Shown here: positions 1-64,000 of the stretch, one piece after another
Layout: every line of letters starts with the position of its first letter
How positions within the stretch are numbered: the stretch's first letter is position 1
Assembly: GCA_963822445.1 (NCBI GenBank)
Contig: CAWGHO010000002.1
Coordinates: 704,001 to 768,000, forward strand
DNA length: 64,000 nt
Direction of reading: 5' to 3'
Origin: an uncultured Acidobacteriota bacterium
Lineage (GTDB): Bacteria; Acidobacteriota; Thermoanaerobaculia; Gp7-AA8
The notes under the pieces: model-generated
What the model was told of the DNA's origin: nothing
Databases searched by the model: none
The model's input: the letters and a program-made list of their open reading frames with translations, nothing else
Position numbers and translations under genes: made by a program

Positions 1-1267
1 TGCCCTTCGATTCGCGCAGCACGAGCTCCAGCGCCCGATCCTGGGAAAGCGACTGCCTGAGGGACTCGTATCCGCCCTCGTGCTTGAGGTGGTGCTTGAC
101 CTCGGCGAAGTCGCGGCCCTGCTCGTTCGCGGCGCGGCGGATCTCGGCGTCCACTTCCACGTCGCTCACGCTCAGGTTTTCTTTCCTGGCAATGGCCTCG
201 AGGATCAGCGAACGCTTCACCCGCTTGACCGCCTCGGGACGGAAGTCCTCGCCGAGCTTCCGCCAGTCGATCTCCGCCGTCTCCAGGTTCACGCCCTGCG
301 AGACGAGGTAGCGGGCGTAGTTGTTCAGCGACTTCCCGAGCTCGTCCTCGACCAGCGTCTCCGGCACGTCGAACGTGTGTTTCGCCAGGAGCTGCTCGCC
401 GACCTGATTGCGTTTGAACCGCACCGCTTCGGCCTCGCGATGCTTGCGGATGTCCGCCGAGATCACCTCGCGCATCTGCTCCGCGGTATCCCATCCGCCG
501 ACGCTCTTCGCAAAGTCGTCGGTCACTTCCGGCAGCTCGCGCGTCGCCAGCGCCTTCAGCGTGACGTCGAAGTGCACGTTCTTGCCGCGCCACTCTTCGT
601 TCTCAGTGTCCTCGCCAAACGCGCGATCGAACGAGATCGTCTCTTCCGGCTGTTTGCCCTGCAGCTTCTCGTGCAGTTCGGGCAGCGGACTCTCTTCGCC
701 GAGGGTGACCTCGCCGGAGCGGGTCGAGGGCTCGCCGCCTTCGGCCGTGGAAGTCAGGTCGATCGTGGCCACGTCGCCGTCCTGGGCGCCGCGGTCGGTG
801 ACCGGGCGGAGATGGCTCATCGAGCCGCGCAGACGCTCGATCATCGCGTCGACGTCGGTGTCGGTGATCTCGATCTTCGGCTCTTCGATCTCGAGGCCGC
901 GGTACTCGCCGAGCTCGATCTGCGGCTTGACCTCGAACTTCGCCTTGAACTTCATCGGCGCGCCTTCGATCAGGGCGTCGATGTGCTCGAGGTGCGGTTC
1001 GCCGACGGGCTCGAGGCCCTTCTCTTTCATGATGTCGCGGAAGGTCTGGCCGAGGAGACGGCTGACGACTTCCTCCTCGATTTCCTTGGCGAAGCGGGTG
1101 CGGACCACGCTCGCGGGGACCTTGCCGGGACGGAAGCCGGGCACTTTCGCGGCTTTGCTGAACTCACCGGTGACGCGGCGCGATTCGCTGGTGATCAGAT
1201 CCGCGGGGATCTCGACCTCCACCGATTTGGAGACAGGAGAGTGATCTTCGAAGTTGAGGACAGTCAT
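1..1267 (-). CDS. tig: Trigger factor (runs off the left edge of the window)
   Basis: Manual translation MTVLNFEDHSPVSKSVEVEIP...KVPGFRPGKVP contains the GFRxGxxP ribosome-binding signature; located downstream of tRNA-Leu as is typical. Confidence 0.95.
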   Translation of the reverse strand, partial: MTVLNFEDHSPVSKSVEVEIPADLITSESRRVTGEFSKAAKVPGFRPGKVPASVVRTRFAKEIEEEVVSRLLGQTFRDIMKEKGLEPVGEPHLEHIDALIEGAPMKFKAKFEVKPQIELGEYRGLEIEEPKIEITDTDVDAMIERLRGSMSHLRPVTDRGAQDGDVATIDLTSTAEGGEPSTRSGEVTLGEESPLPELHEKLQGKQPEETISFDRAFGEDTENEEWRGKNVHFDVTLKALATRELPEVTDDFAKSVGGWDTAEQMREVISADIRKHREAEAVRFKRNQVGEQLLAKHTFDVPETLVEDELGKSLNNYARYLVSQGVNLETAEIDWRKLGEDFRPEAVKRVKRSLILEAIARKENLSVSDVEVDAEIRRAANEQGRDFAEVKHHLKHEGGYESLRQSLSQDRALELVLRESKG

Positions 1268-1300
1268 GGCTGGTGGGTACCTCTCGGATGGATGCAGGCC

Positions 1301-1386
1301 TGGTGCGAAAGGTGGGACTCGAACCCACACGGCTTTGGGCCACTGGCTCCTAAGACCAGCGCGTCTGCCAGTTCCGCCACTTTCGC
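1301..1386 (-). tRNA. tRNA-Leu(TAG)
   Basis: Reverse complement GCGAAAGTGGCGGAACTGGCAGACGCGCTGGTCTTAGGAGCCAG...GGTTCGAGTCCCACCTTTCGCACCA; long variable arm, T-loop, encoded CCA. Confidence 0.97.
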
Positions 1387-1416
1387 TTCTGACAACTTAC
1401 CCGGGCGCTGCAGGTG

Positions 1417-1492
1417 TGGTGCCCCCACTAGGACTCGAACCTAGAACCAACAGATTAAGAGTCTGCTGCTCTACCAATTGAGCTATGGAGGC
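1417..1492 (-). tRNA. tRNA-Lys(CTT)
   Basis: Reverse complement GCCTCCATAGCTCAATTGGTAGAGCAGCAGACTCTTAATCTGTTGGTTCTAGGTTCGAGTCCTAGTGGGGGCACCA, 76 nt. Confidence 0.97.
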
Positions 1493-1536
1493 CTGGCGTA
1501 CCGGCTCGGGGAACCCGCTACAACAAGCGGACGCGG

Positions 1537-1565
1537 AAACTATTTCGGTTCCAACGACTTGTCAA
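1537..1565 (-). promoter_or_regulatory. sigma70-type promoter for tRNA-Lys/tRNA-Leu/tig
   Basis: TTGACA-17 nt-TAGTTT followed by a GC-rich discriminator (CCGCGTCC). Confidence 0.7.
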
Positions 1566-2107
1566 GCAAGCATTTCCTCGGTGCGGCGGAGGTAGTGCCA
1601 GCCCGAGAAAAGCGTGGCCACCAGCGACAGACGGAAGAGGATCTCCGTGACTCCCAGAAGCCCCGGCGCGAACGCGTTCACGGCGATGACGGCGGCCAGA
1701 GTCACCGCCTGCAGCACGGTGGAGGCCTTGCCGGCGATCGACGGCGGAAACTTCTTGATCTGGATCCGCGTGTAGAGCAGGTACGCGAACAAGGCGATCA
1801 AAAAGTCGCGGATGAACACCGCGAAGGTCAGCCAACCGGGAATCCGCGCCACGGGCGTCGAATCGGCGAAGGTGTAGTAGACGAAGCCGCAGACCATCAG
1901 CGTCTTGTCCGCCGCCGGATCGAGCAACGCGCCCAGCCGCGATTTGAGATTCATCTTCCGCGCGATCATCCCGTCGAGGATGTCCGTCACCGCCGCGGTC
2001 ACGAAAATCACGAACGCCGCGGCATACATCCCCTTCACCGAGGCGTAGAGGAAGCAGGGCACGAGCAGAAAACGGCCGATGGTGAGGATGTTGGGAAGGG
2101 TGAACAA
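1562..2107 (-). CDS. pgsA: CDP-alcohol phosphatidyltransferase (PgsA-like)
   Basis: PNILTIGR N-terminus and DxxDGxxARxxxxxSxxGxxxDxxxD motif. Confidence 0.88.
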   Translation of the reverse strand: MFTLPNILTIGRFLLVPCFLYASVKGMYAAAFVIFVTAAVTDILDGMIARKMNLKSRLGALLDPAADKTLMVCGFVYYTFADSTPVARIPGWLTFAVFIRDFLIALFAYLLYTRIQIKKFPPSIAGKASTVLQAVTLAAVIAVNAFAPGLLGVTEILFRLSLVATLFSGWHYLRRTEEMLA

Positions 2108-2112
2108 ACGCG

Positions 2113-2793
2113 TCAGACTTCAGCGCGGAACTGATCGAGCGCCGTCTTCCTGAGATAGATCGTCTTCCCCTCGGACAGCAACAGGTTCTGCCGCATCAGG
2201 TCGTGAATCAGCCGCGAAACGGTCTCGCGGGACGTGCCGATCATGTTCGCGATCGACTGGTGTGTCGGACGGGTCACGGCGACGTATCCGTTGTCGAGCA
2301 TCTTTCCGTTCTCTTTGGCCAGGTCGAGGAAGAAGCGGGCCAGACGGCCGTATACGTCCATCGTCGCCAGCGATTCGATCCGGTTCGAAGCTTGTCGCAG
2401 CCGCTGCGAAATCTCGGCGAGCACTTTCTTGGTGATGTCGAAGTTCTCCGCGAGGATCTGCAGAAAATCGCTGCGCCAGATCGTGACCAGCTCCAGGGGC
2501 TCAGTCGCCACCACCGTCGCCGAACGAGGCTCGTCGTCGAGCAGCGCCATCTCGCCGAAGAAATCGCCGGGTCCGAGGAGGGAGAGGATGATCTCCTTCC
2601 CCTCGGGCGAGATCATGGTGATCTTCACCTGCCCCTCGCGGATCAGGCAGAAAACATCGCCGCTCTCGTCCGCGTGAAAAACGACGTCGTCCTTCGCGTA
2701 GCGGCGCGTTTTCGCGACGGCGGCAATGGCCGAGAGCTCGCGCTCATCGAGATCCGCGAAGAGAGGAAACTTTCTGAAGAAGGCCGCCTGCAT
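2113..2793 (-). CDS. Crp/Fnr family transcriptional regulator
   Basis: cNMP-binding GEMALL...PRSA and HTH THQSIANMIGTSRETVSR; start reassigned to ATG 2793. Confidence 0.93.
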   Translation of the reverse strand: MQAAFFRKFPLFADLDERELSAIAAVAKTRRYAKDDVVFHADESGDVFCLIREGQVKITMISPEGKEIILSLLGPGDFFGEMALLDDEPRSATVVATEPLELVTIWRSDFLQILAENFDITKKVLAEISQRLRQASNRIESLATMDVYGRLARFFLDLAKENGKMLDNGYVAVTRPTHQSIANMIGTSRETVSRLIHDLMRQNLLLSEGKTIYLRKTALDQFRAEV

Positions 2794-2815
2794 GCGTTTC
2801 GCGCGATTGTAACCC

Positions 2816-2868
2816 GTAGAACAGACACTCCTGTCTGTTCTCGTCGCAGACAGGAGTGTCTGCTCTAC
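2816..2868. repeat. GTAG-type REP doublet (REPIN-like)
   Basis: GTAGAACAGACACTCCTGTCTG...CAGACAGGAGTGTCTGCTCTAC inverted pair between divergent genes. Confidence 0.75.
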
Positions 2869-2889
2869 GCGGTAGACTTCACCGTCACC

Positions 2890-4160
2890 GTGCCCATCAA
2901 GCGGATCATCCCTGTCTCGTCGGGGAAAGGCGGCGTGGGCAAAACCACGTTCGCGATCAACTTCGCGCTGGCCCTTTCCCGGCACGGTCGCACGGTCCTC
3001 GTCGACCTCGACACCGGCACCTCGGCCATCCGCAACGCCATCGACGTCCCGATCGGCAAGGACCTCTACCACTTCTTCCGCAAAGGCGAGTCGCTCAACG
3101 AATGCGTGACTCACCTCGACGACCGCATGGATCCCCAGCACCGCTGGCGCGACTTCGGATTCGTGGCAGGGCCGCTGCACCTCATCGACGAGATCACGAA
3201 CTTCGGCCCGGCTCACAAGGCCCGGCTGATCGAGGCCATCAACTCGCTCGACGCCGATTACGTGATTCTCGACATGCGCGCCGGCCTCGACGCGAACGTG
3301 ATCGACTTCCTGCCCTTCTCCAACTCCGGAATCCTGATCTTCACGCCCCATCTGCCGAGCGCGACCCTCGCCGCGTCGGACATCGTGAAGGCCATCCTCT
3401 TCCGCAAGCTCCGCCTGATCTTCAGCAAGGACTCGCCGTTCTTCGAGACGATCACCGACTCGACGTACGGCTTCAAGCTGATCAACAGCCTCATCGACCA
3501 GGTCGAGGACGTATACGACTCCTCGGTGCAGAGCCTCGACGCCTTCGCCCTCGACCTCGCCGAAAACCTCGGCGACCACCCCATCACCCGGACCGTGCAG
3601 ACGACCATCGACGAGTTCCGCGTGCACTACGTGCTCAATCTCTTCAACGGCGTCGATGACTCGTTCAACACGGCGGTGAAGCCGTTCCTCGACAACCTGA
3701 CCCGCAACGTCTCAGCCCGCTGCGGCGTGACGAACCTCGGCTGGATTACCAGAAGCGACACAGTTCATCGCGCGAACTGCAACCGCATTCCTGCTTTACT
3801 GCTGAACGAGGCCACGGCAAAGAAACGACCGCCGCGCGCGGAGCTCGACATCCGCTCCCTGGTCGGCCTCGATTCACCGAAGAAAATGGCAACCGCGGCG
3901 ACGACTCCGGCTCGCGCCGAGGCAGCTCTCGACGACCATCTGACCCGCCAGCTCGACACGCTGCGGTCGATGTTCGAGCAGAAGAAAGACGACGATCACT
4001 ACGCGAACTTCGACTACGTTACGCAGCGCGCTTTGTTCACCATGAAGAACCGCCGGGCCAGCGAGCTTGGCGACGTCCGCATCTACACACCGCAGGAAAT
4101 GCTCGCTTCGCTTTTCGCGAAGTCGAACGTGCCGACCACCATCGATTGGAGCGAATTGGA

Positions 4161-4164
<4 letters not shown>
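2890..4164 (+). CDS. MinD/FlhG-like P-loop ATPase with extended C-terminus
   Basis: Deviant Walker A SGKGGVGKTT, LVDLD, ILDMRAG; GTG start at 2890. Confidence 0.85.
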
Positions 4165-5715
<1,551 letters not shown>

Positions 5716-5730
<15 letters not shown>

Positions 5731-6390
5731 CCGAGTGCGGATCACGGTCCCCGCGATCCGCAACGTGTCTTTCAGTGGTTTGTAGTGGCTCGTGGCGATC
5801 CCGTTCACGAATCCTAATTCGATCGGGATCGTCACGATGCCCATCCCGCGCCGGCCGGCGCGGACGATGACTTCGCTCTCCATGTCGAAGCCGTCGGTCC
5901 GCAGTTTCACGCTGCGCAGGAGCTGCGCGGAGTAGAGCCGGAAGCCGCTCTGCGAATCGGTGATGCGCGCGCCGGACGCGATGCTGATGCACAACGCCGA
6001 AAAGCGGTTGGCCATGCGGCGGCGCGGGAGCATCTGCTCGAACAGGTGCGCGCGGCCGCCGATGATCAGGTCCGCTCGCGTCTCCCGGTGCGCTTCGATG
6101 AACGCCGGAATCTCGGACGCGAGATGCTGTCCATCGGCGTCGAGCGTGATCACTGCGTCGAATCCCCGCTCCAGCGCCCAGGCGAATCCCGTTTTGAGTG
6201 CCGCGCCTTTTCCGCGATTCACCTCGTGGCGGATGACGGTCGCGCCGACGGCTTGCGCGACTTCGCCGGTCGCGTCAGATGACCCGTCGTCGATGACCAG
6301 CACCGGCTCGACGTGCCGCCGCGACTCCACGACCACCGCGGCGATGGTCCGCTGCGCATTGAGCGCGGGGATGATCGCCGCAATCTTCAC
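5716..6390 (-). CDS. Glycosyltransferase family 2 (DPM1-like)
   Basis: IIPALN, IDDGSSD, NRGKG, LDADGQH, DSQSGFR motifs. Confidence 0.92.
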
Positions 6391-7481
6391 TCATCCTCCC
6401 GCGAGATCACGGCGCAGACGATACCGCCGCCCGCGCAGATGGAGTTGACGAGGATGTGCTGCAACTCCGGCGATTCTTCGAAGGCCAGCAACGCCGCGAT
6501 GAGCTGCAACGCTCCACCGGCCGCGTACTCGCCGAAGATCTGCTTGGTGGTCACCACGTGCGGCGGCCGGTCGCCGAACATCGCCTCCAGCGCACGCGCC
6601 TCGAGCTCGTCGCCCCGCTTCGATCCATTCGCCGAGGCGTAAATCGCATCGACGTGATCGATCCCCGCGTCGTCCATGGCCGCCTTCATCGCAGCGACGA
6701 CGGCGTTGTGATCGGTGCCCCAGTCGGAGATCGGCGCGGTCGTGTCGCGGCCGATTCCGAATCCCGAAAGCCAGCCGTAGGGCTTGCGCGTTCCCGCGCC
6801 CGCGACGAGCACCGCGCCGCCTTCGCCGAGGACGATGCCTTTGCGATCGGGATGGAAGGGGCGCGCTTCATCGGCCAGCGCACCGAGACGATCGAGGACG
6901 CTGAAGAGCATCTCGTTCGCTTCTTCCACGCCGCCGATCAGCGCAGCGCGCGTCGATCCTTTCGCAATCTGCGAGGACGCGTACATTGCCGCGGCGAGGG
7001 CCGACGATTCGCGCTGGGTGATGGTGACGTTGAAGCCGCGCAGGTTCCACTCGATGGCGATGTGGCTGCCGGGCGCGTTCGCCACCGATTCCGCGAAAAG
7101 ACCCGGCGGAGCGAGCGCCGCCCCTTTCTCCACGTATTCGCGCATGTAGTCGACGGAGGTCTGCACCGGCCCGAACGCCGTGCCGATGGCCACACCGGTG
7201 TCGGATTCAAGAGCACCGCCGCAATCCTCGATGGCCAGCTTCGCCGCCGCGACGCCGAACCGCGAGAGCCCGTTCATCCGCCGCATCTTCATCGGCGCGA
7301 TGAAGTCCTTCGCCTTGAAATCGCGGACGAGCGCGGCCCGATGCGCTTTCAGGCCGGCGGTGTCGAACTGGTCGATGTCCGCAACGGCGCTTTTGCCGGA
7401 TGCGAGGAGCGCGCGAAAGGCATCAACGCCGACCGCGCCGGGCGCGACGACACCAATCCCAGTGATGGGGATACGGGACAC
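6387..7481 (-). CDS. Ketosynthase-like, catalytically inactive (chain-length-factor-like)
   Basis: KS fold but catalytic Cys replaced (QRESSAL), HGTGT replaced by ASANGS, GH replaced by GE. Confidence 0.82.
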   Translation of the reverse strand: MSRIPITGIGVVAPGAVGVDAFRALLASGKSAVADIDQFDTAGLKAHRAALVRDFKAKDFIAPMKMRRMNGLSRFGVAAAKLAIEDCGGALESDTGVAIGTAFGPVQTSVDYMREYVEKGAALAPPGLFAESVANAPGSHIAIEWNLRGFNVTITQRESSALAAAMYASSQIAKGSTRAALIGGVEEANEMLFSVLDRLGALADEARPFHPDRKGIVLGEGGAVLVAGAGTRKPYGWLSGFGIGRDTTAPISDWGTDHNAVVAAMKAAMDDAGIDHVDAIYASANGSKRGDELEARALEAMFGDRPPHVVTTKQIFGEYAAGGALQLIAALLAFEESPELQHILVNSICAGGGIVCAVISREDE

Positions 7482-7509
7482 GGCCGCGGGTTATAGCACG
7501 CACGTTCGA

Positions 7510-7623
7510 GGGGAGCGGGCGTCCCGCCCGCGCTCGCCGGGCGTTTTCGCCCGGCGATCCTCAGCGCGTTTGTGAACGTCCGGGCAAGTTGCCCGGACGA
7601 TGCGGGCGGGACGCCCACTCCCC
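7510..7623. repeat. Four-hairpin REP cluster
   Basis: GGGGAGCGGGCGTCCCGCCCGC...GCGGGCGGGACGCCCACTCCCC outer pair with two inner hairpins; similar element at 24253. Confidence 0.7.
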
Positions 7624-7628
7624 CTCCG

Positions 7629-8819
7629 TCACACCTTCCGAAAAAGCAGCGACACGTTGCTCCCGCCGAACCCGAACGTGTTCGACAGCACGTTGGCCAT
7701 GGCCATCGGCCGCGGCGTGTGCGCGATGTAGTCGAGGCCGCACTCCGGCGCGTTTTCGCGCAGGCGCAGCGTCGGCGGCGCGATCTGGTTCTGCAACGCG
7801 AGCACAGTCACCACCGCCTCGATCGCGCCGCTCGCACCCAGGGTGTGGCCGAAGTAGGACTTGCTCGACGACACAGGCACGGCCGTTCCGACCGCCGAGA
7901 CGATCGCGCACGTTTCCGCCGCGTCGTTGAGCTGCGTCCCCGTGCCGTGCGCGTTCACGTAATCGATGGTGTCCTCGCGCCCTTCGGCCATCGCGCCGCG
8001 CATCGCCGCTTCGGCACCGCGTCCATCCTCGATCGGAGCCGTCGGATGATGCGCATCGCACGACGCGCCGTATCCGCAGAGCTCCGCGAGAATCGCCGCG
8101 CCGCGCGCAACCGCGTCGTCCCATCGCTCCAGCACCAGGAAACCGGCGCCTTCGCCGAGGGTGATGCCTTTGCGCGTCGCGCCGAACGGTGAGCACGGTT
8201 CGGGATCGACAGCCTGCAACACGTTGAAGCCGGAGTAGGTCAGCCGGCAAAGCGCGTCGCTGCCGCCGGCGACGGCCACGTCGGCGTGACGCGAGCGGAG
8301 GTAGTCCGCGGCCATGCCGATCGCCGCGCCGGCGGACGCACACGCGGTCGCGTTCGACACGACGCCGCCACCGAGCTCGAAGACTTTCGCGACGGCGTCT
8401 GAAGGTCCGGACGTTGGCTGCTGCAGCACCCGTGATGCGGGCGCGCGACGCCGACCGCTGACGAGACGACGAAAGTAGTAATCCTCACCTTCGAGCAGAC
8501 CGCCGGTCGACGTGCCGGTGGAGACGATTGTTCGCGCCCGTGGCATCGGCGAATTCGCACTCGCCTGTTCGATGGCCTCGCGCGCCGCGACTACCGCGAG
8601 TAGATCCGTCCGCGACAGCCGTTTCACCCGCGGAAGCTCATCCGCCACCTCCGCCGCCATATCCGTCGGAAACGTCTCACCGGCAAATCGCGTGAGCTTG
8701 GCGATGCCCGCGCGCGACTCGACGATCGACTTCCACACCTCGTCTTTGTTGCGCCCGATCGAGCAGATCAGCCCCATGCCGGTGACGGCGATCCGGGTGT
8801 TGAGATCAGGCTTGCGCAC
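7629..8819 (-). CDS. Beta-ketoacyl-ACP synthase (FabF-like KS)
   Basis: Cys-His-His triad: TACAS, NAHGTGT, KSYFGHTLG; C-terminal FGFGGSN. Confidence 0.93.
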   Translation of the reverse strand: MRKPDLNTRIAVTGMGLICSIGRNKDEVWKSIVESRAGIAKLTRFAGETFPTDMAAEVADELPRVKRLSRTDLLAVVAAREAIEQASANSPMPRARTIVSTGTSTGGLLEGEDYYFRRLVSGRRRAPASRVLQQPTSGPSDAVAKVFELGGGVVSNATACASAGAAIGMAADYLRSRHADVAVAGGSDALCRLTYSGFNVLQAVDPEPCSPFGATRKGITLGEGAGFLVLERWDDAVARGAAILAELCGYGASCDAHHPTAPIEDGRGAEAAMRGAMAEGREDTIDYVNAHGTGTQLNDAAETCAIVSAVGTAVPVSSSKSYFGHTLGASGAIEAVVTVLALQNQIAPPTLRLRENAPECGLDYIAHTPRPMAMANVLSNTFGFGGSNVSLLFRKV

Positions 8820-9171
8820 GGGCCAGATAGAACCTTCCCCGAACGGCTTCTACTCCATTCACACGTCCGGTTCCGCTGAATCGAAACGTGCCGCCGAAAT
8901 CGGCTTCCAGGGTCACGGTGATCTCGACCGCGTCGCCCGGCTCGATCGCGCGGAGCACTTCACAGCCGTCGATGCCGGTGAAGAATCCCTGACCTTCGAA
9001 AACGAGACCGCCGGCGAATTGAGCCATGGCTTCGACGACCATCACTTCCGCGTTCAAGGCGTCGTTCGCGGTGCAGAGGTACACCCCTTCGATCGTGCGC
9101 TCGCCGATGCGGCGTGCGGCACTCGCGGCGCGAAACGGGATCTGATGGGGAAGGCGCGCGAGCCAGTTCAA
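8806..9171 (-). CDS. FabZ/FabA-like hot-dog dehydratase
   Basis: LPHQIPF, EAMAQ, PGD motifs; TTG start overlapping the ACP stop. Confidence 0.8.
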   Translation of the reverse strand: MNWLARLPHQIPFRAASAARRIGERTIEGVYLCTANDALNAEVMVVEAMAQFAGGLVFEGQGFFTGIDGCEVLRAIEPGDAVEITVTLEADFGGTFRFSGTGRVNGVEAVRGRFYLARAQA

Positions 9172-9428
9172 GTGGCCGTCGCCAGCTTCGACTCGACGAA
9201 CTCCGCGAGCGTCGCAATCGAGCGGAACGAGTCCCGTGCGGAGCTCTCGTTCTTCACCTTGATCCCGAACTCGCTCTCCAGCATCACCACGATCTCCAGC
9301 GCGTCGATGGAGTCGAGGCCGAGGCCGCCGGCGAAGAGAGGATCGTCATCACCGATGTCGTCGGGGGTCATGTCTTCGAACTTCAACCGCTCGATGAGCA
9401 GCTCTTTCAGTTTTCGTTTGAGGTCCAT
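9168..9428 (-). CDS. Acyl carrier protein
   Basis: GLGLDSIDALE phosphopantetheine motif. Confidence 0.95.
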   Translation of the reverse strand: MDLKRKLKELLIERLKFEDMTPDDIGDDDPLFAGGLGLDSIDALEIVVMLESEFGIKVKNESSARDSFRSIATLAEFVESKLATAT

Positions 9429-9437
9429 GGACAGGGG

Positions 9438-10727
9438 TCAGAGTTTAGCAGCGGAGGGCAGCGTGTCCCACGCGATTCGCGGCGCGATCAACCCGCGCCA
9501 CTTCTGCAGTTTCACCAGCGCGAAGAACACGGCGAGCTTCAGGCGGTTGTTGCGGGTCTGGAAGATGTCGCCGGCGAGCACGCCCACGATCGCGTTCAGC
9601 AGGCCAAACCGTTCCGAGGGCTGCATGAACACCTCGAGGAATTCGCGGCGGTAAAACTGCTCGATGAACTTCAAATACGTGTCGAGGCCCTGGCTCATGT
9701 CCCGCTCGTACTTTTTCAGCGCGTCCATCGAGCCGGTGCGGAGCTTGTCGGCAATCGCCGACGCGGCGATGTCCGCGGACTTCATGGCCATGAACACGCC
9801 CGTCGAAAAGATCGGATCGATGAAGCCGGCCGCGTCGCCGATCAGCGCGAAGTTCGTGCCTACCATCTTCTTCATCCGGAACGAAAAATCCTTCCGGGCG
9901 TAGATCTCCGTGATCCGCTCGGCGTTCTTCATCCGCTCGGCGACCCACGTCGATTCGGCGATGGTCCGGTTCAACAGTTCTTCCGGCTCGAGGCCGCAGC
10001 GGAGGTAGTGCTCCCTGTCGACCACCAGCCCGACGCTCATCACTTCGGCATTGACCGGAATCAGCCAGAACCACGCATTGCGCAACACGACGATGACCGT
10101 GTTTCCCGCGTTGCGGCCGGGCGCGCGCGGCACGTTCCGATAATGCGCGAAGAATGCGATCTTCTTCAGCGACTCGATGTCGGATTTGGCGCCGACGCGA
10201 TTGCCGACGACCGCGCCGTGACCGCTGGCGTCGATGACGAAGCGAGCTTCCAGCCGTGTGGAGTAGGCCTCCGGCCTGCCTTCAGCCGCCGAGGCAGGCC
10301 GGAGGCCCACACCACACCGGTCAGGATCCGACAGGTCCACGTCGACGACAGCCGTCTCTTCACACACATCGACGCCCTGCTTCGCGGCGTTCTTCAGAAG
10401 CAGATGATCGAACTCCGCGCGCTTCACCTGATACGAACGGCGATATGGATCAGACAGCCGCTTGTCGAAACGGAAGCTGTAGCCGACCGCGCCGTCGCCG
10501 GTGACAAAGTACGCGCCGTACTTCGGGAAAAAGTCGCCTGCCATCAGCTGATCGGTGACGCCGAGGCGGTCGAAGAGGTCGTTGTTGTACGGGAGGAGCG
10601 ATTCGCCGATCTGGAAGCGCGGAAACCGCTCGCGCTCGAGCAGCGTGACCGACAGCCCCTGCTGGGCGAGAAGGGTCGCCGCGGTGCTTCCCGCGGGGCC
10701 TCCGCCGATGACAATCACGTCGCGCAT
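9438..10727 (-). CDS. Flavin-dependent halogenase-like oxidoreductase 1
   Basis: GGGPAG, PRFQIGES, PKYG (putative catalytic Lys), WFWLIP, GDAAGFIDPIFSTG. Confidence 0.82.
   Translation of the reverse strand: MRDVIVIGGGPAGSTAATLLAQQGLSVTLLERERFPRFQIGESLLPYNNDLFDRLGVTDQLMAGDFFPKYGAYFVTGDGAVGYSFRFDKRLSDPYRRSYQVKRAEFDHLLLKNAAKQGVDVCEETAVVDVDLSDPDRCGVGLRPASAAEGRPEAYSTRLEARFVIDASGHGAVVGNRVGAKSDIESLKKIAFFAHYRNVPRAPGRNAGNTVIVVLRNAWFWLIPVNAEVMSVGLVVDREHYLRCGLEPEELLNRTIAESTWVAERMKNAERITEIYARKDFSFRMKKMVGTNFALIGDAAGFIDPIFSTGVFMAMKSADIAASAIADKLRTGSMDALKKYERDMSQGLDTYLKFIEQFYRREFLEVFMQPSERFGLLNAIVGVLAGDIFQTRNNRLKLAVFFALVKLQKWRGLIAPRIAWDTLPSAAKL
10256..10317. repeat. REP doublet translated inside halogenase 1
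   Basis: GTGGAGTAGGCCTCCGGCCTGCC...GGCAGGCCGGAGGCCCACACCAC, encodes CGVGLRPASAAEGRPEAYST. Confidence 0.72.
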
Positions 10728-10754
10728 GCAGTGTTATTCTGCCTCTCCGGTCCC

Positions 10755-12095
10755 ATGTTTCAACGATTTCTCTCTCTCATCGAGCGCGATCCCCACGCCC
10801 TGGCGCTGCTCGACGCGGCGTCGGGCACACGAACCACCCGCGCCCAGCTCCTTGCGAACGCCAACGAGCTCGCCCGGAAGCTGACCGATGCCGGAATCGC
10901 TGAAACCGACGCGGTTGCGATTCAACTCCCGAACTCGACGGATTTCGTGGCCGCGTTCCTCGCCGCGTTGAAGCTCGGCCTGGTCGTCATCCCCATCGAT
11001 CGCGACGCGACCGAGACTGAAGTGGCCACGATTCTCGGGCACTTCGCGGTCCGGGGATTCATCTACCGCGGCGGTATTTCCGTGCGATCGATCGAGGGCC
11101 GCCCGAACGTTCCCTCGAACGCGCGGCTGATCAAGCTCACCTCGGGATCGAGCGGACGACCGAAAGGCATCGTCACCAGCGAGGCAAATCTCATCGCCGA
11201 CTGCACGAACATCTGCGCCTCGATGGGCATCACCGCAGCCGACATCAACCTCGGCGCAATCCCCTTTTCCCACTCGTACGGCTTCTCGAATCTGGTCACG
11301 CCGCTCATTCTCCAGGGCACGCCCATCGTCGTTTCGAACGATTACCTGCCCCAGGCGCTCATCGAGCACGCCAATCGGTACGGCTGCACGGTCGCGCCGC
11401 TGATTCCGATGGTCTTCGATCACCTCGCCACGGCGGCATCGGGCGCGTTCGACACGGTTCGCACGTTCATCTCCGCGGGCGCGCCTCTGCCCCCATCGAC
11501 CTCGCGCAGATTCCGCGAGCGATTCGGAATCGACATCCACTCGTTCTACGGCTGCAGCGAGTGCGGCGGGATCACCTACGACCGCAAAGGCGCCGCGGTG
11601 GAACGCGGAACGGTCGGCGCACCGCTCAACGGCGTGGAACTGCTGATGGATGCACCACGCGTCGCGATTCGTAGTGCGTCGGTTGCGCTTGGGTATCTGC
11701 TCGACGCAAACACGTTCGAGCCGTTCACCGACTTCGTCACGGACGATCTCATCGAGCTGCGCGACGGCGAGGTCGCGCTGACCGGTCGCGCCAGCGATTT
11801 GATCAACACCGCGGGCAAGAAAGTGAACCCGCGCGAGGTCGAAACGATCCTTCTGCAGATCGACGGCGTGCGCGAGGCGAAGGTTTACGGCGAGCCCGCC
11901 GGCGCGCGGGGCGAAGTCGTTGCCGCGGCGATCGTCGCGACGCCGAATGTCACCCGCGAGGTGGTTCGCGAGTACTGCCGCACGCGACTCTCGCTGCACA
12001 AAGTGCCGCGCATCGTGAAGCTGATCGAGGAGATGCCGGTCGACGAGCGGGGCAAGATCAAGCGGGCGGCGCTGTCTGGACTTCCCGAGCGCTAG
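10755..12095 (+). CDS. AMP-dependent acyl/aryl-CoA or -ACP ligase (ANL family)
   Basis: TSGSSGRPKG, YGCSE, GRASDLIN, GKIKR motifs; start ATG 10755. Confidence 0.92.
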   Translation: MFQRFLSLIERDPHALALLDAASGTRTTRAQLLANANELARKLTDAGIAETDAVAIQLPNSTDFVAAFLAALKLGLVVIPIDRDATETEVATILGHFAVRGFIYRGGISVRSIEGRPNVPSNARLIKLTSGSSGRPKGIVTSEANLIADCTNICASMGITAADINLGAIPFSHSYGFSNLVTPLILQGTPIVVSNDYLPQALIEHANRYGCTVAPLIPMVFDHLATAASGAFDTVRTFISAGAPLPPSTSRRFRERFGIDIHSFYGCSECGGITYDRKGAAVERGTVGAPLNGVELLMDAPRVAIRSASVALGYLLDANTFEPFTDFVTDDLIELRDGEVALTGRASDLINTAGKKVNPREVETILLQIDGVREAKVYGEPAGARGEVVAAAIVATPNVTREVVREYCRTRLSLHKVPRIVKLIEEMPVDERGKIKRAALSGLPER

Positions 12096-13584
12096 CAGCC
12101 GCTTTCTTGCGCGACCGCAGCAGGTGTCCAACTTCCGCGCGAATCCACAACTTGAATCCGCGCATCACCATCCGCATCGGCGCGAAGTCGAGATTGAAGT
12201 ACGCCTTGATGCGCCGGCCATCGTTGTACTTCCCGGCCTCCCCCGCCGTCCGCCGCCCCTCGGCGATGGTTTTGAAGCGGCGGTTGTACGCCTTCATCAC
12301 GTTGTAGCTGATGAACGCCGCTTTCGGCCCGAGGACGGGCATCCAGTAGAACTTCTTCATGAACTTGTACGCGGGGATGACCACGAACAGGTAGTACTGC
12401 GCGGTGTCGATGAGGAACGCCGCGCTGAGCAGGTCCGCCTCGCCCATGTAGTAGTACTTGTCCTTGTACGCGGCGCGGAAGAAGCGCCAGTACGAGCGCA
12501 CGAACGTCGCGTTATGCTCGGCGATGCGTGGGGTGATGTCGGTGCCCATCGCGTCGTCTTTGATGATGCTCGCCGTCGCTTCGGCGGTGAACGACGCGTG
12601 ATCGAGACCGGGCGAGTAATACGGATCGAGAAACGCGGCGGCGTCGCCGAGCAGTGCCCATCCGCGCCCCATGTATTGTTTCGTCGCGTAGGCGAGCGTC
12701 GAATAGAAGCGGAGATCATCGAGCCGCGGCTCTGCGTTCTGCAGAATCTCAGCAAGTGACGGAATCGCCTTCAGGAACGCGATGAAATCCTCGGCGCGAT
12801 TCTTCGACTGATGCAGGCCGACCAGCCGCTTGTCGAAGACGACGCCGATGCTCGTTTCGCCGTTGCCAAGAGGGATCACCCAGATCCAGAAGCCGTAGCC
12901 GGTGTAGTGATTCGTACCGAGCCGCCGCGACCCGACGTTGTCGGACGTGAAACTCCCGCGCGCCGCGAGCTCGTCGATGTGGCGGACATTTTTCCAGCGG
13001 CACCAGATCGCCGCCGTCGGATGCTCGTCGTTGCGCTCGATGAGATTCAGGCGGCGGCCGAGGAAATTCACGCGGCCTGTCGCGTCGAGCAGCCAGCAGC
13101 AGGAGAGCTCGCGCGTTTCGTCGCCCACCTCGATCGTCAGTCGATGATCGAAATCGCCGATGACCACGTCGCGCGCTTTCGCGGGACGCACGAGCTCGGC
13201 GCCTTCCGCGACCGCGGTCGCCAGCAGATGTTCATCGAGCGCGTCACGCCGTAACTGAAACGACGGCACCGGACTGCGAATGAAGCCGCCCGCTTCGGTC
13301 GCGTTCGCATGACCGGTCACCTTCTCGTTGGTGAACCAGTAGCGCAGCCCTTCCTTCGGCAACTGCTCGCGCTCGAGATGCTCCCACATGGCCAGGCGGC
13401 GGGTCAGGAACATCGCCGACATCTCCGTCGTGGCCTCGCCGACCTTCTCGTCGAAGGCCTCCGCTTTCTCCACGATGAGCACGCGCAGTTCGGGCGATTC
13501 GCGCCGCAAAAGGATGGCCGTGGAGGCGCCGCTGAAGGCTCCGCCAAGGACGATTACGTCGTACCGGTCTTGCAGTGTCGCCAT
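12058..13584 (-). CDS. Flavin-dependent halogenase-like protein 2 (tryptophan halogenase family)
   Basis: GGAFSG, KVGEAT, LPKEG, WIWVIP, GDAAAFLDPYYSPG. Confidence 0.82.
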   Translation of the reverse strand: MATLQDRYDVIVLGGAFSGASTAILLRRESPELRVLIVEKAEAFDEKVGEATTEMSAMFLTRRLAMWEHLEREQLPKEGLRYWFTNEKVTGHANATEAGGFIRSPVPSFQLRRDALDEHLLATAVAEGAELVRPAKARDVVIGDFDHRLTIEVGDETRELSCCWLLDATGRVNFLGRRLNLIERNDEHPTAAIWCRWKNVRHIDELAARGSFTSDNVGSRRLGTNHYTGYGFWIWVIPLGNGETSIGVVFDKRLVGLHQSKNRAEDFIAFLKAIPSLAEILQNAEPRLDDLRFYSTLAYATKQYMGRGWALLGDAAAFLDPYYSPGLDHASFTAEATASIIKDDAMGTDITPRIAEHNATFVRSYWRFFRAAYKDKYYYMGEADLLSAAFLIDTAQYYLFVVIPAYKFMKKFYWMPVLGPKAAFISYNVMKAYNRRFKTIAEGRRTAGEAGKYNDGRRIKAYFNLDFAPMRMVMRGFKLWIRAEVGHLLRSRKKAAASAREVQTAPPA

Positions 13585-13603
13585 GCTAGGATTCGCGCCC
13601 CAC

Positions 13604-14284
13604 ATGGAATGGCTTAAAGATGCGTTTCATTTCCTGACCGACGTTCGCGGGCTCGTGCAATGGGGAGGGTACATCGCCCTCGCCATCATCGTCTTCACCG
13701 AAACAGGCCTGATGATCGGCTTTTTTCTGCCCGGTGATTCGCTGCTGGTCACCGCCGGTCTGTTCGCCGCAAAAGGCGATCTCAACATTGTTTTTCTCAA
13801 CGTGCTCTTGATGTTCTGCGCGATCACCGGCGACGCAACCGGCTACTACATCGGCAAGAAGCTAGGCCCGGCTCTGTTCCGCAAGGAAGACTCGCTGCTG
13901 TTCAAGAAGAAGCACCTCATCGCCACGCACGAGTTCTATGAACGGCATGGCGGCAAGACCATCATCATCGCCCGCTTCGTGCCGATCATCCGCACGTTCG
14001 CGCCGGTCGTGGCCGGCATGGCCAACATGTCCTACAAGCGCTTTGCGCTGTTCAACGTCGTCGGCGGAATCGGCTGGGTGTTCTCGATGACGATGATCGG
14101 CTACTCGCTGATCAAGATCTTCCCGGACGCCGAGAAGCACATTCACACGATCATCATCGTGGTGATCGTGCTGTCGATCCTGCCGGGCGTCATCGAAGTG
14201 CTGCGCGCAAAGATGAGGAAGCCTTCAGATCCGCCACCGCCTTCTCCGCCTGCCACAGATGGCGGCGTTGATGGGCCACGATGA
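13604..14284 (+). CDS. DedA/VTT family membrane protein
   Basis: ETGLMIGFFLPGDSLL, ARFVPIIRTF. Confidence 0.93.
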   Translation: MEWLKDAFHFLTDVRGLVQWGGYIALAIIVFTETGLMIGFFLPGDSLLVTAGLFAAKGDLNIVFLNVLLMFCAITGDATGYYIGKKLGPALFRKEDSLLFKKKHLIATHEFYERHGGKTIIIARFVPIIRTFAPVVAGMANMSYKRFALFNVVGGIGWVFSMTMIGYSLIKIFPDAEKHIHTIIIVVIVLSILPGVIEVLRAKMRKPSDPPPPSPPATDGGVDGPR

Positions 14285-14765
14285 TCAGAAACGCGGAGTA
14301 GAGGTTGTAGCGGACGCGCTTGTCGAAGGGCGAGACGATCTTGAGCTTGCCGAGATCGAGTCCGCGGGCCTGATGCAGCAGATCGACCAGCTTCGACTGC
14401 AGCGATGAGAACTCGCCGAACGCTTCGGCCTTCGCCCGCACCGATTTCGGGACGAACGGCGCCGACGTCGCCACGCGCTTCCGGATCGGCGGCTCGAGAA
14501 ACCACCGCAGCACGCGGCCGAGGACGTCCATCGAGGGCTTCTTCGTCGAGCTGAGGCCGCGCTTGCGACCCTCGTCGATGCTCTTTTCGATGACGGGCAG
14601 GAACATCTCCGTGGAAACGCTGAGGTGAGCGAGGCACTCCGCCGCGGACCAGCTGGCGTGATGGGGACGGACGGTGAAGAGGCGAGGCTCGGTCGACTTC
14701 ACGAGCTCCCAGGCCCGCTTCGTTGCGTCGTCGATCTCGGCTTCCACTTCCTCCAGCACGATCAC
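14190..14765 (-). CDS. DinB family protein
   Basis: WSAAECLAHL and HQRRH metal-binding pattern. Confidence 0.85.
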   Translation of the reverse strand: MIVLEEVEAEIDDATKRAWELVKSTEPRLFTVRPHHASWSAAECLAHLSVSTEMFLPVIEKSIDEGRKRGLSSTKKPSMDVLGRVLRWFLEPPIRKRVATSAPFVPKSVRAKAEAFGEFSSLQSKLVDLLHQARGLDLGKLKIVSPFDKRVRYNLYSAFLIIVAHQRRHLWQAEKAVADLKASSSLRAALR

Positions 14766-15088
14766 TCCTCACGCAGCAACGAAATGAGCACAGGAAGATC
14801 CTCGGTGACCGTGGTCCAAACGATGACCGGTTTGATCTCACGGTATCCGTGAAACAGGCGGTGCCGCATTCCGATGATTCCGGGCCAATCCAGCGGAAGC
14901 ATCCTGCGCGTTTCATCGCCCAGCAATCGCGCGGCTTCCCCGATCACTCCAACTCGATAGACCACGGCGTCCTGTGTTTTCTGATCGGCTTTGAACGTCT
15001 CGAGGTTCATGCCCGTTACGTATGAAACCGCCAGGCGCGCAGACAGGAGCATGTCTCGCAGATAACCGCGATCGTCGTCAGAGCTCAA
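14762..15088 (-). CDS. hepT: HepT-like (DUF86) HEPN ribonuclease toxin
   Basis: IGEAAR and RHRLFHGY (Rx4HxY); TTG start overlapping the MNT gene. Confidence 0.88.
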   Translation of the reverse strand: MSSDDDRGYLRDMLLSARLAVSYVTGMNLETFKADQKTQDAVVYRVGVIGEAARLLGDETRRMLPLDWPGIIGMRHRLFHGYREIKPVIVWTTVTEDLPVLISLLREE

Positions 15089-15392
15089 GAGCCACCGCCG
15101 ACGACAGGATGCGCTCGCGCCGATACTCGTTGTTGCTCTGTTCGATCCCTTCGCGCTCCGCGAGATCGACCTCACGGCCAAAAATCTCCCTCAGTTCGTC
15201 TTCCATGTGCGAGATGTCGTAGAGGCTCACGCGGGCGTTTTCGTCGAAACGAACGAGCACGTCCACGTCGCTGTCCGGCCGAAATTCGTCCGGTCGGACA
15301 GCACTCCCGAAAAGCGAAAACTCCGTCACCTTCCACTTTCTGCAGAAGTCGCGGAGTCTGTCCTTGTCGATCTCGATCGCGATGGTCGGCAT
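15078..15392 (-). CDS. mntA: Minimal nucleotidyltransferase antitoxin
   Basis: FGSAVR...DSDVDVLV, GREVDL. Confidence 0.9.
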   Translation of the reverse strand: MPTIAIEIDKDRLRDFCRKWKVTEFSLFGSAVRPDEFRPDSDVDVLVRFDENARVSLYDISHMEDELREIFGREVDLAEREGIEQSNNEYRRERILSSAVALEL

Positions 15393-15417
15393 CGCCGTTA
15401 GTCTACGGCTCATCCTC

Positions 15418-15723
15418 TAGAAAGTCGCTGACCGCCGCTACGACCGAGGCAGATCTCGCGAGATCAACTTTCGATAAATATCGCGGGTAACGCGGCTTTC
15501 GCTTCACCACTCACCTGATTCGCCGCTTCGCCTATCAACGTCAGCCAGTGAAGCACGGCGAGTCCAGCGCCTGCGAGCCGGCTGTGATCACCGAAGACGT
15601 TCGCGTTTATCGAAACGTCTCCGGCCTGGTTACACTCCCGAAAAGCGAAAACTCCGTCACCTTCCACTTCCTGCAGAAGTCGCGGAGCCGGTCCTTGTCG
15701 AGATCGATCGCGATGGTCGCCAT
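15418..15723 (-). pseudogene. Collapsed second MNT-HepT pair
   Basis: About 105 bp near-identical to the MNT 5' end (MATIAIDLDKDRLRDFCRKWKVTEFSLFGS, then stop), followed by HepT-like fragment LTLIGEAANQVSGEAKAALP. Confidence 0.8.
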
Positions 15724-15741
15724 CGCCGTTAGTCTACGCGG

Positions 15742-16563
15742 TTACTCCTTTTTCAGGAGCGCTTCGCCGAGCTCGCGCGAGCGTCGCGTGGCGGCTTCGA
15801 CCGCATTCATCAGTGTCGTCCGCACTCCACCGTTCTCGAGCGTGTGCAGGCCGGTGATGGCCGTGCCGCCCGGCGAGGTGACCATGTCCTTCAGCCGTCC
15901 CGGATGCTCGTTGGTTTCGAGGAGCAGTTTCGCCGATCCGAACACCGTTTGCGCGGCCAGCAGTTGTGCGGTCCGCCGCGACAGACCGACTTTGACACCG
16001 GCGTCGCTCAGCGCTTCGAGGATGAGGAATACGTACGCCGGGCCCGATCCGGACAGCCCCGTAACCGCGTCGAGCGCCGATTCCTCGAGCACGACCGTCA
16101 ATCCAATCGCGTCGAAAATCTTCTTCGCCTCGGCCAGATCGCTTTCGCTGGCGTGGTCGCCGCCGGCGATCGCCGTGGCCGCCGCATCGACGAGCGCCGG
16201 CGTGTTCGGCATCGCCCGGACGACCCGAGTGCCCGCGGCCAGCCTGGCCTGAATCGCCGACACGGGAACGCCGGCGGCGATCGAGATCACCAGGGCGTCG
16301 GGCTTGATGATCTCCGCAACCTCCTCGAGCACGCGGCTGAGGATCTGCGGCTTGACCGACAGGACGACGATCTCCGCGGCCGCTGGCTTCGCGTTGTCGG
16401 TCGTCGCGTCGATGCCGTACTTCTCCCGCAGCTCGGCAACGCGCTCGTCACGCGGACCCGACGCGGAGATGTGCTCCGCCGCGAAATCCCTTCCGCGGAG
16501 GAGCCCCCGAATCATGGCCTCGGCCATGTTGCCGGCGCCGATGAACCCGATGGTGCGGGCCAT
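15742..16563 (-). CDS. proC: Pyrroline-5-carboxylate reductase
   Basis: GFIGAGNM, RAMPNTP, SGSGPAY, VTSPGGT. Confidence 0.96.
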   Translation of the reverse strand: MARTIGFIGAGNMAEAMIRGLLRGRDFAAEHISASGPRDERVAELREKYGIDATTDNAKPAAAEIVVLSVKPQILSRVLEEVAEIIKPDALVISIAAGVPVSAIQARLAAGTRVVRAMPNTPALVDAAATAIAGGDHASESDLAEAKKIFDAIGLTVVLEESALDAVTGLSGSGPAYVFLILEALSDAGVKVGLSRRTAQLLAAQTVFGSAKLLLETNEHPGRLKDMVTSPGGTAITGLHTLENGGVRTTLMNAVEAATRRSRELGEALLKKE

Positions 16564-16568
16564 CAGCC

Positions 16569-19301
<2,733 letters not shown>

Positions 19302-19373
19302 GGCTTTCTCAATTCAGAAGAGTGGGTGACGCGCAGCAACAGGCGCGCCGTGCCGGAAGGAGAGGCGTGCTGC

Positions 19374-19631
19374 TCAGCAGCCGAGGCCGGGAGCGCGGGC
19401 GGCGGTGGAGCCGCGAAGCGGGCTGACCGGACGGCGAAAGCCCTGGCGATCCGAGCGGACGCGCGCGGCGCGGACGCGGGTGGGAGTGCGGACGGCGGCT
19501 CTCTCTTCGACGCGCGCCGCGGCACGGGACCCTCGGGCCACGGCGATCAGCGCGGCACCGGTCCGCGGAACCCGGTCGGCCGTTGCCGCCGCCATTCCGA
19601 AAGCCAATGCGATGAAGGAGAGGAGCGTCAT
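19374..19631 (-). CDS. Candidate secA leader/arrest peptide (signal peptide + RAPG)
   Basis: 85 aa, hydrophobic N-terminus, Arg/Ala-rich spacer, ends ...AARAPGLGC; stop lies 72 nt upstream of secA. Confidence 0.7.
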   Translation of the reverse strand: MTLLSFIALAFGMAAATADRVPRTGAALIAVARGSRAAARVEERAAVRTPTRVRAARVRSDRQGFRRPVSPLRGSTAARAPGLGC

Positions 19632-19663
19632 GTTGAAAGGTTCGTCAGGGTATCAAATCGGCC

Positions 19664-20494
19664 CTAGGGCCGCAGCATTTCCAGCCGGTCGTAGGCCATC
19701 CACGTCTGGTGCCCGAGGAAGATGACCAGGGAGAAGTAGAGGACGGCGATGCCCGCGCGCTGGGCGGCTGTGACTTCGTAAAAGTGCTTGTCGGTCTTCT
19801 CGCGGACGATCGAGGCGTACACCTGAAACGCGGCGAGCAGAGCGATGACGATGATCAGCGGGTTGGGCTGATCGATGATTTTGTAGACGACCGCGCCGCC
19901 GCCGATGACCCACATCCACTTCGTGACCGCGGCGGAAATCCGCCCGCCGTCGAGCATGCCGATCGGGAGCAGATTGAAGAGATTCAGCGCGAATCCGAGG
20001 AGGGCGATGAAGAGGTACGTCGGGTCGAGCGACCACTTGTAGAACTGCAGCACGACCAGCGAGGCGATCGTGCCCGCGAACGGCCCGGCCAGACCGATCA
20101 GCGCATCGTCGTAAGCGGTGCGGGGCTGATCCTTCAGCGTGACCGCGCCGCCGATGAAGGGGATGAAGATCATGAATCCGACGCGGAGTCCTTTCGCGCG
20201 AATGACGACGGCATGACCGATCTCGTGGATGAGTGTGATCACGACGAAGCCGATGACGATCGCCAGCGGTTCCTGCGTGGCGTACGCGGCGATGGTGACG
20301 ACGAATGAGCCACCGGCGATCGCGTACTGCATCGCCCCGAAGCCTTCGAACGGGTTCACGAAGAGAATGCGGATCTTCTCGACCAGAACGATCACCAGCG
20401 TCTTCGCCTTGAGGGCGAAAACGGTGAGGAGCAGGATCAGGCCGGAAAGGAGCTTCGGAAACGTTCGCCGCCGCGGCGAAGATGTTGAAGACAT
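19664..20494 (-). CDS. Site-2 protease (M50)
   Basis: HEIGH, AGP, NLLPIGMLDGG. Confidence 0.92.
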   Translation of the reverse strand: MSSTSSPRRRTFPKLLSGLILLLTVFALKAKTLVIVLVEKIRILFVNPFEGFGAMQYAIAGGSFVVTIAAYATQEPLAIVIGFVVITLIHEIGHAVVIRAKGLRVGFMIFIPFIGGAVTLKDQPRTAYDDALIGLAGPFAGTIASLVVLQFYKWSLDPTYLFIALLGFALNLFNLLPIGMLDGGRISAAVTKWMWVIGGGAVVYKIIDQPNPLIIVIALLAAFQVYASIVREKTDKHFYEVTAAQRAGIAVLYFSLVIFLGHQTWMAYDRLEMLRP

Positions 20495-20557
20495 GGACTT
20501 TGTCGCGCATTACAACGTGGTTAAGGATGAGTAATTTCCGAGCTAGGATGCGCGGCA

Positions 20558-22146
20558 GTGTCCGAAGTCGACTCACTTCGCGCGCAGCTTCGCGAGCGCG
20601 GCTACCTGACGCATGGAATCGAGCGGTGGTTCGCGCTCGATCCCTGGAGCTCGCGGGCGTTCTGGGTGGAGCTGCTGGCGGTCGCGCTCAAGGCGGCCAC
20701 GCTGATCGCCGCGTTCGCTGCGCTGCCCATGACCACGGTCATGCTCTTCCGCAACTTCCCGCTCAATGCGTATGAGACGCTGGCTCTTTACCTGACCTAC
20801 GCCGCGGCCTGGCTGCTCGTCGCGTTCCTCTTCGTCATCCTGGCGGCGCTGATTCTGAAGCTGCGACCAGCCTTGCCAATCGACACCCCCTAGCACTCCT
20901 CGGAGTCTCGCTGGTCGCCGCGGCGATGCTGGTCCTCCCGATCGGCATCTGGTGGTATCGCTTTGATACCAAAGCGGTTACGGCGGAGCTGATCGTCGGC
21001 GTCGCACTCTGCGTAGTGTTCTTCCTCATGGCCACGATCATCGTTTCCGCGGCGCTGCTGTCGTTCTCGATTTACGAGCTCCAGCGGATTCCCGCCATTC
21101 ACGCCAAGCGGCGCGGCGGACCGATGACTGTAGCCGCGGCGGCGCTGATCGCGCTGCTGTTCGTGCCCGCGTATGCGCAACGGGAGCGAGCCGCGATCGA
21201 GCCCATGGTGGTGACGACGCCGACGACGACGCGCCTGGCTTTGATCGCCGTCGACGGCCTGACCTACGACGTCTTCCGCTCCCGCCCCGACCTCTTCCGC
21301 CTCCTGCCGGTGGTCGCACCGGTTCATCCGATCGCCGCGGCATCGACGACCGAGCGCTGGGCGTCGTTCGGCACGGGCGTTCGGACCGAGGCTCATGGCG
21401 TTCGGGCGATCGAAGGCGTGCGCTTCCGAGGCGGCCGGCACATCCTGCAGCGCATCTCCCGCGGCGATCTCGTGCTGATGAACACGCCGCTGGCGCGACG
21501 CGAGCCGTTGCCGCCGACCGTCCGCCGCCGCGATTACGTCTGGGAAATCGTCGCGGAGCGCGGCGTTCCCAGCGTCGCCGTGAATTGGTGGACGACGGCC
21601 GACGCGAGTGAGGGCGGATTGCTGTCGGTTGCGCCGGAGTCGATCTTCGCCGCGTCGAAAGGCGACGCGCTGAAAGTCGACGAGGCCGCGCGTCAACGAT
21701 TCCTCGCCTCACTCGACGGGCGGCGGCTGGCGACTGTCTATCTCCCCGCGCTCGACATCGTCCTGAATCGCCTCGAGCTCGATCAGACCGCGCGCCTCAC
21801 CGCGTCGTTGCGCGCCCTCGAGGCAATCACCGCGCTGGTCAACGACGTTCGCGCCCGCGGCTACGAGGTGATCATCGCGGGGATGCCCGGCGACGGCCAG
21901 AGCGGCACGGCCGTGATCGCATCGTCGATCGCGTTGAAAAAACCCATCCAGGCCTGGGACATCGCTCCCACCATCCTCGACCTCCTCGGCTTCCCCCTCT
22001 CGAACGAAATGCCCGGCCACGCGCTGTCCACGACGTCGCGTGAGCCGCGCATCGCCACGTACGGGCCGCGGACGAGCGCCGGGGCGGCGCAGGCTGTGAA
22101 TGAGGAGTACTACGAAAACTTGAGATCGCTGGGGTACATACGATGA
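20558..22146 (+). CDS. Membrane protein with alkaline-phosphatase/phosphodiesterase-superfamily domain, frameshifted at C5 run 20886-20890
   Basis: TM helices, then LIAVDGL, DIAPTILDLLG, LRSLGYI; adding one C joins ORFs 20558-20893 and 20926-22146. Confidence 0.75.
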
Positions 22147-22244
22147 AGGCTCAGAGGCTCAAAGGCTCAGAGGCTCAAAGGCTCACAGGCGCAAAGGCGG
22201 ATAGCATCGCTTTGAGCCTCTGCGCCTTTGAGCCTTTGAGCCTT
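22146..22244. repeat. Inverted array of 8-bp tandem repeats (AGGCTCAR)
   Basis: (AGGCTCAG/A)n-spacer-(TTTGAGCC)n. Confidence 0.9.
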
Positions 22245-22260
22245 CCCGCAGGAGAACCGA

Positions 22261-24252
22261 ATGAGAAAACTCGCACTGATCACGGCGCTCGTCCTGGCGA
22301 CGACCGCGCTCGCCCAGAAACCGATCACCTTCGAAGACCTGGCCGCCGTCCGCCGCATCGGCGCGCCGAAGCTTTCGCCGGACGGGAAGTGGATCGCGTA
22401 CGACGTGAGCACGATCGATCTGCCCGGCAACATCCGCAAGAGCGCCCTCCATCTGATGCGCGCCGACGGCAGCAGCCCGAAGCAGATCACCGACGGCGTG
22501 AAGCAGGACGAAGGGCCGGAGTGGTCGCCAGACGGCAAGACCATCGCCTATGTCTCCAATCGCGACGGCAAGGGCAAGCAGGTCTGGCTGTACGACGTCG
22601 CCGGCGGGAAATCGACGAAGCTGACGAACATCTCCGGCGGCGCGGGCAACGTGCGGTGGATTCCCGACGGCTCCGGACTCGTCTTCGTCTCCGATGTTTA
22701 CCCCGACTGCGGCGTCGATCCGAAATGCGACGAGGAGAAAGGCGCGGCCGCCGAGAAGGCACCGACGAAGGCGCGCGTCATCGACTCGCTCTTCTATCGC
22801 CACTGGGATTCATGGCGAGAGGCAACGCGCGCACACATCATTCGCGTGTCGCGCGACGGCAAGAACCTGCGCGATCTGACGCCGGGGACGTTCGACGGCG
22901 GCGATTTCGACATCTCGCCGGACTCGAAAGAGCTGATCTTCACGCGCAACATCGAAAGGGACGCTGCGCGCTCGACGAACTCCGATCTCTTCACGGTTTC
23001 GCTCGCGAACGGCGAACCGAAAGCGATCACGACACGCACCGGCGCTGATGCAGCGCCTGCCTATTCGCCCGACGGGCGCTGGATTGCCTATCGGTCGCAG
23101 TCGCGGGCAACGTACGAGTCCGATCTGTGGGAGCTGTGGCTCTACGAGCGCGCAACGGGGGAGTCGAAGCGCATCGCCACCGATTTTGCGAACTGGATCG
23201 ACGACATCGCCTGGTCCGCTGACAGCAAGTCGATGTTCATTACCGCGCCGCTCGAAGGGAAGGGTGCGATCTACGAGATGACGCTCGACGGGCGCTCCAC
23301 ACTCATCGACAAGTCGGGCTCAGCCGCGGCGATTCAGGTCGCGCCGGACGCGAGCACGATCTATTACCAGCTCTCGACACTGCGCCGTCCCACGGACATC
23401 TACGCGTGGAAGCGCGGCAGGTCGCCGGTCCGCCTCACGAAGGAAAACGACGCCCTTCTTGCGCGCCTCAACCTCGGCACGACCGAGGACCTGTGGTGGA
23501 CGGGCGCGGAAGGCGCGCGCGTGCAGGGGCATCTCATCAAGCCGCCGAACTTCGATCCGTCGAAAAAATATCCGGCGATCGTGCTGATTCACGGGGGACC
23601 GCAGGGCGCGTGGGGCGACTCCTGGTCGTATCGCTGGAATCCGCAGATGTTCGCCGCGCGCGGTTACGTCGTGCTGATGCCGAATCCGCGCGGCTCGACC
23701 GGTTTCGGGCAGAAGTTCGTCGAGGAGATCAGCGGTGACTGGTCGGGGAAGGTCTACATCGACATCATGAACGGCGTCGACGCTTTCGCCGCGCTGCCGT
23801 ATGTCGACGCGAATCGCATGGGTGCCGCCGGCGGCTCCTACGGCGGCTACATGGTCAACTGGATCCTCGGCCACACAAACCGTTTCAAAGCGCTCGTCTC
23901 GCACGCCGGCCTGTTCAATCTCGAATCGTTCTACGGCGTGACCGAAGAGCTGTGGTTTCCGGAGTGGGAGTTCGGCGGTGCGCCGTGGGACAACCCGGAG
24001 ATGTACGAGCGCTGGTCACCGCATCGCCACGTGAAGAACTTCGCGACGCCGACGCTGGTCGTGCACGGCGAGCTCGATTTCCGCGTGCCCATCGGTGAAG
24101 GACTCATGCTCTTCACCGCGCTGCAGCGGCGAGGCATTCCGTCGAAGTTGTTGTATTTCCCCGATGAAGGGCACTGGGTGCTGAAGGCGCAGAACTCGAA
24201 GCTATGGCACGAGACGGTGCTGGGGTGGTTCGACGAGTATTTGAAGAAGTAG
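22261..24252 (+). CDS. S9 family (prolyl/acylaminoacyl) peptidase with beta-propeller
   Basis: Signal peptide, SPDG repeats, IHGGPQG, GGSYGG, D-x-R-V, EGH. Confidence 0.95.
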   Translation: MRKLALITALVLATTALAQKPITFEDLAAVRRIGAPKLSPDGKWIAYDVSTIDLPGNIRKSALHLMRADGSSPKQITDGVKQDEGPEWSPDGKTIAYVSNRDGKGKQVWLYDVAGGKSTKLTNISGGAGNVRWIPDGSGLVFVSDVYPDCGVDPKCDEEKGAAAEKAPTKARVIDSLFYRHWDSWREATRAHIIRVSRDGKNLRDLTPGTFDGGDFDISPDSKELIFTRNIERDAARSTNSDLFTVSLANGEPKAITTRTGADAAPAYSPDGRWIAYRSQSRATYESDLWELWLYERATGESKRIATDFANWIDDIAWSADSKSMFITAPLEGKGAIYEMTLDGRSTLIDKSGSAAAIQVAPDASTIYYQLSTLRRPTDIYAWKRGRSPVRLTKENDALLARLNLGTTEDLWWTGAEGARVQGHLIKPPNFDPSKKYPAIVLIHGGPQGAWGDSWSYRWNPQMFAARGYVVLMPNPRGSTGFGQKFVEEISGDWSGKVYIDIMNGVDAFAALPYVDANRMGAAGGSYGGYMVNWILGHTNRFKALVSHAGLFNLESFYGVTEELWFPEWEFGGAPWDNPEMYERWSPHRHVKNFATPTLVVHGELDFRVPIGEGLMLFTALQRRGIPSKLLYFPDEGHWVLKAQNSKLWHETVLGWFDEYLKK

Positions 24253-24352
24253 GGGGCGTGGCCGTCTTCGGCCGCAACCGCCGGGCGTCTTCGCCCGGCG
24301 GACAGCGCGGGGCGAGATGCCCCGCGCGAGGCGGGCGAGACGCCCGCTCCCC
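24253..24352. repeat. Four-hairpin REP cluster between convergent genes
   Basis: Same family as 7510-7623 (CGCCGGGCG..CGCCCGGCG; GCGGGCGAGACGCCCGCTCCCC). Confidence 0.7.
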
Positions 24353-24358
24353 GCCTAC

Positions 24359-24643
24359 TTAAGGCCGCGTGACCGTGCTCGGCGCCGCGGTTGTGCTGCC
24401 GATTCCCGTGCCGCCTTCTCCCGGTCCGAGGGCCGGGCGGGCCACGGTCGAGGTGATGCCGACCGCTTCCGCGTATTTCAGGTACGTGTCGATCGAGGCG
24501 ATGACGACGCGAGCTTCAACCGTGATCAGGTCGATGCCGACGAGGGAGATTCTGACCCACGCGTCGACCACGATGCCCTTGTCGAGAATCCGGTCGAGTA
24601 CATCGATGAGACTCGTGCCGCCTGGTGCGCGTTCAACTGCCAT
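24359..24643 (-). CDS. gvpA: Gas vesicle structural protein GvpA
   Basis: [52 protein letters not shown]. Confidence 0.97.
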
Positions 24644-24646
24644 CGG

Positions 24647-24991
24647 TTACCTACCTTTCCTCTCTCCCGGTTTCCCCGCGGGAAGCGCAGAAGCGTTGAG
24701 TTGTCGTTCCAGATCGGCGATGCGGTTACGCAGCTCGTCGTATTCGGCGGCCTGCACGGCGCGGGGATCGGCCGAGTAGAAACGGTCCGAGCGCCACCAG
24801 TTGATGCCGATCGCCTCCGCCTTGTCGATCGAGCAGATGACCAGACGCAGCTGGATGGTGAGCAGCTCCACGTTCGCGAGCGACACCTTCACGTCGCCGG
24901 CGACCACGAGCCCCTTGTCCAGAATCTTGTCGAGGATGTCGACGAGCCCTTGCGGCTGTCTCTGGAGCGGTCCTCGATCCTCGAATGCCAA
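24647..24991 (-). CDS. gvpJ: Gas vesicle protein GvpJ (GvpA paralog)
   Basis: LVDILDKILDKGLVVAGDVKVSLANVELLTIQLRLVICSIDKA..GINWW; GGAGG RBS before TTG. Confidence 0.9.
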   Translation of the reverse strand: MAFEDRGPLQRQPQGLVDILDKILDKGLVVAGDVKVSLANVELLTIQLRLVICSIDKAEAIGINWWRSDRFYSADPRAVQAAEYDELRNRIADLERQLNASALPAGKPGERKGR

Positions 24992-25017
24992 TCTCGCCTC
25001 CGGTCAGTGGTGGATTG

Positions 25018-25047
25018 CTGTGTAAACGATTGCCGAGCGGGAGTCAA
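25018..25047 (-). promoter_or_regulatory. Possible internal promoter for gvpJ-gvpA
   Basis: TTGACT-17 nt-TACACA in the gvpK-gvpJ gap; the -10 is imperfect. Confidence 0.4.
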
Positions 25048-25062
25048 TCAGATGTTCCCGCC

Positions 25063-25386
25063 TCACTCCCACATCTTCACCGGACCCAGCTTCATGTTCA
25101 GGTCTTCATCACTGAGTCCGAACGCGCGCTTGAGCTCGGCCATCTTCTCCTCGAGCTTCATCAGCGCATTTCCGAGCCGCTCGATCTCCTCGTCGGTAAG
25201 GTTGCCGGCATCCATGCGGCGAAGGGCCTGCTTTTCGAGAAGGCGCCGTACCAGCTCGATGATCGACAGAACGAGTTTCGCCAGACCGTTCTCGACAGAA
25301 TCCGAATCCGCGGCGATGCGCTCCGGCACCATCGAGTCGGTGAAGGAGAGCGCGTTGCGCAGCTCCGTCTCTTCATTCGTGATCAT
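25063..25386 (-). CDS. gvpK: Gas vesicle protein GvpK
   Basis: GLAKLVLSIIELVRRLLEKQALRRMDAGNLTDEEIERLG. Confidence 0.93.
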   Translation of the reverse strand: MITNEETELRNALSFTDSMVPERIAADSDSVENGLAKLVLSIIELVRRLLEKQALRRMDAGNLTDEEIERLGNALMKLEEKMAELKRAFGLSDEDLNMKLGPVKMWE

Positions 25387-26008
25387 TCGCGAAGACCTCC
25401 AATGGCCACGGTCCCGAAAGCAGAAAGGGCACGCGCATCTCGCGCAGCTTCTCGCCGGCCTCGAGAACCGCGTCCACGTTGGCGCGGGCGATCAACATCG
25501 CCAGCTCCAGCGATTTCTCATCGCGATGAATCCAGCGATGCGACACCGACAGCGGCACGAGCGCGTGCTCCGCGGCTTCGCGAAACGACGGATCGACGGT
25601 CACCGCCTGCATCGCCGCGTGCAGCGCGCGCAGGTACTCAGCGCCGCTCGTGAAATCGCGGCGATCGGGTCGCGGCTGCGATGACGACGCGGCGACCTTC
25701 AGGGTCATCTCCACGTTCTCCCGATTCGCGGTGAGCAGTGTTTTCCAGCGACTGAGATGCGCCGCGACCTTCGACTCTGCCTCCGCCGCGCCGCCGACCG
25801 AGAAGCCGTAGCGGATGGCCACGAACGTGGCCACGTCCAGCAGTTTTCCGCGCACTTCCGCGACGCGCAGAAGCAATTCGCGATCGCCGACGGGCTGATC
25901 GTCCGCCACTTCGACAGCGCTCAGAAAGAGATCGGCGACCGGGAGGGCCACGGCGACCGGCTCGATGTCGTCGCGCAGGAGATGCGCGCCGATGATCACC
26001 GACTTCAT
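25373..26008 (-). CDS. GvpL/GvpF family protein
   Basis: AIRYG, EMTLKV, SGAEYL, SGPWP C-terminus; lies within the gvp operon. Confidence 0.8.
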   Translation of the reverse strand: MKSVIIGAHLLRDDIEPVAVALPVADLFLSAVEVADDQPVGDRELLLRVAEVRGKLLDVATFVAIRYGFSVGGAAEAESKVAAHLSRWKTLLTANRENVEMTLKVAASSSQPRPDRRDFTSGAEYLRALHAAMQAVTVDPSFREAAEHALVPLSVSHRWIHRDEKSLELAMLIARANVDAVLEAGEKLREMRVPFLLSGPWPLEVFANDHE

Positions 26009-26181
26009 CGCTTTGTAGTCCGGATGATGGCGTCGACGTTGGCCAGGACGACGTTCAGTCCGAGGTAGAGGAGATCGACGTCGCCGATGGAGATGACTGC
26101 TTCGCCGGCGATGATCACCCCGCGGTCGAGCAGGTGATCGAGCGTTTCCAGCACCGGCAATTCCTGCAGTTCGTCAGGCAT
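26005..26181 (-). CDS. Small GvpA-family protein (GvpS/GvpM-like), 58 aa, absent from the ORF track
   Basis: Manual translation MPDELQELPVLETLDHLLDRGVIIAGEAVISIGDVDLLYLGLNVVLANVDAIIRTTKR; overlaps both neighbours. Confidence 0.9.
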   Translation of the reverse strand: MPDELQELPVLETLDHLLDRGVIIAGEAVISIGDVDLLYLGLNVVLANVDAIIRTTKR

Positions 26182-26935
26182 GGGCGAATGTGTATGGCGG
26201 CCACGGACCAGTCAGGGCAAGAGTGACGCCTTCGGCTTCGTAGCGGTTGATGAGGTCCGAGTGCAATTCCTGCAGCATCGCCTCTTCATCCCGGTTGATA
26301 AGCACGTTGATCTGCGGGAACGCACCTTCGCGTCGCTCGCGCGACTCCGAGACGGTCTCGCAGCGCAGCTTGTCGAGGACGGTCTTCTCGATCTCGGCGA
26401 CGACGTTCTGCTCGGCGACGTGCGACGCGCGCTTCTTTTCGTCGTCGAGTTTCTTTTTCAGCAGAAAGGCTTTGCCTGCGGACGCCGATTCGATCTGCTG
26501 TTCGAGGTCGCGCAGGGAGTCGACCCGTTTGCTGAGCGACTGACTCCAGCGCTGCGGCTCGAACTCCACTTTCAACGTCCACTCCTGTTTGCCATCGAGC
26601 CGGTCGAGGACGGTCCGCAAGGTTTCCGCGGTTTCGGTGAGGTAGGCGCGCAGGGCCTCGTCGCTGCTGAACAGCGTGAACGCGCGAAGCGGAATGACCG
26701 CCGTGGCCTTCATCAGATTCGCGACCACGTCCTGATGGCGATAGCCGATCGCGCCAAGCCACTCCAGATCGCCGGCGCGGCGATCGATCACTTCCTGCGA
26801 GAACTCCGCGTCCTTCACCGGTGTGTAGACCGCGGCCAGACCCTCGATCGTGGCCGCGCCGAAGTGCCGGCTCTGATCGACGGCTTCGCAGTCAGGAGTG
26901 ACCGGCTGGCGGGTGATCGCGTAGACGTAAATCAA
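26174..26935 (-). CDS. GvpL/GvpF family protein
   Basis: IYVYAI, HQDVV, IPLRAFTLF, GKQEWTLKV, TGPWPPYTF. Confidence 0.9.
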   Translation of the reverse strand: MIYVYAITRQPVTPDCEAVDQSRHFGAATIEGLAAVYTPVKDAEFSQEVIDRRAGDLEWLGAIGYRHQDVVANLMKATAVIPLRAFTLFSSDEALRAYLTETAETLRTVLDRLDGKQEWTLKVEFEPQRWSQSLSKRVDSLRDLEQQIESASAGKAFLLKKKLDDEKKRASHVAEQNVVAEIEKTVLDKLRCETVSESRERREGAFPQINVLINRDEEAMLQELHSDLINRYEAEGVTLALTGPWPPYTFAHA

Positions 26936-26956
26936 GTGAGGTTCTGCAGTTTATCC

Positions 26957-27045
26957 CGCGCGCAGACGCGGGATCTCCGGCGCACCAGCGTGGAATTACC
27001 GGCCATCGCTGCCGGTGCCACCGAAGATGCCGCGTCTGCGCGCGG
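26957..27045. repeat. Long intergenic hairpin
   Basis: CCGCGCGCAGACGCGG...CCGCGTCTGCGCGCGG with partly paired interior. Confidence 0.65.
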
Positions 27046-27063
27046 CATGAACTATCCGTGAGG

Positions 27064-28845
27064 TCAATATAGCGGAACCAGCGCCGCGAGCTCGTCGAGG
27101 CGCGTGACCGGCGCGTCGCGGCGCTCGATGAGCGTGGTGACGTCGAGCGAATCGAGCGCGGCCAGCTCGTGGGTGCGCATCGATCGATCGCAGGGGCAAT
27201 CGTTCTCGGGCGTCAGGTAGTTGGCGATGACGCCGCCGATGGAGATACCGCGCTCGCGCAGGTTCGCCAGCAGGCGCTCCGTTTCGGCGACGACGATGCG
27301 CTCGGGACGCGTGACCACGAAAACGGCCGTGTCTTTCGATCGCAGTGCTTCGTCGACCGACTTCAGCGCGCGCGATGCATTCACCAGCTCCTCGCCGAGG
27401 GAGCCGGCGGGGATGAGGTCGCGATACTTGAGGAGGAGGCGCATGAACTCGCGCACCCACTCGCCGGCCGCGCGGGGGAGATCGAGCAGCCGCAGGAAAT
27501 GACCGGTCGGCGCGGTGTCGACGACGATCGCCGCCTGCGTTTCGTCGGCGAGGAGCTTCGACAGGCGCGTGATCGCGAACAGCTCATCCGCCCCGGGCGG
27601 CGCGATCTCCAGCAACTTCTTCATCGCCTCGGAATCGTGAGAGAGGGACATCCCGCGCGGCGTCAGTGCGTCGATGGCGTCTTCGATTTTCGTTCCGACG
27701 CTTTCGCGGAACCGGCGCCACTTCTCGCGGGTGTCGACGATTTCCACGGTGAGATTCGCCGGCGGTTGCTCGTTGGCGAAAACGTCGCGGAGGGAGTGCG
27801 CGGGATCGACGGAGATGACAGTGAACTGCTTGCCGGGATCTTTGCGCGCGAGCTGCAACGCGATCGAGGCGGCGCAGGTGGTCTTGCCCACTCCGCCCTT
27901 GCCGGCGAGGAAGGTCAGGCGTTGGAGTGCGGCGGCTCTGCCGCCGCTTTGGACCCGCGCGGAGCGCGCCTCCGGCGCATGGGAAAGCGGCGGCAGAGCC
28001 GCCGCACTCCATTCGGGCGGGACGCACCAACGCGGAACATCCACAACACGCGCAAACCGTTTCCTCGCCTCCGCATCACGCGTCGCGCGAACGCGGCAGC
28101 GATCGCAATCGACATCGAGGATCGCGCGATTCAGGATCACGAACGGCACATTGATCGCGGCATGGATCTCAATCTCCGCGGCGAGCCTGATGGTCTGCTC
28201 GACCACCCACGGCTCGGACAACATCACCGGCACGAACGCCGCCCGCGCGGGATCGGTGAGCAGTTCGCGCCGCCGTTGCGCCCGTGAATCGAAATCATCG
28301 ATGAAGGCATCCAGCGCGTCGCGAACATCGCGCCGGGTGAACTGCCGGACCATGGCCCGATGCTTTTCCTGCATCGCATCCAGGGCCAGGGCGAGCTGGC
28401 GGAAATGATCCGACGACGACAGCATCCGCAAGGTGTGTCCGGTCGGCGCGGTATCGACGACGATCAGCGCGCCAGGGTTCTCTTCGATCAACTCGCCGAT
28501 GTGCATCCAGGCCATCAGCTCGTCGACGCCGGGCAGGGAGAGCTCGAACAGACGGCGCAACTCTTCGCGATCGAGATACGTGCCGCGGTCGCCGATCTCG
28601 AGGAAGGACTCGAGGTGCGTACCGAGGAAGCGCGCATAAAGCTTGTCGGCGTCGAGGGATTCGATGCGCAACGGCAGATTGAGATCGGAGAGATTCGAAG
28701 CTGGGTCGGTGGTGAAGAGGATGACCTCGCGCGTCTTCGCGTAGTGCAGCGCGGCCGCGGCGGAGATGGTGGTCTTTCCGACGCCGCCTTTCCCGCCGAA
28801 CAGTACGACGCGCCTCGACGCGAGCTCGTCGAGCTCGCGGATCAT
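27064..28845 (-). CDS. Two-domain ArsA/Get3 family ATPase
   Basis: Two GKGGVGKTT, two DPA, two DTAPTGH motifs; ATG at 28845 overlaps the gvpG stop (ATGA). Confidence 0.92.
   Translation of the reverse strand: MIRELDELASRRVVLFGGKGGVGKTTISAAAALHYAKTREVILFTTDPASNLSDLNLPLRIESLDADKLYARFLGTHLESFLEIGDRGTYLDREELRRLFELSLPGVDELMAWMHIGELIEENPGALIVVDTAPTGHTLRMLSSSDHFRQLALALDAMQEKHRAMVRQFTRRDVRDALDAFIDDFDSRAQRRRELLTDPARAAFVPVMLSEPWVVEQTIRLAAEIEIHAAINVPFVILNRAILDVDCDRCRVRATRDAEARKRFARVVDVPRWCVPPEWSAAALPPLSHAPEARSARVQSGGRAAALQRLTFLAGKGGVGKTTCAASIALQLARKDPGKQFTVISVDPAHSLRDVFANEQPPANLTVEIVDTREKWRRFRESVGTKIEDAIDALTPRGMSLSHDSEAMKKLLEIAPPGADELFAITRLSKLLADETQAAIVVDTAPTGHFLRLLDLPRAAGEWVREFMRLLLKYRDLIPAGSLGEELVNASRALKSVDEALRSKDTAVFVVTRPERIVVAETERLLANLRERGISIGGVIANYLTPENDCPCDRSMRTHELAALDSLDVTTLIERRDAPVTRLDELAALVPLY
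27923..28011. repeat. 89-bp REPIN-like element translated inside the ArsA-like gene
   Basis: TGGAGTGCGGCGGCTCTGCCGCCGCTTT...AAAGCGGCGGCAGAGCCGCCGCACTCCA; about 86/89 identical to 47097-47185. Confidence 0.9.
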
Positions 28846-29165
28846 CGGTCCCCGTAGCCGGTGTAAATCCCGATGCCGCCGTCTTCCTCGTCCCGCTCGG
28901 CCGCGTACTGCCGCGCGAGCTCTTCTTTCCGCGCGCGGATGTCCCGAAGGGCCTGAAACACGACCGCCTCTTCCTGCCCGTACTCTTCCTCGGTGATCTC
29001 CCCGACCTCGAGCCGCATCTGCAGCTCGATCAGCCGCTCCTTCCACGGCTGATCGTTCATCAACTCCTCGTCAGCCATCTTCTGAATGGTGCGCATCACC
29101 CACTTGAACCCGGCCACCGGGCCGGTCAGGGGGAGGAGGATGAGATCGTCGAGGAGGAAGGCCAT
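28842..29165 (-). CDS. gvpG: Gas vesicle protein GvpG
   Basis: LLDDLILLP, LIELQMRLEVGEITEEEY. Confidence 0.88.
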   Translation of the reverse strand: MAFLLDDLILLPLTGPVAGFKWVMRTIQKMADEELMNDQPWKERLIELQMRLEVGEITEEEYGQEEAVVFQALRDIRARKEELARQYAAERDEEDGGIGIYTGYGDR

Positions 29166-29242
29166 GGTTTCGGGGTTTCACGGTTACGAGGTTTCGGGGG
29201 GAAGGGTTACCTCGTAACCCCGAAACCTCGTAACCCCGCAAC
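29166..29242. repeat. Inverted array of 8-bp repeats (GGTTNCGR)
   Basis: GGTTTCGG/GGTTACGA units facing CTCGTAAC/CCCGAAAC units. Confidence 0.9.
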
Positions 29243-30036
29243 TACCTCTCTGCCCGCTCCAGCTTCAAGCGAATGTTGACGAAGTTATACGGCGGCCACG
29301 GCCCCGTGTAGAGAAACGACAGTTTGTTCTCGTATTTCTTGGCGATCTCGGAGATCTGATCGTCGAAGGCCTTGGTCTTGTCGCGCTCGACGAGGAAGGC
29401 GGCGTTCATGATCATCTTGTCGCCGATCGGCTTGTTCGAGCGGGAGGCGATGGCGGCGTCGCGCAGGGCTTCGTAGATCTCGGTCACGTACGCATCGGCC
29501 TTGGCCTGCAGCGCCGATTCGACGACGCGGCCGAGCTGCATGCGCGAAAAGTACGTCGAGGTCGAGGTGTTCGACTGGATCTCGTCCTTGAGCCGGCGGA
29601 TCTCCTCGTTCTCCCCTTCGATCTCCTTGATGACCTGGTCCTTGTCCCAGTTCACCTTCAGGCCGAACTCGATCTTCCCCTCCATCTTCTGGAGCACGTC
29701 GCTGAGCGCTTCGTACGTGCCTTTGAGGAACTCCTTGATGTCGTTCTCGGTGCGGAAGACCGTGCCGAAGCTCATGGGAAGGACGGTGAAGTCCTTCATG
29801 ACCAGCTCGTTGACGTGCTCGTGGGCGAGGGCGTTCTCGCGGGTGGGGTCGAAGACGATCAGGGGGCAGTTCGAGACCACTGCAGCGAACTCGCGATAGT
29901 GGACGGAGTAGACGCGATCGCCGCGGCCACCGATGCCTACGGTGCCGAAATCGCGGGGGATGTCGGTCTTGATGATGCAGTAAACGTACTTGCCTTGTTC
30001 AGTTTCGGGTTGCGATCCCTGAAGCTGCTCGTTCAT
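29242..30036 (-). CDS. gvpF: Gas vesicle protein GvpF
   Basis: KYVYCII, ALAHEHV, LPMSFGTVF, GKIEFGLKV, TGPWPPYNFVNI. Confidence 0.9.
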   Translation of the reverse strand: MNEQLQGSQPETEQGKYVYCIIKTDIPRDFGTVGIGGRGDRVYSVHYREFAAVVSNCPLIVFDPTRENALAHEHVNELVMKDFTVLPMSFGTVFRTENDIKEFLKGTYEALSDVLQKMEGKIEFGLKVNWDKDQVIKEIEGENEEIRRLKDEIQSNTSTSTYFSRMQLGRVVESALQAKADAYVTEIYEALRDAAIASRSNKPIGDKMIMNAAFLVERDKTKAFDDQISEIAKKYENKLSFLYTGPWPPYNFVNIRLKLERAER

Positions 30037-30050
30037 GCCCTGACCTCGTC

Positions 30051-31145
30051 GTGAATCGAGCGAAGAATACAATAACCGCTGGTTTGCAAGCTCCAGACCC
30101 TCAACAGGTTGCGCCGGCCATCGAGCGCTGGTTCCGCAAAAATCAGCGGCCCCTCCCCTGGCGCGAAGCGTACGACCCATGGCACGTCTGGGTCTCCGAA
30201 GTGATGCTGCAGCAGACCCGCATGGAAGTGGTGCTGCCCTACTTCGCGCGGTTCATCGAGCGCTTTCCCACCGTCGCATCCGCCGCAAACGCCAGCGAAC
30301 AGGATGTCCTGGCGGCCTGGTCGGGTCTCGGCTACTACCGCCGGGCGAGGATGCTCCGCGACGGCGCCATCGACGTGATGGCCCGGTTCGGCGGACGGGT
30401 GCCGTCGACCGTCGAAGAGCTGCTGACCATCCCCGGCATCGGCCGCTACACCGCCGGCGCGATCGCCTCCGTTGCCTGGAACGAACACGCGCCGATCGTC
30501 GACGGCAACGTCGCCCGCATCGTGTCCCGCCTCTTCGCCATCGACGAACCGGTCGGGTCACCCGCGCTCATGCGCGCATCGTGGATTCGCGAAGAACAAC
30601 TGGTCGCGGCGTGCAAAACGCCGCGCGATTTCAACCAGGGCCTGATGGAGTGCGGCGCGCTGATCTGCACGCCGCGCAATCCGCGCTGCGAGTTCTGCCC
30701 CGTTCGCATTCACTGTCTGGCCTTCGCCACGGGTCGCGTCGATGAGCTGCCTCGCGCCAAAGAAAAGAAGCCGACGCGCGAGCTGCGCATCCCGCTCTAC
30801 ATCGTCCTCGACCTCCGCGGCCGCGTGCTCATGCGCCGTGAATCCGGCCCGCTGATGAAATCGATGTATCACCTCCCCCACGGCAACACCGCCCTCCTCG
30901 GCGGCAAGGTCTTCGACGCGCGCCGCGGCGACCTGCTCGGATCGTTCCGGCACACCGTCACCGACCGGCGGATCACCTTCGATGTGTATGCCGCCGATCT
31001 CACAGGCCGCGTGCGCGAATCGAACGACGACTGGTCCACCGATTGTTCATGGATCGACCCCGCGGCCATGCACTCTTTCCCCCATCCCTCCTATGTTCAG
31101 AAGGCGCTGAAGATCGCTAAACTGCAGCCATGCGCGGGCGTGTAG
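30051..31145 (+). CDS. mutY: A/G-specific adenine glycosylase (start may be TTG 30084)
   Basis: WVSEVMLQQT, GLGYY, PGIGRYTAGA, VDGNV, 4Fe-4S Cys cluster. Confidence 0.95.
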   Translation: MNRAKNTITAGLQAPDPQQVAPAIERWFRKNQRPLPWREAYDPWHVWVSEVMLQQTRMEVVLPYFARFIERFPTVASAANASEQDVLAAWSGLGYYRRARMLRDGAIDVMARFGGRVPSTVEELLTIPGIGRYTAGAIASVAWNEHAPIVDGNVARIVSRLFAIDEPVGSPALMRASWIREEQLVAACKTPRDFNQGLMECGALICTPRNPRCEFCPVRIHCLAFATGRVDELPRAKEKKPTRELRIPLYIVLDLRGRVLMRRESGPLMKSMYHLPHGNTALLGGKVFDARRGDLLGSFRHTVTDRRITFDVYAADLTGRVRESNDDWSTDCSWIDPAAMHSFPHPSYVQKALKIAKLQPCAGV

Positions 31146-33802
31146 CGGCGGTACTCCTTCTCCTTTCCATCGTCTCCCTCGACTCCTCCGGTCAGTGTGA
31201 GTACACCCCTCAGTTCAGCGGCCAGTTCCGCTCCACGGTGTACGACGTGGCCGTCGACGGCACCTACCTCTGGACGGCCACCGGCTACGGCGTGCAACTG
31301 CTGCAGGTCACGGCCGGCGTGCCGGAGGTGGTCGACGCCGTTGCACTGATGGGCGCAACACGCGGCATCGCCGTCGCGGCTGGACAGAACATCGCCTACG
31401 CCGGAAGCGGCTCGCGCGTTTTCGTGCTGCGGCGGAACGGCAACCAGATCGAGATCGTCCGCTTCGTCGACGCGCCGGACGTCGTCAACGACCTCGTCGT
31501 GAGCGGCGCGCTGTACGTGGCGACGCGAAACGGAATCGCGCACTACCACGTCATCGATCCGGCGAATCCGATTCGCAGCAACGCGCTGCTGAGCACCTCG
31601 CGGGCGAACGTGCTCGATCTCCACGTCGCCGGCAAAACGCTGTATGCGGCTGATGGCGACCGCACCGTGGAGTTCTTCGACATCTCCGTCGCCTCGCTGC
31701 CGCAGCGCACCGGCGCGCTGGAAACCTCGCTGCGCGCCGGCGCGGTTCACTCCGGGCCCGACGGCACGATCTACGTCTCCGACGACTTCGGCCAGAACAC
31801 GGAGATCTTCGGCGGACCGACGAGCTTCGGCGTGGCCCCGTACGGCTCGACGTCGCTGGCCATGACCGAATCGAATGCAGTGTTCCTGGCCGGATCCGAT
31901 CGGACGCTTCGCGCGGTCGACCTCAGCGCCTTCACGAAGAGTATCGAGCTGTTCGAACAACAGCTCGCGCCGACGGGCGGTTCCGAGAACGGGATCTACG
32001 ACATCGAGCGCAGCGGCAACACCCTGTACGTCGCGGCCGGCGACATCGGGCTGCTGACGTACGACGTCTCGGCGATCGCCCATCCGTTTCCGCTGATCCT
32101 GCATGAGGCGGACGAGGCCGCGACCAGCGCGCTCGTGATCACCGGCTCGACGCCGCGGGCGTATTTCACCGACGTCGCGGGACTGATCGTGGAAACGAAT
32201 CTCGAGGGGCAGTTCCAGCGCGGCTGGAACAAGGGCGGCGCGCCGATCCTGCACGACTCGCGCGGCAGCGACTTGCTTCTGTCCAGCGACAAGACCGTTT
32301 CCCTCTCCTCAATGACCGCGGTCACCACTTACCAGGCCACGTTCCGCGCGGCAGCGACGGAGGCATTCGTCGTCGGGGCCGACACCATCGTGGCGCTGCT
32401 CGCTGACCAGAGCGTCTGGACGGTGAACACAACCACCGACGCGACGCCGCAGCAGGTCGACACGGGCGGCGCGAAGATCTCGTTTCTGGCCCGCAATGCC
32501 ACGATCTACGCTCTCGGCCAGATCAAAGACGACGGCACGACCGTGATCCACCTCCCCGCGACGTCGAAGAAGTACACGATCGAGGGCGTGGCCACCGGCG
32601 GTCTGGCGATCAACGCCACGCACGCGGCGTTCTTCACCTTCCGCGGCATCAATCTCGTCGATCTCGCGACCGGCGCAGTGACGGTGCTTCCCGGCTCGAC
32701 GCGCGTGCTGCCGAAGCAACTCTTCTTCACCGGCAACCATCTACTCGTTCTCGGCGAGCGCGCCCTCTCCGTGTGGGACACCACCACAGGCACGCTGACC
32801 CGCGAGCATCCGCTTCCCGCGAACGCGGTTCGGATGCACGCCGGAGCGGGACGCGCCGCGATCGCCACGGATGAAGGAATCATGCTGGTCGACTACCTCG
32901 ACGAGCTTCCGAAGCTGGCCGCCGGTCCCGACCTCAATCGCTTCTACACGAAGGTCGTCACGGGACGCGACCGGCTGTACCTCTTCGGCCTCGACGGCGT
33001 GGACGTCTTCGAAACGGTGATCGGCGCCGCGCCGCACTCGCTGACCAGCGTCCGCGAGCCCGGCCTGGTCGACATCGCCGCAACCCAGGAGCTGTTCTTC
33101 ACCCTCGGCGGCGACGGCACGGTCACCTCGTACTCGCGGAGCGGCGTCCTGCTGGCGCAGACGCTGATCAACGAAGGCACGGACACGCAGGTGCTGTCGA
33201 TCTTCACGGCCGGCGAAGCGGTGTGGGTGACGATCTCCAAGGGCTGTTTCTCCGGCACCTGTCAGAAACGCACGCTGGTCCTCGATCCGCGGACGCTGGC
33301 CGTAACGAGCTCGCTGGAAGGCGGCGCGGTCGATGTGACCGTCGCCGGCACGCGCGCGTTCGCGCTGCTCGACCTGCCCGTCGAGATCGCCGCGTTCGAC
33401 ATTGCCAATCCCCTTCAGCCGCTGATGACCGCGCACCGCGAAGCGCCGGCATCGGCGATGTCGATCGCCTTCGCCAACGATCGCGTGCTCGTCCTCGGCG
33501 ACAAGCTCTACAAGTACACGCAATCGCTCGTCGCGGCAGGCGAGGAATTCGCGGCGTCGAACGCGGACCCGCAGCAGATCCGCGTCGTCGGAAACTGCGC
33601 GATCGTCACGGGCCGCTTCGATGTGCCCGGCCTCTATCACGGGGGAACGTTCGCCAGCTTCTCACTCATCGAGCTGCCGTCGACCGCGCTTTCCGTTGCG
33701 TCTGTGGGGGACAACCGCGTTTACGTGCTGACCGAGCACTCGATCGAAGTCTGGACGCTCGGGCCGGTAGCGCCGGCGGGGCGGCGGCGAGCGGTGCGGT
33801 GA
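31130..33802 (+). CDS. Secreted beta-propeller (LVIVD-like) protein with C-terminal RRRAVR
   Basis: Signal peptide, repeated beta-strand motifs (YVAAGDIGLLTYDVS, FDIANP). Confidence 0.75.
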   Translation: MRGRVAAVLLLLSIVSLDSSGQCEYTPQFSGQFRSTVYDVAVDGTYLWTATGYGVQLLQVTAGVPEVVDAVALMGATRGIAVAAGQNIAYAGSGSRVFVLRRNGNQIEIVRFVDAPDVVNDLVVSGALYVATRNGIAHYHVIDPANPIRSNALLSTSRANVLDLHVAGKTLYAADGDRTVEFFDISVASLPQRTGALETSLRAGAVHSGPDGTIYVSDDFGQNTEIFGGPTSFGVAPYGSTSLAMTESNAVFLAGSDRTLRAVDLSAFTKSIELFEQQLAPTGGSENGIYDIERSGNTLYVAAGDIGLLTYDVSAIAHPFPLILHEADEAATSALVITGSTPRAYFTDVAGLIVETNLEGQFQRGWNKGGAPILHDSRGSDLLLSSDKTVSLSSMTAVTTYQATFRAAATEAFVVGADTIVALLADQSVWTVNTTTDATPQQVDTGGAKISFLARNATIYALGQIKDDGTTVIHLPATSKKYTIEGVATGGLAINATHAAFFTFRGINLVDLATGAVTVLPGSTRVLPKQLFFTGNHLLVLGERALSVWDTTTGTLTREHPLPANAVRMHAGAGRAAIATDEGIMLVDYLDELPKLAAGPDLNRFYTKVVTGRDRLYLFGLDGVDVFETVIGAAPHSLTSVREPGLVDIAATQELFFTLGGDGTVTSYSRSGVLLAQTLINEGTDTQVLSIFTAGEAVWVTISKGCFSGTCQKRTLVLDPRTLAVTSSLEGGAVDVTVAGTRAFALLDLPVEIAAFDIANPLQPLMTAHREAPASAMSIAFANDRVLVLGDKLYKYTQSLVAAGEEFAASNADPQQIRVVGNCAIVTGRFDVPGLYHGGTFASFSLIELPSTALSVASVGDNRVYVLTEHSIEVWTLGPVAPAGRRRAVR

Positions 33803-34554
33803 AGATCCGCTTCTCCTCCGATGAAAACGCGTACCGGATCACGCTCGATGATCCGCCGCTGCACATCCTCGACATCGCCCTGCTCGAAGAGCTGCGCGAT
33901 GCCCTGTCGGGCGTCAGCAACGACCGCCACGCGCTGATCATCGACGCGGCCGGCGACAAAGCCTTCTCCGCCGGCGCGAGCGTGCAGGATCACTTCGCGG
34001 ACCGCGTCGCCACCATGCTGGCCACGTTTCATGACTGCTTCCGCAAGCTGGCGCGTCTCGACGTCGTCACGGTCGCATTCGTGCGTGGTGCGGCGCTCGG
34101 CGGCGGATGCGAGCTCGCGATGGCGTGCGACTTCGTCCTCGCCTCCGATCGCGCGACATTCGGCCAGCCGGAGATCAGGCTCGGCGTGTTCCCGCCCGTC
34201 GCCGCGTATCAGCTCTCGCGACAGCTCGCGCCCCGCAAAGGTCTCGAACTGCTGCTCACCGGCGAATCGATCGATGCCGCGCGAGCAGAACAGCTCGGCC
34301 TCGTGAACGCGGTCTTCTCCGCAAGCGAGTTCGACGCGCGGGCCGACGCGTGGATGCAGCGCCTGTGTCGCCAGAGCGCGTCGTCGTTGCGGTTCGCAAA
34401 GAAAGCCTTCCGCATCGCCCAGGCCGCAGACTTTGACGAGCGCCTCGCGAACGTCGAGCGCCTTTATCTCGAAGAGTTGATGAAGACCGGCGACGCCACG
34501 GAAGGGCTCAACGCGTTTCTTGAAAAGCGGAACCCGGAGTGGAGAAACCAGTAG
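33799..34554 (+). CDS. Enoyl-CoA hydratase/isomerase
   Basis: AFSAGA, ALGGGCEL, GQPEIRLG, AFLEKRNP; GTG start overlapping the previous stop. Confidence 0.92.
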   Translation: MKIRFSSDENAYRITLDDPPLHILDIALLEELRDALSGVSNDRHALIIDAAGDKAFSAGASVQDHFADRVATMLATFHDCFRKLARLDVVTVAFVRGAALGGGCELAMACDFVLASDRATFGQPEIRLGVFPPVAAYQLSRQLAPRKGLELLLTGESIDAARAEQLGLVNAVFSASEFDARADAWMQRLCRQSASSLRFAKKAFRIAQAADFDERLANVERLYLEELMKTGDATEGLNAFLEKRNPEWRNQ

Positions 34555-34644
34555 GCGGTAGGCAGTACGCGCGCTGGCGCGCGCTCGCGGTAGGCGGTGG
34601 AACCAAGCAGGGACGGGCGGTCGGGACTGCCTACCGCCTACTGC
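34551..34644. repeat. Inverted array of 7-bp repeats (GTAGGCR)
   Basis: GTAGGCGGTAGGCAGTA...ACTGCCTACCGCCTACTGC. Confidence 0.75.
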
Positions 34645-34646
34645 TT

Positions 34647-35027
34647 CTAATCCTGCTGGTCGAAAGCCACGGTCGTGTTCGCGTCGAACTTCACCAGCAT
34701 CTTCTTCGACGGGGAGGCCAGCGTTCCGAACGAGGCGATCATCACCACGCCGGACGACTTGCCGTCGCAGCCGACAGGCATCGGCCGCACGACCTTCAGC
34801 TCGCCGATCTGGCGGGCGATCGTCTTTCCCGACTCGTTGACCCACTCCAGCTTCGCGTTCTTCGCGAGCGTTTTTGCTTCCCCGAAGGTGTACTTGCCGG
34901 TCAGCAGGGTCACCACCTGAAGCTGGCGCTCCGAGCGGTTGACGAAACGGTTCACGCAGGTCGCGGCGTACGACGACTGCGCGGACAAAAGCGTGGCGAG
35001 GGCAACGGCAAAAACGCGGTTTTTCAT
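34647..35027 (-). CDS. Small secreted hypothetical protein
   Basis: Signal peptide MKNRVFAVALATLLSAQSSYA, two Cys. Confidence 0.75.
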   Translation of the reverse strand: MKNRVFAVALATLLSAQSSYAATCVNRFVNRSERQLQVVTLLTGKYTFGEAKTLAKNAKLEWVNESGKTIARQIGELKVVRPMPVGCDGKSSGVVMIASFGTLASPSKKMLVKFDANTTVAFDQQD

Positions 35028-35125
35028 GGCTGGGAGCGGGGCTTTCCGGGACATTCTACGCAACCTACAGCGGCGCCCGGCCGTACATTCCCACTGCGAC
35101 GGCGCTATGGACGCCGTGTGTCATC

Positions 35126-37102
35126 ATGACCTCGATGGATGCTGAGTCTGCGCCGAAAGCGCGGCGGGTCTCGCCGGTCTTCGTCATCTGGGTGACGGCG
35201 ATCGCGGCGATCATCATCCTCGACTACGCGGACCGGCTGCTGGACCGCTTCGACCGCGCCTTTTTCCCGATCAACCTGGCCGCGTTCGTGGCCTGGCTGA
35301 TCGTCATCGCCCTCACCATCTACGGCTTCGCCATCGCCAGCCGCTGGCTGCTGCGCAAGCTGTTCTGGACGGTCGGCCGCCGCCTTTTCCTCAGCTACGT
35401 GATGCTCGGCGTGCTGCCGTTCTTCCTGTTCGCCGTGCTCCTGACCGCCATTCTTTACGTGATCGCCGGTGTGGCCAGCCAGACCGCCTTCAAGAACGAG
35501 CGCCAGGCCAGTCTCGGCCAGCTCGAATCGCTCAACGCCGAGTACGGACTCCAGGGGCGGAAGCCGCGCGGTGAAGGCATCGAGGTCTATGACTCGATGA
35601 GCGCCAGCGGAAAACAGATACCCGGCTGGTTGCGCTCGTCGACCTACAGCGGGTTCGTGCTGCGAAACGACACGCCGCTGCTCGTCTCTGCGCGCAAATA
35701 TCCCGGCGAGCGCACCGTCGTGCTCGCTCTGCCGCTCGACGAACGCTGGTCGCGTGAGATGGAAGAGCGCAGCGGGATGGTCGTCGCGACCAAGTTCGCC
35801 GCGAGGGAGCGCGAGTCCTTCAACATCAACCCTGACAACGACGACTTCAAGGACTTCAAGGACCGCGGGTTCAAGTGGGGAAACATCTTCTTCTACGAGA
35901 TCACGGAAGAGGGCGGCCTGGCCGACTGGGAAACGGGCGCGGCCGATCCGGAAAAACGGATCTTCACCGCGATCGCTCATCCGTTCGGGAGGCTCACCCA
36001 GTACTACTTCGGCGGTGCGACGAACTCCCAGATCATGAAGGGGATCTTCTGGGTCATCGGCGGCCTGACGCTGTCGCTGATGCTCGCGTACGCCGTGGCC
36101 GCGCTGTTCGCCGCGGTCCTGATCTTCTCCATCTCCCGCGCCGTGAATCGAATCGAAAAAGGTACGCGAGCCGTCGAGCGGGGCGACTTCACCTATCGCA
36201 TCAAGATGAAGCGCGATAACCAGCTCGGAGCGATGGCCCAGTCCTTCGACCGGATGACCGAGTCGATCGGCTCGCTGCTCACTTCGGTCACGGAGAAAGA
36301 GCGCCTGCAGAGCGAGATCGAGATCGCGGCGACCATTCAGCGCAACCTCCTGCCGAAAGAAGGCCCTCGTTTCAGCGGCGTTGCGTTCTCCGCGCACTTC
36401 GAGCCGAACGCGTCGATCGGCGGCGATTACTACGACGTGTTCAACATCGACGAGCGGCGCCTGGCCGTCGCCATCGGCGACGTCTCCGGCCACGGCCTCT
36501 CCACCGGCCTGGTCATGGCCATGGTCAAAGCGGCCATGACCACGCTCGTCGAAGAAGGGGCCGATGAAACGTCGCTCTTCCGCCGTCTGAACGATCTCGT
36601 CTACCGCTCGACCGAGCGCCGCGCGTTCATGACCCTGGCCTTCACGATCTTCGATCTGGAGCGCCGCACCATCCGCCACACCAACGCCGGCCATCTCTAC
36701 CCCTACCTGCTGCGTCCCGGGATGTCCCAGCCGATCGCCATCGAATCCCCGTCGCTTCCCCTTGGCGTCCGCACGCACATCATCTCGAACACCGTCGAGG
36801 TCGAGCTGCGCGAGGGCGACGTGCTCGTTTATCTGTCCGACGGGATGGTCGAGGCGCAGAACGAGAACGGCGATCCGTTCGGCTTCGATCAGATGGAGAT
36901 GCTGCTCGCGTCGCAGACCGATCACGACGCCGGGGCGCTGCGCCAGGTGATCCTCGACGCGGTCGCGCAACACTCGGGAACCCGCCCGGCGGACGACGAC
37001 CGGACGGTGATGATCGTCCAGTTCTCATCTCTGGACAGCGGCAGCGAGGCTGCCGCTCTTGAAAGCGGCGGCAGAGCCACCGCACTCCAGCCTATCGGTT
37101 GA
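35126..37102 (+). CDS. Membrane HAMP + SpoIIE/RsbU (PP2C) phosphatase
   Basis: GGDYYD, GDVSGHG, NAGH, SDG, DDRT motifs. Confidence 0.93.
   Translation: MTSMDAESAPKARRVSPVFVIWVTAIAAIIILDYADRLLDRFDRAFFPINLAAFVAWLIVIALTIYGFAIASRWLLRKLFWTVGRRLFLSYVMLGVLPFFLFAVLLTAILYVIAGVASQTAFKNERQASLGQLESLNAEYGLQGRKPRGEGIEVYDSMSASGKQIPGWLRSSTYSGFVLRNDTPLLVSARKYPGERTVVLALPLDERWSREMEERSGMVVATKFAARERESFNINPDNDDFKDFKDRGFKWGNIFFYEITEEGGLADWETGAADPEKRIFTAIAHPFGRLTQYYFGGATNSQIMKGIFWVIGGLTLSLMLAYAVAALFAAVLIFSISRAVNRIEKGTRAVERGDFTYRIKMKRDNQLGAMAQSFDRMTESIGSLLTSVTEKERLQSEIEIAATIQRNLLPKEGPRFSGVAFSAHFEPNASIGGDYYDVFNIDERRLAVAIGDVSGHGLSTGLVMAMVKAAMTTLVEEGADETSLFRRLNDLVYRSTERRAFMTLAFTIFDLERRTIRHTNAGHLYPYLLRPGMSQPIAIESPSLPLGVRTHIISNTVEVELREGDVLVYLSDGMVEAQNENGDPFGFDQMEMLLASQTDHDAGALRQVILDAVAQHSGTRPADDDRTVMIVQFSSLDSGSEAAALESGGRATALQPIG
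37032..37089. repeat. Degenerate GGAGTGCG-family REP doublet forming the phosphatase C-terminus
   Basis: ...AAAGCGGCGGCAGAGCCACCGCACTCCA; encodes ESGGRATALQ. Confidence 0.75.
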
Positions 37103-39173
37103 TGCCGATCATCACGCTGCGGCCCGGTGCGAGCGACGCGACCGCGTCCGACGATCCGAAGTGATACGCGTTCGTCAGATTGCGCACCACCAACCGCAGC
37201 TCGAACGCCGGCGAGAACCGCCAGCCGATGCCCGTATCGATCGTGACGTATCCATCGCGCTCGGTTTCCACCGGTCCCGGATCGTCATCGCTTCGGTACG
37301 CCGACGCTGTGAGGAAGGCAGAAGTCATTTCCGCTGCCCAGCGAAGCTGCGCATGAAGCACGGGCTCGCCGATGTCATCCAGGGCGGCACCGGTGTCGGC
37401 GTCCTCACCGCTGGCGATGGCCGCTCCGAGCTGCAGTGCGAAATCGCGCGGGAGCCGCGAGGTCCAGTCCAGCTCGAAGCCGCGGATCTCTGCTTCCCCT
37501 CGATTGCGGAAGTTGAAGTCGGAGCCGGCGCGAAACCGCTCGACCAGATTGCGGATGCGGTAGTCGTAAGCGTAGACGGCGATCGTTGAGCGGCCACCGG
37601 TCCACCGCGCCGCCGCGTCGAACTGCAGGCTGCGCTCCGGCTCGAGATCAGGATTTCCGACGACGAACCCGCGTCCGCTGACGCCGCGGAAGTAACGATC
37701 GGATAGCGACGGCTCGCGATAGCCGGTCGCGATCTGCAAGGTAGTCGTGATCGCGCGGAACGGTCCCGCGGTCGCGGCGACATAGCCGGACAGCGCGGTA
37801 TCGCTGCGATCGCGATCGCCGAAGAAGCCGCCTGTATTGCGGCTGGTGATGTAGTCGGCGCGGCCGCCGGAAGCAACCTGAAACAGCGGCGTCGCGCGCC
37901 ACTCGTAAGCAGCAAAGGCTCCCGCGTCCACGCGATTCGCGTCGTCGATCGACCCGACCGCGCGGAGGTCGAAGCGGGTGACGACATCCGCGCCGGCGAG
38001 CAGTCGCGCGCGATCGCTGTGGCGCTCGCCCGACAGGCGGACCGACGCGTCACGCGCCCTCACATCCGCGACTTCAACTCCCGTCGGACGAATGCGGTTG
38101 GTGACGATCGAATACGAGCCGGCGGACGCGCGCAACGCGGCAGCGGAGAAGAAGGACCTGGACTGCACGTCGGTGGCGAACGTGAACAGCGTCGCACGCT
38201 CGTTGGGATAGGTAGTCTGAATGGTGTCGCTGGTCGGCGCACCCACGTCCTTCGCGACCGCGTGCATCACGCCGGCGCGCACGAGGCCCCACGACGAATG
38301 CTTCACGAAGCGCAGCACGGCGCCGCGATCGCGGTACTGCGAGTTCGCGATCTCCTCGCCATGTCCATCCTCGGCATCATCAGCGGAACGCGCATGAATC
38401 GAAGCCAGGATCGCTCCGCCGAGGAGGTCGGTCGTTACTTCCGCCGCAACGCTCTGTTCCGAACGTCCGCCGAATGCGGCCCAGACGTCATAGCGATACT
38501 CGGTCTGCCCCGGCACCGGATCGCGCGGACGCATGTGCACGATGCCGCCGATGGCGTCCGAGCCGTAGGCCACGGAACCGGGACCACGGGAGATCTCGAT
38601 CGAGCCGAGAATGAACGGATCGACGAAAGTCGCTGACGGTCCGGCGCGGCGCTCGGCAACCACGCGGGCGTCGTCGACGATGAGCAGCGTGCGACCGCCC
38701 GCCAGGCCGCGAACGACTGGCACTGCCGGCGGACCCTCACCGCGAAGCGCAACGCCAGGAACCGTGGCGATGGCCTCGGCGATATGAGCCGGTTTGCGCT
38801 GCTCGATCTCTTCCGCGCCGACGACCACCGGCGCCGCGGCCGGCGTGTCTTCGATGTTCGGTGCCGCGCCGGATGTAACGGTCACGCTCTCGCGGAAAGC
38901 AGGCTCCAGCCGGACCTCAGGCGCGAGCGACTCCAGATGGATCGGAGGAAAGATCTCGCCGCGGCTGCCGACGACGATCAGCGTCGCGGGAAGCTTCGGA
39001 TCGGGAACGATGACGAACTGTCCGTTGCTGCCGGTCCGCACGGAGCCTGTCTGTCCGACGACCGAGACCTGCGCGTCGACGACGGCGCGTCCCGCGGAGT
39101 CGACGAGACGAGACTCGAACGCGAATACCGGGATGGTGAGGAAAACGACGAAGAGGACCGCGAAACGGGTCAG
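37092..39173 (-). CDS. TonB-dependent receptor (probable CTG start)
   Basis: Plug IEISRGPGSVAYGSDAIGG, GNPDLEPE, NLTN; the frame stays open upstream through a signal peptide to CTG 39173. Confidence 0.88.
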   Translation of the reverse strand: MTRFAVLFVVFLTIPVFAFESRLVDSAGRAVVDAQVSVVGQTGSVRTGSNGQFVIVPDPKLPATLIVVGSRGEIFPPIHLESLAPEVRLEPAFRESVTVTSGAAPNIEDTPAAAPVVVGAEEIEQRKPAHIAEAIATVPGVALRGEGPPAVPVVRGLAGGRTLLIVDDARVVAERRAGPSATFVDPFILGSIEISRGPGSVAYGSDAIGGIVHMRPRDPVPGQTEYRYDVWAAFGGRSEQSVAAEVTTDLLGGAILASIHARSADDAEDGHGEEIANSQYRDRGAVLRFVKHSSWGLVRAGVMHAVAKDVGAPTSDTIQTTYPNERATLFTFATDVQSRSFFSAAALRASAGSYSIVTNRIRPTGVEVADVRARDASVRLSGERHSDRARLLAGADVVTRFDLRAVGSIDDANRVDAGAFAAYEWRATPLFQVASGGRADYITSRNTGGFFGDRDRSDTALSGYVAATAGPFRAITTTLQIATGYREPSLSDRYFRGVSGRGFVVGNPDLEPERSLQFDAAARWTGGRSTIAVYAYDYRIRNLVERFRAGSDFNFRNRGEAEIRGFELDWTSRLPRDFALQLGAAIASGEDADTGAALDDIGEPVLHAQLRWAAEMTSAFLTASAYRSDDDPGPVETERDGYVTIDTGIGWRFSPAFELRLVVRNLTNAYHFGSSDAVASLAPGRSVMIGINR

Positions 39174-39898
39174 CGAGCTTCGACGGCTGCGCTGGCGATC
39201 TGCTGAGACTCGATCGCTTTGCGGATGTGGCGGGCGATGCGATTGATGTAGTTCACGGTCTCGCGGAATGGCGGCACCCCGTTGTACTTCCTGATGTTGC
39301 CTTCACCGGCGTTGTAGCCGGCGACGGCGAGGTCCGCATTGTCCTCGAATTTATCGAGCAGCCAGCGCAGATACTTCGTTCCGGCGTAAATGTTCTGTTC
39401 CGGGTCGAAGGAGTTGTGGACGCCGAAGCGCTTCGCGGTGGCCGGCATGAGCTGCATGAGCCCGCGCGCGCCCTTGTGGGAAACGGTCTTGGGGTTGTAA
39501 TCCGACTCGGCCTTGATCACCGCGGAGACCAGCGCGGCATCGACGTCGTGGTGGCGCGCGGCCTTGACGATGATGTCGTTGTACTTCGACTGCCAGAGCG
39601 GCATCGACTCTTCGCTGAAGCGCCAGGAGCGCCGCGGGAAAACACCGCCCTCTTCGACGATCTTCTTCACCTCGGCAACGACCTCGGGCGTGACGATCTC
39701 GTCATCCACGATCCGGTCGACGCGCAGCAGGGGAATGCTCATCTTCCCGCCGCCCTGCAAGGTCAGATGAACGACTTCTTCCTCGACCGCATACGCCTCG
39801 ATCTTCAGGCTGCGCCCGTCGGCGAAGATCGCAATGCTCGCGCTCGCCGCGTTTGCGGCAAGGATGAGCACGGTGGCAAGGATGAGGCGGATGAGCAT
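39170..39898 (-). CDS. Lytic transglycosylase (SLT)
   Basis: AVIKAES, GLMQLMP, AGYNAGEG, ETVNYI. Confidence 0.93.
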   Translation of the reverse strand: MLIRLILATVLILAANAASASIAIFADGRSLKIEAYAVEEEVVHLTLQGGGKMSIPLLRVDRIVDDEIVTPEVVAEVKKIVEEGGVFPRRSWRFSEESMPLWQSKYNDIIVKAARHHDVDAALVSAVIKAESDYNPKTVSHKGARGLMQLMPATAKRFGVHNSFDPEQNIYAGTKYLRWLLDKFEDNADLAVAGYNAGEGNIRKYNGVPPFRETVNYINRIARHIRKAIESQQIASAAVEAR

Positions 39899-39943
39899 GG
39901 ACTGGTTGTTAACTCAGAGGGTGGGACGATTATGCCGTCGCCC

Positions 39944-40033
39944 GGGTTCCGAGGTTCCGAGGTTGCGAGGTTTCGGGGTTTCGGGGTTTCGGGGTGGGAC
40001 CTCGTAACCCCGCAACCTCGTAACCCCGTAACC
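39944..40033. repeat. Inverted array of 8-bp repeats (GGTTNCGR)
   Basis: Six left units facing four right units. Confidence 0.9.
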
Positions 40034-40049
40034 GCTCTTCGCCTCACCG

Positions 40050-40982
40050 TCATGCTCTGGGATGAAATTCCTCATACATCCTCTGCAGCCGCGCCCGCGA
40101 GACGTGCGTGTAAATCTGCGTCGTGGAGATGTCCGCGTGGCCGAGCATCATCTGCACGCTGCGGAGGTCGGCGCCGTTCTCGAGCAGGTGCGTCGCGAAT
40201 GAGTGGCGGAGGGTGTGCGGGGAGATGTGAGCTTTGATTCCGGCCGTCCGCGCGTATTTGACGATCTTCATCCAGAACGACTGCCGGGACATCGGCCGGC
40301 CGCGGCGGGTCAGGAACAGGTAGGGATCGGAGTATTTGTCGAGCTCGGGGCGGCCTTTTTCGACGAAGGCCACGATCGCGTCGCGGGCCGTGTCGCCGAA
40401 TGGCACGATCCGCTCCTTCGACCCCTTGCCGATCGTGCGGAGGAAGCCGGCGTCCATCACCACGTCTTCGATGCGCACTTTGATCAGTTCGCTGACGCGG
40501 AGGCCCGTCGCGTAGAGCAGTTCCAGCATCGCCGCGTCGCGCAGACCATCGGGCGTGCTCCGGTCCGGCGCGGCCAGCAACGCCTCGACCTCGAACGGCT
40601 GCATCGACTTCGGCAGGGACGACCAGAGCTTCGGATTCTCGAGATTCTCGGTCGGGTCTTTTTTCAGATGCCGTTCGGCGACGAGGAAGCGGAACATGCC
40701 GCGAATCGCCGCGAGTGCACGGGCGACGGACCGCGCCGAGATCCCCGACGCGCGCAGCGACTGGAAGTATTTGACGATGTGCAGCCGCTCGACCTCATCG
40801 ACTTCCACACGCTGGTCTTTGAGGTAGTGGCCGAAGTGACGCAGATCAGTCGCGTACGCGGAGAGGGAGTTCTTCGCCAGCCCCTTTTCGATCGCCAGGT
40901 AGTCGAGAAAGATCGGCAGGTACGTGACGAAGTACGGGCCGGTGTCCTTCTTCTCAGGATCGATCGCTCGCGGTTTGCGCAT
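40050..40982 (-). CDS. xerD: Tyrosine recombinase XerD
   Basis: LYATGLRVSEL, GKGSKER, SPHTLRHSFATHLL, LGHADISTTQIYTH. Confidence 0.93.
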   Translation of the reverse strand: MRKPRAIDPEKKDTGPYFVTYLPIFLDYLAIEKGLAKNSLSAYATDLRHFGHYLKDQRVEVDEVERLHIVKYFQSLRASGISARSVARALAAIRGMFRFLVAERHLKKDPTENLENPKLWSSLPKSMQPFEVEALLAAPDRSTPDGLRDAAMLELLYATGLRVSELIKVRIEDVVMDAGFLRTIGKGSKERIVPFGDTARDAIVAFVEKGRPELDKYSDPYLFLTRRGRPMSRQSFWMKIVKYARTAGIKAHISPHTLRHSFATHLLENGADLRSVQMMLGHADISTTQIYTHVSRARLQRMYEEFHPRA

Positions 40983-41823
40983 GTTCGGCCACCACATCCG
41001 CCATGTACGAACTGCGCACGAACGGCCCGGAGAAGACGGCGCGGAAACCGAGCTCCTCGCCGATCGCGCGGTACTCCTCGAACACGGTCGGATGGACGTA
41101 CTCGACGACGTCGAGTTTCTCCCGCTTCGGCTGGAGGTACTGGCCGATGGTCACGATCTCGACCTGCGAATCGAGCAGCCGCTTGAGCACATCGATGACT
41201 TCGTCGCGGCGCTCGCCGAGGCCGAGCATGAGGCCGGACTTGGTCGTGACCGGGTACGTCTTCGCTTCGCGGAGCACGGTGAGCGACTGAGTGAAACGAG
41301 CGCCGGGCCGCACGTAGTCGTAAAGCCGCGGCACGGTCTCGACGTTGTGATTGAAGTAGTCGGGCAGAGCCGCGGCGACGGTTCGCACGGACTCGAGATT
41401 TCCACGAAAGTCGGGAGTCAGCACTTCCACCGCTGACTCGGGCAGCGCCGCGCGAATCTCCCGGATCGTCTCCGCGAACTGCTCCGCCCCGCCGTCCGGC
41501 AGATCGTCGCGCGTCACCGAGGTCACCACGACATGTTTGAGGCCGAGGCGTTTCGCGGTCGCGGCCACATCCCGTGGCTCATCGATCGACGGCGGCGCGT
41601 ACGGCCGGCCGGTGGTGACGTTGCAGAACCCGCAGGAGCGCGTGCAGACATCGCCGAGGATCATGAAGGTGGCCGTGCCGCGGGAGAAGCATTCGGTGCG
41701 GTTCGGACACGCCAGCGACTCGCACACCGAGTGCAGGTTCTTCTCGCGCAGAAGCGTCTTCACCTCGCGCAGCGAAGCGAGGTTGAGTTTCTTCTCGCGG
41801 ATCCAGTCGGGAAGGCGTTGCAT
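40954..41823 (-). CDS. lipA: Lipoyl synthase
   Basis: CX4CX5C plus CX3CX2C, RSSY. Confidence 0.97.
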   Translation of the reverse strand: MQRLPDWIREKKLNLASLREVKTLLREKNLHSVCESLACPNRTECFSRGTATFMILGDVCTRSCGFCNVTTGRPYAPPSIDEPRDVAATAKRLGLKHVVVTSVTRDDLPDGGAEQFAETIREIRAALPESAVEVLTPDFRGNLESVRTVAAALPDYFNHNVETVPRLYDYVRPGARFTQSLTVLREAKTYPVTTKSGLMLGLGERRDEVIDVLKRLLDSQVEIVTIGQYLQPKREKLDVVEYVHPTVFEEYRAIGEELGFRAVFSGPFVRSSYMADVVAEHAQTASDRS

Positions 41824-41824
41824 G

Positions 41825-41905
41825 GAATGCAGAATTCAGAATGCAGAATGCAGAAAAAGCGAATCGCTTCTGCATTCTGCATTCTGCATTCTGCATTCTG
41901 CATTC
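41825..41905. repeat. Inverted array of 7-bp repeats (ATGCAGA)
   Basis: (AATGCAG)n-spacer-(CTGCATT)n. Confidence 0.9.
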
Positions 41906-41911
41906 GCCAAC

Positions 41912-41936
41912 AAAAATGCCGCCCCGAAAGGCGGCA
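41912..41936 (-). terminator. Rho-independent terminator after carD
   Basis: TGCCGCC-loop-GGCGGCA followed by TTTTT on the minus strand. Confidence 0.75.
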
Positions 41937-41961
41937 CTCGAAGAACTTCGAAGATTGTGAG

Positions 41962-42492
41962 CTAGTGTCCGGCAGCGGCCGCGGCGGGCGCGAGCGACTT
42001 CTCCAGGCACTTGTGGATGAGCTTTTCCGCTTCCGGCTCGGGGATGTTCTTCACGATCGCGACCTCGGAGACGAGCAGGTACTTCGCGCGGTCGTACATC
42101 TTCTTCTCGCGGAACGAGAGGCTCTTCCGTTTCTGCACTTCATTGAGATTCTTGAGCACGTCCGCGACATCTTCGAGACGACCGGTCTTCATCTTCTCGA
42201 GATTCTCGCGATAACGGCCTTTCCAGTCCGTGTGGCTCTTCACCAGCTTCTGCTCGAGCAGGCTCAGGAGACCTTTGATCTCCTTCTGCTGGTACAGACG
42301 GCGAAGTCCCACGCGGTCCTGGTTCGTGATCGGCACCATCAGCCGCGAGTTATTCGCAAGAAGCCGCAGGTGGTAGTAGCTGTCTCCCGGAGGCATGATC
42401 GGCGATTCGCCGATGTGCTCGACTACGGTGACGCCATGGTTCGGATAAACGATCTTATCCCCGACCTTGAAACCTAATTTGACTGACGACAA
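41962..42492 (-). CDS. carD: CarD family RNA-polymerase-binding regulator
   Basis: FKVGDKIVYPNHG, WKGRYR, LLVSEVA; AGGAGG RBS before TTG. Confidence 0.93.
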   Translation of the reverse strand: MSSVKLGFKVGDKIVYPNHGVTVVEHIGESPIMPPGDSYYHLRLLANNSRLMVPITNQDRVGLRRLYQQKEIKGLLSLLEQKLVKSHTDWKGRYRENLEKMKTGRLEDVADVLKNLNEVQKRKSLSFREKKMYDRAKYLLVSEVAIVKNIPEPEAEKLIHKCLEKSLAPAAAAAGH

Positions 42493-42543
42493 GTGTGGCT
42501 CCTTTCGGAAACGCTTTGGGGGCTACATCAAGAAGGGACAGGC

Positions 42544-42572
42544 ATTGTACGGCAGCGTCACCGGTGCGTCAA
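42544..42572 (-). promoter_or_regulatory. sigma70 promoter of carD
   Basis: TTGACG-17 nt-TACAAT with upstream T-tracts. Confidence 0.75.
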
Positions 42573-42624
42573 ACAAAGAATGCGGAAAAACGTGAAAAAT
42601 GGCCGTAAATCGGCAAATTTCACG

Positions 42625-43527
42625 TCAACGACGCAAACGGCGGATCATCTGATGCAAACGGTCGAGCCCCTCACGCCGCTCGCTCTCGCTGCCCGTCAGC
42701 AGGTCTTCGATCACCTGCAGCTCAGTCTGCAACTCGAGCTGCGCCGCGACGTCGGTCGCAGGTGTCGCCCGCACCTCCATCGTGCTCGCCGCCGGTGTTG
42801 GTACTGCCACGATGCGCGCGCCGCCGAGGCTCGTCCGCATCCGCTGCGCCATGGCCCTCATCGACTTGATGTCGCTGTTGTCCAGCGCGCGCTGAATGGC
42901 CTTCGCGCTCGCCACCGCGTCCGCGTACGGACTGTCGGGGTTGTCGACGATCCGCGCCTGCACCAGCGTGAGGTCGACGTTTCCGTATCCCTGCTTCGGA
43001 TCCGCGGCGGCGATCACCTTCGCCGTCACCTGCCGCGCCACGCCGGGCAGATCGACCGGCCGCACCTCGCCCGGCTGAATCCACGCCTTCACTTCGACGC
43101 TCGTCAGTTGCGCCTGCGACGATCCGGCGCCGATGTACTCGACGTCGATGCGCTCGATCCAGATCGGACGATTGCGCCCGACCACCAGCCGACGCTTGGG
43201 AACGTCGACGATCACCCGATAGACGAAGCTGCCCTTCATCTCGAGCGTCTCCATCTGGTCTTTCCGCGGATTCACGGAGAAGGACTGGGTCTGCCGGCCG
43301 GCCTCGAGCCGTTCGTAGGTCGCGAATTCGTACGTGCCGTCGGCTCGCTTGCCGCGAAGCAGATCGATGTCTTCGTTGATGATCCGCTTCAGCAAGTCCA
43401 CCGGCAGATCGCGCTTGCTGGCCTCGGCCACGCGATCGATCACCAGCGCGTCATCGGCGACGCGCGCCGCCGGTGTCTGCGCGAAAGCCGTGGCCGCGAA
43501 AAGCACCGCGAATGCGAATCGCTTCAT
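42625..43527 (-). CDS. Secreted hypothetical protein
   Basis: Signal peptide MKRFAFAVLFAATAFA; ATGA overlap with the deoB stop. Confidence 0.8.
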   Translation of the reverse strand: MKRFAFAVLFAATAFAQTPAARVADDALVIDRVAEASKRDLPVDLLKRIINEDIDLLRGKRADGTYEFATYERLEAGRQTQSFSVNPRKDQMETLEMKGSFVYRVIVDVPKRRLVVGRNRPIWIERIDVEYIGAGSSQAQLTSVEVKAWIQPGEVRPVDLPGVARQVTAKVIAAADPKQGYGNVDLTLVQARIVDNPDSPYADAVASAKAIQRALDNSDIKSMRAMAQRMRTSLGGARIVAVPTPAASTMEVRATPATDVAAQLELQTELQVIEDLLTGSESERREGLDRLHQMIRRLRR

Positions 43528-44708
43528 CGCGTCACCCCCAGCTCGCCGAGGACGCTCGTCCCCGGTAAACCATCCCTCGAGAGATTCAGATATTCGGCGA
43601 CGGTCGCGCCGAGGTCGCCCATCGTCCGGCGGGTGCCCAGCGGCCTTGCGCCGCGCACGCCCGGCCCGGCAATCACCAGCGGCACGTACTCGCGGGTGTG
43701 ATCGGTGGAGACGTCGGTCGGATCGCAGCCGTGATCGGCGGTGATGAAGACCAGGTCGTTCTCGCGCAGCTCGCCGAGAAGCGTCTCCAGCTCGCCGTCG
43801 AACGTCTCCAGCGCCTTCGCGTAGCCGATCGGATCGTTGCGGTGGCCGTACTTCGAATCGAAGTCGACCAGGTTGGTGAAGATGAAGTCGGCCTGCGACT
43901 CGCGAATCAGGTCGATGGTCTTGCGCATGCCGTCGGAATTCGACTCGGTGCGAATCTCCTCGTCGATTCCGACGCGGTCGAAGATGTCGGCGATCTTGCC
44001 AAGGCCGATGACCTGCCGGCCCGCTTTGTGCGCGCGCTCGACCACGGTCTCGCCGGTCGGCCGCACGGAAAAGTCTTTGCGATTCGCGGTGCGCTTGAAC
44101 TGCCCGGAGCGCGGCCCGACGAACGGACGGGCGATGATCCGGCCGATGTTGTGCTCGCCGCGCATCAGCTCGCGCGCCGTCGCGCAGATCTGCCACAGCT
44201 CTTCGATCGGAATCACATCCTCATGCGCCGCGACCTGAAAAACGGAATCGGCGGACGTGTAGACGATCGGCGCGCCGGTGCGCATGTGCTCTTCGCCGAG
44301 CTCGTCGAGAATCACGGTGCCCGAGGCGGGCTTGTTGCCGAGGGTGCGGCGGCCGATGCGGCGCTCGTATTCAGAGATGATCTCGGGTGGAAAGCCGTTC
44401 GGATAGGTGCGGAACGGGTCCTCGACGATGAGGCCCATCATTTCCCAGTGACCGGTGGTGGTGTCCTTGCCCGCGCTGATCTCGGCCATCCGCCCGAAGC
44501 CCGCGGTGGGGTTGTCGGTGGTGGCCGGCGTGGGCAGCGTGTGCAGCAGCCCGAGGCGCGTCAGGGTGGGCAGGCTCGGGTGTTGCGAGTCGAGAACGTG
44601 ACCGAGCGTATTCGACCCCTCGTCGCCGAAATCGGCGGCATCAGGTAACTCGCCGACTCCAAGAGAGTCGCAAACGATCACAATGGCGCGTGGTTTCGTC
44701 ATCGTCAT
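43524..44708 (-). CDS. deoB: Phosphopentomutase
   Basis: DSLGVG, GKDTTTGHWE, NLVDFDSKYGHR, TADHGCDP, TDHTRE. Confidence 0.96.
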   Translation of the reverse strand: MTMTKPRAIVIVCDSLGVGELPDAADFGDEGSNTLGHVLDSQHPSLPTLTRLGLLHTLPTPATTDNPTAGFGRMAEISAGKDTTTGHWEMMGLIVEDPFRTYPNGFPPEIISEYERRIGRRTLGNKPASGTVILDELGEEHMRTGAPIVYTSADSVFQVAAHEDVIPIEELWQICATARELMRGEHNIGRIIARPFVGPRSGQFKRTANRKDFSVRPTGETVVERAHKAGRQVIGLGKIADIFDRVGIDEEIRTESNSDGMRKTIDLIRESQADFIFTNLVDFDSKYGHRNDPIGYAKALETFDGELETLLGELRENDLVFITADHGCDPTDVSTDHTREYVPLVIAGPGVRGARPLGTRRTMGDLGATVAEYLNLSRDGLPGTSVLGELGVTR

Positions 44709-44720
44709 AGGAGGCGGATT

Positions 44721-45263
44721 ATGGCCGATTGGGTTTGGAGAACCATTTCCGGGTACGCGACCCTGCCCGTCTTCGCGGGCTTCTTCGTGGTCTCGCTGAT
44801 CTTCATCTTCGTGCTCTTCCCGCTCACGAAACGGCACTACAAGGGCATCGTCACGCTCGACGGCAACCCGTGGGGCTTCTCCGTCGCGGACGCCGAGCAG
44901 CTCCTCGGGCGTGACATGACGCCGGATCAGCTTCGGGTCTATCGCAAGCAGGAGCTGGTGACGGACATGCTCTTCCCGCTGGTGTACGGGCTGGGCTTCG
45001 CCATCGCCATGGTGATGCTGGCCCGCTACGTCGGCGCGCCGCGCTGGCTGGTGTTTCTGCCGCTCCTGGCCGCGGTCGCGGACTACATCGAGAACATCTC
45101 CGTGGCAGTGATGATCGGCCGCAAGCTGAACGGACAGGACCTCGGCCCGCTGGCAACCATCGGCTCGATCGCATCCCGTTTCAAGCACGTTCTGCTCGTG
45201 GTCACCATCCTCGTTCTCCTCGGACTGTGTGCCTGGGCGCTCTGGCGCCGCTTCCTGAGATAG
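44721..45263 (+). CDS. Hypothetical membrane protein
   Basis: Four hydrophobic segments, DMLFPLVY and DYIEN motifs. Confidence 0.75.
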   Translation: MADWVWRTISGYATLPVFAGFFVVSLIFIFVLFPLTKRHYKGIVTLDGNPWGFSVADAEQLLGRDMTPDQLRVYRKQELVTDMLFPLVYGLGFAIAMVMLARYVGAPRWLVFLPLLAAVADYIENISVAVMIGRKLNGQDLGPLATIGSIASRFKHVLLVVTILVLLGLCAWALWRRFLR

Positions 45264-47096
45264 ATGAGAAAAGCCGTTCTGCTACTCACCGTTCTCTTCG
45301 TTGCCACCGTTGCGCTCGCGCAGCCGATGACGCTCGCCGTCGACGCGACCGATGCCGCGCGAGGCATCCTGCATTCGCGGATGACCATTCCCGTGACCGC
45401 CGGACCGGCGACGCTGCTGTATCCGAAGTGGATCCCCGGCGAGCACGGCCCAACCGGACCGCTCACGAATCTGGTGAACGTGCAGATCACGGCCGGCGGT
45501 CAGCGCATCGCCTGGCAGCGCGATCCGCTGGAGATGTACGCGCTTCACATCGACGTGCCCGCGGGAACCACGTCGCTCGACGTCACGGCCGACTTTCTGC
45601 TGCCCTCGAGCGGAGGGTTCACCGCCGGCCGCACGGCAACGCCGGCCCTGGGCGTGATCAGCTGGAACACCGCGCTGCTGTTTCCGAAAGGACGGCCGGC
45701 CGACGAGATCATTGTGCAGCCTTCGTTACGCGTTCCGAGCGGATGGAAGTTCGCGAGCTCGCTCGGCGTCGAGCGCACCAGCGGCGACGTCATCGAGTTC
45801 AAGCCGGTGTCGCTGACTCTGCTCGTGGACTCGCCGGTGCAGATCGGGGCGTATCAGAAAGTCGTTTCCCTGCGCGAGGCGGACGGACGCGCGCATCAGG
45901 TCGTGCTCGTTGGCGAATCGATGGAGGCGCTCGAAACTCCCAAAGACTTTGCGACGGTTGCGGACAGCCTCGTGAAGCAGGGCGGAATCATCTTCGGCGG
46001 GCGTCACTACAACTCCTACCGCTGGCTGCTCACGCTGAGCGACGGCGTGGCCCACTTCGGACTCGAGCACCATGAATCGAGCGACAACCGGCTGTCCGCG
46101 GATTCGCTGGCGACGCCGAAAGGGCATCGCGACATCTACAGCCTGCTTTCACACGAGTACGGCCACTCGTGGAACGGGAAGTACCGCCGGCCGGCGGGAT
46201 TGCTCAGCCCCGATTTCTCGACGCCGATGCAGACCGAGTTGCTGTGGGTCTACGAAGGCCTGACCGAGTACCTCGGCTACGTCCTGACCGTGCGTGCCGG
46301 CGGCTGGAAGCCCGAGGAGTTCCGCGAAGCCCTCGCTCACGCGGCCGCGAACCTGGAATCGCAGGTCGGCCGCACCTGGCGTCCGCTGATCGACACCGCT
46401 GTCCAGGCACAGGTCCTCTTCGGTGCTCCGTCGGCGTGGTGGTCGCTGCGCCGCGGCGTCGACTTCTACGGCGAATCGATCTTCATCTGGCTCGAGGCCG
46501 ACGCGATCATCCGCGACGAGAGCGGCGGGAAGCGCTCGCTCGACGATTTCCTGGCGAAGTTCTACGGCGGGATGTCCGGCCCGGCGGTGAAGCCGTACAC
46601 GTTCGACGAGCTGGTGACGGCGATCAACTCCGTGCACCCGCACGATTGGCGGACGTTTTTCAACACGCGCCTGCAATCGGTGAAGCCGGGCGCGCCGCTC
46701 GGCGGCGTAATCCGCGCCGGTTGGAGGTTCGAGCTCAACGAGACACCCAACGCCTATCGCAGCGAGGTCGAGCAGGCCGGCACCCTCAATCTGCGCAACA
46801 ACCTCGGAATGTCTCTCGGCAGGGAGGGCGTCATCTCCGACCTCGCGCCGTCAACGCCCGCGGCCAAAGCCGGACTCGCGCCCGGCTTCACGATCATCGC
46901 CGTCAACGGTGTGAAGTACTCACCGGATGTGATGCGCCGCGCGATCAAGTCGAAGCAACCGATCGAAGTGATCGCCCAGAACGGCGACTACTTCGCCGTG
47001 CACCGGATCGAGTACTCGGGCGGATTGCTGCACCCGCATCTGGTGCGGGACACGAGCAAACCGGACTTGCTATCGGCGATCCTGAAGGCGCGGTGA
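45264..47096 (+). CDS. M61 glycyl aminopeptidase family with PDZ domain
   Basis: WIPG, GLEH, HEYGHSWN, LWVYEGLTEY, C-terminal PDZ. Confidence 0.92.
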   Translation: MRKAVLLLTVLFVATVALAQPMTLAVDATDAARGILHSRMTIPVTAGPATLLYPKWIPGEHGPTGPLTNLVNVQITAGGQRIAWQRDPLEMYALHIDVPAGTTSLDVTADFLLPSSGGFTAGRTATPALGVISWNTALLFPKGRPADEIIVQPSLRVPSGWKFASSLGVERTSGDVIEFKPVSLTLLVDSPVQIGAYQKVVSLREADGRAHQVVLVGESMEALETPKDFATVADSLVKQGGIIFGGRHYNSYRWLLTLSDGVAHFGLEHHESSDNRLSADSLATPKGHRDIYSLLSHEYGHSWNGKYRRPAGLLSPDFSTPMQTELLWVYEGLTEYLGYVLTVRAGGWKPEEFREALAHAAANLESQVGRTWRPLIDTAVQAQVLFGAPSAWWSLRRGVDFYGESIFIWLEADAIIRDESGGKRSLDDFLAKFYGGMSGPAVKPYTFDELVTAINSVHPHDWRTFFNTRLQSVKPGAPLGGVIRAGWRFELNETPNAYRSEVEQAGTLNLRNNLGMSLGREGVISDLAPSTPAAKAGLAPGFTIIAVNGVKYSPDVMRRAIKSKQPIEVIAQNGDYFAVHRIEYSGGLLHPHLVRDTSKPDLLSAILKAR

Positions 47097-47185
47097 TGGA
47101 GTGCGGCGGCTCTGCCGCCGCTTTCCCATGCGCCGGAGGCGCGCTCCGCGCGTCGCCAAAGCGGCGGCAGAGCCGCCGCACTCCA
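47097..47185. repeat. 89-bp REPIN-like element (intergenic copy)
   Basis: Near-identical to the intragenic copy at 27923-28011, including the spacer. Confidence 0.9.
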
Positions 47186-47186
47186 A

Positions 47187-48500
47187 CTACGTCAAATGCT
47201 CGTGAATCAACGGCCTCGCCGCCGGCTGCTCGTCGCCGATCGTCACGAATGACATGAACCGGCTTCGCAGCTCCTCGGCGTCGCGTTTGCCTTCGCCGAG
47301 CTGAATGCGGGCGATAGCGTCGCCGGCGCGGACTTCATCGCCGGTGCGCTTGTCGAACATCACGCCGGCGGCGTAGTCGATCACGTCGTCGGCTTTCTTG
47401 CGGCCGGCGCCGAGGTCGACGGTGAACATGCCCGCGGCGTAGGTGTCCATGGCGGTGATGAAGCCGCTGCGGTCGGCTTTCACTTCGATCGTTTCCTTCG
47501 GCTGGGGAAGCAGCGAGTAATCGTCGACGATCGCGGCATCGCCGCCCTGCGCGGCGATCCACTTCCGCGTCTGCTCGAGCGCACGTCCCGAGCTCAGCGC
47601 CTCCGCAAGCGCGACGTTCGCGGACGCCGCATCGAAGCGGCCGCTCATGACCAGGATCCGCTCCGCCTGCGCGCGGGTGACTTCGAGCACATCCGCCGGC
47701 CCGTTGCCTTTCAGCACTTCGATCGTTTCCACGATCTCGTTCGCGTTCCCGGCGGCGACGCCCAGCGGGCGATCCATGTCGGTAATGAGCGCCTCGACGC
47801 GCGTGCCCGAGCCTTGCGCGGCCGCGATCAGACTCTGGGCGAGCGCTTTCGAATCCTGGTAGTGCCGCATGAACGCGCCGCTGCCGGTCTTGACATCGAG
47901 AATCAGCCCCGACGCGCCCATGGCCAGTTTCTTCGACATGATCGACGCGGTGATCAGCGGCAGCGATTCGACCGTGCCCGTCACATCGCGCAGCGCGTAG
48001 ATTTTCTTGTCCGCGGGAGCGATGCCTTCTGTCGACGTCGAGATCACGCAGCCGGCGTCGGCAACGCATTGCTCGAACTCGGCCCGCGACATCCGCGCGT
48101 TGAATCCGGGGATGGCCTCGAGCTTGTCCAGCGTGCCGCCGGTGTGTCCCAGGCCGCGGCCGGAGAGCATGCCGATCTTGATACCGCAGGCCGCGACCCA
48201 CGGCGAGAGCACGAGCGAGACCTTGTCGCCGACGCCGCCGGTGGAGTGCTTGTCGGCGAAGAAGTCGTAGCTGTCGCGCAGATGCCACTGCTCGCCGGAG
48301 CGGAGCATGGCCTGGGTCAGCGTGGCCATCTCCGCGCCGGTCATGCCGTTGATGGCGATGGCCATGAGCAGCGCGGACATCTGATAGTCGGGGATGGAGC
48401 CTTTGGTGTAGCCGTTGATGAAGAACTCGATCTCGCGCGACTCGAGCGGGTTGCCGCGACGCTTGTTGTTGAGGAGCTCGTAAACGCTGTAGTCGGCCAT
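47187..48500 (-). CDS. deoA: Thymidine/pyrimidine-nucleoside phosphorylase
   Basis: [33 protein letters not shown]. Confidence 0.93.
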
Positions 48501-48524
48501 GGGCCGGTTAGCATAGCCGACCAG

Positions 48525-49229
48525 ATGAAAGCAGTCGTCCTCCTGTCCGGCGGCCTGGACTCGGCGACCGTCCTGGCGATCGCCCGCGACCAGGGCCGCG
48601 AGTGCCTGGCCCTGTCGATCGTGTACGGCCAGCGCCATCACGTCGAGCTCGCCGCGGCGAAGCGCGTCGCCTCAGCGATCGGCGTCAGCGAGCATGTCGT
48701 CCACGCGCTCGATCTCCGCGTCTTCGGAGGGAGCGCTCTCACCGGCGACGTCGATGTTCCCAAGGACGCCGTCGGCGCCCCCGGCATCCCCGTGACCTAC
48801 GTCCCCGCCCGGAACACGATCTTCCTGGCCCTGGCCCTCGGATACGCCGAAGCGCGCGACGCCAACGAGATCTGGATCGGCGTGAACGCCCTCGACTACA
48901 GCGGCTACCCCGACTGCCGCCCCGACTTCATCGACGCGTTCCAGGAAGTGATCTGGAAAGGAACGCGCAGCGGCGTCGAGCACCGCGAACCGCGCCTCGT
49001 CGCCCCGCTCCTGCACATGACCAAAGCGGACATCATCCGCCGCGGCCTCGAGCTCGGCGTCGACTACGGAATCACCCACTCCTGCTACGACCCGACCGCC
49101 GACGGGCGGGCGTGCGGGCATTGCGATTCGTGCCTGCTTCGGAGGAAGGGGTTCGAGGAGGCGGGGGTTGAGGACCCCGCGCAGAGCCTCAGAGTCTCAG
49201 AGTCTCAAAGTCTCAGAGAAGAGACGTAA
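48525..49229 (+). CDS. queC: 7-cyano-7-deazaguanine synthase
   Basis: SGGLDS, YVPARN, YPDCR, CxxCxxC; last residues come from the repeat. Confidence 0.96.
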
Positions 49230-49284
49230 TGCTGAAGATGATGGCGTCTACTTTGCGACTTTGAGACTCTGCGACTCTGAGACT
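49181..49284. repeat. Inverted array of 8-bp repeats (AGTCTCAR)
   Basis: (CAGAGTCT)n-spacer-(AGACTCTG)n; the left arm lies inside queC. Confidence 0.88.
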
Positions 49285-49291
49285 TCTTCCC

Positions 49292-49924
49292 ATGCGCATC
49301 ACCGAAATCTTCCATTCCATCCAGGGCGAATCCACCCACGCCGGCCGCCCCTGCGTGTTCGTGCGCCTGACCGGGTGCAATCTGCGCTGCGTGTGGTGCG
49401 ACTCCGAATACACCTTCACCGGTGGGGAGCGGATGTCGATCGATGAGGTGATGGCGCGGGTGGAGAGCTATGGGTGCAAGCTCGTCGAGATCACCGGCGG
49501 GGAGCCGCTCGCGCAGGCCGAGTCCTTCGATCTGATCAAGCGCCTTTGCGACGACGGATTCGAAGTTCTCATCGAGACCTCGGGGTCCATCGACGTCTCG
49601 CCGGTCGATCCGCGGGCGAAGATCATCCTCGACGTCAAATGCCCTGGCTCGGGTGAGGTGGAAAAAAACAGGTGGGAGAACCTCGACATCCTCCGCCCGC
49701 GTGACGAGATCAAGTTCGTCATCGCCGATCGTGCGGATTACGAGTGGGCGAAACAGGTGATCGAGGAACGCAAGCTCGATCGCTGGACGGTCCTCCTCTC
49801 GCCGGTTTGGGACAGAATGAGCATGAAGTCGCTGGCGGAGTGGATGCTCGCCGACCGCCTGCCGGCGCGGTTTCAGACGCAATTGCACAAGCACATCTGG
49901 GGAGCGGACGTACACGGCGTATGA
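49292..49924 (+). CDS. queE: 7-carboxy-7-deazaguanine synthase (radical SAM)
   Basis: EIFHSIQGE, CNLRCVWCD, TGGEP, QLHK. Confidence 0.95.
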   Translation: MRITEIFHSIQGESTHAGRPCVFVRLTGCNLRCVWCDSEYTFTGGERMSIDEVMARVESYGCKLVEITGGEPLAQAESFDLIKRLCDDGFEVLIETSGSIDVSPVDPRAKIILDVKCPGSGEVEKNRWENLDILRPRDEIKFVIADRADYEWAKQVIEERKLDRWTVLLSPVWDRMSMKSLAEWMLADRLPARFQTQLHKHIWGADVHGV

Positions 49925-50317
49925 CGAGAACTCGACCACATCGGAATCGCGGTCCGCTCGATCGAATCCGCGAAGATCTACGAAGCCCTCGGACTGACCA
50001 TCGATCACGTCGAGACCGTCGAGTCGCAGGGCGTAAAGACGGCCTTTCTCTCGGTCGGCGATTCGAATCTCGAGCTGCTCGAGCCCACCGGTCCCGAGTC
50101 GACCATCGCGAAATTCATCGAGAAGCGCGGCGAGGGCATCCATCACATCTGCCTTCGCGTCGACGACATCGAGGCCCATCTGGAGCGGCTCAAGGCGCAG
50201 GGCTTCCGGCTGATCAACGAGCATCCCGTCCCCGGCGCGCATGGCTGCCGCGTCGCCTTCCTCCATCCCGCGGCCGGCAACGGCGTGCTGATTGAATTGA
50301 GTGAAAAACAGGAATGA
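49921..50317 (+). CDS. mce: Methylmalonyl-CoA epimerase, +1 frameshift in the first codons (absent from the ORF track)
   Basis: From 49931: LDHIGIAVRSIE...LELLEP...KRGEGIHHICLRVDDI...AFLHP..GNGVLIEL; ATG 49921 (ATGA overlap) is one base out of frame. Confidence 0.9.
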
Positions 50318-50655
50318 TCGAAGGCTTCGACACCTCGTCGCTGATCATCGTGAATCTGGTCAATCCGAAGGAGAAATTCTTCGGCGTCCTGCGATCGCTC
50401 TCCGCGGCCGGCGTGACCATGCGGGCCATCAATCTCGACTCGTTCGAGGACTGGATCCGCCAGCTCGCGCACGAGGACGAAGCGGACATCGACATGTTCA
50501 CGATGTTCGTTCCGCTGTTCCGGGTGGAGCGGATTTTCCTCGACGAGCCCGCCGGCGCGATCAAGTCCTTTTCCCAGCGGTTCGAGGACGTGGTCGGGCG
50601 CAGCATCCGGGACTATCTCGGCCTTCCCAACGAAGAAAACGCTCCCTCCGTATAA
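50314..50655 (+). CDS. Hypothetical protein (possible Sm/Hfq-like fold)
   Basis: Coupled ATGA start; typical codon usage. Confidence 0.8.
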   Translation: MIEGFDTSSLIIVNLVNPKEKFFGVLRSLSAAGVTMRAINLDSFEDWIRQLAHEDEADIDMFTMFVPLFRVERIFLDEPAGAIKSFSQRFEDVVGRSIRDYLGLPNEENAPSV

Positions 50656-50664
50656 TCCCGCGCC

Positions 50665-51216
50665 GTGAAACACCTCAGACTCTCCCGAATCGCGCTCCTT
50701 CTTCTCGCCGCTCTTCTATTCGCCGTCTGTATCGCTGCCTGCAAAGGCGATGAAGAGGAGTACGCCGAGCCCGAGGCGTTCAGCTTCGTGATTTATCCCG
50801 GCTCGCGGTACCTCGGACAGCTCACCGAGAAAACCAAGCAGGCCCACAAAATCGGCAATCCCAACGTCGAGCCGCCTCCCACCGCGGTTTACGACGCCGA
50901 CGCAACCGTCGAGGAAGTAGCCGAGTACTACGCGAAACAGTACGGGTATGCCGAGGTGGCGGCGGAAGCTGGGAGCGGCGCGGCGAAACCGCGCGCTTAC
51001 TACCGGAGCGGCGATCTCGCCGCGGACAACAAGCCCCTCGCGCCGCTCCTGCCGCAGCTCCAGCTGCAGACCGACCTCACCAAAGCCGTCGGCAGCTACA
51101 AAGGCGCGTACGTTTCGCCTCGTCCCAACCGCCCGCAGGTGACCATCCAGCGGCCGTACTTCGACGTCACGACGTCGAAGGTCGTGGACCGCACCATGAT
51201 CCTGATGTCGCGGTGA
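50665..51216 (+). CDS. Hypothetical lipoprotein
   Basis: Signal peptide with IAAC lipobox; TATAAT 8 nt upstream. Confidence 0.78.
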   Translation: MKHLRLSRIALLLLAALLFAVCIAACKGDEEEYAEPEAFSFVIYPGSRYLGQLTEKTKQAHKIGNPNVEPPPTAVYDADATVEEVAEYYAKQYGYAEVAAEAGSGAAKPRAYYRSGDLAADNKPLAPLLPQLQLQTDLTKAVGSYKGAYVSPRPNRPQVTIQRPYFDVTTSKVVDRTMILMSR

Positions 51217-51950
51217 CGTCGATGCCGCGCGAGGCGCTGATCGTCGGTCTCGGCCAGATCGGTGGCTCGGCCGGCTACCGCCTTCAGGAGCGCGGCTGGC
51301 GCGTCCGCTACATCGATCCGCACGTCGAAACATCGCTGTTCGAGCGGGCCACGGAGATCGACGACGAATCGATGCTCGTGCTGGCCACACCGGTCGACGC
51401 GGCCGTGCAGATCCTGCGGGACATGAAACCGCGTCGCGGCCCGGTGACCAGCGTGTGCAGCGTCATGCGTCCGCTGCGCGACGTTGCCCGAGGACGTTTC
51501 GTGGCGGGACATCCGATCGCTGGGACGGAACAGGGTGGATTCGCGGCCGCGAAGGCGAGCATGTTCGACGGCAAGCGCTGGTTCCTCGATGGCGAAGATG
51601 CGGCAATCGAGGAGCTCGTGCGCGATTGCGATGCGACGCCGGAGCGCGTCGACGCCGCCGAACACGACGCGGCCGTCGCGCTGACCAGCCATCTGCCGCA
51701 GATTCTCTCGACCGCGCTCGCCGCGCATGTCGCCGATCATCAGGACGTTCTGCGCTTCGCCGGGACGGGTCTGGGTACTTTCCTGCGCCTCGCCGGCAGC
51801 GATGCGTCGATCTGGAAATCGATCCTCGACACGAACCACGACAACATCGCCCCGCACGCCGACGCCGTCGCGCGCATCGTTCGCGAGATGCTGAGCGGCG
51901 ATCCCACGGAGGTTTTCGCGAAGGCGCAAAGCGTCTGGCGAAGGCTCTAG
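51213..51950 (+). CDS. tyrA: Prephenate/arogenate dehydrogenase
   Basis: GLGQIGGS, GHPIAGTE, EHDAAVALTSHLP, RLAGS. Confidence 0.88.
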   Translation: MTSMPREALIVGLGQIGGSAGYRLQERGWRVRYIDPHVETSLFERATEIDDESMLVLATPVDAAVQILRDMKPRRGPVTSVCSVMRPLRDVARGRFVAGHPIAGTEQGGFAAAKASMFDGKRWFLDGEDAAIEELVRDCDATPERVDAAEHDAAVALTSHLPQILSTALAAHVADHQDVLRFAGTGLGTFLRLAGSDASIWKSILDTNHDNIAPHADAVARIVREMLSGDPTEVFAKAQSVWRRL

Positions 51951-51953
51951 CCG

Positions 51954-54317
51954 ATGTTCAACCCCACCTGGTTTTACGTCGGCGCGATTTACGCCGCCGC
52001 GGTCTGGCTGGCCCGCCGCCGCGGGATCGATCTCCCGAAACGCATCGCCGCTTTTTTCTACGCGCTGGTGTTCGTCTTCCTCTACCTGCCGATGACCCAG
52101 GACTACGTCAATCTGCCCGTCGACTTCCTGAACACGATCCAGCCCTGGTCGAACGTCACCGGCGATCAGCCGCATGCGAACTCGGAGATCAACGACGTCA
52201 TCCTGCAGTTCGTGCCGTGGGCGCATCAGGTGCGCGAGAGCTGGAAGGCATTCGAGCCGCCGCTCTGGAATCACTTCGCCGCCAGCGGCTATCCCCTGCT
52301 GGCCAACGGTCAGGCCGCGGCGCTCTCGCCGTTGCGCCTTCTCGCGCTGCCGCTGTCGCTCGGCGATTCGATGACCGCCGAAGCGGCGATGAAGATCCTC
52401 ATCGCGCTCACGTTCACGTTTCTCTACTGCAGGAGGCGCGGCTACTCCGAACTGGCCAGCACGTTTGGCGCGGTGTCCTTCGGCTTCTCGACGTTCATCA
52501 TCGTCTGGCTGCACTTCCCGCACGTCAGCACGGCCTGTTTCGCGCCGGCGGTGCTGTACCTGATCGATCTGCTGGCAGAGCGGCGAACCTATCCGCGATT
52601 CGTCGCCGCGGCCGTGGTCTGGACGTTCATGCTCTTCGGCGGCCATCCCGAGACCGCGTCGCACATCTTTTTCCTGGCGCTGCTGTATGTGCTGTGGCTG
52701 ATCGTCATCGAACGCGTCGTGACCTGGCGCTTCCTGCTGACCCTCGGCGGCGCGATGACAGTCGCCGCGCTGCTTGCGGCGCCGTTTCTCGTCCCGTTTG
52801 CCGAAGCGCTCACGAAGTCGGAACGCTTCCAGGAGCTGAAGGGCAACTCCGATCACGGCAACGTGCCGTTTTCCGACGCGCGTTCCGCTGTCGTTCTGCT
52901 CTCGCCTCATTTCTACGGTGCGGTGCCTCACGAAAAAACGTGGGGACCAGCCCACACCGAGTCGATCAGCGGCTTCGCCGGCATCCTCGGCATCGCCGCC
53001 TGGTTCGCGATGCTCGCCCATGTCATCCGGCGCCGCGCGTGGCGATCGCGGGAGATGTTCTTTCTCGTCGCCACGATCATCGTCCTCGGCGTGATCCTGT
53101 CGTGGCCGGGCATCAACGACGCCTTTCATCTGATTTATGCGCTCGCCGCGAATGCGCGACTGCGGCTGGTGCTGGTGCTGCTGCTGGCGATTCAGACCGC
53201 GGCGGCGATTGATCTCGTAGACCGCCGTACAGCTCTCCTCGGCATCGGCGCCGCGGCGCTACTCGCATGGGTCGTCTTCTTCGCATCCAACTACGCCATT
53301 CCTCATCACCGCGACGCCGCGCTCTTCGCGCTTCTCCCGAGTTTCGGCGTGCTCCTGATCGCCACGATCGCCGTCCTCGCCAAACGCGAATTCGTGCTGC
53401 TGCTCGTACTGACGGCGGTCATCGGCGAGCTGTGGAACATCGGCAGCGGCTGGAACCCGACCGTGGAAAAGAAATGGATGTATCCGCGAACGCCGCTGCT
53501 CGAGAAGATGGCCGAGATCCAGGCCACGATTCCGAAGAACGAGCCGTTCCGCATCCTCGGCGACGAGTCGACGTTCTTCCCCAACCTCTCGGCGATTTAC
53601 GGCCTGGAAGACGTTCGCGCGCACGACCCGATGGCCAACGGCCGGTATCTGAAGACCCTGCAGAACGTCGTCGGCTACGACTGGAGGCAGTACCACACGC
53701 CCTGGCCGAACGACCTCTACAACCACTTCCTCGACTACCTCAACGTCCGCTTTCTCATCGCGAGCCCGTACGTCAAGGTCGAGCCATCGCAGTGGGCGCT
53801 GCGACATTCGAGTCGCGACGGTCGTATCTTCGAGAACACGATGGTGCTCCCCCGTTTTTACGCCGCGCGGAACGTCATCATCGAGTTCCGCGACGAGGTC
53901 TTCGATCAAAAGCTCAAAGAAATGGATGAGAAGTGGTCGCATACGGCTCTCCTCGATGAGCTCGAGCTCGAGAACCAGCAGATGCACGACGACTTCTTCA
54001 ACCCGCGGCCCGGCGACGCACCGATCGCGACGGTGGAGATGCTGCAGGCGACACCGCGCGACTACCGGATGAAAGTGAAGTCGCCGCGCTACTCGCTCGT
54101 CGTCAGCAGCGTGCCCTGGTGGCCGGGCTGGAAGGCGGAGCGCAACGGCGCCCGCATCGATCCGATCCGCGTCAACGGCGCATTCCTCGGATTCGCCGTG
54201 CCGGAAGGGGAGATGGACGTGCGGGTCTGGTACGACCCCTGGACGTGGAGGCTCGGCGTGATCGCGAGCCTGGCGACGGTGATCGGCCTGATCGCCTTCG
54301 CCGTCCTCCGCCCATGA
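51954..54317 (+). CDS. YfhO-family / GT-C-like multi-TM protein 1
   Basis: PLWN..G.PLLAN, GGHPE, many TM segments, PGWKA C-terminal domain. Confidence 0.82.
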   Translation: MFNPTWFYVGAIYAAAVWLARRRGIDLPKRIAAFFYALVFVFLYLPMTQDYVNLPVDFLNTIQPWSNVTGDQPHANSEINDVILQFVPWAHQVRESWKAFEPPLWNHFAASGYPLLANGQAAALSPLRLLALPLSLGDSMTAEAAMKILIALTFTFLYCRRRGYSELASTFGAVSFGFSTFIIVWLHFPHVSTACFAPAVLYLIDLLAERRTYPRFVAAAVVWTFMLFGGHPETASHIFFLALLYVLWLIVIERVVTWRFLLTLGGAMTVAALLAAPFLVPFAEALTKSERFQELKGNSDHGNVPFSDARSAVVLLSPHFYGAVPHEKTWGPAHTESISGFAGILGIAAWFAMLAHVIRRRAWRSREMFFLVATIIVLGVILSWPGINDAFHLIYALAANARLRLVLVLLLAIQTAAAIDLVDRRTALLGIGAAALLAWVVFFASNYAIPHHRDAALFALLPSFGVLLIATIAVLAKREFVLLLVLTAVIGELWNIGSGWNPTVEKKWMYPRTPLLEKMAEIQATIPKNEPFRILGDESTFFPNLSAIYGLEDVRAHDPMANGRYLKTLQNVVGYDWRQYHTPWPNDLYNHFLDYLNVRFLIASPYVKVEPSQWALRHSSRDGRIFENTMVLPRFYAARNVIIEFRDEVFDQKLKEMDEKWSHTALLDELELENQQMHDDFFNPRPGDAPIATVEMLQATPRDYRMKVKSPRYSLVVSSVPWWPGWKAERNGARIDPIRVNGAFLGFAVPEGEMDVRVWYDPWTWRLGVIASLATVIGLIAFAVLRP

Positions 54318-56707
54318 ATCCCACCTGGATCTACGTCGCCGCGATTTATGCCGCCGCGATTGCCCTCGCGCGCCGCGCGGGCGTGCAGATGCCGGCGCGC
54401 GTGGCGGTCCTGTTCTACCTGCTCGTTCTCGGCTACCTGCTCGAGCCGATGACAGGGCGCGTGGTGAATGTTCACGCCGACATCGTCAGGACCCTTCCGC
54501 CGTGGTCGTTCATCGCCGAGGAGGAGTTGGTCACGCACAACCCGACCATGAACGACGTGCCGCTGCAGATGGTGCCGTGGGCCCACTCCGTGCGCGAAAG
54601 CTGGAAGTCGCTGCAGGCGCCGATCTGGAACGCGACTACGGGATGCGGCATGCCGTTGCTCGGCAATGGACAGAGCTCGGCGCTGTCGCCCATACGCCTC
54701 CTCGCGCTGCCGCTGAACCTCGGTCACGCGATGACGGCCGAAGCAGCGATGAAGTTCCTGATCGCCCTGACGTTCACGTTTCTGTTCTGCCGGCGGCGAT
54801 GGTCGGAAGAAGGCAGCGTCATCGCCGCGGTCACCTTCGCGTTCTCGGGCTTCCTCTTCGCCTGGCTCAACTTCCCGCACACCACGACGGTCTGTCTTTC
54901 TCCGGCGGTCTTCTACGTCATCGATCTCCTCGCCGAGCGGCCCTCGTTCGGAAGGTGCGCATTCGCGGGAGCGGTCGGCGCGGCTGTCGTTTTCGGCGGA
55001 CATCCGGAGACGGCCGCGCAGATGGCCTTCGTCGCGTTCCTCTACGTGCTCTGGCTGCGGCCGTCCCTGAGAAAGCTCGCGGCCATGGGGGGTGCGTTGA
55101 TCATCGCCGTCCTACTGGCGGCTCCGCACCTGGCGATGTTCGCGGAGAGCGTGACCAGGTCGCAGCGATTCGCCAATCTTCAGGTGAAGGCCTGGTCCGA
55201 TGAGCGGCTGCCCGACTCCGAATACCGGGCGGCCATCCCGATTCTGTTGCCGCGCTATTTCGGACCGCTCAACAGGCCGTTCGGGCCGGCCGTCCCGGAT
55301 GGCGTGACCGGCTTTGCAGGAGCGCTGGCTATTGCGGCCTGGTTCGCCGTGGCCTGGCAGGTCATCGCCTCGCGGAAGTGGCGGTCGATGGAAGCCTTTT
55401 TCGTCCTGCTGGCGGTTCTGATCTTCGGCGCGCTCTTCGAGTGGCCGGGGTTCACGGATCTCTTCAACTTCGTCATCCCGCTGAGCGCGCACGCGCGGTT
55501 GCGGCACGTGCTGGGCTTCGCGCTGGCCGTTCTCGCCGCGGCCGCGATCGATCATTCCCGCGTGCGGCGCGCGCCACTGCTCACCGGTCTCGGCATCGTC
55601 GCGATCGGGCTCGTCGCCCTGTTCGCCTTCGTTGAATTTCCGTACGCCGTTCGCGATCGCCGGCCGATGGCCATGCTTCTGGCCATCCCGGCCGCGCTGG
55701 TAATCATCACGGGCGCCGTAGCCGTGTCGTGGCGACGAATGGGCGCGTACGCGGCGTTGATCGTCGCCGTCGTCGCGGAGATGTACACCGGCGGCCGCGG
55801 CTTCAATTCACCGAACGATGAATCGTTCCTGTACGCGCGCACTCCGGTGATCGAGAAGCTCGAGCAGCTTCAGGCCGCGTCCACGGAGCCGTTTCGCGTG
55901 ACCGGTGTCGGGCCGATGCTTTTTCAGAACATCCCCGCCCTCTTCGGATTCGAGGACATCCGCGTCCACGATCCGATGGCCAACGCGCGTTACTTCGATT
56001 TCCTCGCCAGGACGGCGGTGTTCAAACCCGACGAGTACTTCGCGTTCTGGGAGGACCAGACGACGCATGTCCTGGACTTCCTCAACGTCCGCTACGTGAT
56101 GGCCGACCCGGGCGTGGTCATCGCCGATCTGAATCGCTACAGGCTCCGTTACGAAGGTCCGGATGGGCGGATCTACGAGAACAGCACCGTGCTGCCGCGC
56201 TTCTACGCCCCGCGCAACGTCATCGTCGATTTCGACGACAAGGGGTTCGACCGGCGGCTGCGGGAGATGGACGACAAGTGGTGGCACACGGCGCTGCTGG
56301 ACGAGCTCGAGCTCGAGAACCAGCAGATGCACGACGACTTTTTCAATCCGCGACCTCCCGATGCCCCCGAAGCGCGCGTGCAGATCGTGAAATCGTCGGC
56401 GAGGGAGTACCGGATCAACACGACCGCGCCGCGCTACACGCTGGTCGCGAGCAGCATCCCCTGGTGGCCGGGCTGGAAGGTCGAGCGCAACGGCAAGCGC
56501 ATCGATCCCATCCGCGTCAACAGCGCCTTCCTCGGATTCGCCGTGCCGCCCGGCGAGACGAAGGTAAGAGTCTGGTATGACCCATGGAGTTGGAAGGTGG
56601 GAATGGGGTTGAGTGTGATGACGATGATCGCGATTGCGTTACGGGGTTTCGGGGTTACGAGGTTTCGGGGTGGATTCAGAAGACCTCGTAACCCCGAAAC
56701 CTCGTAA
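54314..56707 (+). CDS. YfhO-family / GT-C-like multi-TM protein 2 (tandem paralog)
   Basis: Same architecture; ATGA overlap; C-terminus reads through a repeat. Confidence 0.82.
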   Translation: MNPTWIYVAAIYAAAIALARRAGVQMPARVAVLFYLLVLGYLLEPMTGRVVNVHADIVRTLPPWSFIAEEELVTHNPTMNDVPLQMVPWAHSVRESWKSLQAPIWNATTGCGMPLLGNGQSSALSPIRLLALPLNLGHAMTAEAAMKFLIALTFTFLFCRRRWSEEGSVIAAVTFAFSGFLFAWLNFPHTTTVCLSPAVFYVIDLLAERPSFGRCAFAGAVGAAVVFGGHPETAAQMAFVAFLYVLWLRPSLRKLAAMGGALIIAVLLAAPHLAMFAESVTRSQRFANLQVKAWSDERLPDSEYRAAIPILLPRYFGPLNRPFGPAVPDGVTGFAGALAIAAWFAVAWQVIASRKWRSMEAFFVLLAVLIFGALFEWPGFTDLFNFVIPLSAHARLRHVLGFALAVLAAAAIDHSRVRRAPLLTGLGIVAIGLVALFAFVEFPYAVRDRRPMAMLLAIPAALVIITGAVAVSWRRMGAYAALIVAVVAEMYTGGRGFNSPNDESFLYARTPVIEKLEQLQAASTEPFRVTGVGPMLFQNIPALFGFEDIRVHDPMANARYFDFLARTAVFKPDEYFAFWEDQTTHVLDFLNVRYVMADPGVVIADLNRYRLRYEGPDGRIYENSTVLPRFYAPRNVIVDFDDKGFDRRLREMDDKWWHTALLDELELENQQMHDDFFNPRPPDAPEARVQIVKSSAREYRINTTAPRYTLVASSIPWWPGWKVERNGKRIDPIRVNSAFLGFAVPPGETKVRVWYDPWSWKVGMGLSVMTMIAIALRGFGVTRFRGGFRRPRNPETS

Positions 56708-56717
56708 CCCCGCAACC
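56638..56717. repeat. Inverted array of 8-bp repeats (GGTTNCGR)
   Basis: GGGGTTTC/GAGGTTTC units facing ACCTCGTA/ACCCCGAA units. Confidence 0.9.
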
Positions 56718-56723
56718 TGAGCG

Positions 56724-57506
56724 TCAGCGAAACTTCTTGTTCAACCGCTCCCTCGCCAGCGAATCCACTCTCGCCAACTGCGGACTGAGCACCTCGCGCT
56801 GTTTGGCGACGAGCTGGCCGATTCCTGCCTTCGCCAGGGCGAGCATGGCCTGCATGTCGTCGTCGCTGAACGTGGCTCCTTCCGCGGTGCCCTGCAGCTC
56901 GACGAAGCGGCCCTTCTCCGTGGCCACGACGTTCATGTCCACGCCGGCCTTCGAGTCCTCGCCGTAATTCAGATCGAGGGTCGGCACGCCGCCGATCATC
57001 CCCACCGAGATCGCGGCGATGAAGTCGATGATCGGCCAGCTTCCCATCGCGCCGTCGATGTAGAGCCGCGACAGCGCCAGCACCAGCGCGACGTACGAGC
57101 CGGTGATCGACGCCGTGCGCGTGCCGCCGTCGGCCTGGATCACGTCGCAATCGATCCACACCGTCCGCTCGCCCATCAGCTCCGTGTTCACCGCCGCGCG
57201 GAGCGAGCGGCCGATCAGCCGCTGAATCTCCATCGTCCGCCCGCCCTGTTTGCCTTTCGCGGCCTCGCGCTCCACGCGATCGGTCGTCGCGCGCGGCAAC
57301 ATTCCGTACTCGGCGGTCACCCACCCTTTGCCGGTGCGGTAGAGAAACGGCGGCACTTTCTCCTGCACGCTGGCCGTGCAGATCACTTTCGTATCGCCGA
57401 CTTCGATCAGCACCGAGCCTTCCGCGTGCTTGATGTAATTCGGACGGATGGTGACCGGTCTCAACTCATGCGCGGCACGGCCGTCCGCGCGTACTTTCTG
57501 GGTCAA
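56724..57506 (-). CDS. rph: Ribonuclease PH
   Basis: [35 protein letters not shown]. Confidence 0.97.
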
Positions 57507-58765
57507 ACAGTCACTCCCTCTTCCACCTTCGCACCCTTGGGCACGACCACGATCCCTGAATCCGTCACCGTGAAACGGGCCCGGTCCTGCTCGATGTCGT
57601 AGCCGATGACCGTTCCCGGCGGCAGCTTCACGCCCTTGTCGATGATCGTGCGGCGGATCTTCGAATGCCGCCCGACCTCGACGCCGTCCATGAGAATCGA
57701 CTCATCGACGTCCGCGTACGAATTCACGCGAACGCGCGGATGCAGAACGCAACGGTTGATCGTCCCGCCGGAGAGGATGCAGCCGTCGGAGACGAGGGAG
57801 TCGGTCGCGATTCCGATGCGCTGCGACTCCTTGTCCGCGAAGACGAACTTCGCCGGCGGCTGGTGCATCGGCGCCGACACCATCGGCCAGAGCTGGTTGT
57901 ACAGATTGAACATCGGCGTGACCGCGACGAGATCGAGCGCCGCCGCGAAGTACGAATCGATCGTTCCCACGTCCCGCCAGTACCCGCGGTTGATCGCGTC
58001 CTCGCCTGGAATCACGTTCTTCGCGAAGTCGTACGCATACACCTTCATCTTCGGATACATCTGCGGGATGACTTCCTTGCCGAAGTCGATGCCGGCGTTG
58101 CGCAACGAGTTCTTCTGCAGGACGTCGATCATCACGTTCGACTTGAAGATGTAGTTGCCCATCGAGGCCAGGATCTGGTCGGGCCGTCCGGGAATGGTCT
58201 TCGCGCCGGTCTTCGGCTTCTCCACGAACCCGGTCACGCGAAAGTCGGAGTCGACTTCGACGACGCCGAACTGGTGGGCCTCTTCGACGGGCACGGGAAT
58301 CGTGGCGATGGTCAGGTCGGCATCATTGGCGATGTGCTCCTGGAGCATCTGATTCACATCCATCTTGTAGATGTGATCGCCGCCGAACACGCAGACGTAC
58401 TCCGGCTCTTCGTCGAAGATCAGCTCGAGGTTCTGAAAGACGGCGTCGGCCGTCCCGCGGAACCAGAACGGCCCTTTGCGCATCTGCGCTGGCACGACGT
58501 CGACGTACTGGCCGATCTCCGGCACGAGCCGCCAGGTCCTGGTGATGTGCTCGATCAGCGAGTTCGATTTGAACTGCGTGAGCACCTTGATCTTGAAGAA
58601 GCCGGAGTTGATGAAGTTGTTGATGACGAAGTCGATGATCCGGTACCGCCCGCCGAACGGCACGGCCGGCTTGGCGCGATCCCGCGTCAGGGGGAAGAGG
58701 CGCTCCCCCATCCCGCCGGCGAGAACCATCGTCAGCACATCACGACGCGACAGTGTTCCGTACAT
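57503..58765 (-). CDS. glgC: Glucose-1-phosphate adenylyltransferase
   Basis: [44 protein letters not shown]. Confidence 0.97.
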
Positions 58766-58817
58766 GGCCACCTTGAAACCGATTCTTTTGCTTCGACCGC
58801 AGGAAAGCAAATCCCGT

Positions 58818-58892
58818 GTCAGTGGTCAGTCGTCAGTGGTCAGTGGTCAGACCCGCCCCGTCGGACAACTGACCACTGACCACTGACCACTA
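58818..58892. repeat. Inverted array of 7-bp repeats (CAGTGGT)
   Basis: (CAGTGGT)n-spacer-(ACTGACC)n between divergent genes. Confidence 0.9.
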
Positions 58893-58908
58893 GTAAACTC
58901 CGCCCCGC

Positions 58909-59817
58909 ATGGCCGAGAAGGACTACTACGAGATCCTCGGCGTCAAGAAAACCGCCACGGACGAAGAGCTCAAGAAGGCGTATCGCAATCTCGCCAAGAA
59001 GTACCACCCCGACAAGAACAAGGGGAACAAAGAGGCGGAGGCGAAGTTCAAGGAGATCTCCGAGGCGTACGCCGTGCTCTCGGACAAAGACAAGCGCGAC
59101 CAGTACGACAGACTCGGCCGCGAAGCGTTCGGACCGGGCGGCGCGAATCCGTTCGCGGGCTTCGATTTCTCCGAGTTCATGGGCGGCGGAGGCGCGCGCG
59201 GTCGCAAAGCCGGCGGCCGCGGCGGCGCGCGAACGGTCGACTTCACCGATATCTTCGGCGACCTGTTCGGCGGAGCCGGCGGCGGCCGCGGTGGTTTCGG
59301 CGGATTCGAGAATGCCGAGCCGCCGGTCATGCAGGCCGAGCTGACCATCGAGTTCCGCGACGCCATCCAGGGCAACACCATGGCCCTGACCCTCAACGGC
59401 GAGCCGATCCGGGTGAAGATCCCCGAGGGCATCGGCAACGGGCAGAAGATCCGCGTTCCCAGAAAAGGGAGCACGATCGAGATCACCGTGCGCGTCAAAC
59501 CGCATCCGCTGTTCGAACGGCGCGGCGACGACATTCACATCGAGCTGCCCATCACCATCGGCGAAGCGATCCGCGGCGCGGAGATCGACGTGCCCACCAT
59601 CCACGGCAACGTCCGCATGCGCATCCCCGCCGGAACCCAGGCCGGCCGCACCATGCGCCTGACCGGCAAAGGCGTGAAAAAGAAAAACGGCACGGTTGGT
59701 GATCAGTACAACCGGATCGTGGTGATGGTGCCGTCCGAGGCGCCTTCGGATGCGGTTGATGCGCTCGAAGGGGCGTATCGGGAGAGTCCGCGGGTTAATT
59801 TGAAGGTTACGTTATGA
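58909..59817 (+). CDS. DnaJ class II chaperone (CbpA-like, no zinc finger)
   Basis: J domain with HPD, G/F-rich region, DnaJ_C domain, no CxxCxGxG. Confidence 0.92.
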
Positions 59818-59898
59818 GTTGCGGGGTTACGAGGTCACGGGGTTACGGGGCAGAAAAACCACCTCGCAACCCCGCAACCCCGTAACCCCGAAACCCCG
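59818..59898. repeat. Inverted array of 8-bp repeats (GGTTNCGR)
   Basis: Four left units facing four right units. Confidence 0.9.
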
Positions 59899-59901
59899 AG
59901 A

Positions 59902-60330
59902 ATGCACATCCAACTCCTCCGCACCGACACCACCTCCCTCAAGGTCGACGCCCTCGTCTACCCGGAAGAGGCGCCGTCGGATCTGAACGACGGGCGGGCG
60001 GTGGTCACGACGGGCGGCAATCTGTTCTGCCGGTTCGTGATTCACGTGAAAGTCTCGAAAGCCGATGAACCCGATGCCGACGCGAAGTTGCGGGCGTCGA
60101 CGATCGCCGCGCTGGAGCGTGCCGAGGAGCTGGCCATCGCTTCCGTGGGGCTGCCGGCGATCGGCTCGGGACCGTTCGGATTCGACACGGAACGGTGCGC
60201 CCGGTTGATGCTCTCGGCGACGCGAGACTTCAGCAACCGCGCCCGCTCCCTCCAACGCGCGGTATTCTGCCTCCTCGGCGCGGAGGAGTACGCGATCTTC
60301 GAGCGCGTGCTGCAGGAGCTCGATCGTTGA
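59902..60330 (+). CDS. Macro domain protein (shortened)
   Basis: TDTT..VDALV, AVVTTGGNL..RFVIH, LPAIGSGPFGF. Confidence 0.8.
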   Translation: MHIQLLRTDTTSLKVDALVYPEEAPSDLNDGRAVVTTGGNLFCRFVIHVKVSKADEPDADAKLRASTIAALERAEELAIASVGLPAIGSGPFGFDTERCARLMLSATRDFSNRARSLQRAVFCLLGAEEYAIFERVLQELDR

Positions 60331-61034
60331 TCTACATCATTGGGGACTCGCACATCGGCCTCGGCGAAGGCGCGGAACGTCGCATCAGCGACTGGATCGA
60401 CCGCCTCATTCCGCTCAAGCCGACCGCGCTCTACCTCAACGGCGATCTCTTTCACTACCTCATCGCCCACCGCAACTTCCGCACGAGCGCGGTCGAGAAA
60501 GTCATGCAGAAGTTCGCCGCTCTGCGCGACAGCGGCGCCGCGGTTCATTACGTCGAAGGCAATCGCGACTTCTTCCTCAAAGGCTCATTCGTCGAAGACT
60601 TCGTGACCGACGTCGCCTTCGAGTTCGCGATCTCCGCCGGGCCGCATCGCTACGTCGTCGTGCACGGCGACATGATCAACGACCGCGACTGGAAGTACTT
60701 CTTCTGGCGGCGCGCGTCAAAGAACCCGCTGACGAAGCTCGCCGTGACCATGATCCCGAAGAAGACCGCGCGCAAGCTCGTCGATCGCGTGGAAAAGAAG
60801 CTGGCCCGCTCGAACTTCAAGCACAAGACCAAACTGCCGCTGGAGCTGATGAAGGCCTACGGCGACAAGCGCAGCCGCGACGGATTCACAGACGTCGTCT
60901 TCGGACACTTCCACCACAAGATGATCCTGCCGGCCTCGAATTCGACGGTGACCGTGCTGCCGGCGTGGTACGAGTCCGGCGAGGCCCTGCGCATCGATCC
61001 AAAGACCGGCGCGGCCGACTTCGTGGTGATCTGA
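60327..61034 (+). CDS. lpxH: UDP-2,3-diacylglucosamine diphosphatase (LpxH-like metallophosphoesterase)
   Basis: DSHIG, GDLF, GNRDF, HGD, GHFH; TTG start overlapping the macro-domain gene stop. Confidence 0.78.
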   Translation: MIYIIGDSHIGLGEGAERRISDWIDRLIPLKPTALYLNGDLFHYLIAHRNFRTSAVEKVMQKFAALRDSGAAVHYVEGNRDFFLKGSFVEDFVTDVAFEFAISAGPHRYVVVHGDMINDRDWKYFFWRRASKNPLTKLAVTMIPKKTARKLVDRVEKKLARSNFKHKTKLPLELMKAYGDKRSRDGFTDVVFGHFHHKMILPASNSTVTVLPAWYESGEALRIDPKTGAADFVVI

Positions 61035-61795
61035 TGCGGATCACGTTTCTCGGAACCGGCACGTCCACCGGCGTTCCCGTCATCGGCTGTCGTTGCCGCG
61101 TGTGCACGTCCACCAATCCGAAAAACACGCGCCTGCGGCAGTCCGTCGCGATCGAGAGCAACGGCAAGCATTTCCTGATCGACACGACGCCCGACCTCCG
61201 TTTTCAGCTTCTGCAACATCCCATTCCCCGCCTCGACTTCATCCTCTTCACCCATTCCCACTCCGACCATCTGATGGGACTCGACGACATCCGCCCGTTC
61301 AATTTCCGCCAGCGGGAAGTGGTCCACGCGTTCGCGAACGCGAATACGGAGAAAGCGGTGCGCCGCGCGTTCAGCTACATCTGGGACGACTCCCAGATCG
61401 GCGGAGGCAAACCGCAGCTCGAGGTGCACGCGGTCGAGGAGCCGTTCACCCACGAAGGCATCGAGATCATCCCCATCCCCGTCACCCACGGGAACTGGAC
61501 GATCCTCGGATACCGCATCGGCAACTTCGCCTACATCACCGATACGAACGGCATCCCCGACGCGTCGATGAAACTCCTCGAAGGCGTGGAAATGCTCGCC
61601 CTCGATGGTCTTCGCGCCGCGCCGCGACATCCGACGCACTTCACCATCGGCGAAGCGGTCGAGGTCGCGCAACGCATAGGCGCGCGCGAGACCTGGCTCA
61701 TTCATCTGACGCATGAAGTCGAGCACGACGAGGTCGAGGCCACACTGCCGGTGGGCGTGCGGCTCGCGTACGACGGGCTGGTGCTCGAGGTCTGA
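61034..61795 (+). CDS. PhnP-like MBL-fold metallohydrolase
   Basis: LGTGTSTGVP..GCxCxxC, THSHSDH..GLDD. Confidence 0.9.
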   Translation: MRITFLGTGTSTGVPVIGCRCRVCTSTNPKNTRLRQSVAIESNGKHFLIDTTPDLRFQLLQHPIPRLDFILFTHSHSDHLMGLDDIRPFNFRQREVVHAFANANTEKAVRRAFSYIWDDSQIGGGKPQLEVHAVEEPFTHEGIEIIPIPVTHGNWTILGYRIGNFAYITDTNGIPDASMKLLEGVEMLALDGLRAAPRHPTHFTIGEAVEVAQRIGARETWLIHLTHEVEHDEVEATLPVGVRLAYDGLVLEV

Positions 61796-61888
61796 AATGC
61801 AGAATGCAGAATGCAGAATGCAGAACCGGCCCACGTTACGTCGGGTCGATCTCACCTTTTTGCATTCTGCATTCTGCATTCTGCATTC
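61796..61888. repeat. Inverted array of 7-bp repeats (ATGCAGA)
   Basis: (AATGCAG)4-spacer-(TGCATTC)4 abutting the aroA start. Confidence 0.9.
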
Positions 61889-61891
61889 GTC

Positions 61892-63151
61892 ATGAAAACC
61901 ATCCCCAGATCGAGACCGCTCGATGCGGCCGTGACCGTTCCGCCGTCGAAGTCGTACAGCGTGCGCGCGCTGCTGCTCGCGGCAATGTCCAGCGGCACGA
62001 CAACCATCACGAACTGCCTCGACGCCGACGACACCCGCTACGTCCTCGAAGCCCTGAAAACGCTCGGCTTCGACATCGGCGGCTCGTTTCAGCGAGAGCT
62101 GTACATCGGCGAGCGGAAGTCGATGTCGGCGAATGAAGTCCCGATCTTCGTCGGCAACGCGGGCACGGCCATGCGCTTCTTCACCGGCTGGCTGGCATTC
62201 ACGCCCGGCCGCTTTCTGCTGCATGGCGAGGCGCGCATGCATCAGCGACCGATCGGCGATCTGGTCGACGTCCTTCGCACGCTCGATGCGGAAGTCGAAT
62301 ATGTCGAGGTCGAAGGTTTTCCGCCGCTGCGGATCCGCGGGAAGAAGATGCGCGGCGGATTCGACGTCACCATTTCCGCAGAAACGTCGAGCCAATTCGT
62401 GTCGGCGCTGATGCTCGGCGGCGCGACGCTGCCCGACGGCATCACACTCCGGATCGCGAAGCTCGCTTCGGGTCCGTACATCGACATCACCGCGGACATC
62501 CTCACCACCTTCGGCGCGAACGTGACCCGCGAAGACGACGTCGTTCGCGTTCGCGCGGGACGGCTGGCGACGAGCGAGTACCGCGTCGAGGGCGACTGGT
62601 CATCGGCGTCGTACTGGTTCGCCGCAGCCGCGGCGACAGGCGGAACGATGCGCGTGCGCGGCCTCGCTGTTCCCACCGCGCAGGGCGATTCGGGATTCGT
62701 GGACATCCTCGCGGCCATGGGTTGCGCGGTGGACGTGTCGCCGGAGGAGATCGTGGTTCGCGGGCCGGAAAAGCTCCGCGGCGGCACGTTCGACTGCAAC
62801 GCCACTCCCGACATCGTTCCCACCCTCGCCGCGATCGCGCCACTGGCCGACTCGCCGGTCGAGATCGTGAACGTCGCCAACCTCCGGGTGAAGGAGTCCG
62901 ATCGCCTGGCCACGGTCACCTCCGAGCTCCGCCGCCTCGGCGCCACGGTCGAGGAACGGCCGGATTCGCTGCTCATCCACCCCGGGTGGTCGGACGAGGC
63001 GGCGGTCATCGAGACCCACAACGACCACCGCATCGCCATGGCCTTCGCCATCGCCGGCCTGGCCCGGGGGAACGTCACGATCGGCAAGGAACAGGTGGTC
63101 TCGAAGTCGTATCCCCGCTTCTGGCGGACACTGGAAGAGACCCTGTCATAA
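61892..63151 (+). CDS. aroA: EPSP synthase
   Basis: PPSKS, GNAGTAMRF, SSQFVS, RVKESDR, DHRIAM, KSYP. Confidence 0.96.
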   Translation: MKTIPRSRPLDAAVTVPPSKSYSVRALLLAAMSSGTTTITNCLDADDTRYVLEALKTLGFDIGGSFQRELYIGERKSMSANEVPIFVGNAGTAMRFFTGWLAFTPGRFLLHGEARMHQRPIGDLVDVLRTLDAEVEYVEVEGFPPLRIRGKKMRGGFDVTISAETSSQFVSALMLGGATLPDGITLRIAKLASGPYIDITADILTTFGANVTREDDVVRVRAGRLATSEYRVEGDWSSASYWFAAAAATGGTMRVRGLAVPTAQGDSGFVDILAAMGCAVDVSPEEIVVRGPEKLRGGTFDCNATPDIVPTLAAIAPLADSPVEIVNVANLRVKESDRLATVTSELRRLGATVEERPDSLLIHPGWSDEAAVIETHNDHRIAMAFAIAGLARGNVTIGKEQVVSKSYPRFWRTLEETLS

Positions 63152-63167
63152 TCCCGCGCCTTCCTTC

Positions 63168-64000
63168 ATGAACGCCTGGTATCTGTTTCTTGCCTTCCTG
63201 TTCGTGCTCGCCAACGGGTTCTTCGTGGCCGCCGAATTCGCGATCGTCAAAGTGCGGTCGACGCAGCTCACCGAGCTTGCCGAGGGGGAGCGTGCGGGCG
63301 AAGATGGCTCGCAAGCTCACCCGGAAGCTGGACGCCTACCTCTCCGCGACGCAGCTCGGCATCACCCTCTCGTCACTGGCCCTGGGATGGATCGGCGAGC
63401 CGGCCTTCCATCACATGCTCCAGCCGATCTTCACCAATCTCCAGATCGGTCCCAAGGCCGCAACCTCGATCTCCGCGACGGTGGCCTTCACCATCATCTC
63501 CGTCCTGCACATCGTCCTCGGCGAGCTCGCCCCGAAATCGATCGCCATCCAGAAACCGGTTGGCACCTCGCTGTGGGTCGCGCATCCGTTGCACGCGTTT
63601 TACGTCATCACCTACCCGGCGATCTGGCTGCTGAACGGCGTCTCGCGCGCGATTCTCAAGGTGTTCGGCATTCATCCGACCAGCGAGCATCTCGAAGCCG
63701 CGCACTCGCCGGAAGAGCTGCGGCTGATCCTGGCCAGCTCGGAGAAAGCGGGCATTCTCTCGGAGGAAAACCGGGAGATCATCGAAGGGGTCTTCCAATT
63801 CTCCAAGCGGACGGCGCGGCAGATCATGGTTCCGCGCACCGACGTGGTCGTGCTCTCGACGACGCGATCGATCGAGGAAAACCTCGAGACCATCCGCACC
63901 ACGCGCCACACCCGCTATCCGCTCTGCGACGGATCGCTCGATCAGACCATCGGCCTGATTCACGTGAAGGACCTGATGCTCGCGCAACTGCGCGGACCGG
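63168..64000 (+). CDS. Hemolysin/CNNM (DUF21-CBS) family protein, partial, frameshifted at G-run 63284-63288
   Basis: NGFFVAAEFAIVKVR, then in another frame TQLGITLSSLALGWIGEP, GELAPK, IMVPR, HTRYP. Confidence 0.88.
   Translation, partial: MNAWYLFLAFLFVLANGFFVAAEFAIVKVRSTQLTELAEGERAGEDGSQAHPEAGRLPLRDAARHHPLVTGPGMDRRAGLPSHAPADLHQSPDRSQGRNLDLRDGGLHHHLRPAHRPRRARPEIDRHPETGWHLAVGRASVARVLRHHLPGDLAAERRLARDSQGVRHSSDQRASRSRALAGRAAADPGQLGESGHSLGGKPGDHRRGLPILQADGAADHGSAHRRGRALDDAIDRGKPRDHPHHAPHPLSALRRIARSDHRPDSREGPDARATART

What the first reader, a model, noticed from the sequence alone, without database searches (positions are those of the whole stretch)
19301..19631. Candidate SecM-analogous ribosome arrest peptide (RAPG) upstream of secA
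Seen: an 85-aa ORF with a signal-like hydrophobic N-terminus, a low-complexity Arg/Ala spacer and ...GSTAARAPGLGC-stop, ending 72 nt before secA. The intergenic RNA can form a stem (GCAGCA...TGCTGC) and has a pyrimidine tract (CCTCTCCTTCC) that might pair with the weak secA RBS (GAGAAAG). Established: SecM (RAGP) and ApcA/ApdA/ApdP (RAPG/RAPP) are force-sensing arrest peptides encoded upstream of sec/yidC genes. Inference: this is a lineage-specific secretion monitor, probably annotated as hypothetical or missed.
Basis: partly seen in the sequence, partly recalled or inferred. Interest (0 to 1): 0.75.

Follow-up and report, generated by a model that had tools for sequence, protein, structure and literature searches.

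The report
Conserved RAPG arrest-peptide candidate before secA
A small conserved gene just ahead of the secretion motor gene secA looks like one of the known "stalling peptides" that let bacteria sense how well protein export is working, here in a little-studied soil lineage.

Summary
An 85-codon ORF (19374..19631, minus strand) ends 72 nt before secA. It is not a GC-rich accident: 17 relatives of 85-93 aa exist in public protein sets. The alignment shows a conserved hydrophobic N-terminus, a poorly conserved Arg-rich middle and a conserved C-terminal block P-L-R-G-x-x-A-x-R-A-P-G. R-A-P is invariant in 18 of 18, and the stop lies 2-5 codons after the Pro. This meets the published bioinformatic criteria for Sec/YidC monitoring arrest peptides of the RAPP-like ("RQH") kind (PMC10987492, PMC7897499).

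SecA relatives place the organism in Thermoanaerobaculia (Acidobacteriota). I found no uORF from that class, and none of this family's strings, in the readable tables of the 2024 survey.

Three points are weaker. The proposed RNA stem and anti-SD pairing are absent from the predicted folds. Linkage to secA in relatives could be checked for only 1 of 10 homologues, because no relative's DNA could be fetched. The N-terminus looks more like an N-out membrane anchor than a classical signal peptide.

Stalling and secA induction are inferred, not shown. Verdict: a probable new member of a known kind, of moderate interest.

The parts
19374..19631 (-). uORF of 85 codons plus TGA: the candidate arrest peptide / monitoring substrate
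   Evidence: ORF list and sequence. 17 homologues of 85-93 aa. No Pfam or NCBIfam family.
19578..19625 (-). Codons 3-18: N-terminal hydrophobic helix (LLSFIALAFGMAAATA), a putative membrane-targeting or insertion segment
   Evidence: Best 15-residue Kyte-Doolittle window is at least 1.97 in 18 of 18. No K/R precedes it in 18 of 18. Mean pairwise identity is 0.75. AlphaFold2 gives a helix at 3-18, with mean pLDDT 87 and 71 for residue blocks 1-10 and 11-20.
19422..19577 (-). Codons 19-70: basic, poorly conserved spacer that includes a second short hydrophobic patch at residues 24-32
   Evidence: Mean pairwise identity is 0.50 for residues 19-32 and 0.38 for 33-70. The indels fall here. K+R is 12-20 and D+E is 2-8 per protein. 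Mean pLDDT is 46-55 for every 10-residue block after residue 20.
19386..19421 (-). Codons 71-82: conserved C-terminal block PLRGSTAARAPG, the putative arrest sequence
   Evidence: Mean pairwise identity is 0.77. G74, R79, A80 and P81 are invariant; P71 and L72 are at least 90% conserved, in 18 sequences.
19386..19397 (-). R79-A80-P81-G82 codons (CGC GCT CCC GGC). The inferred stall has CCC (19389..19391) in the P-site and GGC in the A-site
   Evidence: Sequence. The P-site assignment is by analogy with toeprints of ApcA/ApdA/ApdP and the RQH family (PMC7897499 and PMC10987492). It was not tested here.
19302..19373 (-).
   Evidence: Folds are no more stable than shuffles. No Rfam family. No promoter-like or terminator-like site in 19200..19800.
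16569..19301 (-). secA (910 aa, canonical, with SEC-C motif): the presumed regulated gene
   Evidence: Pfam SecA_DEAD, P-loop_SecA, SecA_SW, SecA_PP_bind and SEC-C. Closest named relatives are Thermoanaerobaculia SecA.
19599..19606 (-). UGGCUUUC in uORF codons 9-11, predicted to pair with GAAAGCCA (19301..19308) at the secA start (a lead only)
   Evidence: 8 contiguous pairs in the 404-nt fold. Mean unpaired probability of the start region is 0.125 against 0.374 +/- 0.137 in 60 shuffles, and 3 of 60 shuffles are as paired. The finding is post hoc and no covariation test was possible.
19664..20494 (-). Upstream neighbour: 276-aa Peptidase_M50 family membrane protein. Its stop lies 32 nt before the uORF ATG, so it is possibly co-transcribed
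   Evidence: Pfam PF02163, E = 6.2e-17. No terminator-like or promoter-like site between the two genes.

Best explanation
The ORF is a real, translated upstream gene of secA in a Thermoanaerobaculia (Acidobacteriota) bacterium. It most likely encodes a RAPP-like (R-A-P-G) ribosome arrest peptide of the monitoring-substrate kind.

Proposed course of events:
1. The uORF and secA sit on one mRNA.
2. The N-terminal hydrophobic helix (residues 3-18) leaves the ribosome and is targeted to the membrane insertion/translocation machinery.
3. When Pro81 (CCC) is in the P-site and Gly82 (GGC) in the A-site, the nascent ...PLRGSTAARAP chain blocks peptide-bond formation and the ribosome pauses.
4. The spacer of about 63 residues puts the helix at the membrane at that moment. 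Productive insertion pulls on the chain and releases the pause.
5. If insertion or export is poor, the pause lasts, and this raises secA translation.

Shown here: the gene, its conservation pattern, the motif and its geometry.

Inferred: stalling, force release and the effect on secA. How a stall would reach the secA start, 72 nt downstream, is unknown. A SecM-type unmasking hairpin is not predicted.
For: Homologues and conservation:
- 10 homologues at 59-84% identity. A profile search of 1.84 billion representatives returned 9 proteins at E <= 0.001: one already known (P0003), 7 new homologues of 86-93 aa, and one spurious 473-aa repeat protein that I dropped.
- In the 18-sequence alignment M1, S5, A8, A10, G12, R33, G74, R79, A80 and P81 are invariant.
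- The fourth motif residue is G in 14, A in 2 and E in 2.
- Regional mean pairwise identity is 0.75 (residues 1-18), 0.50 (19-32), 0.38 (33-70), 0.77 (71-82) and 0.25 (83-85).
- The spacer from the hydrophobic segment to the P-site Pro is 63-71 aa (median 65). The stop lies 2-5 codons after the Pro.

Other support from the window:
- This is the only one of 532 six-frame segments of at least 60 aa with a RAPP-like word in its last 10 residues.
- AlphaFold2 gives a helix at 3-18 and low-confidence structure (a further helix at 24-48, then coil) for the rest.
- The ORF lies directly upstream of canonical secA.
- P0011 (uORF homologue) and P0148 (SecA, 90% identical) both come from a jgi contig of 301,683 nt.

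Literature:
- The search criteria (uORF of sec/yidC, N-terminal signal or TM, conserved C-terminus, spacer over 30 aa) and the RAPP-like RQH family are in PMC10987492 (sections 6 and 12).
- ApcA stalls with the Pro of RAPG in the P-site and needs distal tunnel residues (PMC7897499, passages).
- RAPG depends on its context (PMC12992588, passages). This fits the conserved PLRG block 8-10 residues upstream of the P-site Pro.
Against: - No stalling data exist for this peptide.
- Linkage to secA in relatives is unverified for 9 of the 10 homologues that have contig data. No relative's DNA could be fetched. The A1 scan of genome contigs confirmed no relative: 236 stretches matched a pattern, none passed tblastn. 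The SecA scan returned only loci at or below 63% identity, and none holds the uORF.
- Among the 119 closest SecA clusters listed, at 84-96% identity, only one shares a contig length with a uORF homologue. The uORF may therefore be rare, or simply uncalled by gene finders.
- Codon statistics are marginal.
- RAPG failed to support arrest when swapped into ApdP or SecM (PMC12992588), so the motif alone does not prove arrest.
- Glu at the fourth position (2 of 18) is not among the eight best A-site residues for ApcA.
- No K/R before the hydrophobic stretch, together with a net charge of about +12, argues against export of the tail. It suggests an N-out anchor whose insertion would not obviously need SecA.
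- No hairpin that a stall would open is predicted.
Confidence: 0.6

Rival explanations
1. It is a genuine small membrane-anchored protein with a job of its own, for example an accessory or partner of the neighbouring M50 protease or of the translocon. The conserved C-terminal PLRG..RAPG would then be a binding motif, with no programmed arrest.
For: The hydrophobic helix at 3-18 and the basic tail fit a tail-in membrane peptide. Several Arg positions in the middle are invariant across the 11 closest sequences (R33, R44, R54, R57, R59). The ORF sits between an M50-family gene and secA. RAPG is not a self-sufficient arrest motif (PMC12992588).
Against: The exact R-A-P core with a stop 2-5 codons later, a near-constant spacer and a disordered, poorly conserved middle are the specific signature of known arrest peptides (PMC10987492). 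No fold and no family were found.
Confidence: 0.15
2. The uORF is translated and tunes secA translation, but through ribosome traffic and mRNA refolding rather than a force-sensitive arrest. Its codons 9-11 pair with the secA start region, so translating the uORF opens secA.
For: An 8-bp pairing 19599..19606 / 19301..19308 is predicted. The start region has mean unpaired probability 0.125 against 0.374 in shuffles, and 3 of 60 shuffles are as paired. The genome is SD-poor, so start-site structure may dominate initiation.
Against: The pairing was found post hoc and is only marginally unusual. No covariation test was possible. This reading does not explain why R-A-P and the PLRG block are invariant at the protein level.
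Confidence: 0.1
3. It is a non-coding secA leader in which a GC-rich open frame was called by gene finders. The conservation would reflect DNA or RNA constraint, not a peptide.
For: The region is 73% GC, and such DNA often stays open by chance. The window holds many spurious long ORFs, for example 697 aa antisense to secA. The codon score is only at the 5th percentile of real genes. The protein databases list only intact ORFs, so there is ascertainment bias.
Against: Start, length and stop position are kept in 18 of 18 sequences down to 33% identity. Conservation is blockwise at the protein level, with an invariant R-A-P and variable neighbours. The ORF's frame is the best of six.
Confidence: 0.07

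Closest known systems
RQH family of RAPP-like arrest peptides upstream of secA (uA_RQH groups; Fujiwara et al. 2024, PMC10987492)
   Same: It is a small unannotated uORF directly before secA. It has an N-terminal hydrophobic localisation segment, a spacer over 30 aa, and a conserved C-terminal R-A-P-G a few codons before the stop. It lacks overall similarity to other groups and has a patchy, lineage-restricted distribution.
   Different: It comes from Thermoanaerobaculia. The readable secA table of that paper has no row from this class and none of this family's strings. The three Acidobacteriota rows in that table are RAPP 'orphans' upstream of genes annotated SecA2. Here the gene is the canonical 910-aa secA, and the fourth motif residue varies (G, A or E). 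Stalling is untested.
ApcA (Actinobacteriota, upstream of yidC; Sakiyama et al. 2021, PMC7897499)
   Same: It shares the R-A-P-G core and a variable fourth residue. The ApcA cluster includes RAPA and RAPE (Methods passage). Both have a TM-type rather than a cleaved-signal N-terminus, a short and narrow spacer, a stop a few codons after the motif, and conserved residues further up the tunnel. No SD-sequestering hairpin is predicted for ApcA either.
   Different: The downstream gene is secA, not yidC, and the phylum is different. Sequence homology to ApcA was not tested, because no ApcA sequence was run through a tool.
SecM (Enterobacterales and relatives, upstream of secA)
   Same: It holds the same genomic position and has the same presumed logic: a uORF whose stall reports on export and controls secA.
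   Different: There is no sequence similarity: no Pfam or NCBIfam hit at E <= 1 in 18 of 18 members. [quoted passage not shown] It is 85 aa rather than 170 codons. It lacks a basic n-region and has a very basic tail. No stall-sensitive hairpin over the secA start is predicted.
MifM (Bacillus, upstream of yidC2)
   Same: Both have an N-terminal anchor and a short, narrowly distributed spacer. The MifM median is 54 and this family's is 65. That is the pattern the authors associate with N-out/C-in insertion sensors.
   Different: The arrest sequence is unrelated and the regulated gene is different.

Membership tests
Sec/YidC monitoring-substrate candidates, RAPP-like 'RQH' family (criteria of PMC10987492 section 6) | Small uORF of unknown function immediately upstream of secA, secDF or yidC | tested here: met
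   The 85-aa ORF ends 72 nt before secA. No Pfam or NCBIfam family.
Sec/YidC monitoring-substrate candidates, RAPP-like 'RQH' family | N-terminal secretion signal or transmembrane segment (SignalP, TMHMM or DeepTMHMM in the paper) | tested here: inconclusive
   Only crude measures were available. The Kyte-Doolittle 15-residue window is at least 1.97 in 18 of 18. The 19-residue window is 1.53-2.11, and the window's own peptide scores 1.58. AlphaFold2 gives a helix at 3-18. The dedicated predictors were not available.
Sec/YidC monitoring-substrate candidates, RAPP-like 'RQH' family | C-terminal sequence conserved among homologues | tested here: met
   Residues 71-82 have mean pairwise identity 0.77, against 0.38 for the middle. 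R79, A80 and P81 are invariant in 18 of 18.
Sec/YidC monitoring-substrate candidates, RAPP-like 'RQH' family | Spacer of more than 30 residues between the localisation signal and the end of the conserved sequence | tested here: met
   63-71 residues, median 65, in 18 of 18.
Sec/YidC monitoring-substrate candidates, RAPP-like 'RQH' family | (R/Q/H)-(A/G/D)-(P/G/S)-(P/G) motif near the C-terminus | tested here: met
   RAPG in the window's peptide and in 14 of 18 family members. 4 of 18 have RAPA or RAPE, which are outside this formula but on the paper's list of ApcA-cluster motifs.
Sec/YidC monitoring-substrate candidates, RAPP-like 'RQH' family | Homologues also lie upstream of the same sec gene | tested here: inconclusive
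No DNA of relatives could be obtained.
Sec/YidC monitoring-substrate candidates, RAPP-like 'RQH' family | Ribosome stalls with the third motif residue in the P-site; stalling is abolished by R-to-A or P-to-A | not testable with these tools
   Needs in vitro translation and toeprinting.
Sec/YidC monitoring-substrate candidates, RAPP-like 'RQH' family | Arrest is released by export or insertion, and a prolonged arrest induces the downstream gene | not testable with these tools
   Folding gives no stall-dependent opening of the secA start (0.41 against 0.41). An experiment is needed.
SecM | Sequence membership in the SecM family, and a ...RAGP arrest motif | tested here: not met
   No Pfam or NCBIfam SecM hit at E <= 1 in 18 of 18. 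The motif is RAPG.
ApcA | RAPx or RGPx motif near the C-terminus with an N-terminal localisation signal | tested here: met
   The family definition is in PMC10987492 section 21.
ApcA | Encoded upstream of yidC; the cluster is confined to Actinobacteriota | tested here: not met
   The downstream gene is secA. The SecA relatives are Thermoanaerobaculia / Acidobacteriota.
ApcA | Sequence homology to ApcA (same MMseqs2 cluster) | not tested
   No ApcA sequence was put through a comparison tool. The resemblance of the last 8 or so residues was seen by eye only, in a supplement row.

The most novel reading that the evidence does not exclude
This would be an insertion-type (N-out anchor, MifM/ApcA-like) force sensor wired to secA rather than to yidC, in an organism that largely lacks Shine-Dalgarno sites. 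The stall would act not by melting a local hairpin but through ribosome occupancy or queuing on the uORF. That occupancy would keep codons 9-11 from pairing with the secA start codon region (19599..19606 with 19301..19308). If so, it would be a new output mechanism for RAPP-like arrest peptides. [quoted passage not shown]
Probability: 0.1. Interest if true: 0.65.

Novelty: new member of a known kind. Interest (0 to 1): 0.4.

Why it matters
RAPP-like arrest peptides are known to be patchy but widespread regulators of the export machinery. Acidobacteriota appear in the readable secA table of the 2024 survey only as three 'orphan' RAPP uORFs upstream of SecA2-annotated genes.

A conserved RAPG family upstream of the canonical secA in Thermoanaerobaculia would add three things:
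- A lineage and a natural sequence series: 18 variants, with G, A or E at the A-site position and a conserved PLRG tunnel block. These could be used to study how the weak, context-dependent RAPG core is made to stall.
- A case where the sensor looks like an insertion substrate although the regulated gene is secA.
- An annotation point: small ORFs of this type are called inconsistently.

It does not change the general picture.

Tried and rejected
1. Scan of genome contigs with the uORF alignment. 236 stretches matched a pattern, but none was confirmed by tblastn.
2. Scan of genome contigs with SecA. I examined 77 of the 80 upstream regions; L028, L042 and L043 lack the secA 5' end, and a few others have under 900 nt upstream. 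None had a credible uORF with a hydrophobic N-terminus and a RAPP-like tail. An HMM of A1 against six-frame translations of all 80 loci gave only the window itself below E = 0.07.
3. The listing of cluster members for ten homologues did not complete because the database was switched off. Accessions and names of the homologues are therefore unknown.
4. Matching contig lengths of uORF homologues to SecA hits. There was 1 match (301,683) and none for 2666, 2048, 2019, 2245, 1925, 1526, 12712, 3815 or 2536 among the 120 + 120 rows listed. Power is low, because many rows lack contig data and SecA fragments may be merged into 90% clusters.
5. The idea that the deviant middle of P0007 and P0010 is a double frameshift of the same DNA. 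Alignment scores to the other two frames were within the shuffle range, so I rejected it.
7. Rfam found nothing in the region; the only hits in the window were two tRNAs.
8. The promoter/terminator scan found nothing in 19200..19800.
9. The best ESM Atlas scores were 0.80, the level reached by a third of shuffled sequences, so there is no lead.
10. AlphaFold2 confirms only an N-terminal helix.
11. Literature searches for this family: 'Thermoanaerobaculia' + 'arrest peptide' gave 0 papers. 'arrest peptide' + 'Acidobacteriota' + 'secA' gave 1 paper, which mentions the phylum only in a proteome-bias figure legend. 'monitoring substrate' + 'RAPG' gave nothing new.

Three supplementary files of PMC10987492 were too large to read and two were stored cut. 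The family could be listed there.

Full report
**1. What is in the sequence**

On the minus strand an ATG at 19631 opens an 85-codon frame that ends with TGA at 19374..19376. Its product is MTLLSFIALAFGMAAATADRVPR...PLRGSTAARAPGLGC. The next gene downstream starts at 19301 and runs to 16569. It is a canonical 910-aa SecA with all SecA Pfam domains and the SEC-C motif.

Upstream, a 276-aa Peptidase_M50 family gene (19664..20494) stops 32 nt before the ORF's ATG. No promoter-like or terminator-like site was found between 19200 and 19800. No Rfam family matches the region.

**2. Chance or gene?**

The window is 64% GC and this stretch is 73% GC. Long spurious ORFs are common here, for example 697 aa antisense to secA, so an open frame alone means little.

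Codon statistics are only weakly in favour. The ORF's frame scores best of the six (0.11 bits per codon). That is the 5th percentile of 85-codon windows of 27 confident genes, and second-position GC is 0.71.

Two other results are stronger.
- Of 532 six-frame stop-to-stop segments of at least 60 aa in the window, this is the only one with RAPG, RAPP, RAGP or RGPP in its last ten residues.
- The peptide has relatives. A word-indexed search of 5.8 billion proteins gave 10 homologues of 85-90 aa at 59-84% identity.
- A profile search of 1.84 billion representatives returned nine proteins at E <= 0.001. One (P0003) was already known. Seven of 86-93 aa were new. One was a 473-aa repeat protein that matches a short stretch four times, which I dropped as spurious.

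**3. The conservation pattern**

In the 18-sequence alignment the invariant positions are M1, S5, A8, A10, G12, R33, G74, R79, A80 and P81.

Mean pairwise identity by region:

| Residues | Region | Identity |
|---|---|---|
| 1-18 | hydrophobic N-terminus | 0.75 |
| 19-32 | | 0.50 |
| 33-70 | Arg-rich middle, where all indels fall | 0.38 |
| 71-82 | PLRGxxAxRAPG | 0.77 |
| 83-85 | last residues | 0.25 |

- The fourth motif residue is G in 14 sequences, A in 2 and E in 2.
- The stop follows the motif's Pro by 2-5 codons in all 18.
- The distance from the end of the hydrophobic stretch to that Pro is 63-71 residues (median 65).
- AlphaFold2 on this alignment predicts a helix at 3-18 (mean pLDDT 87 and 71 for residue blocks 1-10 and 11-20). 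Every later 10-residue block has mean pLDDT 46-55; the model also draws a low-confidence helix at 24-48, then coil.
- No member hits any Pfam or NCBIfam family meaningfully.

I tested whether two members with a deviant middle (P0007, P0010) read the same DNA in another frame. The scores were within the shuffle range, so I dropped that idea.

**4. Organism and distribution**

SecA fragments and full-length SecA at 84-96% identity are labelled 'Thermoanaerobaculia bacterium' or 'Acidobacteria/Acidobacteriota bacterium' by their sources. The window is therefore from that class of Acidobacteriota.

Relatives' DNA could not be obtained.
- The scan of species-representative genomes with the uORF alignment confirmed nothing.
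- None of those loci carries the uORF. 77 upstream regions were examined, and an HMM was run over six-frame translations of all 80.

As a substitute I compared contig lengths. The uORF homologue P0011 and the 90%-identical SecA P0148 both come from a jgi contig of 301,683 nt. None of the other nine uORF contig lengths appears among the 240 SecA rows listed.

That test is weak, because many rows have no contig data and SecA fragments may be merged into larger clusters. It leaves two points open: whether the family is always next to secA, and whether it is rare among close relatives or merely uncalled by gene finders.

**5. The RNA claims**

- GCAGCA at 19368..19373
- TGCTGC at 19333..19338
- CCTCTCCTTCC at 19355..19365
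- GAGAAAG at 19304..19310

The 136-nt and 211-nt folds are no more stable than shuffles (z = 0.11 and 1.17). They do not use that stem, and they place CCUCUCCUUCC in a loop.

In a 404-nt model, forcing open a stalled-ribosome footprint around CCC81 leaves the mean unpaired probability of the secA start region unchanged, at 0.41.

The organism seems to use Shine-Dalgarno sites little. Only 8 of 35 longest-ORF starts have an SD-like 4-mer, although start positions are uncertain. So the lack of an SD before the uORF, and the weak one before secA, are ordinary here.

The 404-nt fold does pair GAAAGCCA at the secA start (19301..19308) with UGGCUUUC in uORF codons 9-11 (19599..19606). The start region is less accessible than in shuffles: 0.125 against 0.374 +/- 0.137, with 3 of 60 shuffles as paired. 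This is post hoc and marginal, and I treat it as a lead only.

**6. Most likely function**

The pattern is the one used to find Sec/YidC monitoring substrates: a uORF of a sec gene, an N-terminal hydrophobic segment, a conserved C-terminus and a spacer over 30 aa (PMC10987492, section 6).

The motif belongs to the RAPP-like set. The ribosome stalls with the third motif residue in the P-site in every RQH member toeprinted (PMC10987492 passages), as reported earlier for ApcA, ApdA and ApdP (PMC7897499 passages).

- ApcA carries RAPG and needs residues further up the tunnel. [quoted passage not shown]
- RAPG did not support arrest when placed in ApdP or SecM (PMC12992588 passages). The conserved PLRG block 8-10 residues upstream of the P-site Pro is therefore what one would expect if this peptide stalls.
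- According to the introduction of PMC12992588, structures of RAPP and SecM complexes show a shared conformation at the peptidyl-transferase centre. Of those two structure papers I saw only the search listing.

I therefore infer the following. There is a stall at Pro81 (P-site) and Gly82 (A-site), with the leading edge of the ribosome at about the uORF stop codon. The stall is released by pulling when the N-terminal helix is inserted. Prolonged stalling raises secA expression. None of these three steps is shown.

How the stall would act on secA is unknown. The authors of PMC7897499 likewise found no SD-sequestering hairpins for ApcA, ApdA and ApdP.

**7. A qualification on 'signal-like'**

None of the 18 peptides has a K or R before the hydrophobic stretch. 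The window's peptide has 16 K+R against 4 D+E. By the positive-inside rule (established knowledge) this favours an N-out/C-in anchor over an exported passenger.

The spacer is short and narrow: 63-71 here, against medians of 54 for MifM, 71 and 131.5 for the two SecM classes, and 133 for VemP (section 12 of PMC10987492). That is the pattern those authors associate with insertion-type sensors. This fits oddly with secA as the output gene, and it is the most interesting loose end. SignalP and DeepTMHMM were not available to settle it.

**8. Comparison with what is known, and novelty**

By function and anatomy this is closest to the uA_RQH groups and to ApcA. It is not a SecM homologue.

In the readable supplements of PMC10987492:
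- The strings SFIALA and AARAPG do not occur.
- The secA uORF table has no Thermoanaerobaculia row, although the stored part of the genome list holds 19 mentions of that class.
- That table has three Acidobacteriota rows. All are RAPP 'orphans' upstream of genes annotated SecA2: two uA_RQH_Vicinamibacterales and one uA_RQH_Acidobacteriales.
- Three supplementary files were too large to read and two were stored cut, so the family could be listed there.

Full-text searches found no paper on an arrest peptide in Thermoanaerobaculia.

I rate this a new member of a known kind. It is a probable addition to the catalogue of RAPP-like monitors, with some unusual features: a RAPG core before secA, an anchor-like N-terminus and an SD-poor host. 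Experimental stalling data are still needed.

**9. Verdict**

- Observation: confirmed.
- Interpretation: partly supported.
- The ORF is a real conserved small gene: about 0.9 (my judgement).
- It is a RAPG-type arrest peptide that regulates secA: 0.6.
- Interest: 0.4.

Noticed in passing
window 41824-41906 and 61796-61889: Two intergenic spots carry inverted arrays of a 7-nt unit, (AATGCAG)n, a spacer, then (CTGCATT)n. These would form long, near-perfect hairpins. A 23-mer from one array has 9 matches at up to 3 mismatches, against 0 in 100 shuffles. They may be a repeated palindromic element or terminators.
   Followed up: partly
window 19599-19606 with 19301-19308 (minus strand): An 8-bp long-range pairing is predicted between uORF codons 9-11 and the secA start region. 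It is marginally more occluding than in shuffles, with 3 of 60 as paired. No covariation test was possible.
   Followed up: partly
whole window (35 confident long ORFs): Only 8 of 35 longest-ORF starts have an SD-like 4-mer at -20..-4. The organism appears to rely little on Shine-Dalgarno sites. Many start regions are locally AT-rich instead.
   Followed up: partly
window 19664-20494 (-): A 276-aa Peptidase_M50 family membrane protein lies directly upstream of the uORF, with a 32-nt gap and no terminator-like site between them. It may be in the same operon as the uORF and secA.
   Followed up: no
window 1301-1492 (-): Two adjacent tRNA genes: tRNA-Leu (anticodon TAG) and tRNA-Lys (anticodon CTT).
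   Followed up: no
window 17574-19667 (+): A 697-aa open frame runs antisense to secA and across the uORF region. Its GC by codon position (0.84, 0.40, 0.67) is typical of a shadow ORF, not of a gene. It shows how easily long false ORFs arise in this genome.
   Followed up: partly
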